NCBI GenBank assembly: GCA_023131055.1
Contig: JAGMAB010000007.1
Coordinates: 1-18,817, forward strand
Origin: Candidatus Parcubacteria bacterium
Lineage (GTDB): Bacteria > Patescibacteriota > Minisyncoccia > Minisyncoccales > JAGMAB01
Direction: 5' to 3'
Length of the DNA: 18,817 nt
Shown here: positions 1 to 18,817 of the stretch, piece by piece
How positions within the stretch are numbered: position 1 is the first letter of the stretch
Layout of the letters: the number at the start of each line of letters is the position of its first letter
Program-made: the position numbers and the translations under genes
The notes under the pieces: model-generated
Seen by the model: the letters and a program-made list of their open reading frames with translations, nothing else
What the model was told of the DNA's origin: nothing
Databases searched by the model: none

Positions 1-326
1 GCAATTACATCAATCTGCCATTTTGCGTCCAAAGGAATCTTGTTTTTTGCCAGCCAGACCTCGGATACTTTTATCAATTTTCTCTGTTTGGCAAAATTCA
101 CTTTTTCTTCCGGTGGAATAGATTTGCGTCCTGATTTAATTCTAATTGTTTTTACCTCAATAAAACAAATATCATCTCCTTTTTTGGCAATAATATCTAT
201 TTCTCCTTTTTGAGGACTTCCCGTAAAACGAAAACAATAATTTCTATCCAGAATTTTATAGCCCTTTCTTTTCAAATAATCCTCGGCAATTTTCTCTCCC
301 AAATTACCTGTCTGCCTTGTGTTCAT
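1..326 (-). CDS. YraN family (UPF0102) putative endonuclease. The C-terminus lies beyond the window edge.
   Basis: Reverse-complement translation from ATG (cat at 324-326) gives MNTRQTGNLGEKIAEDYLKRKGYKILDRNYCFRFTGSPQKGEIDIIAKKGDDICFIEVKT... The GE..A..YL..KGY.IL.RN and GEIDII motifs are typical of YraN. The reading frame stays open to position 1. Confidence 0.6.
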   Translation of the reverse strand, partial: MNTRQTGNLGEKIAEDYLKRKGYKILDRNYCFRFTGSPQKGEIDIIAKKGDDICFIEVKTIRIKSGRKSIPPEEKVNFAKQRKLIKVSEVWLAKNKIPLDAKWQIDVI

Positions 327-426
327 AAAATAGGAAGTAGAAAAAGTTTAAATTTTAATTGTATTTTATAACAGAAAACTTAATTCGGCAATTTGGATAA
401 ATTAAAACGATTGTGGATAATTAAAC

Positions 427-455
427 TTGACAGGATTTATTGATTTGATATACTT
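427..455 (+). promoter_or_regulatory. Sigma-70-like promoter for the downstream small RNA. It has TTGACA (427-432), a 16-nt spacer, and an extended -10 TGaTATACT (446-454).
   Basis: Near-consensus -35 and -10 hexamers with a TGn extension. The predicted start site is about 459-462, right at the 11-nt segment that pairs with 587-597. Confidence 0.5.
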
Positions 456-460
456 AAAAT

Positions 461-637
461 GTCAAGCACGGGAACAATCGCAACTCCGAAAATCCGAGAC
501 CTTATAGTCATCGGATTTTCTTTTTATTAAAAAATATACTATTCTGAATACGTGGAGTTTCAAGGGGCCACCTCATGGCGAGGTTTCCGTGCTTGACACT
601 CGGAATGAGGGGTTCGATTCCCCTTGGCTCCACGCCA
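461..637 (+). ncRNA. Structured small RNA of about 175 nt. Its 3' domain (564-632) is a tmRNA/tRNA-Ala-like acceptor and T-arm minihelix. Candidate reduced or atypical tmRNA-like RNA.
   Basis: Acceptor 5' strand GGGGCCA (564-570) pairs with TGGCTCC (625-631), including a G3:U70 wobble. T-arm is AGGGG/TTCGATT/CCCCT (608-624) and the discriminator is A632. Stem TCAT/ATGA (573-576/605-608) closes a 28-nt loop. The loop segment CCGTGCTTGAC (587-597) is perfectly complementary to GTCAAGCACGG (461-471) at the predicted 5' end. A local hairpin pairs GAAAATCCGA (487-496) with TCGGATTTTC (512-521). An alternative fold pairs CGTGGAG (551-557) with CTCCACG (628-634), followed by CCA (635-637). Confidence 0.45.
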
Positions 638-675
638 AAAATCGTTCCGCTTACAGCAGGACGATTTTTAGTTTG
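638..675. terminator. Bidirectional rho-independent terminator hairpin.
   Basis: AAAAATCGT (638-646) pairs with ACGATTTTT (664-672), and a T-run follows on both strands. It lies between the small RNA (plus strand) and the 3' end of the minus-strand CDS at 702. Confidence 0.5.
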
Positions 676-701
676 AAAAAAATCGCATAATATGGATACA
701 T

Positions 702-1130
702 TTATCCGCTAATAGCAGCAAGAATTCCTGAACCTATAATTACAAACAATAATCCTAATATTTTCAACAATGTTATTGATTCTCCTAAGAAAAATCCTAT
801 TAAAACCGCAATTGCGATACTTCCTCCAATAATTATCGGACCTGCAACTGAAATAGCAAGTCCAGATCCGTAAGCTTTTAGCGCAAAATAATCAATTGTT
901 AAAGCACATACTCCTGCTAATACAGCAAACAAAATTCCTTTTGGATTAGAAAACAAAGTTGTTGTTTTAATTTTAGGTAGTAGAAAAATTAAACCCAAAA
1001 CAACAGCAGTAAGTGAAACAATTATTGCGCCAAATAAATAATTTATTTTGTCTGCAGCTTGCTGATGAAAAACTGTCCAAGCACCAAAAGCAACTGCGGC
1101 GATTATTGCGAAAATTATTCCTGGATTCAT
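702..1130 (-). CDS. Small 4-TM membrane protein, EamA/DMT-superfamily-like single-domain transporter.
   Basis: 142 aa with four hydrophobic helices and Gly-rich packing motifs (GPIIIGGSIAIAVLIGFFLGE). Size and topology match half-size EamA/SMR-like proteins. Confidence 0.5.
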   Translation of the reverse strand: MNPGIIFAIIAAVAFGAWTVFHQQAADKINYLFGAIIVSLTAVVLGLIFLLPKIKTTTLFSNPKGILFAVLAGVCALTIDYFALKAYGSGLAISVAGPIIIGGSIAIAVLIGFFLGESITLLKILGLLFVIIGSGILAAISG

Positions 1131-1198
1131 AATATTAATAGATTATTGATGTAAGTATATAAATATTTTCTTCTAGTGTCTAATTGATTTATTATTTG

Positions 1199-1702
1199 TT
1201 AGAGAAAATTCTGGATTTTTTCCAAACTATTTTCAAGATTAAAAACAATATCAAAATTTTTAATTTCTTTTGGTTTAATCCATTTATATTCTGTGTGTTC
1301 CCAATCTAATTTTATCTCTGGTTTGTTCCTTAATTTTATTAAAACAGGATGAACAATCCAAGTTTTTTTTATTTCAGTATCTGTAAACTGATAGAATTCT
1401 CCAATATGAATTGATAATATATTATTATCGCGCTCAATTCCTAATTCTTCTCTAATTTCTTCAAGGACTTTCTCGCGAATTGGTTTTAATTCATCTAAAT
1501 AACCGGCAACTGTGTTCCATTTTCCCTGATATGTTCTGACCTTATCGCTTCTTTTCAAAAGAAGAATATTATTTTGATATTCAATAAAAACGGTTATTAC
1601 CGGCGCGGTGTCAGAATTTGAATAATCAATTCTTCCGTCTGGAAATTTAGGCAGTTTTTCATCAAATTGTTTTATAATTTCTAAAATTTTCTGCTCATTC
1701 AT
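1199..1702 (-). CDS. NUDIX hydrolase.
   Basis: Nudix box-like segment GKWNTVAGYLDELKPIREKVLEEIREELGI, matching the G..E..REuxEExGu pattern. Length is 167 aa. Confidence 0.75.
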   Translation of the reverse strand: MNEQKILEIIKQFDEKLPKFPDGRIDYSNSDTAPVITVFIEYQNNILLLKRSDKVRTYQGKWNTVAGYLDELKPIREKVLEEIREELGIERDNNILSIHIGEFYQFTDTEIKKTWIVHPVLIKLRNKPEIKLDWEHTEYKWIKPKEIKNFDIVFNLENSLEKIQNFL

Positions 1703-1714
1703 AAAAAGCTTAAT

Positions 1715-1933
1715 TTACTTTTTAAAAAAATCGTCTGCTTTAAGTCCTGATAGAAGCAAAATGGACTGAAATGTTCCATAGGGAATTTCTTTTTTACCTA
1801 TTTTCACAATAACCGTCCGCGTTGGATTACCTGTTTTACGGAATTTAGCATGGCTTCCTTTTTGAGAAACAAAAACAAAGCCCTTGGAAAGAAAGACTTT
1901 TATAACAATCTTTAATCTAATGGGTTTAGGCAT
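1715..1933 (-). CDS. hicA: HicA-family mRNA interferase toxin.
   Basis: 72 aa with KGFVFVSQKGSHAKFRK...RTVIVKIGKKEIPYGTFQSILLLSGL. This matches the HicA core (GSH motif, PxGT...IL...GL tail). It overlaps the upstream hicB stop by 8 nt. Confidence 0.7.
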   Translation of the reverse strand: MPKPIRLKIVIKVFLSKGFVFVSQKGSHAKFRKTGNPTRTVIVKIGKKEIPYGTFQSILLLSGLKADDFFKK

Positions 1934-2144
1934 ATTCTAAAGCAAATGGAACAATATCTGGTCGTTCCACCTTTACCGCCTTTGATACTGGCACATCTTC
2001 AAAGTAAAGCTCTAACGCTTCCCGAAGACTATCTAAAGCCTCTTTTTTTGTTTCTCCAAAACTAGAAACCCCGGTGTTTAAATTCCAGGACACATAATAC
2101 TTGCCTTCTTTCCAAACTATGTTTTTTAAGTTTATTTTACGCAT
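1926..2144 (-). CDS. hicB: HicB-family antitoxin (short UPF0150-type).
   Basis: 72 aa with KEGKYYVSWNLNTGVSSFGETKKEALDSLREALELYFED, resembling the HicB N-terminal domain. It sits immediately upstream of hicA and overlaps it. Confidence 0.6.
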   Translation of the reverse strand: MRKINLKNIVWKEGKYYVSWNLNTGVSSFGETKKEALDSLREALELYFEDVPVSKAVKVERPDIVPFALEYA

Positions 2145-2229
2145 ATGTTTTTAGAGGTTATTTCTATTTTTAGAGTATCAAATTAAAAAATTAAGTCAAA
2201 TTTAATCATAAAAAAATCTTATTGATTTA

Positions 2230-3336
2230 TTATAAATTTGAAACAAAATAATTTTTAACAGCAAACTCAAATTGCTCAATAAAAAGATTTTTGAAATAAC
2301 TAATATTGTTTTGTTCATAAAATAAAATAATCGCTTTTTTGTATTCTTCTTCTTTAACACTGCGATAAGAAAGCGGACAAATATTATTAGCCATTAAAAT
2401 AGCGTTAGCAGCCAATCTGCTTGTTCGTTTATTGCCATCGTCAAACGGTTGAATATAAGCAACCATTACCATTAAAATAACGGCTTTGGCAAAAATGTTT
2501 TTTTCTTGATTAACTATTGCGCAAGTTTTTTCTAACGCTTCTCTGATTTGAAAAACATTATCTATTGGACAATATGCGGTGCCGGTAATTCCAACCGGTA
2601 ATTTTCTAAGCCCGCTACTAATATCCAAATCTTTAGTCAAAAGAAAATGTATATCTTCCAGTTTGGCAACTGTAATTTTTTTAAACGCCAAAAGATTTTT
2701 CCTGATATATTCCAAAACATTTTTATGATTCAAAATCATAATTGCTTCTTTTTTTTTGCGGCCTTTGGCTTGCTTGTTATGTTTAATCAAAAATTCTGTC
2801 TCTAAAAGAGTATAAGTATTTCCTTCAATAGCAGAAGATTTCCAACTTAATTCTATAACTAATCGCTCAAATTCGCGCTTAAAATTTGCCTTTGGTAATT
2901 TTTTAATATTTTTTTGATATTCAAAAGCAAGCTGGTTAAGCTCTTTTTCTTCATCAACAATAAAAATATTTTTAAAAATATCAACAAGTTCAAAATTAAA
3001 ACTTTTTTTACCCCTTCTTTGATCCGGCGCAATTTTGAAATAATCATTTACATCAATCGGCTTTAAAAGATTATATTGATTAGATAATTGATAGACCACG
3101 CTTCTGCCTTTACCAATTCGTTTAACAAAATTAAATTTTAACAATTGATTTAAATCTCTAATTATCGTAATCCTGGAAATTTTAGAAAATTTTTGAACCA
3201 AATCAAAAACCAGTTCGGAAACAGAGATTTTCCCTTGTTTATCAATCAAATTCAGAATTATTTCTTGTCTTTTATTTAATTGGTTAAACTTTAACTCCAT
3301 GATAATTGTATCATTTTTATGCTCTAATTGTATCAT
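2230..3336 (-). CDS. wHTH-Fic/Doc family protein with a non-canonical active-site motif QPFDDGNKRTSR. An alternative start is at 3300.
   Basis: N-terminal winged-HTH-like region (residues about 13-85). SSAIEGN matches the Fic inhibitory helix motif [ST]xxxE[GN]. The Fic core IQPFDDGNKRTSRLAANAIL corresponds to HxFx(D/E)GN(G/K)RxxR, with the His codon read as CAA (Gln). The GNKR version is Doc-like. Confidence 0.75.
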   Translation of the reverse strand: MIQLEHKNDTIIMELKFNQLNKRQEIILNLIDKQGKISVSELVFDLVQKFSKISRITIIRDLNQLLKFNFVKRIGKGRSVVYQLSNQYNLLKPIDVNDYFKIAPDQRRGKKSFNFELVDIFKNIFIVDEEKELNQLAFEYQKNIKKLPKANFKREFERLVIELSWKSSAIEGNTYTLLETEFLIKHNKQAKGRKKKEAIMILNHKNVLEYIRKNLLAFKKITVAKLEDIHFLLTKDLDISSGLRKLPVGITGTAYCPIDNVFQIREALEKTCAIVNQEKNIFAKAVILMVMVAYIQPFDDGNKRTSRLAANAILMANNICPLSYRSVKEEEYKKAIILFYEQNNISYFKNLFIEQFEFAVKNYFVSNL

Positions 3337-3346
3337 TTATGATACA
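3303..3346. promoter_or_regulatory. Direct repeats and a palindrome at the 5' end of the Fic gene.
   Basis: 14-bp direct repeat TAATTGTATCATTT at 3303-3316 and 3325-3338. 18-bp palindrome TGTATCATTTATGATACA at 3329-3346. Two possible ATG starts (3336 and 3300) are embedded in it. Confidence 0.3.
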
Positions 3347-3369
3347 AAACACAACCAATTATATCTTTG

Positions 3370-3440
3370 TGGACTCAGCGAGAATCGAACTCGCATTTCC
3401 GCAATGCGAATGCGGTGTAATGCCATTATACTATGAGCCC
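3370..3440 (-). tRNA. tRNA-Ala (anticodon CGC). CCA is not encoded.
   Basis: Reverse complement reads GGGCTCA TA GTAT..ATTAC A CCGCA TTCGCAT TGCGG AAAT GCGAG TTCGATT CTCGC TGAGTCC A. It has a 7-bp acceptor with G3:U70, anticodon loop uuCGCau, canonical T-loop TTCGATT, and is followed by CAA. Confidence 0.85.
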
Positions 3441-3505
3441 ATGTGTGAATTTTCAATTTCTAATTTTCAATTTTCATTCAATTTTCAATGTCTAAATTTT
3501 CAAAT
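3441..3505. repeat. AT-rich tandem repeat with period of about 16 nt (AATTTTCAAT core, 4-5 copies) upstream of tRNA-Ala.
   Basis: tgAATTTTCAATttct/AATTTTCAATtttcat/tcAATTTTCAATgtct/aAATTTTCAAattaaa. On the minus strand this reads as repeated TTGAAAATT (-35-like TTGAAA) upstream of the tRNA. Confidence 0.5.
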
Positions 3506-3957
3506 TAAATCAAAATGTTTTTAAGTTCAGCCAACGAACGGATTTTAATGCCTGAATAATTTTTAATTTTGTTTTCGCGGTCAATCAGTATGGCTTTCAT
3601 TCCCAATTTTTCAGCCGGTAAAATATCTCTTTCTATTTCATCGCCGACCATTACTGCTTGTTTTGGCTTAACATTAAACTTTTCTAAAACCATTAAAAAC
3701 GCTCTCGTGTCTGGTTTTATAAATTTTGTTTCTTTTGGCGTAAAAATCTCAAAATGTTTTTCCAAACCAAGATTAGAAAACAAAAAAGCAGAACCAGTAG
3801 TCAAAATCGCTTTTTGGCAGGGAAGTCCAAAAACTTCTTTTGCATCGTCAAAAAGCCCACAATCAACATTTCCCTTGAGAAAATCCTCTTTTTTGACTTC
3901 TTTTGCAAAAAATCCCAACGTCCCAAAAAAATCAAATATTATCAGTTGTGATTTCAT
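3505..3957 (-). CDS. HAD-superfamily hydrolase, start trimmed to the internal ATG.
   Basis: MKSQLIIFDFFGTL (motif I with D-x-F rather than DxD), ILTTGS (motif II-like), VMVGDEIERDI (motif III GDxxxD). The longer ORF track start at 4050 would overlap a tRNA gene and is rejected. Confidence 0.7.
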   Translation of the reverse strand: MKSQLIIFDFFGTLGFFAKEVKKEDFLKGNVDCGLFDDAKEVFGLPCQKAILTTGSAFLFSNLGLEKHFEIFTPKETKFIKPDTRAFLMVLEKFNVKPKQAVMVGDEIERDILPAEKLGMKAILIDRENKIKNYSGIKIRSLAELKNILI

Positions 3958-3960
3958 ATG

Positions 3961-4031
3961 TCGGGCTACCGAGATTTGCACTCGGGCTAAATTCTCCCGA
4001 AGAACTCGTGCTACTATTACACTATAGCCCG
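3961..4031 (-). tRNA. tRNA-Pro (anticodon CGG) with atypical D- and T-loops. CCA is not encoded.
   Basis: Reverse complement reads CGGGCTA TA GTGT AATAGTA GCAC G AGTTC TTCGGGA GAATT TAGC CCGAG TGCAAAT CTCGG TAGCCCG A. Acceptor and anticodon stems are good, with U33 and G37. The T-loop reads UGCAAAU (G at position 55) and the D-loop lacks GG. Confidence 0.55.
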
Positions 4032-4067
4032 ATATACAATCATTTATCAATAATTAATAATCATTTA

Positions 4068-4090
4068 CTTAGAAATTAAAAATTTCTAAG
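4068..4090 (-). terminator. Perfect 10-bp stem hairpin overlapping the cca stop codon.
   Basis: CTTAGAAATT aaa AATTTCTAAG. It sits at the 3' end of the minus-strand cca gene, where the plus-strand context is AT-rich. Confidence 0.4.
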
Positions 4091-5552
4091 TGACCCAGTA
4101 TTTTTGCTTTGTCATCTTATCTTTTTTCATTTCTAATGTTTCTCTTTGTTTTTTGGCTTCCCGGGTTTTTGATTCTAATTCTTTGTCAGATAGTTGACCT
4201 AATTTCTTGATTTCTTTTTCCAAAAATTCTTTTTTGTTTTTTTGAGGGTCTTCCAAAACATAACCAAGTAAAACATCTAAAATTTGTCCTATCTTTATAC
4301 AAGGCCTGATTTTCAAAAGCCGCATTACATCATCTCCTTTAACTTTTAATTTCATAACTGAAATCGGGTCTTGGGCAACTTTTTCAATTAAATATCTAAG
4401 ATGCCTTAATTTATACGGTTCCGCTTTGGGACAGCCAGACCCAATCCTATCGCACATTCTCACTTGAAGCAGTTCATTTATGTTTTCTACGCCAACCTGA
4501 CGCACTAATCTCCTTACCGACGCTTTGCCAACCTCGTCAACATTATAATAAAACAAATGATATCTGACTAATTTAAAAATCTTCTCAATATCTTTTTTGG
4601 AAAATTTCAACCGATTTAGCAATTGAATAGTCATTTTTGCTCCAACTATTTCGTGGTTGTAAAAAGTAGCGTTTGGTCCTTTGCCTCGCTTGGTTCTAGG
4701 CTTTCCAATATCGTGAAGCAAAGCAGCCAAGCGAACATATTTGTTAAAATTGCTCTTAACAGCAAAATCCAAAGAACGCAAACTATGTTCATAACAATCA
4801 TAAATATGATGCTTGTTCTGGCTTATTCCATAACCCTCTTCTAATTCCGGAATAATATATTTTAACATTTTAAGCTGCCTTAAAAGCTCTATGCCTTCAG
4901 ACGCTTTTTCAGACATAATAATTTTCATCAGTTCATCTCTGATTCGCTCTTTGGAAATTGTTCCTAATAAAATAGAATTTTTTTTGATTGCTTGTTTGGT
5001 TTTTTCTTCAATCTGCCATCCGCCAGCTGGCGGACTTCCCAAAACAGATATTAAACGAACCGCTCTGAGCATTCTCAAAGCATCTTCATTAAACCTGTTT
5101 TCCGGCTTGCCCACCGCGCGAATAAGTTTATTCTCTAAATCTTTTTGCCCGTTAAATAAGTCAATAATTTCCAATTTTCCATCCATTGCTATTGCATTGA
5201 CAGTAAAGTCGCGTCTTTTCAAATCCTGTTCAATTGTCTTGGCAAACTTGATTTCATCAGGATGCCGTTTGTCAGTATATTTTGCTTCGCAGCGATAAGT
5301 GGTAATTTCAATTTCCTTAAGCTCTGGTTTTTTACTGCCTGTTTTAACGGTCACTGTTAAAAACTTGTTCTCATAAAAACTTTTAGGGAATATTTTTTGA
5401 ATTTCTTCCGGCTTAGCGTTAGTGGCAACATCCCAATCTTTGGGCTTAATTCCCGTTAAAAAATCCCTGACGCAGCCGCCAACAATATGAGCGCTAAAAC
5501 GCTTTTTCTTTAATTTATCAATTACAAGTTTTACTTCTTTTGGAATTTCCAT
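4086..5552 (-). CDS. cca: CCA-adding tRNA nucleotidyltransferase with an HD domain.
   Basis: N-terminal pol-beta nucleotidyltransferase motif GGCVRDFLTGIKPKDWDVATNAKPEEI. HD motif LLHDIGKP. Length 488 aa with a K/E-rich C-terminus. Confidence 0.85.
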   Translation of the reverse strand: MEIPKEVKLVIDKLKKKRFSAHIVGGCVRDFLTGIKPKDWDVATNAKPEEIQKIFPKSFYENKFLTVTVKTGSKKPELKEIEITTYRCEAKYTDKRHPDEIKFAKTIEQDLKRRDFTVNAIAMDGKLEIIDLFNGQKDLENKLIRAVGKPENRFNEDALRMLRAVRLISVLGSPPAGGWQIEEKTKQAIKKNSILLGTISKERIRDELMKIIMSEKASEGIELLRQLKMLKYIIPELEEGYGISQNKHHIYDCYEHSLRSLDFAVKSNFNKYVRLAALLHDIGKPRTKRGKGPNATFYNHEIVGAKMTIQLLNRLKFSKKDIEKIFKLVRYHLFYYNVDEVGKASVRRLVRQVGVENINELLQVRMCDRIGSGCPKAEPYKLRHLRYLIEKVAQDPISVMKLKVKGDDVMRLLKIRPCIKIGQILDVLLGYVLEDPQKNKKEFLEKEIKKLGQLSDKELESKTREAKKQRETLEMKKDKMTKQKYWVT

Positions 5553-5617
5553 AATCTAATCTTAACTTAAAAATTTGCTTTTTTCAATTGCCTTTGTTAG
5601 AATGACTTAACTGCCTC

Positions 5618-5689
5618 GCCCTCGTAGTGAAACGGATATCACGCGACGCTTCGGACGTTGAAGTCCGGGTTCGAATCCTGGCGAGGGCA
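5618..5689 (+). tRNA. tRNA-Arg (anticodon TCG). CCA is not encoded.
   Basis: GCCCTCG TA GTGA AACGGATA TCAC G CGACG CTTCGGA CGTTG AAGT CCGGG TTCGAAT CCTGG CGAGGGC A, followed by CAA. Confidence 0.85.
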
Positions 5690-5693
5690 CAAT

Positions 5694-6146
5694 ATGAATT
5701 TTCAATTACTAATGTTTAAAAAAATAGTTTTAATAATTTTATTGGCAGGTTTTGTTTTAATTCCTTTGATTTCACACGCAGCCGGATTAGTGCCTTGCGG
5801 AGAAGAAGGAAATCCTTGCCAACTGTGTGATTTTTTTGTTTTAGTTGATAATGTAATTGATTTTGTTTTGATAAAATTAGTTCCGCCATTGGCGGTTCTG
5901 ATGTTAGTAATCGGCGGAATAATGTTTGTAGGCGCGACTTTGGAATTTCTGCCGGGCGGACCAACTCTTTTAAGCCAGGCAAAAGCAATAATGACTTCAG
6001 TAGTAATCGGCTTAATCATAATTTATGGCGGCTGGATTATTATAGGATTATTTTTGAATACAATTGGTTTATCTGAATGGACTGGCGGAACTACTGGTAT
6101 TTTTTCAAACTGGAATCAAGGTTTTTTCACAATCCCTTGCGAGTAA
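5694..6146 (+). CDS. Secreted 2-TM cysteine-containing small membrane protein, candidate VirB2/TrbC-like pilin.
   Basis: MNFQLLMFKKIVLIILLAGFVLIPLISHA | AGLVPCGEEGNPCQLCDFF..., that is a signal peptide with AxA-like site. Two hydrophobic helices follow (LAVLMLVIGGIMFVGA and VVIGLIIIYGGWIIIGLFL) and a C-terminal Cys. The ORF track start at 5658 overlaps tRNA-Arg and was trimmed. Confidence 0.45.
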   Translation: MNFQLLMFKKIVLIILLAGFVLIPLISHAAGLVPCGEEGNPCQLCDFFVLVDNVIDFVLIKLVPPLAVLMLVIGGIMFVGATLEFLPGGPTLLSQAKAIMTSVVIGLIIIYGGWIIIGLFLNTIGLSEWTGGTTGIFSNWNQGFFTIPCE

Positions 6147-6151
6147 TTCCC

Positions 6152-6222
6152 GCCCCCATAACTTAATGGAAAAGTAGTTGCCTCTTAAGCAATTAATCCA
6201 GGTTCGAATCCTGGTGGGGGCA
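6152..6222 (+). tRNA. tRNA-Lys (anticodon CTT). CCA is not encoded.
   Basis: GCCCCCA TA ACTT AATGGAA AAGT A GTTGC CTCTTAA GCAAT TAAT CCAGG TTCGAAT CCTGG TGGGGGC A, followed by CAA. Confidence 0.85.
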
Positions 6223-6249
6223 CAAAGATAATTAATAATTTTTAAAACT

Positions 6250-6516
6250 ATGTTAAATCCAGAAGAAAAAACAAAAACAATCAAAAAATACAAAGTTCAT
6301 GAAACAGACACCGGGTCACCGGAAGTGCAGATTGCTTTGCTTTCCGAAGAAATCAAGCGCCTGCTTTTACATTTGAAAAAACACTCTAAAGACTTTCATT
6401 CCAAAAGGGGATTGTTAAAAATGGTTGCGAACAGAAGAAAACTTTTAACATATTTGAAAGAAGAAAGTACAAGAAGATATAACATCATTATTAAAAAAAT
6501 CGGTTTAAAAAAATGA
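6250..6516 (+). CDS. rpsO: 30S ribosomal protein S15.
   Basis: [49 protein letters not shown] matches the conserved S15 core. Confidence 0.9.
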
Positions 6517-7037
6517 TTATAAAGCATATTGGGCAAAGAGTGGCTGTGTTGATTGATGTTCAGAATTTATATCATTCAGCCAAAAATTTATATCAGTCCA
6601 GGGTTAATTTCCAGGAAATTTTGAAGTCTGCTGTGAGCGGGAGAAATTTAATTAGGGCTTTTGCTTATGTAGTAAGGACAAAAACCGGCGAAGAAAAGCC
6701 GTTTTTTGAAGCGCTCACAAAATTAGGAATTGAAACAAGAGTAAGAGACCTTCAGGAATTTTACGGCGGTATGAAAAAAGCTGACTGGGATGTGGGCATT
6801 ACCGTTGACGCTATCAGAATTTCTCCTGATGTTGACACTATTGTTCTAGGTTCAGGAGACGGAGATTTTCTCCAGTTGGTTGATTTTTTAAAAAACCAGG
6901 GGAAAAGAGTGGAAGTTATCGCTTTTGACAGGTCTGCGTCCCTAAAATTAAAAGAAGCGGCTGACGAATTTATTGACATAGGAAAAGAACCTAAAAAATA
7001 TTTATTAAAAAAAGAAAAAATTGTAGAAAAAAAATGA
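6513..7037 (+). CDS. NYN-domain (LabA-like, PIN-like) predicted ribonuclease.
   Basis: [15 protein letters not shown]...LIRAFAYV...[14 protein letters not shown]...[31 protein letters not shown], with the acidic residues typical of NYN/LabA. The start ATGA overlaps the rpsO stop and the stop ATGA overlaps the pnp start. Confidence 0.75.
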
Positions 7038-9133
7038 AAGAAAAAATTTACAAATTAGACATTGATGGCAAGGAACTTATTATTAAAATTACTGATTTAA
7101 CAGAACAAGCGTCCGGAAGTTGCTTAATCCAATATGGCGACACATTGGTTTTGGCAACAGCAGTAATGTCAAAACAGGAAAGAGAAGGCATAGATTTTTT
7201 TCCTTTAAGCGTTGAATATCAGGAAAGATTTTACGCCGCGGGGAAAATTCTGGGCTCCCGTTATATCAGAAGAGAAAGCCGTCCTTCTGATGAAGCGATT
7301 TTAACCGCGCGTTTGATTGACAGAACAATCAGGCCGCTTTTCCCGGAAAACCTAAAAAAAGAAATTCAAGTTGTTCTCACCTGTCTTTCATGGGACAGAG
7401 AAAACGACCCTGATATAATCTGCTTGATTGCCGCTTCTTTAAGTTTGGCAAGTTCTGACATCCCTTGGTCGGGTCCTATTGCCAGCGTAAGAGTCGGACG
7501 GCTGGATAACAAATTTATTCTCAATCCTACTTACGAGCAAAGAGAAAAAAGCGATTTTGATTTAGTAATATCAGGCATTGAAAAAAATCATGAGATTTTA
7601 ATCAATATGCTTGAAGGAGAAGGACAGGAAACAGAAGAAGACGCAGTTCTGCAGGCGGTTAAATTTTCAATGCCTTATTTAAAAAAACTTATTTCCTTTC
7701 AAAAACAGATTATTCAAGAAATAGGCAAAGAAAAAAGCTTGGTCAAAGCTCAAGAACAGGACATTGACTTGGAAAAAGACATCAAAGAATTCTTGGAACA
7801 ACGATTGGAAAAAATTGAAAACCTTGGCGCTCTTAAAGACGACTTGCTCTCTTTTGTTGCGGAAAAATATCCTGAACCAAAGAAAATAAATTACGCCAAA
7901 GATATTTTTGAAAAAGAAATAGAAAAAGCGCTCCATCAAAGAATAATTGCAAAAGAAGAAAGGCCTGATAGCAGGAAATTAGACGAAACAAGAGAAATTT
8001 CCTGCGCAACCGGCATCTTGCCAAGAACGCACGGGTCAGGGCTTTTCTGCCGCGGACTGACCAAAACTTTATCTATTCTTACGCTGGGCGCGCCGGGAGA
8101 TGTCCGTTTTTTGGAAGGAATGGAAATTGTCGGCAAGAAAAGGTTTATGCATCATTATAATTTCCCTGCTTACTGCGTCGGCGAAGTAAAGCCGTTCAGA
8201 GGTCCCGGGCGAAGAGAAATAGGGCATGGAATGCTGGCTGAAAAAGCTTTATTGCCGCTAATCCCTGATTCGGATGAATTTCCCTACACAATCAGGATTG
8301 TTTCTGAAAATTTGTCTTCCAACGGTTCCACATCTATGGCTTCTATTTCATCTTCTTGCTTGGCTCTGATGGATGCCGGGGTGCCGATAAAAACTCCTGT
8401 TGCTGGAATTGCCATTGGCTTAATACAAGATTCTTCAGGAAATTACAAAATTTTAACTGATATTCAGGGTCCGGAAGACCATTACGGCGATATGGACTTT
8501 AAAGTGGCAGGAACTGAAAAAGGCATAACCGCTATTCAAATGGATGTTAAAATTAAAGGCATTACTGAACAAATTCTAAAGCAGGCATTAGAACAAGGCA
8601 AAAAAGCAAGAAAGCAGATTTTGGAAAAAATGAAAAAAACAATAGCAAGTCCAAGGACAGAACTTTCGCCATTTGCCCCTAAAATTAAAACCTTGCAGAT
8701 TAATCCTGAAAAAATAAGAGAAGTAATCGGACCCGGCGGAAAAATAATTAACAAAATAATTGAAGATTGCGGAGTTACCATTGACATTGAGGATTCCGGC
8801 AAGATTTTTGTCGCTTCAGAATCAGAACAAGCAGTGGATAAAGCAATGGAATGGATAAAAAATATTACCAGAGAAGTGGAAATAGGAGAAATTTTCCAGG
8901 GCAAGGTGAAAAGAATTTTGGACTTTGGCGCTTTTGTTGAAATACTGCCGGGACAGGACGGCTTGGTTCATATTTCCGAATTAGCTCCGTATAGAGTGGA
9001 AAAAGTTGAAGACATAGTTAAAATAGGCGATACAGTGTCAGTAAAAGTGATTTCTGTTGACGAGCAAGGACGGATAAACCTTTCAATAAAACAAATAAAA
9101 GAACAAAATGACCATGGAAGAAAACACAAATAA
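7034..9133 (+). CDS. pnp: Polynucleotide phosphorylase.
   Basis: Two RNase PH-like domains (SNGSTSMASISSSCLALMDAGVPI), a KH domain (IREVIGPGGKIINKI) and an S1 domain (GKVKRILDFGAFVEILPGQDGLVHISEL). Length 699 aa. Confidence 0.95.
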   Translation: MKEKIYKLDIDGKELIIKITDLTEQASGSCLIQYGDTLVLATAVMSKQEREGIDFFPLSVEYQERFYAAGKILGSRYIRRESRPSDEAILTARLIDRTIRPLFPENLKKEIQVVLTCLSWDRENDPDIICLIAASLSLASSDIPWSGPIASVRVGRLDNKFILNPTYEQREKSDFDLVISGIEKNHEILINMLEGEGQETEEDAVLQAVKFSMPYLKKLISFQKQIIQEIGKEKSLVKAQEQDIDLEKDIKEFLEQRLEKIENLGALKDDLLSFVAEKYPEPKKINYAKDIFEKEIEKALHQRIIAKEERPDSRKLDETREISCATGILPRTHGSGLFCRGLTKTLSILTLGAPGDVRFLEGMEIVGKKRFMHHYNFPAYCVGEVKPFRGPGRREIGHGMLAEKALLPLIPDSDEFPYTIRIVSENLSSNGSTSMASISSSCLALMDAGVPIKTPVAGIAIGLIQDSSGNYKILTDIQGPEDHYGDMDFKVAGTEKGITAIQMDVKIKGITEQILKQALEQGKKARKQILEKMKKTIASPRTELSPFAPKIKTLQINPEKIREVIGPGGKIINKIIEDCGVTIDIEDSGKIFVASESEQAVDKAMEWIKNITREVEIGEIFQGKVKRILDFGAFVEILPGQDGLVHISELAPYRVEKVEDIVKIGDTVSVKVISVDEQGRINLSIKQIKEQNDHGRKHK

Positions 9134-10040
9134 GGTAAATGAAGAAAAACAAAAAAAGGAGTTTTTGAAAAGAACAGAAATACGAACAATGGCAAAAGAT
9201 ATCACTAAATTAAGAAAGATAGAAACCGAGAAAGAAAAACAAAGAATTATGGGTTTGCGACCCAAAGAACAAGACAAAAAACCCGTGCTTGCGCCAACAG
9301 CAGATATAAACAAGGAAACCTTAATTCCTAAGCCCTTGTCTAAAAAATCTTTTCCTTTTAAAAAACTTTTACCCAGAGCAATAGTTGTTTTAATAATTAT
9401 TTGCGCGCTTGGCTTGATTTTTTGGCTCATTGGAGCAAAAAAGGCTCCGGATGAGAAACCATTTGTACCGGAAATTACTCAACCAGATGAAGAAGAAATT
9501 GAAGAAAAAATTCCGGAAAAAATACCGGAAATTCATATTCCTGCTTGCTTAATTTTAACTGAACAAACAGAAATTCTGGAAATTTCTGAAACCCAAGACA
9601 TTGTTCAAGTTTTCTCTCAAATAATGGAGCAGGAATTGCCAAATGATGCTTTAATCCGGGTTGTAATTAAAAATATTAGCCAAGGACGCTTAGTATCTTT
9701 ACAAGAACTATCTTCTGTTTTTCAAATAGAAATTTCTTCAGAAATTTTTCAGAAATTTGGGCCAGATTATAGCTTAATTATTTATGGACAAGAGCAAGGA
9801 AAAAGAATTGCCTTTATCGCTAATATAAAAGAAAAACAAGGGCTAACTGAATCATTAGACAAATGGGAACAAGAATTAAAAGAATTCAAACCGGCAAAAT
9901 ATAAAGGCATTGCTTTCCGCTATCTGACTATCTCTGAACAAGACCACATTGGAATTTGTTATTCTTTTATTGACGATTTGTTTATCTGGACTTCTTCGGG
10001 CGAATTAATGGTTAAAATTATTGATAAACTAAGTGATTAA
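9108..10040 (+). CDS. Hypothetical membrane-anchored protein with a charged N-terminus, one TM helix and a C-terminal domain of about 190 aa.
   Basis: 310-aa ORF with K/E-rich N-terminal region, TM IVVLIIICALGLIFWLIG, then an acidic linker and a globular domain. It overlaps the pnp 3' end by 26 nt. The start could be a downstream Met. Confidence 0.45.
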   Translation: MTMEENTNKVNEEKQKKEFLKRTEIRTMAKDITKLRKIETEKEKQRIMGLRPKEQDKKPVLAPTADINKETLIPKPLSKKSFPFKKLLPRAIVVLIIICALGLIFWLIGAKKAPDEKPFVPEITQPDEEEIEEKIPEKIPEIHIPACLILTEQTEILEISETQDIVQVFSQIMEQELPNDALIRVVIKNISQGRLVSLQELSSVFQIEISSEIFQKFGPDYSLIIYGQEQGKRIAFIANIKEKQGLTESLDKWEQELKEFKPAKYKGIAFRYLTISEQDHIGICYSFIDDLFIWTSSGELMVKIIDKLSD

Positions 10041-10425
10041 AATACATTATATCATGATTGATAAAAAAATAGTCCAAGAGCTAAAACAAAAACTGGAAAA
10101 AGAAAAAACAGCTATTGAAAAAGAGCTTAAAACATTTGCCAAAAAAGACAAGAAATTAAAAGGGGACTGGGACACCCGTTTTCCGCGCTGGAACGGTGAT
10201 TCAAGCAGCAGTTCATCTATGGAAACAGCTGCGGATGAAGTTGAAGAATATTCCACTCTTTTGCCTATTGAACACAGCTTGGAATTAAAATTAAAAGATA
10301 TTAATGCGGCTTTGGAAAAACTCAAAAATAAAAAATACGGAATCTGCGAAAAATGCAAAAAGCCAATCAGCATTAAAAGATTAAAGGTTTATCCGGAAGC
10401 CAAAACCTGCAAAAAGTGCAATTAA
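10033..10425 (+). CDS. DksA/TraR-family C4 zinc-finger protein. An alternative start is at 10054.
   Basis: C-terminal CEKCKKPISIKRLKVYPEAKTCKKC (C4 zinc finger) preceded by coiled-coil-like KE-rich region. Confidence 0.7.
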   Translation: MIKIHYIMIDKKIVQELKQKLEKEKTAIEKELKTFAKKDKKLKGDWDTRFPRWNGDSSSSSSMETAADEVEEYSTLLPIEHSLELKLKDINAALEKLKNKKYGICEKCKKPISIKRLKVYPEAKTCKKCN

Positions 10426-10431
10426 AACATT

Positions 10432-11949
10432 ATGCCTTCTAAAGTTTTTTCAGCGGCTCTTTCGGGTTTAGAAGCCCAGCTCATTGAAGTGGAAGTAGAT
10501 GCCTCATACGGATTGAGGCATTTTGAAATTGTCGGCTTGCCTGACAAAGCGGTTCAGGAAGCAAAAGAAAGAGTTGGAGCCGCAATTGAAAGCTCTGGAT
10601 TTAAATCTCCCCATCACCAGTCAACCAGGGTATTGGTCTCTCTGGCGCCGGCTGATTTGAAAAAAGAAGGCTCTTTCTACGATTTACCAATTGCTTTGGC
10701 TTATCTTTTAGCCGCAGAAAAAATCAGATTCAATCCTTTGGATAAAATTCTTTTGGGAGAGTTAGCTTTGGACGGACGGCTAAGGCCGATAAAAGGAGTT
10801 GTTTCTTTTGCCATTGCTTGCAAGGAAAAAGGTTTTTCCGAACTAATCCTGCCAAAAGAAAACAGAACCGAAGCTTCTTTAGTAAAGGGATTGAAAGTAA
10901 TAGGCGTGGAAAATTTAGGAGAAGCAATCGCATATTTAGAAGGGAAAAAAGAAATTTCTGGGTTCAAAATAGATATAAAAGATTTTTTCCAGGCCTCTAA
11001 ATATCCTGTTGATTTGGCTTATGTCAAAGGACAGGAATCAGCTAAACGGGCTCTGGAAATCGCTGCGGCTGGCAGCCATAACATTATGATGACGGGACCG
11101 CCGGGCGCTGGCAAAAGCTTGTTAGCCAAAGCAATTCCGTCAATTCTGCCCCGGCTTTCTTTTGCGGAATCTTTGGAAGTGACGAAAATTTACAGCGTAT
11201 CCGGCTTGCTTCCCCAAAAAAAACCTTTAATCAATTTAAGGCCTTTTCGTTCGCCGCATCATACTTCCTCTGAAGTATCTTTGATTGGCGGCGGCAATCC
11301 TTTGAGAGCGGGAGAAATTACTTTATCCCATCGCGGAATTCTTTTCTTGGACGAGTTTCCTGAATTCCACCGCGATGTCTTGGAAAGTTTAAGGCAGCCT
11401 TTGGAAGAGGGAAAAATCACTTTATTGCGCGCAAAACAATGTTTAACTCTGCCTGCTCGTTTTACTTTAGTGGCAGCGGCCAATCCCTGTCCCTGCGGTT
11501 TTCATGGAGACCCTGAAAGAGAATGCACTTGCACGCCTTCCCAAATTCAAATGTACAGAAGAAAACTGTCAGGTCCTTTAATGGATCGGCTTGACCTTTT
11601 TATCCCGGTTCCGGCTTTAAAATACGAAAAATTAACCTCTGCTGACAAAGAAAATTCCAGCGCAAGCATTAAACAAAGAGTGGAAAAAGCCAGAAAAATC
11701 CAGCAAGACCGGTTTTCAGGAGATAAAACGAATTCAGAAATGGAAATCCCTGAAATAAAAAAATACTGCTCAATTGACAGTAAAACAGAAAACCTTTTAA
11801 GAGATTATGTTGATTCCGGCAAGTTATCAGCTCGCGGGTATCACCGGGTTTTGAAAACAGCCAGGACAATTGCTGATTTAGACAATTCTGAAAATATCAG
11901 ACAAAATCATTTATCCGAAGCAATTTCTTACCGCTTCCGCCAGAATTAA
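10432..11949 (+). CDS. YifB/ComM-family Mg-chelatase-like AAA+ ATPase.
   Basis: N-terminal Lon-like domain (VEVDASYGLRHFEIVGLPDKAVQEAKERV). Walker A GPPGAGKS, Walker B ILFLDEFPEF. C-terminal ComM/YifB tail. Length 505 aa. Confidence 0.9.
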   Translation: MPSKVFSAALSGLEAQLIEVEVDASYGLRHFEIVGLPDKAVQEAKERVGAAIESSGFKSPHHQSTRVLVSLAPADLKKEGSFYDLPIALAYLLAAEKIRFNPLDKILLGELALDGRLRPIKGVVSFAIACKEKGFSELILPKENRTEASLVKGLKVIGVENLGEAIAYLEGKKEISGFKIDIKDFFQASKYPVDLAYVKGQESAKRALEIAAAGSHNIMMTGPPGAGKSLLAKAIPSILPRLSFAESLEVTKIYSVSGLLPQKKPLINLRPFRSPHHTSSEVSLIGGGNPLRAGEITLSHRGILFLDEFPEFHRDVLESLRQPLEEGKITLLRAKQCLTLPARFTLVAAANPCPCGFHGDPERECTCTPSQIQMYRRKLSGPLMDRLDLFIPVPALKYEKLTSADKENSSASIKQRVEKARKIQQDRFSGDKTNSEMEIPEIKKYCSIDSKTENLLRDYVDSGKLSARGYHRVLKTARTIADLDNSENIRQNHLSEAISYRFRQN

Positions 11950-11953
11950 ATTA

Positions 11954-12961
11954 TTACTGAAAAGGATTTCTGGCTCCATTCACTCCAAAATGCACATGAC
12001 AGCCGGTAGACATACCCGCGCCGGGCGTGCCCGGCTCGCCGCCCATCAAAGCAATAACCTGTCCTTGAGAAACCTGTTGTCCCTGGCTCACCAACGCTTT
12101 TAAAATATGACCGTACATTGTCACTACTCCGTTAGGATGCAGGATTGTTATATGATTGCCCGCTCCGCCAAAAGCCCAGCGGGAAACAGAATTAGTTAAT
12201 TTTACTTTCAAAACTTTTCCTCCTGCTGCCGCGTAAATCACATCTCCGCATTTGCCGTTGCTGAAATCAATAGCGTTATACCAGTGAAGCCTTTGCGTAA
12301 TGCGGCAGGGAGCGGAAATAGGACAAATAAAATAACTATTAGCCAAAGGAACAGAAGAAGAAACAGCATATTGAACTTTTACCTTAGGCATTTTTCCTTC
12401 AGGAATAATTAAAATATCACCTATAAAAATATCCGCTTCGTTAGAAAGTTCGTTAAAAGCAATTATGTCAGAGGTTTTTCCCTCATATTTTTTAGCAAGC
12501 TCTGAAATTGTCTCGCCGGCTTTAACATGATGAATTATTCCGGAAACAGGGGACACTACTAATTTCTGGCCTATTTGAATAACAGAATTTTTATTTAAAT
12601 CATTTGCCCAAAGCAATGTTTCTAATGTGATGCCAAATTTATGCGCGATTGACCAAAGATTGTCTCCAGCTTCAATCTCATATTCAGTAATCGCTTTTTT
12701 AATGTCCTGTGGCTCATACGCTCCTACTAAAGCTCCCAAAACTTGAGGTGAAAAAATATTCGCCGGCGAACAAGCAGATATGGTATTTTTCCCAATTAAA
12801 AGAAAATCAGGGGATTCTAAAGCAAAACTTTTTGTCGTACTTAAAAACAAATCCTGATTATTATTTTTGACAGAATTTTCCTGCTCTGAATTATTAAAAA
12901 AAGATAAAGAAACCAAACCAATTAAAATAATTGCTACTATCAAAACTGCTTTTTTATACAT
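11954..12961 (-). CDS. Secreted LysM-domain M23 metallopeptidase.
   Basis: Signal/TM N-terminus and two LysM-like segments (YEIEAGDNLWSIAHKFGITLETLLWANDL and HHVKAGETISELAKKYEGKTSDIIAFNEL). M23 motifs HWYNAIDF...HPNGVVTMYGH...GCHVHFGV. Confidence 0.85.
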   Translation of the reverse strand: MYKKAVLIVAIILIGLVSLSFFNNSEQENSVKNNNQDLFLSTTKSFALESPDFLLIGKNTISACSPANIFSPQVLGALVGAYEPQDIKKAITEYEIEAGDNLWSIAHKFGITLETLLWANDLNKNSVIQIGQKLVVSPVSGIIHHVKAGETISELAKKYEGKTSDIIAFNELSNEADIFIGDILIIPEGKMPKVKVQYAVSSSVPLANSYFICPISAPCRITQRLHWYNAIDFSNGKCGDVIYAAAGGKVLKVKLTNSVSRWAFGGAGNHITILHPNGVVTMYGHILKALVSQGQQVSQGQVIALMGGEPGTPGAGMSTGCHVHFGVNGARNPFQ

Positions 12962-12990
12962 ATTATATTAAAATACCTTAACCAAATTAT

Positions 12991-13923
12991 ATGTCAAGTC
13001 AAAATAACCTGCTGTATCATACTAAGAAATTATTAAAAAAATATCAGGTTCTACCTTCTAAAAAACTGGGCCAGAATTTTTTAATTGATAAAACAGCAAT
13101 TAAAAAAATTATTGCGGCTGCAAATCTCCAGCCAAAAGATGTTGTTTTAGAAATCGGTCCGGGAACAGGAACTTTAACTCAAGAAATAGCAAAAAAAGTA
13201 AAACAAGTAATTGCCGTAGAAAAAGACGCAAAAATGCGCGAAATTTTAAAAGAAACAATGAAAGAATACAAAAATGTTAAAATCATCCAAGCAGACATTT
13301 TGAAAGTTATCAATAATAAATTATCAATAATTAATCAGGGCGAGAACATTTCTCGCCCTAAATTATCAGTAATCAATTACAAAGTGATAGGGAATTTGCC
13401 GTTTTATCTTACGGCGCCGGTAATCCGCAAATTCCTGGAATTGTTCGGGGTCAGACCCCGAACAATTCCACAACAGATGGTTTTTGTGGTTCAAAAAGAA
13501 GTGGGTCAGAGAATTTGCCCGCCTCGCCGAGCCCGCTCGGCGGGCGAGGCGGGCGCCAAACTAGGAAAAATGAATTTATTGGCGGTCTCGGTTCAGTTTT
13601 ACGCCAATGTAAAAATCATTGCTTATATCTCTAAAAAATGTTTTTGGCCTCAGCCAAAAGTTGACTCCGCTATTATCAAAATCACACCGCTGATTAATGC
13701 TGATAAAAATCTGATTAATGCTGATTTGTTTTTTAGAATTGTTAAAGCAGGTTTTTCGCAGCCAAGAAAACAATTGCTCAATACCTTATCTTCGGGATTG
13801 AAAGTTGAACGCGAGAAAACAAAAAACTGGCTTTTGAAAAACAATATCCCTGTAACACAAAGACCGGAAACATTAAGTATTAAAGATTGGATGTTGCTTG
13901 TTAAAAATATGCCCCGTAGTTAA
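12991..13923 (+). CDS. rsmA: 16S rRNA (adenine1518/1519-N6)-dimethyltransferase RsmA/KsgA, with two short in-frame insertions.
   Basis: LGQNFLIDKTAIKKII...VLEIGPGTGTLT...GNLPFYLTAPVI...KVDSAIIKITP. Extra segments (ELFGVRPRTIP and PPRRARSAGEAG) are encoded by GC-rich palindromes. Confidence 0.9.
   Translation: MSSQNNLLYHTKKLLKKYQVLPSKKLGQNFLIDKTAIKKIIAAANLQPKDVVLEIGPGTGTLTQEIAKKVKQVIAVEKDAKMREILKETMKEYKNVKIIQADILKVINNKLSIINQGENISRPKLSVINYKVIGNLPFYLTAPVIRKFLELFGVRPRTIPQQMVFVVQKEVGQRICPPRRARSAGEAGAKLGKMNLLAVSVQFYANVKIIAYISKKCFWPQPKVDSAIIKITPLINADKNLINADLFFRIVKAGFSQPRKQLLNTLSSGLKVEREKTKNWLLKNNIPVTQRPETLSIKDWMLLVKNMPRS
13437..13469. repeat. Perfect 33-bp palindrome (16-bp arms) inside the rsmA coding sequence.
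   Basis: GGAATTGTTCGGGGTC a GACCCCGAACAATTCC. It is in-frame and encodes ELFGVRPRTIP. Confidence 0.7.
13518..13553. repeat. GC-rich (about 80% GC) imperfect inverted repeat of about 36 bp inside the rsmA coding sequence.
   Basis: CCCGCCTCGCC GAGCCCGCTCGGCG GGCGAGGCGGG. The 11-nt outer arms are perfectly complementary and there is an inner CCGAGC/GCTCGG stem. The host gene is about 33% GC. Confidence 0.65.
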
Positions 13924-13941
13924 ATCTGAAAGATTTATACT

Positions 13942-16041
13942 ATGGGGTTTTACACTTTATTAAAAAAGGGTAAAATAAAACTAATGAAAACAAACATTAA
14001 AAAACAAGTTCTCTTTTTTAGCGCTGTTTTGTTTTCAATATCTCTTGGCATAATTATTCCTCTTCACTTTAGCCATGCATTTATAGCAGAGTCCATTGGA
14101 ATGTATGTAGGTTCCTGGATTATTGCAGGCGGCTTGCAGGTTGTTTTAGCTGTTTCCAGTTTAATAGTTGGTTTGGCAGGAATGATTTTAAGCTGGGTTT
14201 TAAGCCCTTATTTTATGTCAATGCCATATACTTCCGGAGGCGTTGTTGAAATCGGCTGGCCAATTGTTAGGGACTTTATCAATATGTTCTTTGTTCTTGG
14301 TCTTGTTGTAATTGGATTGGCAACTGCTTTGCGCTTAAAAGAATACCAAGCGCAAAAGGCCTTGCCTGTTTTAATAATTATTGCTATTTTAATTAATTTT
14401 ACGCCTGTAATCTGCGGTGTGATTGTTGACGCTTCAAATATCCTAATGAATTTCTTCTTGGAAGAAATATCTGGTTTTGGAACTATGATTAATCTTTTTT
14501 CCAGCCAGGGAGCAATGCTTGCCCAAACAATTACTGCTGACAGCTTTAGCCAGCTCGCGGCTCTTCCTTTTACCATTATAGGCAAAACACTTATTATGAT
14601 TGTTTTTGCCTGGGTTACCGCGTTTATTTTCTTTATGTATTCCATGCTTTTTATAATGAGATATGTAATGATTTGGGTTTTGGTGATTGTTTCGCCAATA
14701 GCGTTCTTTTCCAGAATTTTTCCGGCAACTAAAAAAGGTGAATATGTTTTCAAAAGTATTTTGGGCTGGGATGAATGGTGGAAGCAATTTTTTGAATGGA
14801 CATTAATCGGAGTTACCGGCGCCTTTTTTCTATATTTGGGTGAACAAATAATGAATGGATTTTCAATTTCAACTGCTGGCTGGTTACAAGGAATTCCGCC
14901 AGAAGGAGGAGGATGGGTTATAGATATAATTACGGCTCCGATTATTGAATTTATGAACACCATGCTGTCCTGGGGCGTTGTTCTGGCTTTTCTGTTTATC
15001 GGCTGGATGGTGGCTATTGAAACCAAAGCGCTTGGAGCAAAACATATTACCGACACTTTCAAAAAAATGGGTAAAAAAATGGGTGTCGCAGGATTAAAAG
15101 TAGGAGCCGGAGCAACTATAAAAGCAGGAGGTCTAATAAAAGACACGGCTTTAGGATCAGGAGCAGGATTTTATGGAGGAATAAAAACAGAAAAAGGATT
15201 AGGTAAAATTAAAGGTGCGGTAATGGGAGCTCATATGGGAGGAATATCAGGCATAAAGCAAGGAGCGGCAAGATGGTATAAAGACAAAGATTTACCTAAC
15301 AATGCAACTAGAATGGATAAAATAAAAGCAGGATTTCAAACTGCCTTTGAAGATGTAAAATCTATACCTAAAGCTGGCGCGAAAGCAGCAGCAAAAGATT
15401 TGGGAGTTCCAGAATTGTTTGAAGAACCCAAAAAACCAGGAGAAAAACCAGAAATGCCAGAAATGCCAGACTTACCATCGAATTTATCAGATGAAGAACG
15501 TACAGAACGCATAGAAGATTTCAGGGAAAAGGTAAACACATATGGAAAAGAAACGGAAGAATACTCCACACAGAAAAAACCTTCTGCCGCACCCGTATCA
15601 CCAGTAGAACCTGAAAAACCTTCTACTTCGCCTGTGACTCCGCCAGAAAAAAAGAAAACAGTTCAAGCAACATTTGGTCAACCCTCAGAACCCCAAGAAA
15701 AAGCAGAAAAATGGGGAGGAATAGTTCCGCCTACAACACCATCGAAAGAAACTACACCGCCACCTAAAGAAAAACAAACAACAGGAGAATTTTACAAAGA
15801 ATTAAAAGAAGAAAGAAGAGAAAAGAAAGAAAAACGTAAAGAAAGAAAAGAGAAAAAGGAAAAAGGAAAGGAAAAAGAAGCAGGATGGGGAGCAGGAAGA
15901 GAAAAACCTTCTGGAGTTTTCAAAAAAGCACGTATAAGAAGAAAAATTGAAAAAAGCACTGAAAAAATTATAAAGGAAAATAAAAAAAGAGAAGAGAAAG
16001 AACAAAAAGAAAAAGAAGAAAAAAAGGCAGGATGGAAATAA
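13942..16041 (+). CDS. Polytopic membrane protein, VirB6/TrbL-like candidate T4SS channel component, with a long low-complexity C-terminal tail.
   Basis: Signal/TM N-terminus and at least 7 hydrophobic helices over residues about 20-360. A Gly-rich linker (GVAGLKVGAGATIKAGG) follows, then a PEK/PT-rich segment, then a K/E-rich tail (EKKEKRKERKEKKEKGKEKE). This architecture is typical of TrbL/VirB6-family proteins. The start could be the downstream Met (MKTNIKK). Confidence 0.45.
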   Translation: MGFYTLLKKGKIKLMKTNIKKQVLFFSAVLFSISLGIIIPLHFSHAFIAESIGMYVGSWIIAGGLQVVLAVSSLIVGLAGMILSWVLSPYFMSMPYTSGGVVEIGWPIVRDFINMFFVLGLVVIGLATALRLKEYQAQKALPVLIIIAILINFTPVICGVIVDASNILMNFFLEEISGFGTMINLFSSQGAMLAQTITADSFSQLAALPFTIIGKTLIMIVFAWVTAFIFFMYSMLFIMRYVMIWVLVIVSPIAFFSRIFPATKKGEYVFKSILGWDEWWKQFFEWTLIGVTGAFFLYLGEQIMNGFSISTAGWLQGIPPEGGGWVIDIITAPIIEFMNTMLSWGVVLAFLFIGWMVAIETKALGAKHITDTFKKMGKKMGVAGLKVGAGATIKAGGLIKDTALGSGAGFYGGIKTEKGLGKIKGAVMGAHMGGISGIKQGAARWYKDKDLPNNATRMDKIKAGFQTAFEDVKSIPKAGAKAAAKDLGVPELFEEPKKPGEKPEMPEMPDLPSNLSDEERTERIEDFREKVNTYGKETEEYSTQKKPSAAPVSPVEPEKPSTSPVTPPEKKKTVQATFGQPSEPQEKAEKWGGIVPPTTPSKETTPPPKEKQTTGEFYKELKEERREKKEKRKERKEKKEKGKEKEAGWGAGREKPSGVFKKARIRRKIEKSTEKIIKENKKREEKEQKEKEEKKAGWK

Positions 16042-16046
16042 AAAAT

Positions 16047-16068
16047 AAGGGTAAATTAAATTACCCTT
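16047..16068. terminator. Bidirectional terminator hairpin between convergent genes.
   Basis: AAGGGTAA attaaa TTACCCTT. It lies immediately after the VirB6-like stop (16041) and overlaps the SPFH gene stop (16067-16069). Confidence 0.5.
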
Positions 16069-17371
16069 AACCTTGATTATTTTTTTCGGTTTTTTCCTCC
16101 TTTATTCTTTTCTCACTTTTCTCGCTGATGTCGCGGTATGCCCCTCTTACGGTTTCCTTGTATACCTCTTTTCCTAATTCACTGTCTTGTGGGAAAAATA
16201 CCGCGCCTTGAGTTTTTGTAATCGTATCCAATTTTTGCAGCATTTCCCACTCCTTTCTCGCCTCTTGAAAAGCTTCTGACTCCTCAATATCTTCCCTTTC
16301 CTGAATGCCTTTTCCAATTATCTCTATCTTTCTATCTATTTTTTTACCTTCGGCTTCTCCTTCTAACCGCTTTCTTTCTACTAATTTTTCTGCAATTTCT
16401 ATCTCTCTATCTGCTTCATACACTTTTGTCCTATATTTTTGTAGTTGTTCCGGAATGTCAAAGTCTTTTAACAGCAGAGTTACTAATCTCACTCCCCATC
16501 TGCTAAAATCTCTTGTTATCCATTTTTGAATCTCTTTGCTAATATCTCCCCCTCTCAATGCAACCACATCTTCCAGCGCAAAATCTTTGAGATAAGTTTG
16601 AATAGCATCCTGAAGTTTCGCAGGTACTAAATCGTCTCTTATCTCTGTTGTTCCGCCAACCACGCTATAACATATCCTTATTGGTTTATCTGCTATTACT
16701 GTGGCTTCAGCTACCATACCTATTGTTCCTCTTTCTTTAGGAAGTTCTACTCTTTCTCCTTTAGTAAAAAGAGAGATGCGAAGTTCTTTTTTAGAAACTT
16801 TCTTGTTTTCCGGGATTTTCATTAACCAATACGGCACTAAATAGGCTCCTTCTTTTAATTCTTTGTAAAACCCATCAAGCACCTCTACCATCCACACTTC
16901 TGCTGACGGCACTTTAACCCAACTCCTTTTCAGATAGCCAAAACCGACAAGCACTATTATCAATGAAATCACCAATAAAGAAATCGTAGATGTTGTCCAT
17001 ATTCCTATTGTAATGGCTTTATATATATTTAATAAAGCCCATATCGTAACCATTACTGATAGGATAATTGGTATAATCTCTGCAATTGGCACCCATCTTT
17101 TTCTTTCTTGCGCTTTTGCTTTAATATCCTCTATGACTTTTCGTACTTCTCTATCTTCCTCTGTTTCCTCTATTCTTTCTTCTTCTTCGGGTTTGGGCGT
17201 TACCTCTATCGTTTCCTCTGCCTTTTCTTTTCTCTGTTTTTCTTTTTTCTCTACTCTCCTTTCAAGAATCTTTTGGAGAAAGCTTTTTCTTTTTACTTTC
17301 TCTTTTTTTTCTTCTACATTTTCTTCTGTCATCTTTTTTCCTCCTTTTTCAACGCACTTCCTATTTTTCAA
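16067..17371 (-). CDS. SPFH/band-7 (stomatin/prohibitin/HflK/C-like) membrane protein with a K/E-rich N-terminal extension.
   Basis: TM helix VPIAEIIPIILSVMVTIWALL. SPFH-like core (EVWMVEVLDGFYKEL...TIGMVAEATVIADKPIRI...RDDLVPAKLQDAIQTYLKDFALEDV...ITRDFSRWGVRLVTLLLKDFDIP) followed by a coiled-coil EA/KR-rich region. Strong SD AAGGAGGaaaaaagATG. Confidence 0.75.
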   Translation of the reverse strand: MKNRKCVEKGGKKMTEENVEEKKEKVKRKSFLQKILERRVEKKEKQRKEKAEETIEVTPKPEEEERIEETEEDREVRKVIEDIKAKAQERKRWVPIAEIIPIILSVMVTIWALLNIYKAITIGIWTTSTISLLVISLIIVLVGFGYLKRSWVKVPSAEVWMVEVLDGFYKELKEGAYLVPYWLMKIPENKKVSKKELRISLFTKGERVELPKERGTIGMVAEATVIADKPIRICYSVVGGTTEIRDDLVPAKLQDAIQTYLKDFALEDVVALRGGDISKEIQKWITRDFSRWGVRLVTLLLKDFDIPEQLQKYRTKVYEADREIEIAEKLVERKRLEGEAEGKKIDRKIEIIGKGIQEREDIEESEAFQEARKEWEMLQKLDTITKTQGAVFFPQDSELGKEVYKETVRGAYRDISEKSEKRIKEEKTEKNNQG

Positions 17372-17399
17372 TATAATAATTTTGGAATGTGCTGGTTAA

Positions 17400-17427
17400 A
17401 CTATATCACACAATACGAATTTGTCAA
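17400..17427 (-). promoter_or_regulatory. Promoter for the SPFH gene. On the minus strand it reads TTGACA, a 16-nt spacer, then TGtgaTATAGT.
   Basis: The reverse complement of 17422-17427 is TTGACA. The reverse complement of 17400-17405 is TATAGT with an upstream TG. It is followed by a leader of about 55 nt and an AGGAGG ribosome-binding site. Confidence 0.45.
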
Positions 17428-17434
17428 ATTTATC

Positions 17435-17464
17435 TCTGACAACATTCAACGATCGTTGAAAGTT
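17435..17464. promoter_or_regulatory. 30-bp near-perfect palindrome, operator-like, in the divergent intergenic region.
   Basis: GACAACATTCAACGATCGTTGAAAGTTGTC. Its reverse complement differs at only 2 positions. The core CAACGATCGTTG is a perfect 12-mer. Confidence 0.5.
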
Positions 17465-17514
17465 GTCATTGTATGCGCGAGGTTTATCCACAGATAGAAT
17501 GTTTTATGTCAAAA

Positions 17515-17538
17515 GTATCTTGCTACGTAGCACGATAC
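17515..17538. promoter_or_regulatory. 24-bp imperfect palindrome with a perfect 10-bp core.
   Basis: GTATC tt GCTACGTAGC ac GATAC. The GCTACGTAGC core is self-complementary and the outer GTATC/GATAC arms are complementary. Confidence 0.4.
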
Positions 17539-17582
17539 TTTCTTCCTTTTTTCTCTTTTGGATATGACATTTCAAAACAGCC

Positions 17583-17625
17583 TTGACACAAAAAGTTGTC
17601 TTTTATGATTGGTTTGTGATAAAAT
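17583..17625 (+). promoter_or_regulatory. Candidate promoter(s) for the plus-strand operon starting at 17663.
   Basis: TTGACA (17583-17588), 16 nt, TATGAT (17605-17610). A second extended -10, TGaTAAAAT, lies at 17617-17625. Confidence 0.4.
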
Positions 17626-17662
17626 TTAATAAAGGGTAAAATGAATTAAAAGCAAAATCTCT

Positions 17663-18043
17663 ATGAATAACAATTTACAAAAAAAACCAAAAAAAATTCC
17701 TGCTGATATTCTGAAAGTGTTTTTTTCGGAAGAGACAATTTCGCATATTTCAGAAATTTGTCTGAAAAATGGAATTAAAGACGGCGAACAAATTAAAGAA
17801 ATCGCCAAACAAATCGGATTGGTTTTATTGGGCAAATTATCATCAAATAATTTGCCAGAAACATTGCAGGAAAAACTGCGATTAGAAAAAAACATTGCGG
17901 AAAACATTTATTTTGAAGCAAACCGCGTTATATTCTCGCAAATTAAAAAGAAATCAGAAAAAAAATCCGCGTCTGTCCCGCTAAAAAGCGGGACTATCGC
18001 AGGCAAATCAAAAAAAGACGCTTATCTTGAAACAATAGAGTAA
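17663..18043 (+). CDS. Hypothetical soluble protein, first gene of the putative T4SS-like operon.
   Basis: 126-aa ORF with no TM segments and a K-rich C-terminus. It is 1 nt from the next gene. No motif was recognised. Confidence 0.35.
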   Translation: MNNNLQKKPKKIPADILKVFFSEETISHISEICLKNGIKDGEQIKEIAKQIGLVLLGKLSSNNLPETLQEKLRLEKNIAENIYFEANRVIFSQIKKKSEKKSASVPLKSGTIAGKSKKDAYLETIE

Positions 18044-18044
18044 A

Positions 18045-18431
18045 ATGAGGTTTACAGTTCCAAAATTTATTGACCACGAGGCGAAAATAGTCGGACCATT
18101 AACTTTCAAGCAGTTTGCTTTTATCGGCACTGCGGTATTTATTGGTTTTATTCTTTATTTTACGGTTTCTTTTTCCATTTTTATAATTTCCTGCCTTGTT
18201 TTAGGAGGCGGTTCCGCGGCTCTGGCTTTTTTGAAAATTGAAAGCAAACCCTTGCCAGCTTTTTTGGGAAATCTTTTATTATTCAGATTATCTCCAAAAA
18301 TCTATATCTGGAGAAAAACAAAAAAGCGATTAAAAATTTTAAAGAGAGAGAAATTTGAAAAAGAAAAGGATAAAGAAGATGTTTCTTTGAAAATGACCAG
18401 AGAAGGCAAATTAAAAAAATTAAACTTTTAA
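18045..18431 (+). CDS. VirB3-like small 2-TM protein (PrgI/TcpE-like).
   Basis: KIVGPLTFKQFAFIGTAVFIGFILYF followed by a second helix IFIISCLVLGGGSAALAFL and a basic tail. This pattern, and the position directly upstream of a VirB4-like gene, is typical of VirB3/PrgI-family proteins. Confidence 0.5.
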   Translation: MRFTVPKFIDHEAKIVGPLTFKQFAFIGTAVFIGFILYFTVSFSIFIISCLVLGGGSAALAFLKIESKPLPAFLGNLLLFRLSPKIYIWRKTKKRLKILKREKFEKEKDKEDVSLKMTREGKLKKLNF

Positions 18432-18446
18432 TTTAGCAAAGCGATT

Positions 18447-18817
18447 ATGGCTCAAGGTTCTACTCAACAACTTTTAGAAGTTGACCAAATCAGAGAAGGA
18501 GTTGTCCTTCTCAAAAATAAAGCGATGAGGGGAGTAATGATGGTTTCTTCCTTAAATTTTGCCTTAAAATCAGAAGAAGAACAAGACGCCATTGTTTTTC
18601 AATTTCAGAATTTCTTAAATTCTCTGGATTTTTCTTTGGAAATTATTGTCCAATCCAGACGGTTAAATATTACCGGTTATTTGGATAAATTAAAAGAATT
18701 GGAAAACAAGCAGGAAAATGAATTATTAAAAACACAAACCGCTGAATATCAAAAGTTTGTCAGAAATTTAATTGCCGGAGGTGGAATTATGTCAAAAAAC
18801 TTTTTTGTTGTCACGCC
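18447..18817 (+). CDS. N-terminus of a VirB4-like T4SS ATPase. It is partial and continues beyond the window.
   Basis: MAQGSTQQLLEVDQIREGVVLLKNKAMRGVMMVSSLNFALKSEEEQDAIVFQFQNFLNSLDFSLEIIVQSRRLNITGYL. This resembles the conserved N-terminal domain of Gram-positive-type VirB4/TraE/PrgJ-like proteins (...DG.I.LKDG.....EV..INF.LKS..EQ..I...F..FLN.L....QI.V.SR...). The frame is open to the window end. Confidence 0.5.
   Translation, partial: MAQGSTQQLLEVDQIREGVVLLKNKAMRGVMMVSSLNFALKSEEEQDAIVFQFQNFLNSLDFSLEIIVQSRRLNITGYLDKLKELENKQENELLKTQTAEYQKFVRNLIAGGGIMSKNFFVVT

Follow-up and report, generated by a model that had tools for sequence, protein, structure and literature searches.

A putative accessory small-RNA gene of an uncultured Parcubacteria-type bacterium combines an alanine-type tRNA-like element with a complementary leader

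The stretch of DNA analyzed here (the window, 18,817 nt) harbors a strain-specific accessory RNA gene of about 250 bases from an uncultured Parcubacteria-type bacterium, located in a 375-nt gap without any called open reading frame (ORF). The elements of a terminator-ended, trans-acting small RNA are all predicted for it, namely its own promoter, a single-stranded 5′ seed, a pairing target and a 3′ intrinsic terminator. We tentatively favor, at somewhat below even confidence, the reading that this is a self-contained accessory small-RNA gene whose tRNA-Ala mimic is masked by its own antisense leader. The initial annotation of this DNA had left three interpretations side by side, a reduced tmRNA, an alanylatable tRNA-like regulatory RNA and a tRNA-derived relic. 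Among these, the tmRNA did not hold up, and the alanylatable regulatory RNA is the best fit, its alanylation and its regulatory action being presumed from the sequence features described below.

Transcription would be driven by a sigma-70-type promoter on the forward strand (427–454; TTGACA, 16 nt, TG-n-TATACT), which is the top promoter-like site in positions 1–1300. It had been described as near-consensus, in agreement with its 11/12 sigma-70 matches and the TG extension of its −10 element. Judging from the promoter geometry, transcripts should start at 459–461, 5–7 nt past the −10 element. Directly upstream of the −35 element, two DnaA-box-like 9-mers are found on the reverse strand (392–420), TTATCCAAA at 392–400 and a perfect TTATCCACA at 412–420, the second of which marks the start of the homology with a diverged allele, termed allele B. 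Such matches are not enriched across the window (6 observed versus 4.4 expected) and the significance of the two boxes is uncertain.

At the predicted start lies an AUG, the first codon of a 23-codon ORF (459–530). The transcript might be a leaderless mRNA for a peptide of 23–26 residues, for example a type I toxin, whose translation start would be inhibited by the tRNA-like element folding back from downstream. The frame is open in both alleles, the long helix described below sequesters the 5′ end including the AUG-proximal codons, and toxin–antitoxin genes surround the locus. However, the hydrophobic stretch of the peptide comprises 9–12 residues, too short for a membrane helix, and allele B differs by three non-synonymous changes, one synonymous change and another C-terminus. 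Since the allele changes track the RNA structure and not the peptide, we regard a leaderless mRNA as highly improbable. On the opposite strand, a 41-residue ORF crosses the element (508–633) and had no homologue in the protein database.

The leader begins with an antisense seed (460–481, forward strand), followed by a hairpin, T1 (488–528; 10 bp and 3 inner bp, −16.6 kcal/mol, then UUUUUAUU). This hairpin had been noticed before at 487–521 and is indeed present, at 488–520. In its modelled fold, together with the U-run, T1 looks like an intrinsic terminator, and hence much of the transcription from the promoter may end near 528. We predict a short leader RNA, about 68 nt long, that ends in the terminator-like T1; a simple terminator scan left T1 unlisted because its loop, as scanned, is longer than 8 nt. 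Within the gene, no internal promoter reached 9/12 matches, and an efficient T1 combined with the missing internal promoter would mean that little of the mimic is made. Downstream of T1, an AU-rich spacer (522–553) differs freely between the alleles, at about 17 of its 32 positions. It leads into a conserved box, (C/U)GUGGAGUU (551–559), that could pair either with 482–487 (AACUCC) or with 628–634 (CUCCACG), the latter option overlapping the 3′ strand of the acceptor stem. At the far end of the gene, where a bidirectional terminator had been proposed at 638–675, we found the terminator T2 (637–675), an 11-bp stem with 3 inner bp (hairpin 637–669) and a U-run. As T2 is flanked by both an A-run and a U-run, it can act in both directions.

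The 69-nt alanine-type tRNA-like element (564–632, forward strand) consists of an acceptor, a D-like hairpin, an anticodon-like arm and a T arm and carries no encoded CCA. Direct reading of the sequence confirmed the parts recognized at the outset, that is, the 7-bp acceptor GGGGCCA/UGGCUCC (564–570/625–631), in which G566.U629 corresponds to G3:U70, the canonical T arm AGGGG-UUCGAUU-CCCCU (608–624) and the discriminator A632 (A73). Ordinary tRNA-Ala genes, from which the mimic would be derived, have exactly the same acceptor and T arm. The initial annotation had seen a 28-nt loop closed by UCAU/AUGA and had denied the element a cloverleaf with D and anticodon arms. Both statements had to be revised, as the element has D-like and anticodon-like arms and is better described as a compact cloverleaf, into which it folds on its own with −30.7 kcal/mol. 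The D-like hairpin (571–583; stem 571–574/580–583, loop AUGGC) abuts the acceptor, and the anticodon-like arm (585–605) has a stem (585–589/601–605) that can be lengthened to 7 bp if a U.U mismatch is allowed, and a 7-nt loop, CUUGACA (592–598), with UGA at 34–36 and C at 37. The G+C content of the element is 52–57%, as opposed to 22–30% in its flanks. AlaRS requires the acceptor stem with G3:U70 alone, and by its sequence the element should qualify as a substrate of this enzyme, of RNase P and of the CCA-adding enzyme; a gene for the last of these is present at 4086–5552 of the window.

The element departs from a canonical tRNA in having no 8–9 linker, a variable region of 2 nt and C37. Even with E allowed up to 10, the matches listed for the element did not include the canonical tRNA family (RF00005); by comparison, Rfam scores of 55–71 bits were obtained for the window's four true tRNAs. 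ARAGORN rejected the element at default settings and called it as a tRNA solely at -ps80, in a shifted register. Pattern matching and side-by-side reading (loci L022, L060 and L154) revealed the compact layout of certain phage tRNA-Ala genes. One of these, on IMGVR_UViG_3300025133_000038 (L022, 4271–4340), is called tRNA-Ala(tgc) by ARAGORN. It likewise belongs to a size range of 69–71 nt and, as here, its G3:U70 acceptor is followed immediately by a short D hairpin whose loop is of the UGG type (CTTCATGGGTGAG compared to CCTCATGGCGAGG in the element studied), its variable region is short and its T arm canonical. In contrast to the element, the phage genes keep the alanine anticodon UGC, whereas neither UGC nor CGC or GGC is present in the loop CUUGACA. 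Moreover, the phage genes sit in tRNA arrays and none of them has an upstream antisense segment, while the element lies behind its own promoter and leader.

The UGA in the loop raises the question of a decoding tRNA that is charged with alanine and reads UCN serine codons as alanine, with the leader as its off-switch. A 7-nt loop with U33 and UGA at 34–36 would suit such a function, and in the long helix codon 2 of the leader (UCA, 462–464) faces the UGA anticodon. The equally compact phage tRNA-Ala with their proper UGC indicate that this layout can decode, and PMC10543346 describes that tRNA-Ala anticodon variants mistranslate because AlaRS ignores the anticodon. Nevertheless, position 37 holds a C where a purine is near-universal, the stem contains the U.U mismatch, the linker is missing, the variable region is reduced to 2 nt and the scores with tRNA models are sub-threshold. 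A proteome-wide Ser-to-Ala substitution would also be costly, and we consider a decoding tRNA very unlikely.

The pairing between leader and element sets this locus apart from similar ones. The 11-nt complementarity of 461–471 with 587–597 that had been reported is exact and in fact longer, with 12 perfect nt (460–471/587–598), 16 nt at 94% (460–475/583–598, one G.U) and four more base pairs beyond a 2-nt bulge (478–481/579–582). The target of the leader (579–598, forward strand) takes in the 3′ side of the D-like hairpin and, of the anticodon-like arm, the loop and the 5′ stem strand. As controls, 64 loci carrying comparable alanine-type tRNA-like sequences were examined; their longest complementary stretches upstream mostly measured 5–9 nt, with one of 11 nt. 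The repeat formed by leader and element ranks first among the G+C-rich long-range inverted repeats of the whole window. The long helix precludes the cloverleaf and vice versa; with the acceptor stem, which it crosses, the long helix would make a pseudoknot. The full-length RNA reaches a minimum free energy of −70.2 kcal/mol with the long helix compared to −51.0 kcal/mol when the cloverleaf is forced, and pairing of the two processed pieces gains 19 kcal/mol. Within 30 kb, the tRNA-like element is the best target of the leader (−35 kcal/mol); no outstanding trans target was found in this range, the next best (−27 kcal/mol) falling in the range of shuffled seeds.

A G3:U70 acceptor of the tmRNA type, a T arm and a discriminator A are present, and the initial annotation had considered a reduced or novel-architecture tmRNA. 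This identification is not supported. ARAGORN at default settings reported nothing at 427–675, and an Rfam search at gathering score gave no match there. At a relaxed E-value, the T arm (608–624) alone matches, with 11.6 bits for RF00023 and 10.8 bits for RF04321, where the gathering score is 47. With standard and two-piece tmRNAs (RF00023/RF04321) the RNA does have in common the alanine identity (G3:U70, A73), the T arm and a long helix at the position of the anticodon stem, and RNase P processing would be expected to leave two base-paired pieces, as in two-piece tmRNA. In contrast to tmRNA, it measures about 170 nt in all, has no pseudoknots, for which there is no room, as had been pointed out before, and has no conserved tag. 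The strand connectivity is also different, running from the 3′ strand of P2 through the "message", the 5′ strand of the acceptor, the D-like hairpin, the 5′ strand of P2 and the T arm to the 3′ strand of the acceptor. Positions 583–598 have their partner at the 5′ end of the transcript, the candidate message lies after this partner and not before it, and 598–607 joins the T arm directly. This order is no circular permutation of a tmRNA, in line with the initial remark that the elements are not arranged as in permuted tmRNAs.

A function in trans-translation could take two forms, either a minimal two-piece tmRNA whose tag starts from the GCA at 480 or an RNA without a coding sequence (CDS) like the mini-tmRNA of phage DS6A, which would compete with the host tmRNA. 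With its threshold lowered strongly (-ps60), ARAGORN suggests a tag that starts from this GCA, and a G3:U70 minihelix together with a long helix that takes the place of the anticodon stem would be appropriate. On the other hand, the "message" exits the helix at its tRNA-proximal end, 4 nt (476–479) before the GCA, which would probably make delivery to the A site sterically implausible. The C-terminus of the tag is not conserved, as the frame reads ATPKIRDLIVIGFSFY before its stop codon here (ending in FSFY) and ATPKIRDFMVIGFSFRLIL in allele B (ending in FSFRLIL). ssrA is a core gene that acts together with SmpB, whereas the RNA gene is absent from this locus in close relatives and appears to be accessory. 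Standard tmRNAs are the rule in Patescibacteria, with 5252 found in 6765 mostly incomplete genomes (PMC11915505). The same source records three "standard, no CDS" forms in Patescibacteria and CDS-less forms of about 65–80 nt in plastids and phage DS6A, and, citing Mao et al. 2009, it reports that the DS6A form interferes with the host tmRNA. Like the element, the DS6A RNA (which we located at JN698994 28478–28557) and the plastid forms of about 65 nt stand alone on mobile or accessory DNA with a G3:U70 acceptor and a T arm and have no tag reading frame. The DS6A RNA, however, possesses an unpaired D-analogue of the tmRNA type (GGUCGAC) and an internal P2 hairpin, in the arrangement GGGGCCG-CAAUGGUGGUCGAC-CGCCG...CGGCG. 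The element lacks such a D-analogue (GGNNCGAC) and instead has the base-paired 4-bp hairpin CCUC-AUGGC-GAGG followed by the anticodon-like arm, its long helix uses a separate upstream segment, and tmRNA models do not recognize it. Together with the missing calls at normal thresholds, these differences make either form of trans-translation RNA very improbable.

Several other classes were considered and rejected. Excision of 460–598 as a MITE bounded by the inverted repeat restores no gene and there is no target-site duplication; the core motifs of an integron attC site do not fit; an invertible segment lacks a recombinase gene nearby and a retron its reverse transcriptase gene. An archaeal split tRNA or C/D-box guide RNA is at odds with the bacterial gene content, and allele B has not kept the sole CUGA box. 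For a T-box or attenuator, neither an alternative antiterminator pairing nor a downstream gene is present, and SRP, 6S and Y RNA gave no Rfam match.

The substitution pattern was compared among the three recovered alleles, which include allele B and the L222 allele. Allele B retains both promoter hexamers with three substitutions in the spacer between them. Its leader carries 4 changes in 63 nt, and all of these are structure-neutral: G472 is replaced by A, which turns the lone G.U of the long helix into an A-U, and in T1 a U-A becomes a U.G and two loop bases are altered while the pairing is kept. In L222, T2 shows a compensatory double substitution (U642-A664 to C-G). The tRNA-like element itself is invariant among the three alleles, and consequently there is no covariation for the acceptor, the T arm or the long helix beyond this one G.U to A-U change. 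Of the covariation proposed as a check in the initial annotation, the long helix thus offers one instance, whereas G3:U70 is invariant and offers none; with three alleles recovered, covariation is weak support. The identity between alleles breaks at both borders of the element (560/561 and 635/636), and the L222 block (298–635) is wholly identical including 100 nt of non-RNA spacer. The invariance would thus in part reflect recent recombination and not selection.

These observations bear on the possibility that the locus is a relic without function. A compact tRNA-Ala gene from a phage or island would then have lost its anticodon; it would lie in a recombination hot spot next to a local inverted duplication (about 20 nt) and appear conserved merely because of recent spread. 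The equal invariance of the L222 element and its neighboring non-RNA DNA would be expected of such a relic, as would the very narrow and patchy distribution, the C37 and U.U mismatch that are unusual for a decoding tRNA and the rejection by the Rfam tRNA model and default ARAGORN. Against it stand the consensus promoter with hexamers kept in the diverged allele, leader changes that are without exception structure-neutral next to a scrambled spacer, and the compensatory change in T2. The 7-bp acceptor, G53:C61, the T loop and the GG of the D loop are intact, the high G+C content is kept in an AT-rich genome, and the element is retained in three contexts. We therefore judge a relic to be rather unlikely, though it deserves serious consideration.

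The three contexts are YraN|RNA|EamA...Fic|tRNA-Ala(CGC), YraN|RNA|tRNA-Ala(CGC) and EamA|RNA|MscS, the last with the MscS neighbor of allele B. The hot spot in which the gene resides is variable, lies 3′ of tRNA-Ala(CGC) and also contains HicAB and Fic genes. At the YraN locus, the RNA is present solely in some strains of one 90% YraN cluster; it is missing from strains of this cluster with about 97% identical YraN and from relatives with YraN of 85–88% identity. No adjoining RNA was seen at EamA in 13 GTDB loci/species (EamA identity 56–95%) or beside MscS homologues of 74–81% identity. Scans of IMG/VR with patterns of the anticodon-like arm, the D hairpin and the leader plus loop yielded no relative, and BLASTN against GenBank phages returned T-arm and attP-like matches alone, without a homologue. 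One metagenome scan gave ordinary tRNA-Ala genes and no relative among the matches listed, as its pattern also fits ordinary tRNA-Ala genes. This distribution suggests an accessory module that is strain-variable and horizontally shuffled.

Under the favored reading of a mimic with an antisense leader, most of the transcripts that start at about 459–461 would probably end at T1. The resulting leader RNA would measure about 68 nt and have 27 nt free at its 5′ end. Read-through would cross the variable spacer into the 69-nt mimic and stop at T2. The first 16–20 nt of the leader, antisense to the D and anticodon arms of the mimic, could open the cloverleaf either in cis (read-through transcript) or in trans (short RNA), so that a long duplex replaces the anticodon arm while the minihelix of acceptor and T arm would still be able to form. 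By established rules, this minihelix is expected to be cut by RNase P at 563/564, to receive CCA and to be charged by AlaRS. Because of this handling and the antisense leader, the module looks like a mimic masked by an excess of antisense RNA.

Type III toxin–antitoxin systems (ToxIN) are ordered promoter, antitoxin RNA, leaky terminator and toxin. Here, too, a promoter is followed by an antagonist RNA, a terminator and a read-through effector, a likeness in layout alone that would set an excess of the antagonist, and the module also lies among other toxin–antitoxin genes. It differs in that the read-through product is an RNA with which the antagonist base-pairs, whereas the ToxIN effector is a protein. 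By extension, the locus might be an RNA-only toxin–antitoxin or abortive-infection module in which the free alanine-charged mimic is harmful and restrained by a labile, excess antisense leader. The mimic would then misread UCN as alanine or titrate AlaRS, EF-Tu, SmpB or the ribosomal A site, and a shut-off of transcription, for example by a phage, would unmask the stable mimic. We consider this extension quite unlikely.

To our knowledge, the small-RNA biology of CPR bacteria is almost unexplored. If functional, the gene would represent a natural tRNA mimic regulated by a dedicated antisense RNA of the same transcription unit, would add an RNA-against-RNA layout to the island-borne accessory genes of these bacteria and would offer a simple test bed for the effects of a free alanylated minihelix in the cell. 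As a relic, it would be of minor interest, mainly as a marker of the recombination hot spot beside tRNA-Ala(CGC). Several alanine-type tRNA-like elements on phage and metagenome contigs (for example L036, L050, L062, L109 and L154) are likewise missed by standard tRNA and tmRNA finders, and the class may hence be under-annotated.

The RNA gene at 427-675 occupies a 375-nt gap without a called gene, flanked on one side by the YraN gene (minus strand, start at 326) and on the other by a short gene of the EamA family on the minus strand (702-1130). The window DNA was recovered in several samples, on no fewer than ten contigs assembled independently of one another, and is thus not an assembly artefact; its genes (PNPase, a CCA-adding enzyme, ribosomal protein S15, an M23/LysM peptidase and ComM) are those of a bacterium. 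The 69-nt tRNA-like element of this gene (564-632, plus strand) carries the acceptor stem GGGGCCA/UGGCUCC with G566.U629, the T arm AGGGG-UUCGAUU-CCCCU and the discriminator A632, all as described in the initial annotation. No CCA is encoded after A632, and the same is true of the four true tRNA genes of the window. A cloverleaf had been denied to the element; folded alone, it nevertheless adopts a compact one (-30.7 kcal/mol), with a 4-bp D-like hairpin (loop AUGGC) joined straight to the acceptor, an anticodon-like arm with the 7-nt loop CUUGACA and a variable region of 2 nt. Its G+C content is 52-57% compared with 22-30% in the flanks, and many ordinary tRNA-Ala genes have exactly the same acceptor and T arm.

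The element resembles phage tRNA-Ala(UGC) genes, which are likewise about 69 nt long and join the acceptor directly to a short D hairpin with a UGG loop. One phage gene of this compact layout (locus L022) is called by ARAGORN, and an orphan metagenomic element (L154) shares the layout. In contrast to the phage genes, the loop CUUGACA of the element reads UGA at positions 34-36, followed by C37, and the stem contains a U.U mismatch. The simplest origin would be a phage- or island-type compact tRNA-Ala gene with a re-purposed anticodon arm. It is conceivable, but very improbable given C37 in the loop and the irregular stem, that the product is charged with alanine and decodes UCN codons. L154 (225-295, minus strand) is one of several orphan tRNA-like elements of alanine type (G3:U70; 66-79 nt) on phage and metagenome contigs that ARAGORN does not call; the others are L036 (12931-12996), L050 and L062 (both minus strand) and L109 (257-335). 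In L036, a stretch of 11 nt lying about 60 nt further downstream is complementary to the D/anticodon region of the element itself.

ARAGORN, run with its defaults, and Rfam, run at gathering thresholds, found the four ordinary tRNAs and made no call at 427-675. At a relaxed threshold, the T arm alone matched tmRNA models with 11.6 and 10.8 bits, compared with a gathering score of 47. ARAGORN had to be set to -ps80 for a shifted 'tRNA-Ser(tga)' and to -ps60 for a 'tmRNA' with the tag ATPKIRDLIVIGFSFY*, thresholds too low for either call to carry weight. The earlier suggestion of a reduced or novel-architecture tmRNA could not be upheld, since the tmRNA models make no call, the order of parts is not that of a permuted tmRNA, the tag C-terminus varies and pseudoknots would not fit. 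The order (P2-3'-like strand, candidate message, hairpin, acceptor-5', D, P2-5'-like strand, T arm, acceptor-3') corresponds to no circular permutation of the tmRNA order. From the long helix (460-475/583-598) the candidate message exits at the tRNA-proximal end, only 4 nt (476-479) before GCA, a geometry that we infer to be sterically implausible for A-site delivery. Real tmRNA tags are most strongly conserved at their C-terminus; here the candidate C-termini differ between two alleles, and the substitutions track RNA structure, not the peptide. Moreover, the RNA is strain-variable at this locus, whereas tmRNA is a core gene. Standard tmRNAs are the norm in Patescibacteria, numbering 5252 in 6765 mostly incomplete genomes (PMC11915505). 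The same paper describes tmRNA forms without a CDS, some 65-80 nt long, from plastids and from phage DS6A, where the RNA inhibits the host tmRNA. We located the DS6A copy at JN698994 28478-28557; it has an internal P2 hairpin and, as an unpaired tmRNA-type D-analogue, GGUCGAC, both absent from the element. The locus is almost certainly not a tmRNA, and a role in trans-translation is most unlikely. Among the orphan elements, L062 and L109 resemble DS6A-type CDS-less mini-tmRNAs, and a phage tRNA array on a 202-kb IMG/VR contig (L031) includes a 552-nt tmRNA called by ARAGORN (4306-4857), whose tag has 28 residues.

The near-consensus promoter claimed for the RNA (TTGACA-16 nt-TATACT with a TG extension, 427-454) is present and scores 11/12. 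The 11-nt complementarity between the 5' leader and the element proved longer than originally reported, with 12 perfect nt (460-471/587-598) inside a 16-nt inverted repeat (460-475/583-598; 94% complementary, one G.U) that continues after a 2-nt bulge with 4 further pairs (478-481/579-582). No other G+C-rich long-range inverted repeat in the whole window is as good, and in 64 control loci with comparable tRNA-like sequences of alanine type the longest complement found upstream is mostly 5-9 nt. The proposed terminator behind the element is also real (terminator 2, 637-669 plus U-run). Since hairpin 1 (488-520, -16.6 kcal/mol, followed by UUUUUAUU) has the same A-run/stem/U-run style, it too is probably a terminator.

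Folding predictions strongly favour the long helix: the full-length minimum free energy structure uses it (-70.2 kcal/mol, -51.0 with the cloverleaf forced), and pieces separated by cleavage at 563/564 would gain 19 kcal/mol on pairing (-72.0 vs -52.8). Within 30 kb, the best target of the leader is the element itself (-35 kcal/mol), and the next best site lies inside the shuffled-seed range. Since the 5' segment would be free when 583-598 emerges in transcription, the duplex should precede the T arm and 3' acceptor strand, and the acceptor/T-arm minihelix could still form beside it as a pseudoknot with long loops. The layout of promoter, antisense RNA, terminator-like hairpin, read-through effector and second terminator would yield a short antisense RNA in excess over the tRNA-like RNA. 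Type III toxin-antitoxin operons follow the same logic; we note this as a resemblance in layout and claim no membership. By established rules the minihelix is predicted to undergo RNase P processing, CCA addition and charging by AlaRS, which recognises the acceptor stem with G3:U70. The anticodon is ignored by AlaRS (PMC10543346). Taken together, long-helix preference, leader target, layout and expected processing lead us to infer a tRNA-Ala mimic that may be masked by its own antisense leader. A leaderless peptide of 23-26 residues with fold-back control is highly improbable, as the peptide lacks conservation and has too short a hydrophobic stretch.

Our comparison of the putative masked mimic rests on three alleles. 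Allele A is that of the window and identical contigs; A' (L222) is identical over 298-635 and then differs at six positions in terminator 2, with the compensatory change of U642-A664 to C-G; B (L004) is identical from 561 rightwards and diverged across 411-560. Both promoter hexamers (-35, -10) are unchanged in allele B, with 3 substitutions in the promoter spacer. The leader (459-521) shows 4 changes in 63 nt, all structure-neutral (a long-helix G.U to A-U, a hairpin 1 U-A to U.G and two loop bases). About 17 of the 32 positions of the spacer 522-553 differ, and the box GUGGAGUU 5' of the element is conserved. This pattern of substitutions speaks for constraint, as does the G+C content of the element. 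On the other side, covariation over the three alleles is near nil (one double change, located in terminator 2, plus two one-sided ones). Because 100 nt of non-RNA spacer in L222 are as invariant as the RNA, next to a YraN gene that is about 3% different, part of the RNA invariance is clearly due to recent exchange. A non-functional relic is conceivable, though less likely. The breakpoints of allele identity (560/561 and 635/636) are the exact element borders, which suggests that the element may serve as a crossover point.

The context of the RNA differs between loci: YraN / RNA / EamA-NUDIX-HicAB-Fic / tRNA-Ala(CGC) (3369-3440, minus strand) in the window, YraN / RNA / tRNA-Ala(CGC) without cargo genes in L222, and EamA / RNA / MscS in L004. 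The RNA is absent from L221 (YraN 88% identical), where tRNA-Ala(CGC) abuts the YraN start codon, from L219 (YraN 85% identical), where Fic-HD-NUDIX fills the gap, and from three contigs with YraN in the same 90% cluster (L223-L225). It adjoins neither EamA in 13 other species nor the MscS homologues examined, searches of IMG/VR and GenBank phages did not recover it, and it had no relative among the matches listed in a metagenome scan whose pattern ordinary tRNA-Ala genes also meet. Its absence from this locus in close relatives and its differing contexts mark the RNA as accessory; it lies in a hyper-variable hot spot on the 3' side of tRNA-Ala(CGC). The hot spot spans 327-3368, from the tRNA-Ala(CGC) 3' end to the YraN start. 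In the window it holds Fic-HicBA-NUDIX-EamA-RNA, in L222 the RNA alone, in L219 Fic-HD-NUDIX and in L223 and L225 a 231-residue ORF, whereas in L221 it is empty; an integrase gene was seen in none of these loci, nor in L224. In a related strain (L213, 1910-2389), the gene after EamA encodes an IS200/IS605-type Y1 transposase, which fits mobile surroundings for EamA. EamA and MscS homologues with 65-95% identity (L009-L021; P0025, P0072, P0099) occur in CPR-labelled and DPANN-labelled MAGs (Woesearchaeota, Aenigmatarchaeota, Nanoarchaeia, Diapherotrites), which points to cross-domain transfer or mis-binning.

Directly 5' of the RNA promoter lie two DnaA-box-like 9-mers, 20 nt apart (392-400 and 412-420, minus strand), the second a perfect TTATCCACA at the left border of the homology common with allele B; such 9-mers are not enriched across the window (6 matches vs 4.4 expected). 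An AT-rich tandem array (3448-3503; unit AATTTTCAATTTCTA, 3.6 copies, TTTCAA sub-repeats) separates tRNA-Ala(CGC) from a HAD hydrolase gene. The 181-residue HAD ORF (3505-4050, minus strand, TTG start) covers the entire tRNA-Pro(CGG) gene (3960-4031) on the same strand, and its annotated start is probably too far upstream. Two ORFs of 699 (13942-16041) and 310 residues (9108-10040) have no Pfam match. A perfect 17-nt hairpin is located at 13436-13470, and two near-perfect intergenic palindromes of 17-18 nt (17437-17468 and 17512-17541), about 60 nt apart, may be operator sites.

Follow-up and report, generated by a model that had tools for sequence, protein, structure and literature searches.

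A winged-HTH Fic protein with glutamine at the catalytic histidine position, and its conserved upstream element, in a Parcubacteria genome

What can a Fic domain do when the residue that defines its chemistry has been replaced? Fic enzymes are defined by a catalytic histidine, and in the family described here this position is fixed as glutamine, while the other active-site residues and the inhibitory glutamate are kept. A subfamily of this kind raises the question: is there a second chemistry on the Fic fold, or has the fold been converted to a ligand sensor? The gene studied lies in a window of 18,817 nucleotides, the whole stretch of Candidatus Parcubacteria DNA that was analysed, and the locus is a compact experimental handle: a protein of 356 amino acids together with a precisely delimited putative operator of 54 bp.

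Gene and domain architecture

The open reading frame at 2230..3336 on the minus strand was confirmed; in its version with the upstream ATG it encodes 368 amino acids. The preliminary description had seen two candidate start codons lying under a set of repeats. The repeats and the palindrome are indeed present, but the upstream ATG at 3336 did not hold as the start. Because the homologues are mostly ∼355 amino acids long, because a stop codon interrupts the frame equivalent to the upstream extension in loci L003 and L004, and because residues 1-12 (368-aa numbering) have an AlphaFold pLDDT below 50, the start is placed at the ATG at 3300. With this start, the direct and inverted repeats upstream are noncoding. 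The features of the gene, hereafter wHTH-Fic(Q), are the following:

2230..3300, minus strand: wHTH-Fic(Q) coding sequence, 356 aa, start codon ATG at 3300..3298
3115..3270, minus strand: N-terminal winged helix-turn-helix, residues 23-74 (368-aa numbering), Pfam HTH_DeoR
3139..3177, minus strand: recognition helix SRITIIRDLNQLL, within the winged HTH
2821..2838, minus strand: SSAIEG inhibitory-helix motif of class II Fic proteins, [ST]xxxE[GN], with Glu171, aligned to FICD TVAIEG
2566..2613, minus strand: flap region GLRKLPVGITGTAYCP, the Fic target-docking hairpin, aligned to FICD GRFRTTQVLVGHHIPP
2395..2676, minus strand: Fic domain per Pfam PF02661, residues 221-314, with a match in all 112 family members
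2416..2451, minus strand: Fic core motif QPFDDGNKRTSR, with the Gln296 codon CAA at 2449..2451 (TTG on the plus strand)

The domain order proposed at the outset, a winged HTH followed by an inhibitory-helix motif and a Fic core, was borne out by Pfam and by the alignment with FICD. The Fic domain (PF02661) matches residues 221-314 with E=1.1e-13 and 52.2 bits, against a cut-off of 24, and HTH_DeoR matches residues 23-74 with E=1.4e-5. In the AlphaFold model the winged HTH consists of helices H22-34, H39-47 and H55-67, then strands E71-74 and E81-84, and in a PDB search the family profile matches the winged-HTH structures of BlaI and AspA. Within the recognition helix, SRITIIRDL is kept in the CPR members that have the common upstream element. 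As for the inhibitory helix, phmmer places SSAIEGN on TVAIEGN of human FICD, with Glu171 at the position of the inhibitory Glu; the (S/T)xxxE(G/N) motif that marks class II Fic proteins (SSAIEG, residues 167-172) thus precedes the Fic core on its N-terminal side, within one chain.

Conservation follows these elements closely. Across 112 homologues, conservation reaches at least 90% at S167, S168, I170, E171, G172 and N173; in the flap, R244 and P257 are invariant, with V248, I250, G252 and Y255 at least 90% conserved; and the inhibitory Glu171 and the last Arg of the motif (Arg307) are both conserved, the two positions at which, in class II Fic proteins, the Glu touches the Arg and stands in the way of productive ATP binding. 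Searched against the PDB, the family profile finds FICD with E=1.4e-21. FICD is also the best Foldseek match (E=5e-9, 243 columns, rmsd 2.4-2.5), and the Foldseek probability is 1.00 for FICD, SoFic and BT_2513. Domain models and fold therefore place the protein in the Fic/Fido superfamily; the invariant catalytic His of that superfamily is Gln here, and the other motif positions are intact. Judged by sequence and predicted fold, the protein is FICD-like (class II Fic) overall, and only the lysine of GNKR is Doc-like. NCBIfam holds no model specific to the wHTH-Fic(Q) family.

This lysine had been taken as the sign of a Doc-type protein, and the likeness itself stands. Could the gene then encode a kinase toxin of the Doc type, one half of a Phd/Doc-like toxin-antitoxin pair? 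Weak matches to TIGR01550 (E=0.0038) and to phrog_577, a "Doc-like toxin" (E=5.7e-4), point in this direction, as does a 2015 phylogeny that put a Q clade inside the Doc branch (PMC4454073). The affiliation with Doc is nevertheless not supported: the TIGR01550 score is 17.4 bits, below the cut-off of 38.65, and the family profile, which finds FICD at 1e-21, brings up no Doc structure at E<=0.001. The final motif Arg, invariant here, is absent from the Doc motif (PMC4454073). In addition, the protein has its inhibitory helix within its own chain and lacks the catalytic His, and a tRNA-Ala gene, rather than a phd-like gene, stands upstream. A Doc-type kinase is very improbable.

Glutamine at the catalytic position

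Is the glutamine real? The core motif QPFDDGNKRTSR aligns with the human FICD motif HPFIDGNGRTSR, and phmmer places YIQPFDDGNKRTSR on YIHPFIDGNGRTSR, with Gln296 at the position of the catalytic His. This confirms that the CAA codon stands where the catalytic His is expected.

The Gln codon could be a mistake of sequencing or assembly, or an ordinary His-type Fic gene could recently have been inactivated by mutation and be a pseudogene; CAA is one third-position change from CAT or CAC. This change is a transversion, not the transition first described. The comparison of orthologs, however, rules out the error that had been feared: Gln is found in essentially all homologues down to ∼30% identity, in independent assemblies and in cultured isolates, and both synonymous codons are in use (CAG in 19 and CAA in 13 of 32 distinct loci). 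The reading frame is also intact, and its AlphaFold model has a mean pLDDT of 94.6. The probability left to an error or a pseudogene is negligible.

The homologues are numerous. The family comprises at least 272 clusters at 50% identity (E<=1e-30), and a single-protein scan of the genome contigs yielded five loci, one of them spurious (L005). Of the 120 best homologues, 119 show the strict pattern of the motif with Gln; P0113, the one that does not, has Gln in the alignment as well. Among the 119 cluster representatives that match the motif pattern, 117 have Gln; the two exceptions, one M and one R, are both singletons. Q296, D300, N302, K303, R304 and R307 are invariant in the 112 homologues, and proteobacterial relatives display the variants DVNKR and DINKR. 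Gln is retained in CPR bacteria, Bacteroides, Proteobacteria and viral contigs, and cultured Bacteroides, Comamonas, Massilia and Sulfitobacter plasmids likewise have Q. Glutamine is a trait of a large, widely dispersed family and is not peculiar to this sequence. It would have replaced the catalytic His in the common ancestor of the subfamily, and its strictness, with Asn, Ala and Ser never in its place, points to a particular role in the chemistry.

The upstream element and the genomic setting

How is the gene controlled? The region before the start codon holds the following features:

3301..3354, minus strand: conserved noncoding element TTGTGTTTTGTATCATAAATGATACAATTAGAGCATAAAAATGATACAATTATC, 54 nt, in all nine protein-found CPR loci
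3349..3354, minus strand: -35-like hexamer TTGTGT; most of the 29 instances of the element have TTGnnn at a constant distance
3327..3335, minus strand: extended -10-like sequence TGATACAAT, 16 nt after the -35-like hexamer, assigned by the sigma-70 consensus
3328..3347, minus strand: inverted repeat TTGTATCAT-AA-ATGATACAA, putative operator, overlapping the promoter spacer and the -10
3325..3338, minus strand: direct repeat AAATGATACAATTA, 14 nt, first copy, 22 bp from the second
3303..3316, minus strand: direct repeat AAATGATACAATTA, second copy, 2 nt before the start codon

In the nine CPR loci, nucleotide identity is 76-100% over the element and 41-62% at the third position of codons. It reads as a putative sigma-70-type promoter with overlapping operator half-sites, the consensus being that of E. 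coli and the -35 weak; a simple consensus promoter scan did not call the proposed promoter, whose -35 matches 3 of 6 positions only. The inverted repeat has arms of 9 nt (TTGTATCAT at 3339-3347 and ATGATACAA at 3328-3336), and the left arm covaries partly with the right one across loci. Because this left arm, the least conserved part of the element, is degenerate in L020, L029 and L003, the key site may be another than the inverted repeat.

The winged HTH and the repeated and palindromic sites over the gene's own putative promoter are what one would expect of an autoregulated factor. Relatives at 28-48% identity have other motifs of 9-14 nt upstream, in several direct and inverted copies, often 22 bp apart. 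The early guess of autoregulation is strongly reinforced, as far as sequence comparison can speak: the repeats are conserved far beyond neutral expectation, and distant relatives have iterated motifs of their own.

A pattern scan of metagenomes for the element returned 24 loci. A Fic-Q homologue lies directly downstream in 17 of them, three more end at a contig edge within a Fic-Q-like N-terminus, and three retain only a 29-codon remnant; in all, 23 of the 24 matches lie at the 5' end of Fic-Q. The element is also seen before non-Fic genes: in L018, where it is beside a tyrosine recombinase, and in L022, where hicBA follows; in L031 what follows is a 29-codon remnant. It stands on both sides of the gene in L006 and in two tandem copies in L020.

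Perhaps, then, the element is not mainly an operator for the encoded protein. Its presence before non-Fic genes (L018, L022) and before the L031 remnant, the flanking copies in L006 and the tandem pair in L020 would also fit a portable strong promoter or a recombination cassette boundary. An RNA-level regulator would be another role of this kind: the left arm is able to pair with either direct copy, with mismatches that are often wobble-compatible, and could mask the start region. We hold these roles to be unlikely as the main one. Nearly all pattern matches (23 of 24) are at a Fic-Q 5' end, the exceptions are explicable by deletion between two direct copies of the element, and the unrelated half-sites that distant relatives have in the same layout fit protein-DNA co-evolution. 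As for RNA, the promoter reading puts the predicted transcription start after the left arm, which would then be absent from the transcript; the left arm is also the least conserved part, and no Rfam family matches the element.

Two further roles were considered and rejected. A leaderless mRNA starting from the second TACAAT copy does not agree with the distances: most loci have just 3-5 nt between this copy and the ATG, and L001 and L006 have 15-52 nt. An iteron or Rep-like replication role, suggested by the 22-bp direct repeats and the inverted repeat, is at odds with the presence of two copies only and with the chromosomal housekeeping context.

Two neighbours lie outside the module:

3369..3440, minus strand: tRNA-Ala(CGC), immediately upstream of the wHTH-Fic(Q) gene
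1715..2144, minus strand: toxin-antitoxin pair of HicB-like (1926..2144) and HicA (1715..1933) proteins, immediately downstream, an accessory-gene island

In L022 a homologous hicBA pair follows the same element without a Fic gene, and in L031 the Fic-Q locus lies within an MNT/HEPN-RelE-VapC island. The neighbours of Fic-Q genes vary, and the genes are set amid housekeeping genes; plasmid-borne ones adjoin tyrosine recombinases, and others are on viral contigs. No partner or target gene is conserved near the Fic-Q loci compared. The wHTH-Fic(Q) gene is most likely mobile and accessory in character.

Possible functions and known systems

What might such a protein do? We give an even chance to an autorepressed, mobile, single-chain antitoxin-toxin-like module, whose Fic(Q) domain would bind a phosphate ligand without His-dependent transfer. 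The gene would be stand-alone, horizontally mobile and self-regulated, a member of a large uncharacterised Fic subfamily. Its product begins with a winged HTH, continues with a linker in which the inhibitory helix of class II (SSxIEG) lies, and ends in a Fic domain of FICD type, with Q-P-F-x-D-G-N-K-R-T-x-R. It may be seen as an antitoxin, with its DNA binding and its inhibitory helix, fused to a Fic toxin in a single chain. The winged HTH would bind iterated half-sites TGATACAA: one inverted pair across the promoter spacer and the -10, and a third site that follows 22 bp further on, close before the start codon. This binding would repress the gene's own sigma-70-type promoter. In the Fic(Q) domain, the phosphate/nucleotide pocket (D, N, K, R, R) is kept, as are the inhibitory Glu and the flap that docks the target; what is missing is the general base. 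Most likely, this domain takes up a nucleotide or phospho-ligand, and perhaps a protein partner as well, and performs no His-dependent transfer of AMP or phosphate. Its role as payload may be to sense or to sequester, and not that of a canonical AMPylase or kinase.

There is an argument against a sensor: an invariant active-site loop, flap and inhibitory Glu would be expected of an active, regulated enzyme at least as much. It is possible, if tentative, that Fic(Q) is an active toxin or anti-phage effector with a non-canonical chemistry, restrained by the inhibitory Glu until a trigger arrives, and that the winged HTH autoregulates as in type II toxin-antitoxin systems. The Gln could orient a nucleophile or a water, for which Gln61 of Ras-type GTPases is the model, or the nucleophile (phosphate or carboxylate) might need no general base. 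The pattern of conservation is consistent with such an enzyme: Q296, D300, N302, K303, R304, R307, R244 and P257 never vary, E171 reaches at least 90% conservation, and a conserved inhibitory helix implies something to inhibit. So are the toxin-antitoxin and defence-type neighbourhoods, the plasmids and viral contigs, and the matches to the PADLOC models SoFic (E=2e-18) and PDC-S04 (E=5e-17). Khater and Mohanty, too, made the case that the Q clade may still be capable of catalysis (PMC4454073). However, the PADLOC matches reflect generic Fic-domain similarity, and the surroundings hold no conserved partner or target. Nor do we know of any Fic enzyme with Gln at the His position for which activity has been demonstrated. 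All characterised Fic/Doc enzymes use His as their general base (PMC4454073).

A bolder proposal, and a rather doubtful one, is that the Gln-type Fic is a working enzyme or switch with a chemistry new to the fold, that its ligand state controls the binding of the winged HTH to the element, and that the element may be a boundary for cassette exchange among CPR genomes. For instance, Gln may position water for nucleotide hydrolysis or de-modification, or the transfer may be to a nucleophile that needs no general base.

How does the protein compare with known systems? A Gln-for-His clade was described in silico by Khater and Mohanty in 2015 (Sci Rep 5:10804, PMC4454073): clade "D2", with the motif Qx[F/Y]x[D/E][G/V]NKR. 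It comprises 45 bacterial sequences, usually single-domain, in the Doc branch and with function unassigned (PMC4454073). QPFDDGNKR of the present protein conforms to this motif, and the family shares it together with the G/V alternative (DVNKR and DINKR in proteobacterial relatives); the two sets may be the same. In contrast to D2, the wHTH-Fic(Q) family is multi-domain, with an N-terminal winged HTH and a class II inhibitory helix, is closest to FICD and counts at least 272 clusters. Full-text literature searches found no experimental work on the Gln-type Fic clade since 2015, and nothing relevant beyond PMC4454073.

The combination of a Fic domain with an HTH DNA-binding domain is shared with CccR, CbFic2 and the Shewanella defence protein SoFic. 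All three are active AMPylases with the canonical His and GNGR, and their HTH or DNA-binding domain is C-terminal, whereas it is N-terminal here. CccR of Yersinia represses its own promoter (PMC9755527), and the activity of CbFic2 of Coxiella is controlled by DNA binding (PMC10628234). The PADLOC match to SoFic covers only part of the model (positions 34-218 of 361, aligned with residues 135-320, E=2e-18); with the His absent and the winged HTH N-terminal, the protein was not assigned to SoFic-type anti-phage defence.

Doc of phage P1 has the same GNKR Lys, and the parts of Phd/Doc, namely a DNA-binding module, an inhibitory helix and a Fic-fold toxin, occur here in one chain. Doc differs in being a small single domain with a catalytic His, without the final Arg and the flap hairpin, and inhibited in trans by Phd.

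The closest likeness is to FICD/HYPE and other class II Fic AMPylases/deAMPylases: the inhibitory helix is N-terminal to the core, the flap is present, and the motif is xPFxDGNxRTSR with its final Arg. FICD is the best match of wHTH-Fic(Q) in both sequence and fold, at ∼21% identity, and the differences are Gln for His363, Lys for the second Gly, and a winged HTH for the TPR domain.

The glutamine of the window protein and its family

The minus-strand ORF at 2230..3336 (368 aa) in the window is real: in Pfam, residues 221-314 match the Fic domain PF02661 (E=1.1e-13, 52.2 bits against a cut-off of 24), and the N-terminal residues 23-74 match a DeoR-type HTH (E=1.4e-5). When all PDB sequences were searched with phmmer, human FICD was the top match (E=5e-11). 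Because the resulting alignment pairs YIQPFDDGNKRTSR of the window with YIHPFIDGNGRTSR of FICD, the position of the catalytic His is, by this alignment, Gln296. The same alignment sets SSAIEGN onto TVAIEGN, the FICD helix that bears the inhibitory Glu234. ORF, Pfam, phmmer alignment and the codon itself, CAA, confirm what the preliminary description had read as a Fic-like ORF with Gln for the catalytic His.

With regard to the start codon, the ATG at 3336 is ruled out by three concurring observations: homologues are mostly ~355 aa long, with a query coverage of 94-96%; at the homologous loci L003 and L004, the frame from the equivalent upstream ATG meets a stop ahead of the conserved N-terminus; and AlphaFold pLDDT values below 50 are confined to residues 1-12. 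The coding features are as follows.

2230..3300, minus strand: Fic-Q gene of the window, 356 aa
2449-2451, TTG on the plus strand: codon CAA of Gln296, the gene being on the minus strand

The direct repeats and the palindrome previously noted at the 5' end of the gene were found there, and they lie in noncoding DNA.

Could the CAA codon be a sequencing error? Among the 120 best homologues (clusters at 90%; 55-100% identity), 119 match Q-P-F-x-D-G-N-K-R, and the sole other protein, P0113, reads QPFEDDNKR. With HMMER, run exhaustively over 1.84 billion cluster representatives, 3336 proteins were found at E<=0.001 and 272 at E<=1e-30. The motif pattern was matched in 119 of the best 150 representatives, with Gln in 117 of them; as for the two exceptions, P0245 has Arg, and the remaining one is a misplaced pattern match in a protein whose aligned motif also reads Gln. 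Most full-length representatives without a pattern match have Gln on alignment, and decayed motifs occur in a few singletons (P0194, with Met, P0215 and P0251). Over 112 aligned sequences (30-81% identity to the query), W165, H230, R244, P257, Q296, D300, N302, K303, R304 and R307 are invariant, and conservation of the SSxIEGNT motif is 90% or more. Of 32 distinct loci, 19 have CAG as the Gln codon and 13 have CAA, a usage that shows selection for Gln itself. With Gln in nearly all homologues aligned over the motif, and both of its codons in use, an error is excluded.

Another question is what kind of Fic protein this is. An AlphaFold model built from the family alignment (mean pLDDT 94.6, pTM 0.91) was compared with the PDB by Foldseek, and FICD structures ranked first (E=5e-9, 243 aligned columns, rmsd 2.4-2.5), followed by C. 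elegans Fic-1, SoFic and BT_2513. FICD was also matched at E=1.4e-21 when the family profile was run against PDB sequences, a search with no Doc entry at E<=0.001, and the NCBIfam Doc model TIGR01550 scored 17.4 bits, under its cut-off of 38.65. With FICD leading in structure and profile, no Doc entry among the profile matches and the Doc model below threshold, the window protein is a FICD-like Fic of class II: its inhibitory helix is intramolecular, and it has both a flap and the final Arg of the motif. The Doc-type assignment made earlier is not upheld, the Lys of GNKR being the only Doc-like feature. The proposed N-terminal winged HTH (wHTH) stands: besides the Pfam match, the model has the order helix-helix-helix-strand-strand, as in winged HTH domains, and the family profile matches the wHTH structures BlaI and AspA. 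A single chain thus combines wHTH, inhibitory helix and FICD-like Fic domain.

The family also extends to cultured organisms, with members in Bacteroides finegoldii (47% identity, QPFADGNKR) and on plasmids of Comamonas (QPFADGNKR), Massilia (QPFADINKR) and Sulfitobacter (QAFADVNKR); it occurs on IMG/VR viral contigs too, in some of which the gene lies between putative phage-structural-like genes, judged by N-terminal sequence. The annotated CDS of B. finegoldii is without the wHTH, and its start is possibly mis-called. The three proteobacterial proteins have a C-terminal extension of ~100 aa; they tend to D[V/I]NKR instead of DGNKR, though Comamonas keeps the latter.

The upstream element and proposed autoregulation

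The noncoding block directly 5' of the gene, hereafter the element, has been located as follows.

3354..3301, minus strand, window: element, 54 nt ahead of the start codon, TTGTGT-TTTGTATCATAAATGA-TACAAT-TAGAGCATAAAAATGATACAATTATC
3985-4036, L003: element copy
628-676, L004: element copy
3990-4045, L006: element copy
just before 5001, L036-L039: element copies

This block stands directly 5' of the gene in 9/9 distinct CPR homologous loci (L001-L004, L006, L036-L039), which were retrieved via protein similarity alone and are assigned to Moranbacteria, Buchananbacteria, Wolfebacteria, Peregrinibacteria, Magasanikbacteria and unclassified MAGs. Its 45-nt core is 76-100% identical to that of the window, against 56-93% for the protein and 41-62% for third codon positions in the same pairs (41-52% in the six most distant); at L004, for example, the protein is 60% identical and the element 45/45. 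By this comparison, the promoter-proximal repeat element is strongly constrained. No Rfam family matches it.

When metagenome contigs were scanned with a degenerate pattern, 24 loci came up, and at 17 of these a Fic-Q homologue, confirmed by tblastn, lies directly downstream. At three (L010, L024, L027) the contig ends inside the N-terminus that follows the element; the truncated N-termini of L010 and L027 resemble the Fic-Q of L026, and that of L024 is more divergent. At three more (L013, L014, L031) the N-terminus is reduced to a 29-codon remnant.

Most of the 29 distinct element instances have a TTGnnn hexamer 16-17 nt 5' of TACAAT/TACGAT, and TG precedes the -10. This consensus is that expected of a sigma-70-type promoter with an extended -10, which the element would provide; its weak -35 kept the proposed promoter from being flagged in a simple promoter scan. 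The inverted repeat TTGTATCA-nnnn-TGATACAA extends over the spacer and the -10, and a second direct copy follows 22 bp downstream; in the predicted transcript, this copy falls at ~+8 to +20, in most cases 2-6 nt 5' of the ATG. The two central bases of the palindrome alternate AA/TT between loci.

Relatives at 28-48% identity have unrelated repeats, similarly arranged, upstream of their own genes.

2376-2470, Comamonas L033: TAATCTTGTCAT, three direct copies and one inverted
2460-2515, Massilia L034: AACTGCGCCA, three direct copies and one inverted
2198-2340, Sulfitobacter L035: AATCGTTTC-type repeats
upstream in viral-contig relatives: TTGAGCT/AGCTCAA copies

These distant motifs are 9-14 nt long, lineage-specific, and present in multiple direct and inverted copies. 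At L041, L045 and L046, the direct copies are 22 bp apart, the spacing of the window. The recognition helix SRITIIRDL is kept in the CPR proteins with the TGATACAA element and differs in the proteobacterial proteins. The repeat layouts of distant relatives and this correspondence between helix and element lend good comparative support to a Fic-Q protein that would bind iterated sites at its own promoter. The autoregulation suggested in the preliminary description thus has strong support of a comparative kind.

Genomic context and mobility

Across the loci compared, no gene next to Fic-Q is conserved, and Fic-Q is a single insertion amid housekeeping genes (e.g. those for the CCA-adding enzyme, tRNAs, ribosomal proteins and aminoacyl-tRNA synthetases). 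In the window, it is flanked by tRNA-Ala and a toxin-antitoxin pair.

1715-2144, minus strand: hicBA pair, HicA (PF07927) and a 72-aa partner

The only match of the 72-aa partner is DUF7387. At L001, a 93%-identical locus, a different 190-aa ORF replaces this pair, near-identical copies of which occur at L022.

The element is also found away from an intact Fic-Q gene: directly before hicBA (L022, 738-769), flanked by the genes of a tyrosine recombinase and an AAA_14/DUF4143 ATPase (L018, 1327-1358), the latter a kind of gene that comes after Fic-Q at L036, and with only 29 codons left (L031, 4550-4581) within an island of toxin-antitoxin-like gene pairs, by eye from ORF sequences MNT/HEPN, RelE-type and VapC-type. 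At L006 (5185-5215), as at L007 and L015, a second copy just past the stop codon leaves Fic-Q flanked on both sides, and L020 has two tandem copies upstream (7098-7128 and 7001-7031). Two copies per locus suggest that recombination can delete or swap the cassette, and recombination between them would explain the loci without the Fic gene. At 4/4 plasmid loci examined, a tyrosine recombinase or site-specific integrase gene lies at most ~2.5 kb away. Because neighbours vary, recombinases or integrases are nearby and element copies are dispersed, the Fic-Q gene behaves as a mobile accessory cassette, with a mobile, stand-alone distribution.

L001 has extra genes relative to the window between tRNA-Pro and the HAD gene (1682-3330): one encodes a Cys-rich protein of 298 aa, another is a small ORF that looks HTH-like by eye, and there is also an ORF of 132 aa. 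This tRNA-flanked region looks like an accessory-gene hot spot. The HAD-family hydrolase ORF of the window (3505-4050, minus strand) has a listed TTG start and crosses tRNA-Pro (3960-4031, minus strand); its start is probably the ATG near 3957 (MKSQLIIFDFFGTL...), in agreement with the L001 homologue. At 6250-9133 (plus strand), rpsO (ribosomal protein S15) is separated from pnp (PNPase) by an NYN-domain gene (predicted RNase), and stop and start codons overlap in this region.

Proposed function and relation to known systems

What might such a chain do? In a reading to which we give an even balance of belief and doubt, the wHTH would repress its own promoter via the TGATACAA sites, and the chain would be the single-polypeptide counterpart of a type II antitoxin, with its DNA-binding part and inhibitory helix, fused to a Fic toxin. 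In the Fic(Q) domain, a nucleotide or phosphate ligand would be bound but no His-dependent AMPylation or phosphorylation could occur, so that the domain would have a sensing or sequestering role. Gln is fixed at the general-base position; flap and inhibitory Glu are intact, as is the remainder of the active-site loop. That the entire active site is invariant, as is this Glu, fits at least as well the main rival proposal, held to be less likely, in which Gln underpins catalysis of another kind and the protein serves as a toxin or defence effector under regulation.

In 2015, Khater and Mohanty described 45 bacterial sequences that form a clade with the motif Qx[F/Y]x[D/E][G/V]NKR; they put this clade in the Doc branch, regarded most of it as single-domain, and raised as a speculation that catalysis might not be lost in it (PMC4454073). 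Its motif agrees with the Fic-Q family, Val variant included; full-text literature searches found no experimental follow-up of this clade. Among HTH-bearing Fic proteins, CccR represses its own promoter (PMC9755527) and CbFic2 is switched through DNA binding (PMC10628234); in both, the DNA-binding domain is C-terminal, whereas the wHTH of the window protein is N-terminal. Together with SoFic, matched at 2e-18 by PADLOC, these are the closest functional analogues with an HTH. All three have the canonical His.

The window protein belongs to a Gln variant already noticed and uncharacterised; its key peculiarity is in the literature, and the system is not new in kind. Fic-Q poses a genuine question that experiments can address. 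Its new aspects appear to be the size of the family, a FICD-like, class II character along with an N-terminal wHTH, and the ultra-conserved, putative promoter/operator element.

Follow-up and report, generated by a model that had tools for sequence, protein, structure and literature searches.

The locus lies within an 18,817-nt stretch of DNA from a Candidatus Parcubacteria bacterium (contig JAGMAB010000007.1), referred to below as the window. Here, an open reading frame (ORF) for a putative pilin is enclosed by two tRNA genes on the same strand, with a gene of tRNA metabolism on one side and genes for a ribosomal protein and RNA metabolism on the other. The features are as follows.

4086..5552, minus strand: cca, encoding the CCA-adding tRNA nucleotidyltransferase, 488 aa (Pfam PolyA_pol, PolyA_pol_RNAbd and HD; NCBIfam, 2e-80)
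5559..5587, minus strand: promoter-like site of cca, TTGAAA, 17-nt spacer, TAAGAT (consensus scan)
5575..5603, plus strand: promoter-like site of the tRNA-Arg operon, -35 TTGCTT at 5575-5580, 17-nt spacer, extended -10 TGtTAGAAT at 5595-5603
5618..5689, plus strand: tRNA-Arg(UCG), CCA not encoded, discriminator A5689 (ARAGORN and Rfam)
5690..5693, plus strand: spacer CAAT, 4 nt, from tRNA-Arg to the first ATG (sequence)
5694..6146, plus strand: VirB2-like ORF of the T4SS_pilin family, 150 aa with ATG 5694 as start, 144 aa with the in-frame ATG 5712
6147..6151, plus strand: spacer TTCCC, 5 nt, from the ORF stop to tRNA-Lys (sequence)
6152..6222, plus strand: tRNA-Lys(CUU), CCA not encoded, discriminator A6222 (ARAGORN and Rfam, 71 bits)
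6223..6249, plus strand: AT-rich spacer, 27 nt, from tRNA-Lys to rpsO, neither promoter nor terminator detected
6250-6516, plus strand: rpsO (Pfam Ribosomal_S15)
6513-7037, plus strand: gene for a NYN-domain protein (Pfam NYN)
7034-9133, plus strand: pnp, encoding PNPase (Pfam RNase_PH/KH/S1)

The upstream tRNA-Arg(TCG), at 5618-5689/90, scores 60.9 bits against Rfam RF00005, and the downstream tRNA-Lys(CTT) is found at 6152-6222/3; the 3' ends given by ARAGORN are 1 nt too long for both. It can be read from the sequence that the 3' strand of the tRNA-Arg acceptor, CGAGGGC, leads into the discriminator A5689, the CAAT spacer and ATG 5694, while at the other end the stop codon TAA (6144-6146) is followed by TTCCC and then by G6152, the first base of tRNA-Lys. 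The gaps of 4 nt and 5 nt reported in the initial annotation are exact. Further downstream, the stop and start codons of rpsO, the NYN gene and pnp overlap (6250..9133), and these genes are probably the distal portion of the transcription unit that begins with tRNA-Arg, the ORF and tRNA-Lys. The cca gene diverges from the tRNA-Arg operon, and in most related loci it is likewise located upstream on the opposite strand.

Whether the ORF and its setting between tRNAs recur in relatives, a question raised by the initial annotation, was addressed at 83 related loci. A same-strand tRNA-Arg(TCG) upstream and/or tRNA-Lys(CTT) downstream of the ORF was observed at 74 of the 83, with both flanking tRNAs present at 45 of those 74. 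The tRNA-ORF-tRNA arrangement is conserved far beyond chance. The ORF is a genuine member of a conserved family, and its place between the two tRNAs is maintained in about 70 related genomes, within a conserved string of cca on the minus strand followed by tRNA-Arg, the pilin-like ORF, tRNA-Lys, rpsO, NYN and pnp; rpsO, NYN and pnp follow tRNA-Lys in the same order at about 60 related loci. CCA is encoded in 6 of the 51 tRNA-Arg genes and in 6 of the 67 tRNA-Lys genes at related loci. In some relatives, tRNA-Lys is separated from the ORF by insertions of ~800 nt, which were considered as coding for a LAGLIDADG homing endonuclease, which is an unconfirmed guess, the Pfam matches being weak and confined to an N-terminal HTH.

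It is at the stop-to-tRNA-Lys junction that tightness is conserved: the median gap is 11 nt, with 35 of 67 loci at ≤12 nt and 23 at ≤5 nt. At the 5' junction, tightness is not conserved. Among relatives, the distance from tRNA-Arg to ATG ranges from 1 to >1,000 nt with a family median of 43 nt, and alignment shows the spacer in the window to be the shortest of its clade. Because the nearest relatives have 36-43 nt at this position, the 5' tightness of the window is recent. Tight versions of the tRNA-Arg-ATG junction are found in separate clades, and the tight form is regarded as a recurrent, lineage-specific compaction. At six further loci, belonging to different clades, neither end of the ORF is more than 12 nt from its tRNA. 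In the window, the tight 5' junction may reflect neutral deletion and not a selected mechanism. The gap from tRNA-Lys to rpsO measures 5-12 nt in 14 of 61 related loci.

It had been stated in the initial annotation that the gaps on either side of the ORF leave no room for a promoter or a terminator. With spacers of 4 and 5 nt this holds, and a consensus scan gave no sign of either on the plus strand from 5604 to 6250. The promoter-like site in front of tRNA-Arg ends 14 nt before that gene, and 44 of 51 related loci have an equivalent sigma-70-like site, of the form TTGnnn, 16/17-nt spacer, [TGn]TAnnnT, whose end lies 5-23 nt upstream of tRNA-Arg. In the window its -35 element is weak, matching the consensus at 3/6 positions, which is why the generic consensus scan missed it. 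The sole plausible promoter for the ORF in the window accordingly lies upstream of tRNA-Arg. A promoter for tRNA-Lys within the 3' end of the ORF was rejected as a candidate, the scan of 5300-6700 having returned no plus-strand promoter site.

Alternatively, a cryptic promoter could lie within the spacer and the 3' portion of tRNA-Arg, such that the ORF would have an ordinary primary transcript as its mRNA, with no dependence on tRNA processing. The pilin-like gene has a promoter of its own in many relatives, and a weak match can be found in the window (TTCGAA at 5670-5675, 17-nt spacer, TATGAA at 5693-5698). However, the -35 element of this match agrees with the consensus at 3/6 positions, its -10 element is devoid of the invariant final T, and the region from -12 to -7 relative to ATG 5694 reads CGAGGG. 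Moreover, the promoter scan did not report the site, and it is not conserved in the relative L003 despite an identical tRNA-Arg sequence. The internal promoter was rejected, and an independent transcript of this origin is considered highly improbable.

At the 3' side, a terminator-like hairpin occurs in 1 of 26 longer stop-to-tRNA-Lys gaps, which, together with the shortness of the other gaps, indicates that tRNA-Lys is read through from the ORF. Of 32 relatives with longer spacers behind tRNA-Lys, 6 have a canonical terminator there according to a strict terminator scan, and no Rho-independent terminator was found in the 27-nt tRNA-Lys-rpsO spacer of the window. The existence of an ancestral unit consisting of the pilin gene, tRNA-Lys and a terminator is only partly supported by these comparisons. 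Since neither space nor signals for separate transcription are seen, we infer co-transcription followed by cleavage; a tRNA-punctuated co-transcript of the ORF with both tRNAs is the most economical reading of the sequence.

Regarding the start of translation, two in-frame start codons have to be weighed. ATG 5712 (MFKK...), the second of them, corresponds to the 144-aa annotation of NCBI (P0001), and an MFKK-type start is the sole possible one in the relatives L001 and L003. In L004, the closest relative with 94% identity, the sole start is of the upstream type, MNFQFSIFKK. The start codon, 5694 or 5712, is therefore ambiguous. An exact-sequence database look-up of the 150-aa product gave no match because the database carries the 144-aa version. 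Depending on the start, the leader after tRNA-Arg has 4 nt or 22 nt, and a promoter fits into neither. The 4-nt leader (CAAU-AUG) put forward in the initial annotation thus stands if ATG 5694 is used and becomes 22 nt if ATG 5712 is used. The region of the start, 3' of tRNA-Arg, is unstructured in the centroid fold.

A further claim, that no room is left for a Shine-Dalgarno (SD) sequence, is literally correct for the spacer and is nothing special to this ORF, since an SD was found in 0 of 17 genes of the window. The sequence GAGGG in the acceptor strand of tRNA-Arg, 7 nt before ATG 5694, was considered as a hidden SD and rejected in view of these 0 of 17 genes and of spacer lengths that vary freely among relatives. 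It can be observed instead that, among 61 relatives with longer 5' gaps, 24 have a -10 box (TGnTAnnAT) at the peak position of 6-8 nt before the ATG of the pilin-like gene; for cca, a -10-like hexamer stands at this distance from the ATG, again the peak, at 19 of 44 related loci. Such positions point to leaderless mRNAs in this lineage, which evidently uses leaderless translation as judged from its promoters. In the window, the -10 box of cca ends 6 nt before ATG 5552, which implies that its mRNA would be leaderless as well. The same is not claimed for rpsO in general, where upstream -10 positions display no peak at 6-8 nt.

The explanation of the whole that we favour, and hold with moderate confidence, is that of a compacted ancient gene string, transcribed as one precursor, from which the mRNA would be released by tRNA processing and translated by SD-less initiation. 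In bacteria, RNase Z processes pre-tRNAs in which CCA is not encoded and leaves the trailer with a 5'-phosphate. In the window, the internal spacers would have shrunk to 4, 5 and 27 nt, leaving the ORF without a promoter or terminator of its own. Transcription would begin from the extended -10 promoter 14 nt before tRNA-Arg and yield a single precursor containing both tRNAs and the ORF, probably together with rpsO-NYN-pnp. Subsequently, RNase P would cut at the 5' ends of tRNA-Arg and tRNA-Lys, CCA would be added by the product of the neighbouring cca gene, and the mRNA thus released would start with 5'-p-CAAU-AUG and end 5 nt past the stop codon. Its translation would be initiated without an SD, in a leaderless or AU-rich mode that may be general in the lineage. 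The RNase P cut at tRNA-Lys would leave the 3' end of the mRNA unprotected, probably resulting in rapid decay, as for E. coli secG-leuU. The uncut precursor is consequently likely to be an important, perhaps the main, translated form, in which case translation and maturation of tRNA-Lys would compete for one molecule. The deeply conserved core of this process would be the co-transcript of the ORF with tRNA-Lys.

In some relatives, the ORF and tRNA-Lys touch or overlap. The ORF overlaps tRNA-Lys by 10 nt in L053 and by 1 nt in L081, where the last base of the stop codon is the first base of the tRNA, and the gap is 0 nt in L055 and L080. An mRNA cut by RNase P in L053 or L081 would be without its stop codon, so that ribosomes may there translate the unprocessed precursor instead of the fully trimmed mRNA; the cleanly processed mRNA is hence not the translated form in every genome. 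These cases bear on another possibility, in which the spacers were deleted by genome streamlining, the tRNAs are mere neighbours on a long housekeeping transcript and the precursor is translated unprocessed. Ribosomes would bind within the AU-rich region (AUG 5712, 22 nt past the tRNA, being the probable site) with the tRNAs still attached, while cleavage by RNase P and at the 3' end would serve the maturation of the tRNAs only and destroy the mRNA, any processed "leaderless" mRNA being non-functional. The overlaps and 0-nt gaps agree with it, since the cut mRNA lacks or barely keeps its stop codon, as do the MFKK start of the NCBI annotation, L001 and L003, the nature of the spacer (a repeat rich in AT and prone to slippage, of unequal length in close relatives) and the degradation of E. 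coli secG mRNA in <30 s after the RNase P cut (PMC2241853). L004, however, can start only at its MNFQ-type ATG, and in L082, L033, L024 and L073 the sole plausible ATG lies 1-5 nt past tRNA-Arg, where the folded tRNA would lie in the mRNA exit path of the ribosome unless removed. Furthermore, the gene is leaderless in many relatives, so a 5'-terminal AUG would be its native mode. On balance, compaction as a by-product, with translation confined to the unprocessed precursor, is regarded as rather unlikely.

For release by tRNA processing, the nearest known case comes from a bacterium: in E. coli, 14 nt lie between secG and leuU, RNase P separates the two, and secG mRNA then has a half-life of <30 s (PMC2241853). 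The likeness to mitochondrial tRNA punctuation drawn in the initial annotation therefore holds for the two-sided tightness (4 and 5 nt) and is not the nearest one available. In both secG-leuU and the present locus, a gene for a small membrane protein precedes a same-strand tRNA with a short spacer (14 nt vs 5 nt) that contains neither promoter nor terminator, the tRNA is obtainable only by cutting from the mRNA, and an intrinsic terminator follows the tRNA, here in some relatives (6 of 32 loci). In contrast to E. coli, the ORF has a second tRNA directly on its 5' side, the gene is without an SD, the ORF touches or overlaps the tRNA in some relatives, and no terminator follows the tRNA in the window, where the transcript probably runs into rpsO-NYN-pnp. 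Cleavage has been demonstrated in E. coli and is predicted for the present locus.

Punctuation of mitochondrial transcripts by tRNAs was reportedly described by Ojala, Montoya and Attardi in 1981. It shares with the present locus a coding sequence bracketed by tRNAs with spacers of 0-5 nt, the absence of signals in untranslated regions and the expectation of leaderless or nearly leaderless mRNAs, and in L081 even a stop codon that shares a base with a tRNA. Unlike in mitochondria, the locus belongs to a bacterial chromosome with ordinary promoters, one ORF is punctuated (in some genomes also rpsO), and no sign was seen here of a stop codon completed by polyadenylation; moreover, punctuation is facultative, the relatives having spacers of 0 to >1,000 nt. 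Mixed tRNA-mRNA operons exist in E. coli as well, namely thrU-tyrU-glyT-thrT-tufB and metY-rimP-nusA-infB, the latter upstream of rpsO-pnp, and their spacers from tRNA to coding sequence are ~100 nt long and contain an SD. The window resembles them in that tRNA(s) and the protein genes downstream share a strong promoter and the tRNA(s) lie close to rpsO-pnp, but its spacer of 4 nt (or 22 nt) is SD-less. Within the incomplete coverage of the literature consulted, nothing specific was found on leaderless or SD-dependent translation in CPR, Parcubacteria or Patescibacteria, or on tRNA punctuation in bacteria.

A broader reading, which we put forward as speculative and rather doubtful, is that in Paceibacteria the tRNA-processing enzymes double as mRNA-maturation enzymes, a bacterial counterpart of mitochondrial punctuation reached through repeated loss of spacers. 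The pilin mRNA would owe its functional, near-leaderless 5' end to 3'-end cleavage of tRNA-Arg, and both the position of its 3' end and the timing of its decay to RNase P cleavage at tRNA-Lys; in some genomes, the 5' end of rpsO mRNA would likewise arise through cleavage of tRNA-Lys. The extreme forms in L081 and L053 might need repair of the stop codon or rescue, and the neighbours cca, NYN nuclease and PNPase could belong to the processing circuit.

Gene expression in the Candidate Phyla Radiation (CPR) is experimentally almost unstudied, and this conserved, easily recognised locus would allow a direct test of whether tRNA processing defines functional mRNA ends in bacteria as it does in mitochondria. 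A natural comparison series is provided by genomes with separate promoters and terminators and others with fused junctions of 0-5 nt. The indication of leaderless, SD-free initiation is relevant to gene calling in CPR genomes, in which starts beside tRNAs are easily mis-set, as exemplified by the 150-aa and 144-aa versions here.

The initial annotation had described the protein as having a signal peptide, a cysteine cluster and two transmembrane helices, all of which are seen in the alignment and in an AlphaFold model. The N-terminus resembles a signal peptide, with a conserved MKK-hydrophobic-A|GLVPCG pattern. Numbered from M5712, Cys29, Cys36 and Cys39 are invariant and Cys143 is nearly so; the window protein reads GLVPCG...PCQLC and its orthologues, with four Cys, GLVPCG...PCxxC...C. 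In the AF2 model (pLDDT 78.7), helices span residues 2-23, 38-76 and 83-117, in keeping with a predicted signal peptide and, after it, two hydrophobic helices that form a hairpin, the arrangement typical of the pilin family. The score of the window protein against PF18895 (T4SS_pilin), 18.3-18.4 bits (E 0.002), does not reach the cut-off of 26.6 bits, while all 30 of 30 aligned homologues (45-86% identical) match this family at E ≤ 0.01, the best at 3e-12, and 19 of the 30 match PF04956 (TrbC/VirB2). Precomputed matches to one or the other family also exist for many database homologues. The VirB2/TrbC-like architecture proposed earlier agrees with these matches of the homologues, and assignment of the ORF, as the gene of a small protein that is secreted or resides in the membrane, to the VirB2-like T4SS_pilin family of Patescibacteria (Paceibacteria/Parcubacteria) is supported, with function as a pilin being suggested by this membership.

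Instead, the product might be a lineage-specific core membrane protein with a housekeeping role, whose signal peptide and helical hairpin are a generic shape. In line with this, the window protein stays under the Pfam threshold, Foldseek gave no meaningful match in the PDB for the AlphaFold model, and the only match of a sequence profile search of the PDB was VirB2 itself, weakly (E=2.6); NCBIfam has no family for the protein. Furthermore, VirB4, VirB6, VirB3 and T4CP (VirD4) domains are absent from all large ORFs of the 18.8-kb window, T4SS genes are absent from the conserved neighbourhood at about 70 loci, with cca, rpsO, NYN and pnp as the neighbours, and each genome has one orthologue in this housekeeping context among genes of RNA metabolism. 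Against it stand the profile matches of the homologues. In addition, VirB2-like pilins are widespread in Patescibacteria and many are encoded away from virB4, a pilin gene being near virB4 in 1,135 of 1,948 assemblies, such that linkage is not obligatory (PMC12102498). We consider a protein other than a T4SS pilin unlikely.

As a VirB2-like pilin, the present protein shares with those of Patescibacteria (PF18895, PF04956) the signal peptide, the two-helix hairpin, the family profile matches and the taxonomic range. It differs in that its orthologues are not located beside virB4 or other T4SS genes and are fixed between two tRNAs, and the word "tRNA" has 0 occurrences in the survey of these pilins (PMC12102498). 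The locus would mark one VirB2-like pilin paralog as a core gene, probably highly expressed, whose expression may be tied to the production of tRNA-Lys. Within the VirB2/TrbC-like pilins, this orthologous group is distinguished by its conserved four-Cys pattern and its place in a string of RNA-metabolism genes.

The pilin-like ORF lies between two tRNA genes on which ARAGORN and Rfam were in agreement, the ARAGORN 3′ ends of both overshooting by 1 nt. The features of the locus are as follows.

4086-5552, minus strand: cca, the CCA-adding enzyme gene, divergent neighbour of the tRNA-Arg/ORF string
5575-5580 and 5595-5603, plus strand: promoter-like site of tRNA-Arg (TTGCTT, 17-nt spacer, TGtTAGAAT), 14 nt before the tRNA
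5618-5689, plus strand: tRNA-Arg(TCG), 60.9 bits
5694-6146, plus strand: pilin-like ORF
6152-6222, plus strand: tRNA-Lys(CTT), 71 bits
6250-6516, plus strand: rpsO, downstream of tRNA-Lys
6513-7037, plus strand: NYN-domain gene, after rpsO
7034-9133, plus strand: pnp (PNPase), after the NYN gene

At the 5′ junction, the sequence reads as the acceptor 3′ strand CGAGGGC, discriminator A5689, CAAT and the ATG at 5694. At the 3′ junction it reads as TAA (6144-6146), TTCCC and G6152 of tRNA-Lys, and the gaps of 4 and 5 nt in the initial annotation are thus correct. The tRNA-gene-tRNA arrangement is conserved in relatives. Three close relatives (72-85% identity) retain tRNA-Arg(TCG), ORF, tRNA-Lys(CTT), rpsO and NYN-pnp, and a search across GTDB species, each represented by a single genome, yielded 80 further loci (38-94% identity) from Nealsonbacteria, Paceibacteria, Minisyncoccales and other Patescibacteria MAGs. 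The locus set numbered 83 after one duplicate was dropped. Same-strand tRNA-Arg(TCG) upstream and/or tRNA-Lys(CTT) downstream is present in 74 of the 83, and these loci also have an opposite-strand cca ahead of the string and rpsO-NYN-pnp behind it; both tRNAs are present in 45, many of the loci short of both being truncated by contig ends. The 9 tRNA-less loci, also without cca and rpsO-NYN-pnp neighbours, are paralogs located elsewhere. One MAG, CSMAG_2101 (GCA_030643665.1), carries two versions of the whole locus, L004 and L002/L005, each followed by tRNA-Lys and rpsO, with pilins 94% and 72% identical to that of the window, respectively. This bin is probably a mixture of two strains or species, because rpsO is normally single-copy. 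Furthermore, variants of tRNA-Arg (5618-5689) are at odds with pilin similarity, the window and L003 sharing one and L001 and L004 another, which suggests recombination among related strains at the locus.

Junction lengths are shortest between the stop codon and tRNA-Lys.

Junction lengths across the related loci
Stop codon to tRNA-Lys: median 11 nt; 12 nt or less in 35/67; 5 nt or less in 23/67
tRNA-Arg to ATG: median 43 nt; 12 nt or less in 13/51; 5 nt or less in 5/51
tRNA-Lys to rpsO ATG: median 49 nt; 12 nt or less in 14/61; 5 nt or less in 2/61

In L055 and L080 the stop codon directly adjoins tRNA-Lys (gap of 0 nt). In L081 (3399) the two genes overlap by 1 nt, the G of TAG being G1 of the tRNA, and in L053 (3585-3594) by 10 nt, with the stop codon within the tRNA. 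A 5′ gap of 1-5 nt is found in L033, L082, L024, the window and L073, and seven loci, the window among them, are tight at both ORF ends. When the pilin proteins are placed on a neighbour-joining tree, loci with a tight 5′ junction are interspersed with long-gap loci, and compaction therefore occurred several times. The nearest relatives of the window (L001, L003 and L004) have 5′ gaps of 36-43 nt, filled by an AT-rich repeat of TTTCAATT and TGATTACT units that looks slippage-prone.

In 44 of 51 loci, analysis of promoters revealed a sigma-70-like site (TTGnnn, 16/17-nt spacer, TAnnnT, usually TGn-extended) that ends 5-23 nt upstream of tRNA-Arg. Its -35 belongs to the conserved TTGaTTTTTTTCAA palindrome, found within 5559-5603 of the window and in the equivalent region of about 40 loci, which on the other strand provides the promoter-like TTGAAA, 17-nt spacer and TAAGAT of cca. 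The palindrome acts as back-to-back -35 elements of the divergent cca and tRNA-Arg promoters. In the window, the cca -10 ends 6 nt before the ATG, and the cca mRNA is probably leaderless. In relatives whose 5′ gap is longer, hexamers resembling a -10 box, most of them with the TGn extension, show a sharp peak 6-8 nt ahead of the ORF ATG (24/61 loci), as they do ahead of the cca ATG (19/44 loci); this spacing is, at the sequence level, a signature of leaderless transcripts. Shine-Dalgarno sequences were found at none of the 17 window genes, and SD-independent or leaderless initiation appears general in this organism. The regions upstream of these 17 starts are AT-rich. On the plus strand of the window, no promoter or terminator was detected between the tRNAs and the ORF, in agreement with the initial annotation, and the spacer that separates tRNA-Lys from rpsO gave none either. 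Of the longer stop-to-tRNA-Lys spacers, 1 of 26 contains a terminator-like hairpin; such a hairpin follows tRNA-Lys in 6 of 32 loci. The region after tRNA-Arg is unstructured in the centroid fold.

The conserved core of the locus is thus a predicted ORF-tRNA-Lys co-transcript, from which tRNA-Lys, promoterless in most genomes, would have to be cut. In E. coli secG-leuU, mRNA and tRNA are separated across a 14-nt spacer by RNase P, after which secG mRNA decays with a half-life below 30 s (PMC2241853). The ORF-tRNA-Lys core has the same design; we infer cleavage here, like all aspects of RNA processing at the locus, from sequence. In L053 and L081 an RNase P cut would give an mRNA without a stop codon, and these overlaps, together with the secG precedent, suggest that translation would largely precede the cut at tRNA-Lys. 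Expanded relatives possess a leaderless-type promoter of the ORF itself. This is absent in the window, where the ATG lies 4 nt (or 22 nt) past tRNA-Arg, so transcription must come from the tRNA-Arg promoter. RNase Z cleaves after the discriminator, leaving a 5′-phosphate on the trailer. Removal of tRNA-Arg would leave 5′-CAAU-AUG, a near-leaderless mRNA that fits the apparent expression mode of the pilin-like gene and cca in relatives, and the existence of 5′ gaps as short as 1-5 nt suggests that this removal would have to come before translation. Since only 27 nt without signals precede rpsO, the transcript probably runs on into rpsO-NYN-pnp. Mixed tRNA-mRNA operons, their RNase P-dependent separation, mitochondrial punctuation, VirB2-like pilins of Patescibacteria and leaderless mRNAs are already known. 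What appears new is the class-wide fixed locus of tRNA-Arg, pilin, tRNA-Lys and rpsO, the repeated spacer collapse to organelle-like 0-5-nt junctions, and, by implication, the production of a near-leaderless mRNA through tRNA 3′ processing; no description of such a locus or punctuation was found in the literature searched, whose coverage was incomplete.

A second in-frame ATG is present at 5712, where the NCBI annotation begins the gene (144 aa, KAU40_01405), and for this reason an exact-sequence look-up of the 150-aa version gave no match. L001, L003 and the NCBI annotation back the start at 5712. In L004 (94% identical) the equivalent codon is ATT, and the sole possible start is the MNFQ-type ATG equivalent to 5694. 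Both ATGs are retained in the window, and sequence alone cannot decide between them.

Regarding the protein, the VirB2/TrbC-like pilin assignment of the initial annotation is well supported at the family level, and function as a pilus subunit is only inferred. Homology searching returned 256 proteins at E ≤ 1e-3, mostly with precomputed matches to PF18895 (T4SS_pilin) or PF04956 (TrbC/VirB2). All 30 aligned homologues match PF18895 (best 3e-12) and 19 match PF04956; the window protein on its own scores 18.3 bits against PF18895, below the cut-off of 26.6 bits. The proposed signal peptide, cysteine cluster and two membrane segments are all borne out by the alignment, as an N-terminal MKK-hydrophobic signal peptide, an invariant GLVPCG...PCxxC cluster and two long hydrophobic segments, with a near-invariant C-terminal Cys. 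AlphaFold2 on the homologue alignment gave helices 2-23, 38-76 and 83-117 (pLDDT 78.7). Foldseek against the PDB gave no match, and the sole PDB sequence match, Agrobacterium VirB2, was non-significant (E 2.6). No VirB4-, VirB6- or VirD4-like genes were found across the 18,817 nt of the window, which is a complete contig of a 'Candidatus Parcubacteria' MAG. A 2025 survey counted 1,948 Patescibacteria assemblies with VirB2-like pilins, in many cases distant from virB4, and does not mention tRNAs (PMC12102498).

CCA is encoded in 6 of 51 tRNA-Arg and 6 of 67 tRNA-Lys genes, and most of these tRNAs therefore need 3′ trimming and the cca product. Most loci nevertheless have a C immediately 3′ of the discriminator, and the commonest trailer of both tRNAs is CAA (window positions 5690-5692 and 6223-6225), a possible determinant of processing or partial CCA. 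In L002 (5466-6336, the same as L005), L023, L034 and L060, the ORF stop and tRNA-Lys are separated by an insertion of about 800-900 nt. The stop codon of L002 is directly followed by 27 nt left over from the 5′ half of the original tRNA-Lys, and then by a 251-aa ORF with only weak N-terminal HTH matches in Pfam. The end of this ORF is overlapped by a tRNA-Lys(CTT) that is complete and differs from the original. The arrangement resembles a mobile element replacing its target tRNA gene. Similar 5′-half remnants (GCCCCCATAGCT...-like) lie 5-10 nt past the ORF stop in L006, L014, L025, L042, L043 and L048, each followed by a different full tRNA-Lys(CTT). Such remnants imply repeated replacement of the tRNA-Lys gene and suggest that the ancestral one abutted the ORF stop codon.

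The NYN gene encodes a putative ribonuclease (174 aa, PF01936), occupies the rpsO-pnp interval in about 60 loci, and overlaps both neighbours at its start and stop codons. Its constant location alongside the tRNA, cca and PNPase genes is a hint that it may act in the processing of RNA or tRNA. A second mixed string of tRNA and protein genes is located on the minus strand of the same contig (3369-4031), in which tRNA-Pro(CGG), 54 nt past the cca stop, is followed by tRNA-Ala(CGC), a 33-nt gap containing TATAAT, and a Fic-domain gene.

Follow-up and report, generated by a model that had tools for sequence, protein, structure and literature searches.

Three in-frame hairpins in rsmA of a likely Parcubacteria chromosome segment: a dispersed 36-nt GC-rich family and two palindromes of probable local origin

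Yeast mitochondrial GC clusters end in AG or TAG direct repeats that are regarded as target duplications, and they convert unidirectionally into empty alleles. The Rickettsia palindromic elements (RPEs) encode a recognizable peptide, number in the tens per genome and are restricted to Rickettsia, while REPs are extragenic, reach high copy numbers and are mobilized by RAYT (Y1) transposases. MITEs carry terminal inverted repeats and a target-site duplication (TSD), have an internal non-palindromic segment and usually measure 50–500 bp. Previous work describes the yeast clusters as short GC-rich palindromes in AT-rich DNA, mostly intergenic and also in frame in var1, that show size polymorphism, common termini and tRNA-gene neighbors and act as hot spots of recombination and gene conversion (PMC8811140). 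RPEs, which are ~100–150 bp long and of high copy number, are palindromic repeats lying in frame in unrelated housekeeping genes at fold-compatible places (PMC10969869). One account of REP elements assigns them a terminal GTAG or CGTC tag (PMC3733652), and a report on eukaryotic miRNA loci documents template switching as a source of perfect hairpins (bioRxiv 10.1101/2023.04.19.537475). Our literature search, whose coverage was incomplete, found no description of such elements in CPR bacteria.

The 18,817-nt stretch analyzed here (“the window,” meaning the stretch at its full length) looks like a segment of a CPR/Parcubacteria chromosome, and a protein identical to its RsmA is on record under the name Candidatus Parcubacteria bacterium. 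Its GC content is 35%, and it encodes PNPase, a ComM-like Mg-chelatase, a LysM-M23 peptidase, type-IV-secretion-like genes and four tRNAs. It also encodes a full-length RsmA/KsgA (Pfam RrnaAD over residues 24–301, E = 1e-51), whose gene lies ~14 kb from dnaA and holds the following features:

12991–13923, + strand: rsmA/ksgA open reading frame of 310 aa, host of the three hairpins
13317–13337, + strand: left direct repeat, TAAATTATCAATAATTAATCA, encoding KLSIIN
13337–13359, + strand: third hairpin, an inverted repeat with a 10-bp stem, a 3-nt loop and the GC core GGGCGAGAA/TTCTCGCCC
13359–13379, + strand: right direct repeat, TAAATTATCAGTAATCAATTA, encoding KLSVIN
13436–13470, + strand: perfect 17+1+17 palindrome, an inverted repeat with arms 100% complementary
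13517–13554, + strand: family-A GC-rich hairpin, an inverted repeat; 38-nt palindrome, net insertion 36 nt = 12 codons (PPRRARSAGEAG)

A first-pass annotation had reported two palindromes inside rsmA, and an inverted-repeat search recovered both as described, each in the frame of the 310-aa ORF and encoding ELFGVRPRTIP and PPRRARSAGEAG, respectively. Their dimensions needed adjusting: the one given as a perfect 33-bp palindrome is indeed perfect and is one pair longer (17-nt arms + 1), and the one given as an imperfect inverted repeat of ~36 bp and ~80% GC is imperfect as stated, measures 38 nt and has 89% GC. The third hairpin (AGGGCGAGAA-CAT-TTCTCGCCCT) was absent from that list. When the mRNA was folded, as the annotation had proposed, both palindromes lay beyond their shuffles (−27.1 kcal/mol, z = −8.5 and 0/200 shuffles equal for 13436–13470; −35.3 kcal/mol, z = −4.1 for 13517–13554); the third hairpin folds at −16.7 kcal/mol, and for each of the three 0/200 shuffles were as stable. 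The palindromes could alternatively be structured RNA elements within the mRNA. Rfam covariance models gave best E-values of ~1 or worse on the hairpins, far under gathering scores. A terminator scan reported neither palindrome; only the third hairpin scored, on the antisense strand. A CRISPR repeat identity was considered and dropped, with weak chance hits only and no array.

For the hairpin count, the analysis was widened from the window to 37.7 kb of the same scaffold. Perfect hairpins (stem ≥9, loop ≤8) number 12 there, as against 2–10 (mean ~5) in 20 shuffles; within genes, GC-rich ones occur in rsmA only, and by our own estimate the expectation for a 17-bp perfect stem is ~1e-4. No further copy of any of the three rsmA hairpins occurs in these 37.7 kb.

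All three hairpin-encoded stretches fall in loops of the protein. They coincide with low-confidence loops of the AlphaFold model (AF2 pLDDT <50 at residues 113–125 and 181–191, ~60 at residues 150–160), which is otherwise confident (mean 81). An alignment to B. subtilis KsgA, the closest solved structure (6ifs, E = 5e-46), likewise has gaps at these stretches. The third hairpin precedes strand YKVIGNLP, and 13436–13470 lies between helix KFLE and strand MVFVVQKEV. The catalytic-family invariants are all kept, and in our preferred reading the hairpin loops are permissive and probably structurally disordered.

The GC-rich hairpin has the sequence GCCCGCCTCGCCGAGC-CC-GCTCGGCG[GGCG]AGGCGGGC, which can be drawn either with 12-nt perfect outer arms or with 16 pairs and a 4-nt bulge, and its termini read GCCCGCC...GGCGGGC. 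The rsmA site is polymorphic for its insertion: the three closest relatives (L005, L155, and L156) carry a precise empty site, ATTTGC|GCC, with near-identical flanks matching the window. The element sits at a codon boundary (Cys|Ala), and its insertion boundaries are ambiguous by the dinucleotide GC. Where the annotation had estimated ~6–10 extra residues from the ortholog alignment, the insertion itself holds for 13517–13554, and its size against the nearest relatives is exactly 12 residues (36 nt). No target-site duplication exists at the rsmA copy beyond the ambiguous GC. Long flanking duplications are found at the third hairpin (18/21) and at a copy of the element in gatC (11 nt) and are missing from the rsmA copy and from copies in an ATE-like gene, so target duplication is not a general rule. 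Among the genes of the fetched loci we saw no transposase or RAYT gene, and no Y1_Tnp domain was present among the genes called. The sequence is free of stop codons in all six frames, and its length is a multiple of three; it is therefore able to sit in genes and be translated as a 12-residue loop, rich in Pro/Arg/Ala/Gly, and this explains how it can persist in three frames and both orientations.

Copies of this hairpin, which we call family A, are dispersed over other genomes and other genes. The same 36 nt occupy the identical rsmA codon boundary in at least five further lineages with 0–2 differences. One carrier (L001) is identical at 36/36 positions although its RsmA is only 62% identical to the window protein, and another (L003), together with metagenome copies, matches at 34/36 through a paired C>A/G>T change (CGCCGAGC/GCTCGGCG to CGACGAGC/GCTCGTCG). 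Between rsmA carriers the 150-nt flanks are 53–70% identical, compared with 34–36 of 36 positions in the element; by a simple binomial, the chance of 36/36 at 65% identity is 0.65^36, or ~2e-7. A metagenome scan with the 30-nt family-A core as query found 24 contigs, 17 of them with the core in rsmA at the same site (at least four alleles) and seven with it elsewhere. Three further host genes, assigned by Pfam, hold it in frame: gatC, on the opposite strand (encoding RLARRAGSSRRA); a gene for a DEDDh/RNase_T exonuclease, where another frame is used (encoding PASTSPLVGRGG); and the ATE-like gene (encoding PPRRARSSGEAG). The annotation's suggestion of in-frame insertion by something like a mobile element is thus borne out for 13517–13554, with its precise boundaries and its copies elsewhere; it is not for 13436–13470, for which no second copy was found in the related loci and viral contigs searched.

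Other copies are intergenic. They lie within a duplicated 5′ fragment of tRNA-Gln(CTG) at an orthologous intergenic place in two different genomes, in intergenic arrays of other GC hairpins (L151 and L152), and in some cases directly after genes (L144 and L151); Rfam models run on the intergenic copies returned the neighboring tRNAs only. A GIY-YIG gene was considered as the partner of one intergenic copy, a link that is not required because a second genome carries the hairpin without the gene. Within the ATE-like family, 3 of 121 sequences have the element, all at one site and in different states: as in rsmA (L139), inverted (L157), or decayed by two unpaired substitutions (L158), with stem-breaking single substitutions in L157 and L158. 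The left flanks of family A read TTTGC in rsmA, TTTTGC in gatC and TTTGGC in the ATE-like gene, a pattern that, from three sites, may point to a target preference or to microhomology. None of the 30–70-kb contigs holds two family-A copies, and neither the family-A core nor the third hairpin matched IMG/VR viral contigs. A search of 5.8 billion proteins with the 12 possible family-A translations concatenated returned nothing at E ≤ 10, a search in which matches so short cannot reach significance; a 14-nt GC-rich pattern scanned against genome contigs gave chance matches in high-GC genomes only.

The rsmA site is itself a hot spot. Of the 120 best-matching RsmA homologs, about 25 carry extra sequence at one and the same five-residue loop (C-AKPPx-M). 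Their inserts fall into at least eight unrelated sequence families, and several have the common termini CCCGCC...GGCGGG. One (L127) reads CCCGCC-GAA-GCTC-AAA-GAGC-GAA-GGCGGG, and a related double copy is found in L128. Carriers of family A are polyphyletic in an approximate neighbor-joining (NJ) tree of 123 RsmA sequences, where the window groups as sister to P0002-4 and P0023 as sister to P0089, none of these sisters having the element; carriers of the PPKLKERRRGKT family are likewise scattered over this tree. By parsimony on that approximate tree, the presence of family A in the window lineage is most likely a gain. The rsmA alleles are also recombination mosaics (L003, L133, L140, and L130 share some blocks at 100% identity and others at 46–76%), so that recombination is able to move filled and empty states among related alleles. 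It cannot explain identity restricted to the element between alleles that are 60–65% identical up to the element edges. Mimicry of the KsgA substrate (helix 45, GGAA loop) was considered as the cause of the rsmA enrichment and rejected: the element has no GGAA-type loop and also occurs in unrelated genes.

On the contrary, the perfect palindrome (TGGAATTGTTCGGGGTC-A-GACCCCGAACAATTCCA) does not behave as a clean insertion. The conserved codons CTG GAA contain the start of its left arm, its center (GTC AGA CCC CGA, encoding VRPR) matches the loop of other orthologs, which share VRPR, and on balance the loop is only ~4–5 codons longer than is usual in the clade. The palindrome at 13436–13470 could belong to a repeat family. 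The search for further palindrome copies that the annotation had proposed succeeded for 13517–13554, which recurs in other genes and genomes, and for 13436–13470 gave no second copy in ~300 kb of related loci or in IMG/VR viral contigs. The three closest relatives (L005, L155, and L156), with near-identical immediate flanks, have in its place an unrelated 14+1+14 palindrome (GGATTGGTGAAGCC-A-GGCTTCACCAATCC), and in L001 and L003 this loop holds perfect hairpins that differ again. A different private palindrome per relative at one loop points to probable local generation or turnover, not to a pre-formed repeat. For L001 the origin can be read from the sequence: 12 inserted nucleotides give rise to CTGGCGATG, which is exactly the reverse complement of CATCGCCAG, located 5 nt downstream, and such an inverted copy of adjacent sequence is the product expected of snap-back or template-switch synthesis.

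The third hairpin is similarly restricted, being common only to the same three closest relatives (one mismatch) and absent from other orthologs. It is flanked by the two direct repeats, which match at 18 of 21 positions, and removing it with one repeat copy (14 codons) leaves a loop of the length seen in P0005. A second, similar hairpin adjoins it in L155. In-frame hairpin indels extend to two other genes, with 33 nt in comM (L005 vs. the window) and 30 nt in pnp (L005 and L155 vs. the window).

We lean toward an explanation with two components: the gain, by the window lineage, of family A as a small hairpin element that is GC-cluster-like and non-autonomous, and a local origin of the two private hairpins. 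The rsmA gene would collect short hairpin-forming indels in three permissive, disordered loops. Family A was most likely gained recently in the window lineage, at the Cys|Ala boundary ATTTGC|GCC; another copy in the genome may have served as the template for a hairpin at a favored TTTG(G)C-type site, whether through gene conversion, through template switching, or through an enzyme that acts in trans on hairpins specifically. The element would be tolerated because it landed in a permissive loop. Homologous recombination would then shuffle filled and empty rsmA alleles. The other two hairpins (13436–13470 and 13337–13359) most likely formed on the spot by snap-back or template-switch synthesis, with neighboring sequence copied inverted. 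Such an element would be selfish or neutral. Its low copy number counts against this reading, unlike that of selfish repeats with tens to hundreds of copies. Nor is repeated insertion the only way to account for the re-used rsmA and ATE-like sites: a single ancient insertion, retained under selection, lost many times and recombined, could produce the same picture. Functional constraint would explain the near-absolute conservation in divergent hosts equally well.

That constraint is the core of the alternative we take most seriously, though we think it unlikely, namely that the 36-nt hairpin acts in cis as a functional nucleic-acid element (e.g., a protein-bound DNA or RNA hairpin, an RNase III or mRNA-stability site, or a chromosome-organization site) inserted once long ago, maintained by purifying selection on its nucleotides, precisely lost many times and recombined between alleles. 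Identity of 36/36 in the element while the flanks are 60–70% identical, the paired C>A with G>T change that preserves the inner stem, a low copy number, one site filled in many lineages, the proximity of rsmA to dnaA (only ~14 kb), the mosaics in rsmA, and intergenic copies at an orthologous place beside tRNA-Gln in two genomes would all suit such an element. Set against these are copies spread over unrelated genes, where they use three reading frames and either orientation; closest relatives without family A; the stem-breaking single substitutions in the ATE-like copies (L157 and L158); quite different hairpins at the same rsmA loop in other lineages; and the lack of an Rfam family match. Moreover, arm-to-arm correction can keep palindrome arms complementary without selection. 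A parS-like or origin-proximal site, the support for which comprises position (~14 kb from dnaA) and low copy number only, was considered separately and rejected.

It is improbable that no moving element is involved at all and that template switching or quasi-palindrome correction made all three hairpins on the spot. Private palindromes that differ in every relative at the same loop, the L001 insertion as an exact inverted copy of adjacent sequence, the second hairpin adjoining the third one in L155, and the hairpin indels in comM and pnp fit this proposal, but an identical 30–38-nt sequence in at least eight unrelated genomic contexts and many genomes contradicts it for 13517–13554. More improbable still is that the hairpins go untranslated, being bypassed or excised at the level of the RNA or the ribosome. 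Bypass has a precedent in GC-cluster-derived inserts of Magnusiomyces mitochondria (PMC8811140), and the hairpins are very stable; however, all in-gene inserts keep the frame and lack stops, properties that would be needless under bypass and so count against it. An assembly or chimera artefact we consider extremely unlikely, as the same element and site recur in independent ENA, NCBI, JGI, and Logan assemblies from several projects, the frame is intact and the protein has been recorded twice.

The preferred reading, a family-A element gained in the window lineage, has a bolder extension that we offer as speculative and rather doubtful: CPR/Patescibacteria might carry a counterpart of mitochondrial GC clusters, i.e., families of ultra-short (30–40 nt) hairpins that repeatedly enter the same codon boundaries. 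Such families would enter in either orientation, prefer TTTG(G)C-type sites, depend on an undescribed hairpin-specific copying or homing process, and stay near-identical across hosts that differ by 35–40% in housekeeping DNA. They would include family A (GCCCGCCTCG[A/C]CGAGC...), family B (CCCGCC-GAA-stem-AAA-stem-GAA-GGCGGG), and family C (CCCTCTCC...GGAGAGGG). If confirmed genome-wide, the findings in and around rsmA would mean that tiny hairpin elements go on invading or remodeling the streamlined CPR genomes, that much of the length variation in CPR housekeeping proteins comes from DNA-level events and not from protein selection, and that a 36-nt sequence is able to stay identical across deeply divergent hosts. 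In practice, the low-complexity Pro/Arg/Gly/Ala loops encoded by hairpin inserts interfere with alignments, phylogenies, and structure predictions of CPR proteins, and the inserts mark recombination break-points.

Compared with the described systems, family A departs from RPEs, REPs, and classical MITEs in at least one feature each. It resembles RPEs in lying in frame in rsmA, gatC, exonuclease, and ATE-like genes, with low-pLDDT loops in rsmA, and differs from them in its length (36–38 nt), in its copy number (at most one per 30–70-kb contig) and in its occurrence in several CPR lineages. Like REPs, it is a GC-rich imperfect palindrome of the 20–40-nt class (38 nt) with a bulge, and some of its copies stand in intergenic arrays; unlike them, it has no terminal GTAG or CGTC (CGTC is internal only, and in the A/T variant only). 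In the DNA examined its copies are mostly intragenic and few. A MITE it does not resemble in structure, being one whole hairpin of 36 nt with only the ambiguous GC repeated at the rsmA junction. With the pneumococcal terminator-like hairpins known as SPRITEs, and with MITEs, it shares the character of a small, non-autonomous hairpin repeat, some copies of which lie just after genes, yet the rsmA hairpin has no T-run and, unlike SPRITEs or terminators, drew no terminator call on its coding strand. The palindromes at 13436–13470 and in L001 contain inverted copies of adjacent, pre-existing sequence, as template-switch hairpins do, but these products are in frame within bacterial coding sequence and are known without their ancestral pre-switch sequences.

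The nearest analogue of family A would be the yeast mitochondrial GC clusters. Family A is bacterial, not organellar, and has no sequence relationship to them; no AG/TAG terminal repeat was seen in it, with only GC ambiguous at the junction; its copy number is low in the DNA examined; and the same cluster is kept across hosts whose housekeeping genes are ~60–65% identical at the DNA level. The likeness lies in how the elements are placed and how they vary: 89% GC in a 35%-GC window, intergenic as well as in-frame copies, filled and empty alleles, hairpins with common termini at the rsmA loop, copies beside tRNA genes, and mosaic alleles. Family A would offer a bacterial system for an old unsolved question, that of how mitochondrial GC clusters move.

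The 36-nt element was found at one and the same insertion site in the ATE-like genes of three loci (L139, L157 and L158), and both its orientation and its sequence vary there. The element is inverted in L157 (PPRPMSGLVEAG) and carries two unpaired substitutions in L158 (PPQRASSSGEAG), a pattern that would reflect either in-place flipping of the element's centre or recurrent insertion at a single site. Two further copies lie beside tRNA-Gln(CTG) in different genomes. In both, the first 12–30 nt of the tRNA gene are directly duplicated, the hairpin is inserted within the duplicate and an intact tRNA-Gln(CTG) follows downstream; the intervening DNA holds an 80-aa GIY-YIG nuclease ORF (676-918) in L143 and spans only ~70 nt in L144.

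L157 947-1642: 36-nt element, ATE-like gene
L158 10001-10603: 36-nt element, ATE-like gene
L143 612-995: 36-nt hairpin, tRNA-Gln side
L144 3993-4175: 36-nt hairpin, tRNA-Gln side

Copies of a second dispersed family of hairpins (CCCTCTCC..GGAGAGGG) likewise lie both in frame and between genes, the in-frame ones encoding PLLEERG, PLSLGRG and PLLGEG, and seven homologs carry a further family (PAPHRSGATGAV / PALNRPAGSGLV) at a neighbouring site in the ATE-like gene. In-frame hairpin indels also distinguish the window from its close relatives in a comM-like gene and in pnp.

L139 162-211, L151 1536-1556, L152 1271-1293 and proteins P0121-P0240: second and further families, listed jointly
L005 6158-6190: 33-nt hairpin insert, comM-like gene (CCCCCACACCAAA..TTTGGTAGTGGGGG)
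L005 and L155, opposite window ~7796-7804: 30-nt hairpin insert, pnp (GGAGAAAAA...TTTTTTCTCC)

Within rsmA itself, the third hairpin is flanked by a direct repeat whose two copies encode KLSIIN and KLSVIN. The hairpin and one repeat copy together make up a 14-codon insertion common to the window and its three closest relatives only, and one of these relatives (L155) has gained an extra hairpin, similar in its stem (GTTCCTCGC-AA-GCGAGAAC), immediately adjacent to it.

Window 13317-13379: third hairpin (13337-13359) with flanking direct repeat, 18/21 matching

Other palindromes occur in the window. Two AT-rich, near-perfect examples are intergenic, upstream of PrgI/TraC/TraG-like secretion genes, and are candidate operator sites; a local GC-rich stretch encodes a peptide (MGGEPGTPGAGMSTG) close to the M23 peptidase catalytic motif.

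Window 17437-17468: AT-rich palindrome, 16-nt arms at 94%, no spacer
Window 17512-17541: AT-rich palindrome, 15-nt arms at 93%, no spacer
Window 12000-12053, minus strand: GC-rich stretch with small palindrome GCCGGGC-GT-GCCCGGC, M23 peptidase gene

The rpmH-rnpA-yidD-yidC-jag cluster and dnaA lie near rsmA (L154, 19900 onward), ~14 kb past the gene and beyond the window's right end; this makes rsmA an origin-proximal gene in this genome and, judging from synteny (L127), in relatives. The loop adjoining the 36-nt insertion in the window rsmA is, on sequence comparison, altered too: immediately 3' of the element (13555-13566) the window reads AAA CTA GGA AAA (KLGK), whereas relatives have CCG CCG (PP), and L130 has three codons fewer at the matching position. 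The rsmA alleles of L130 and of three other groundwater and sediment metagenome loci (L003, L133 and L140) are recombination mosaics in which blocks of 100% identity are interleaved with blocks of 46–76% identity, and the hairpin-bearing loops 1–2 fall within the divergent cassette.
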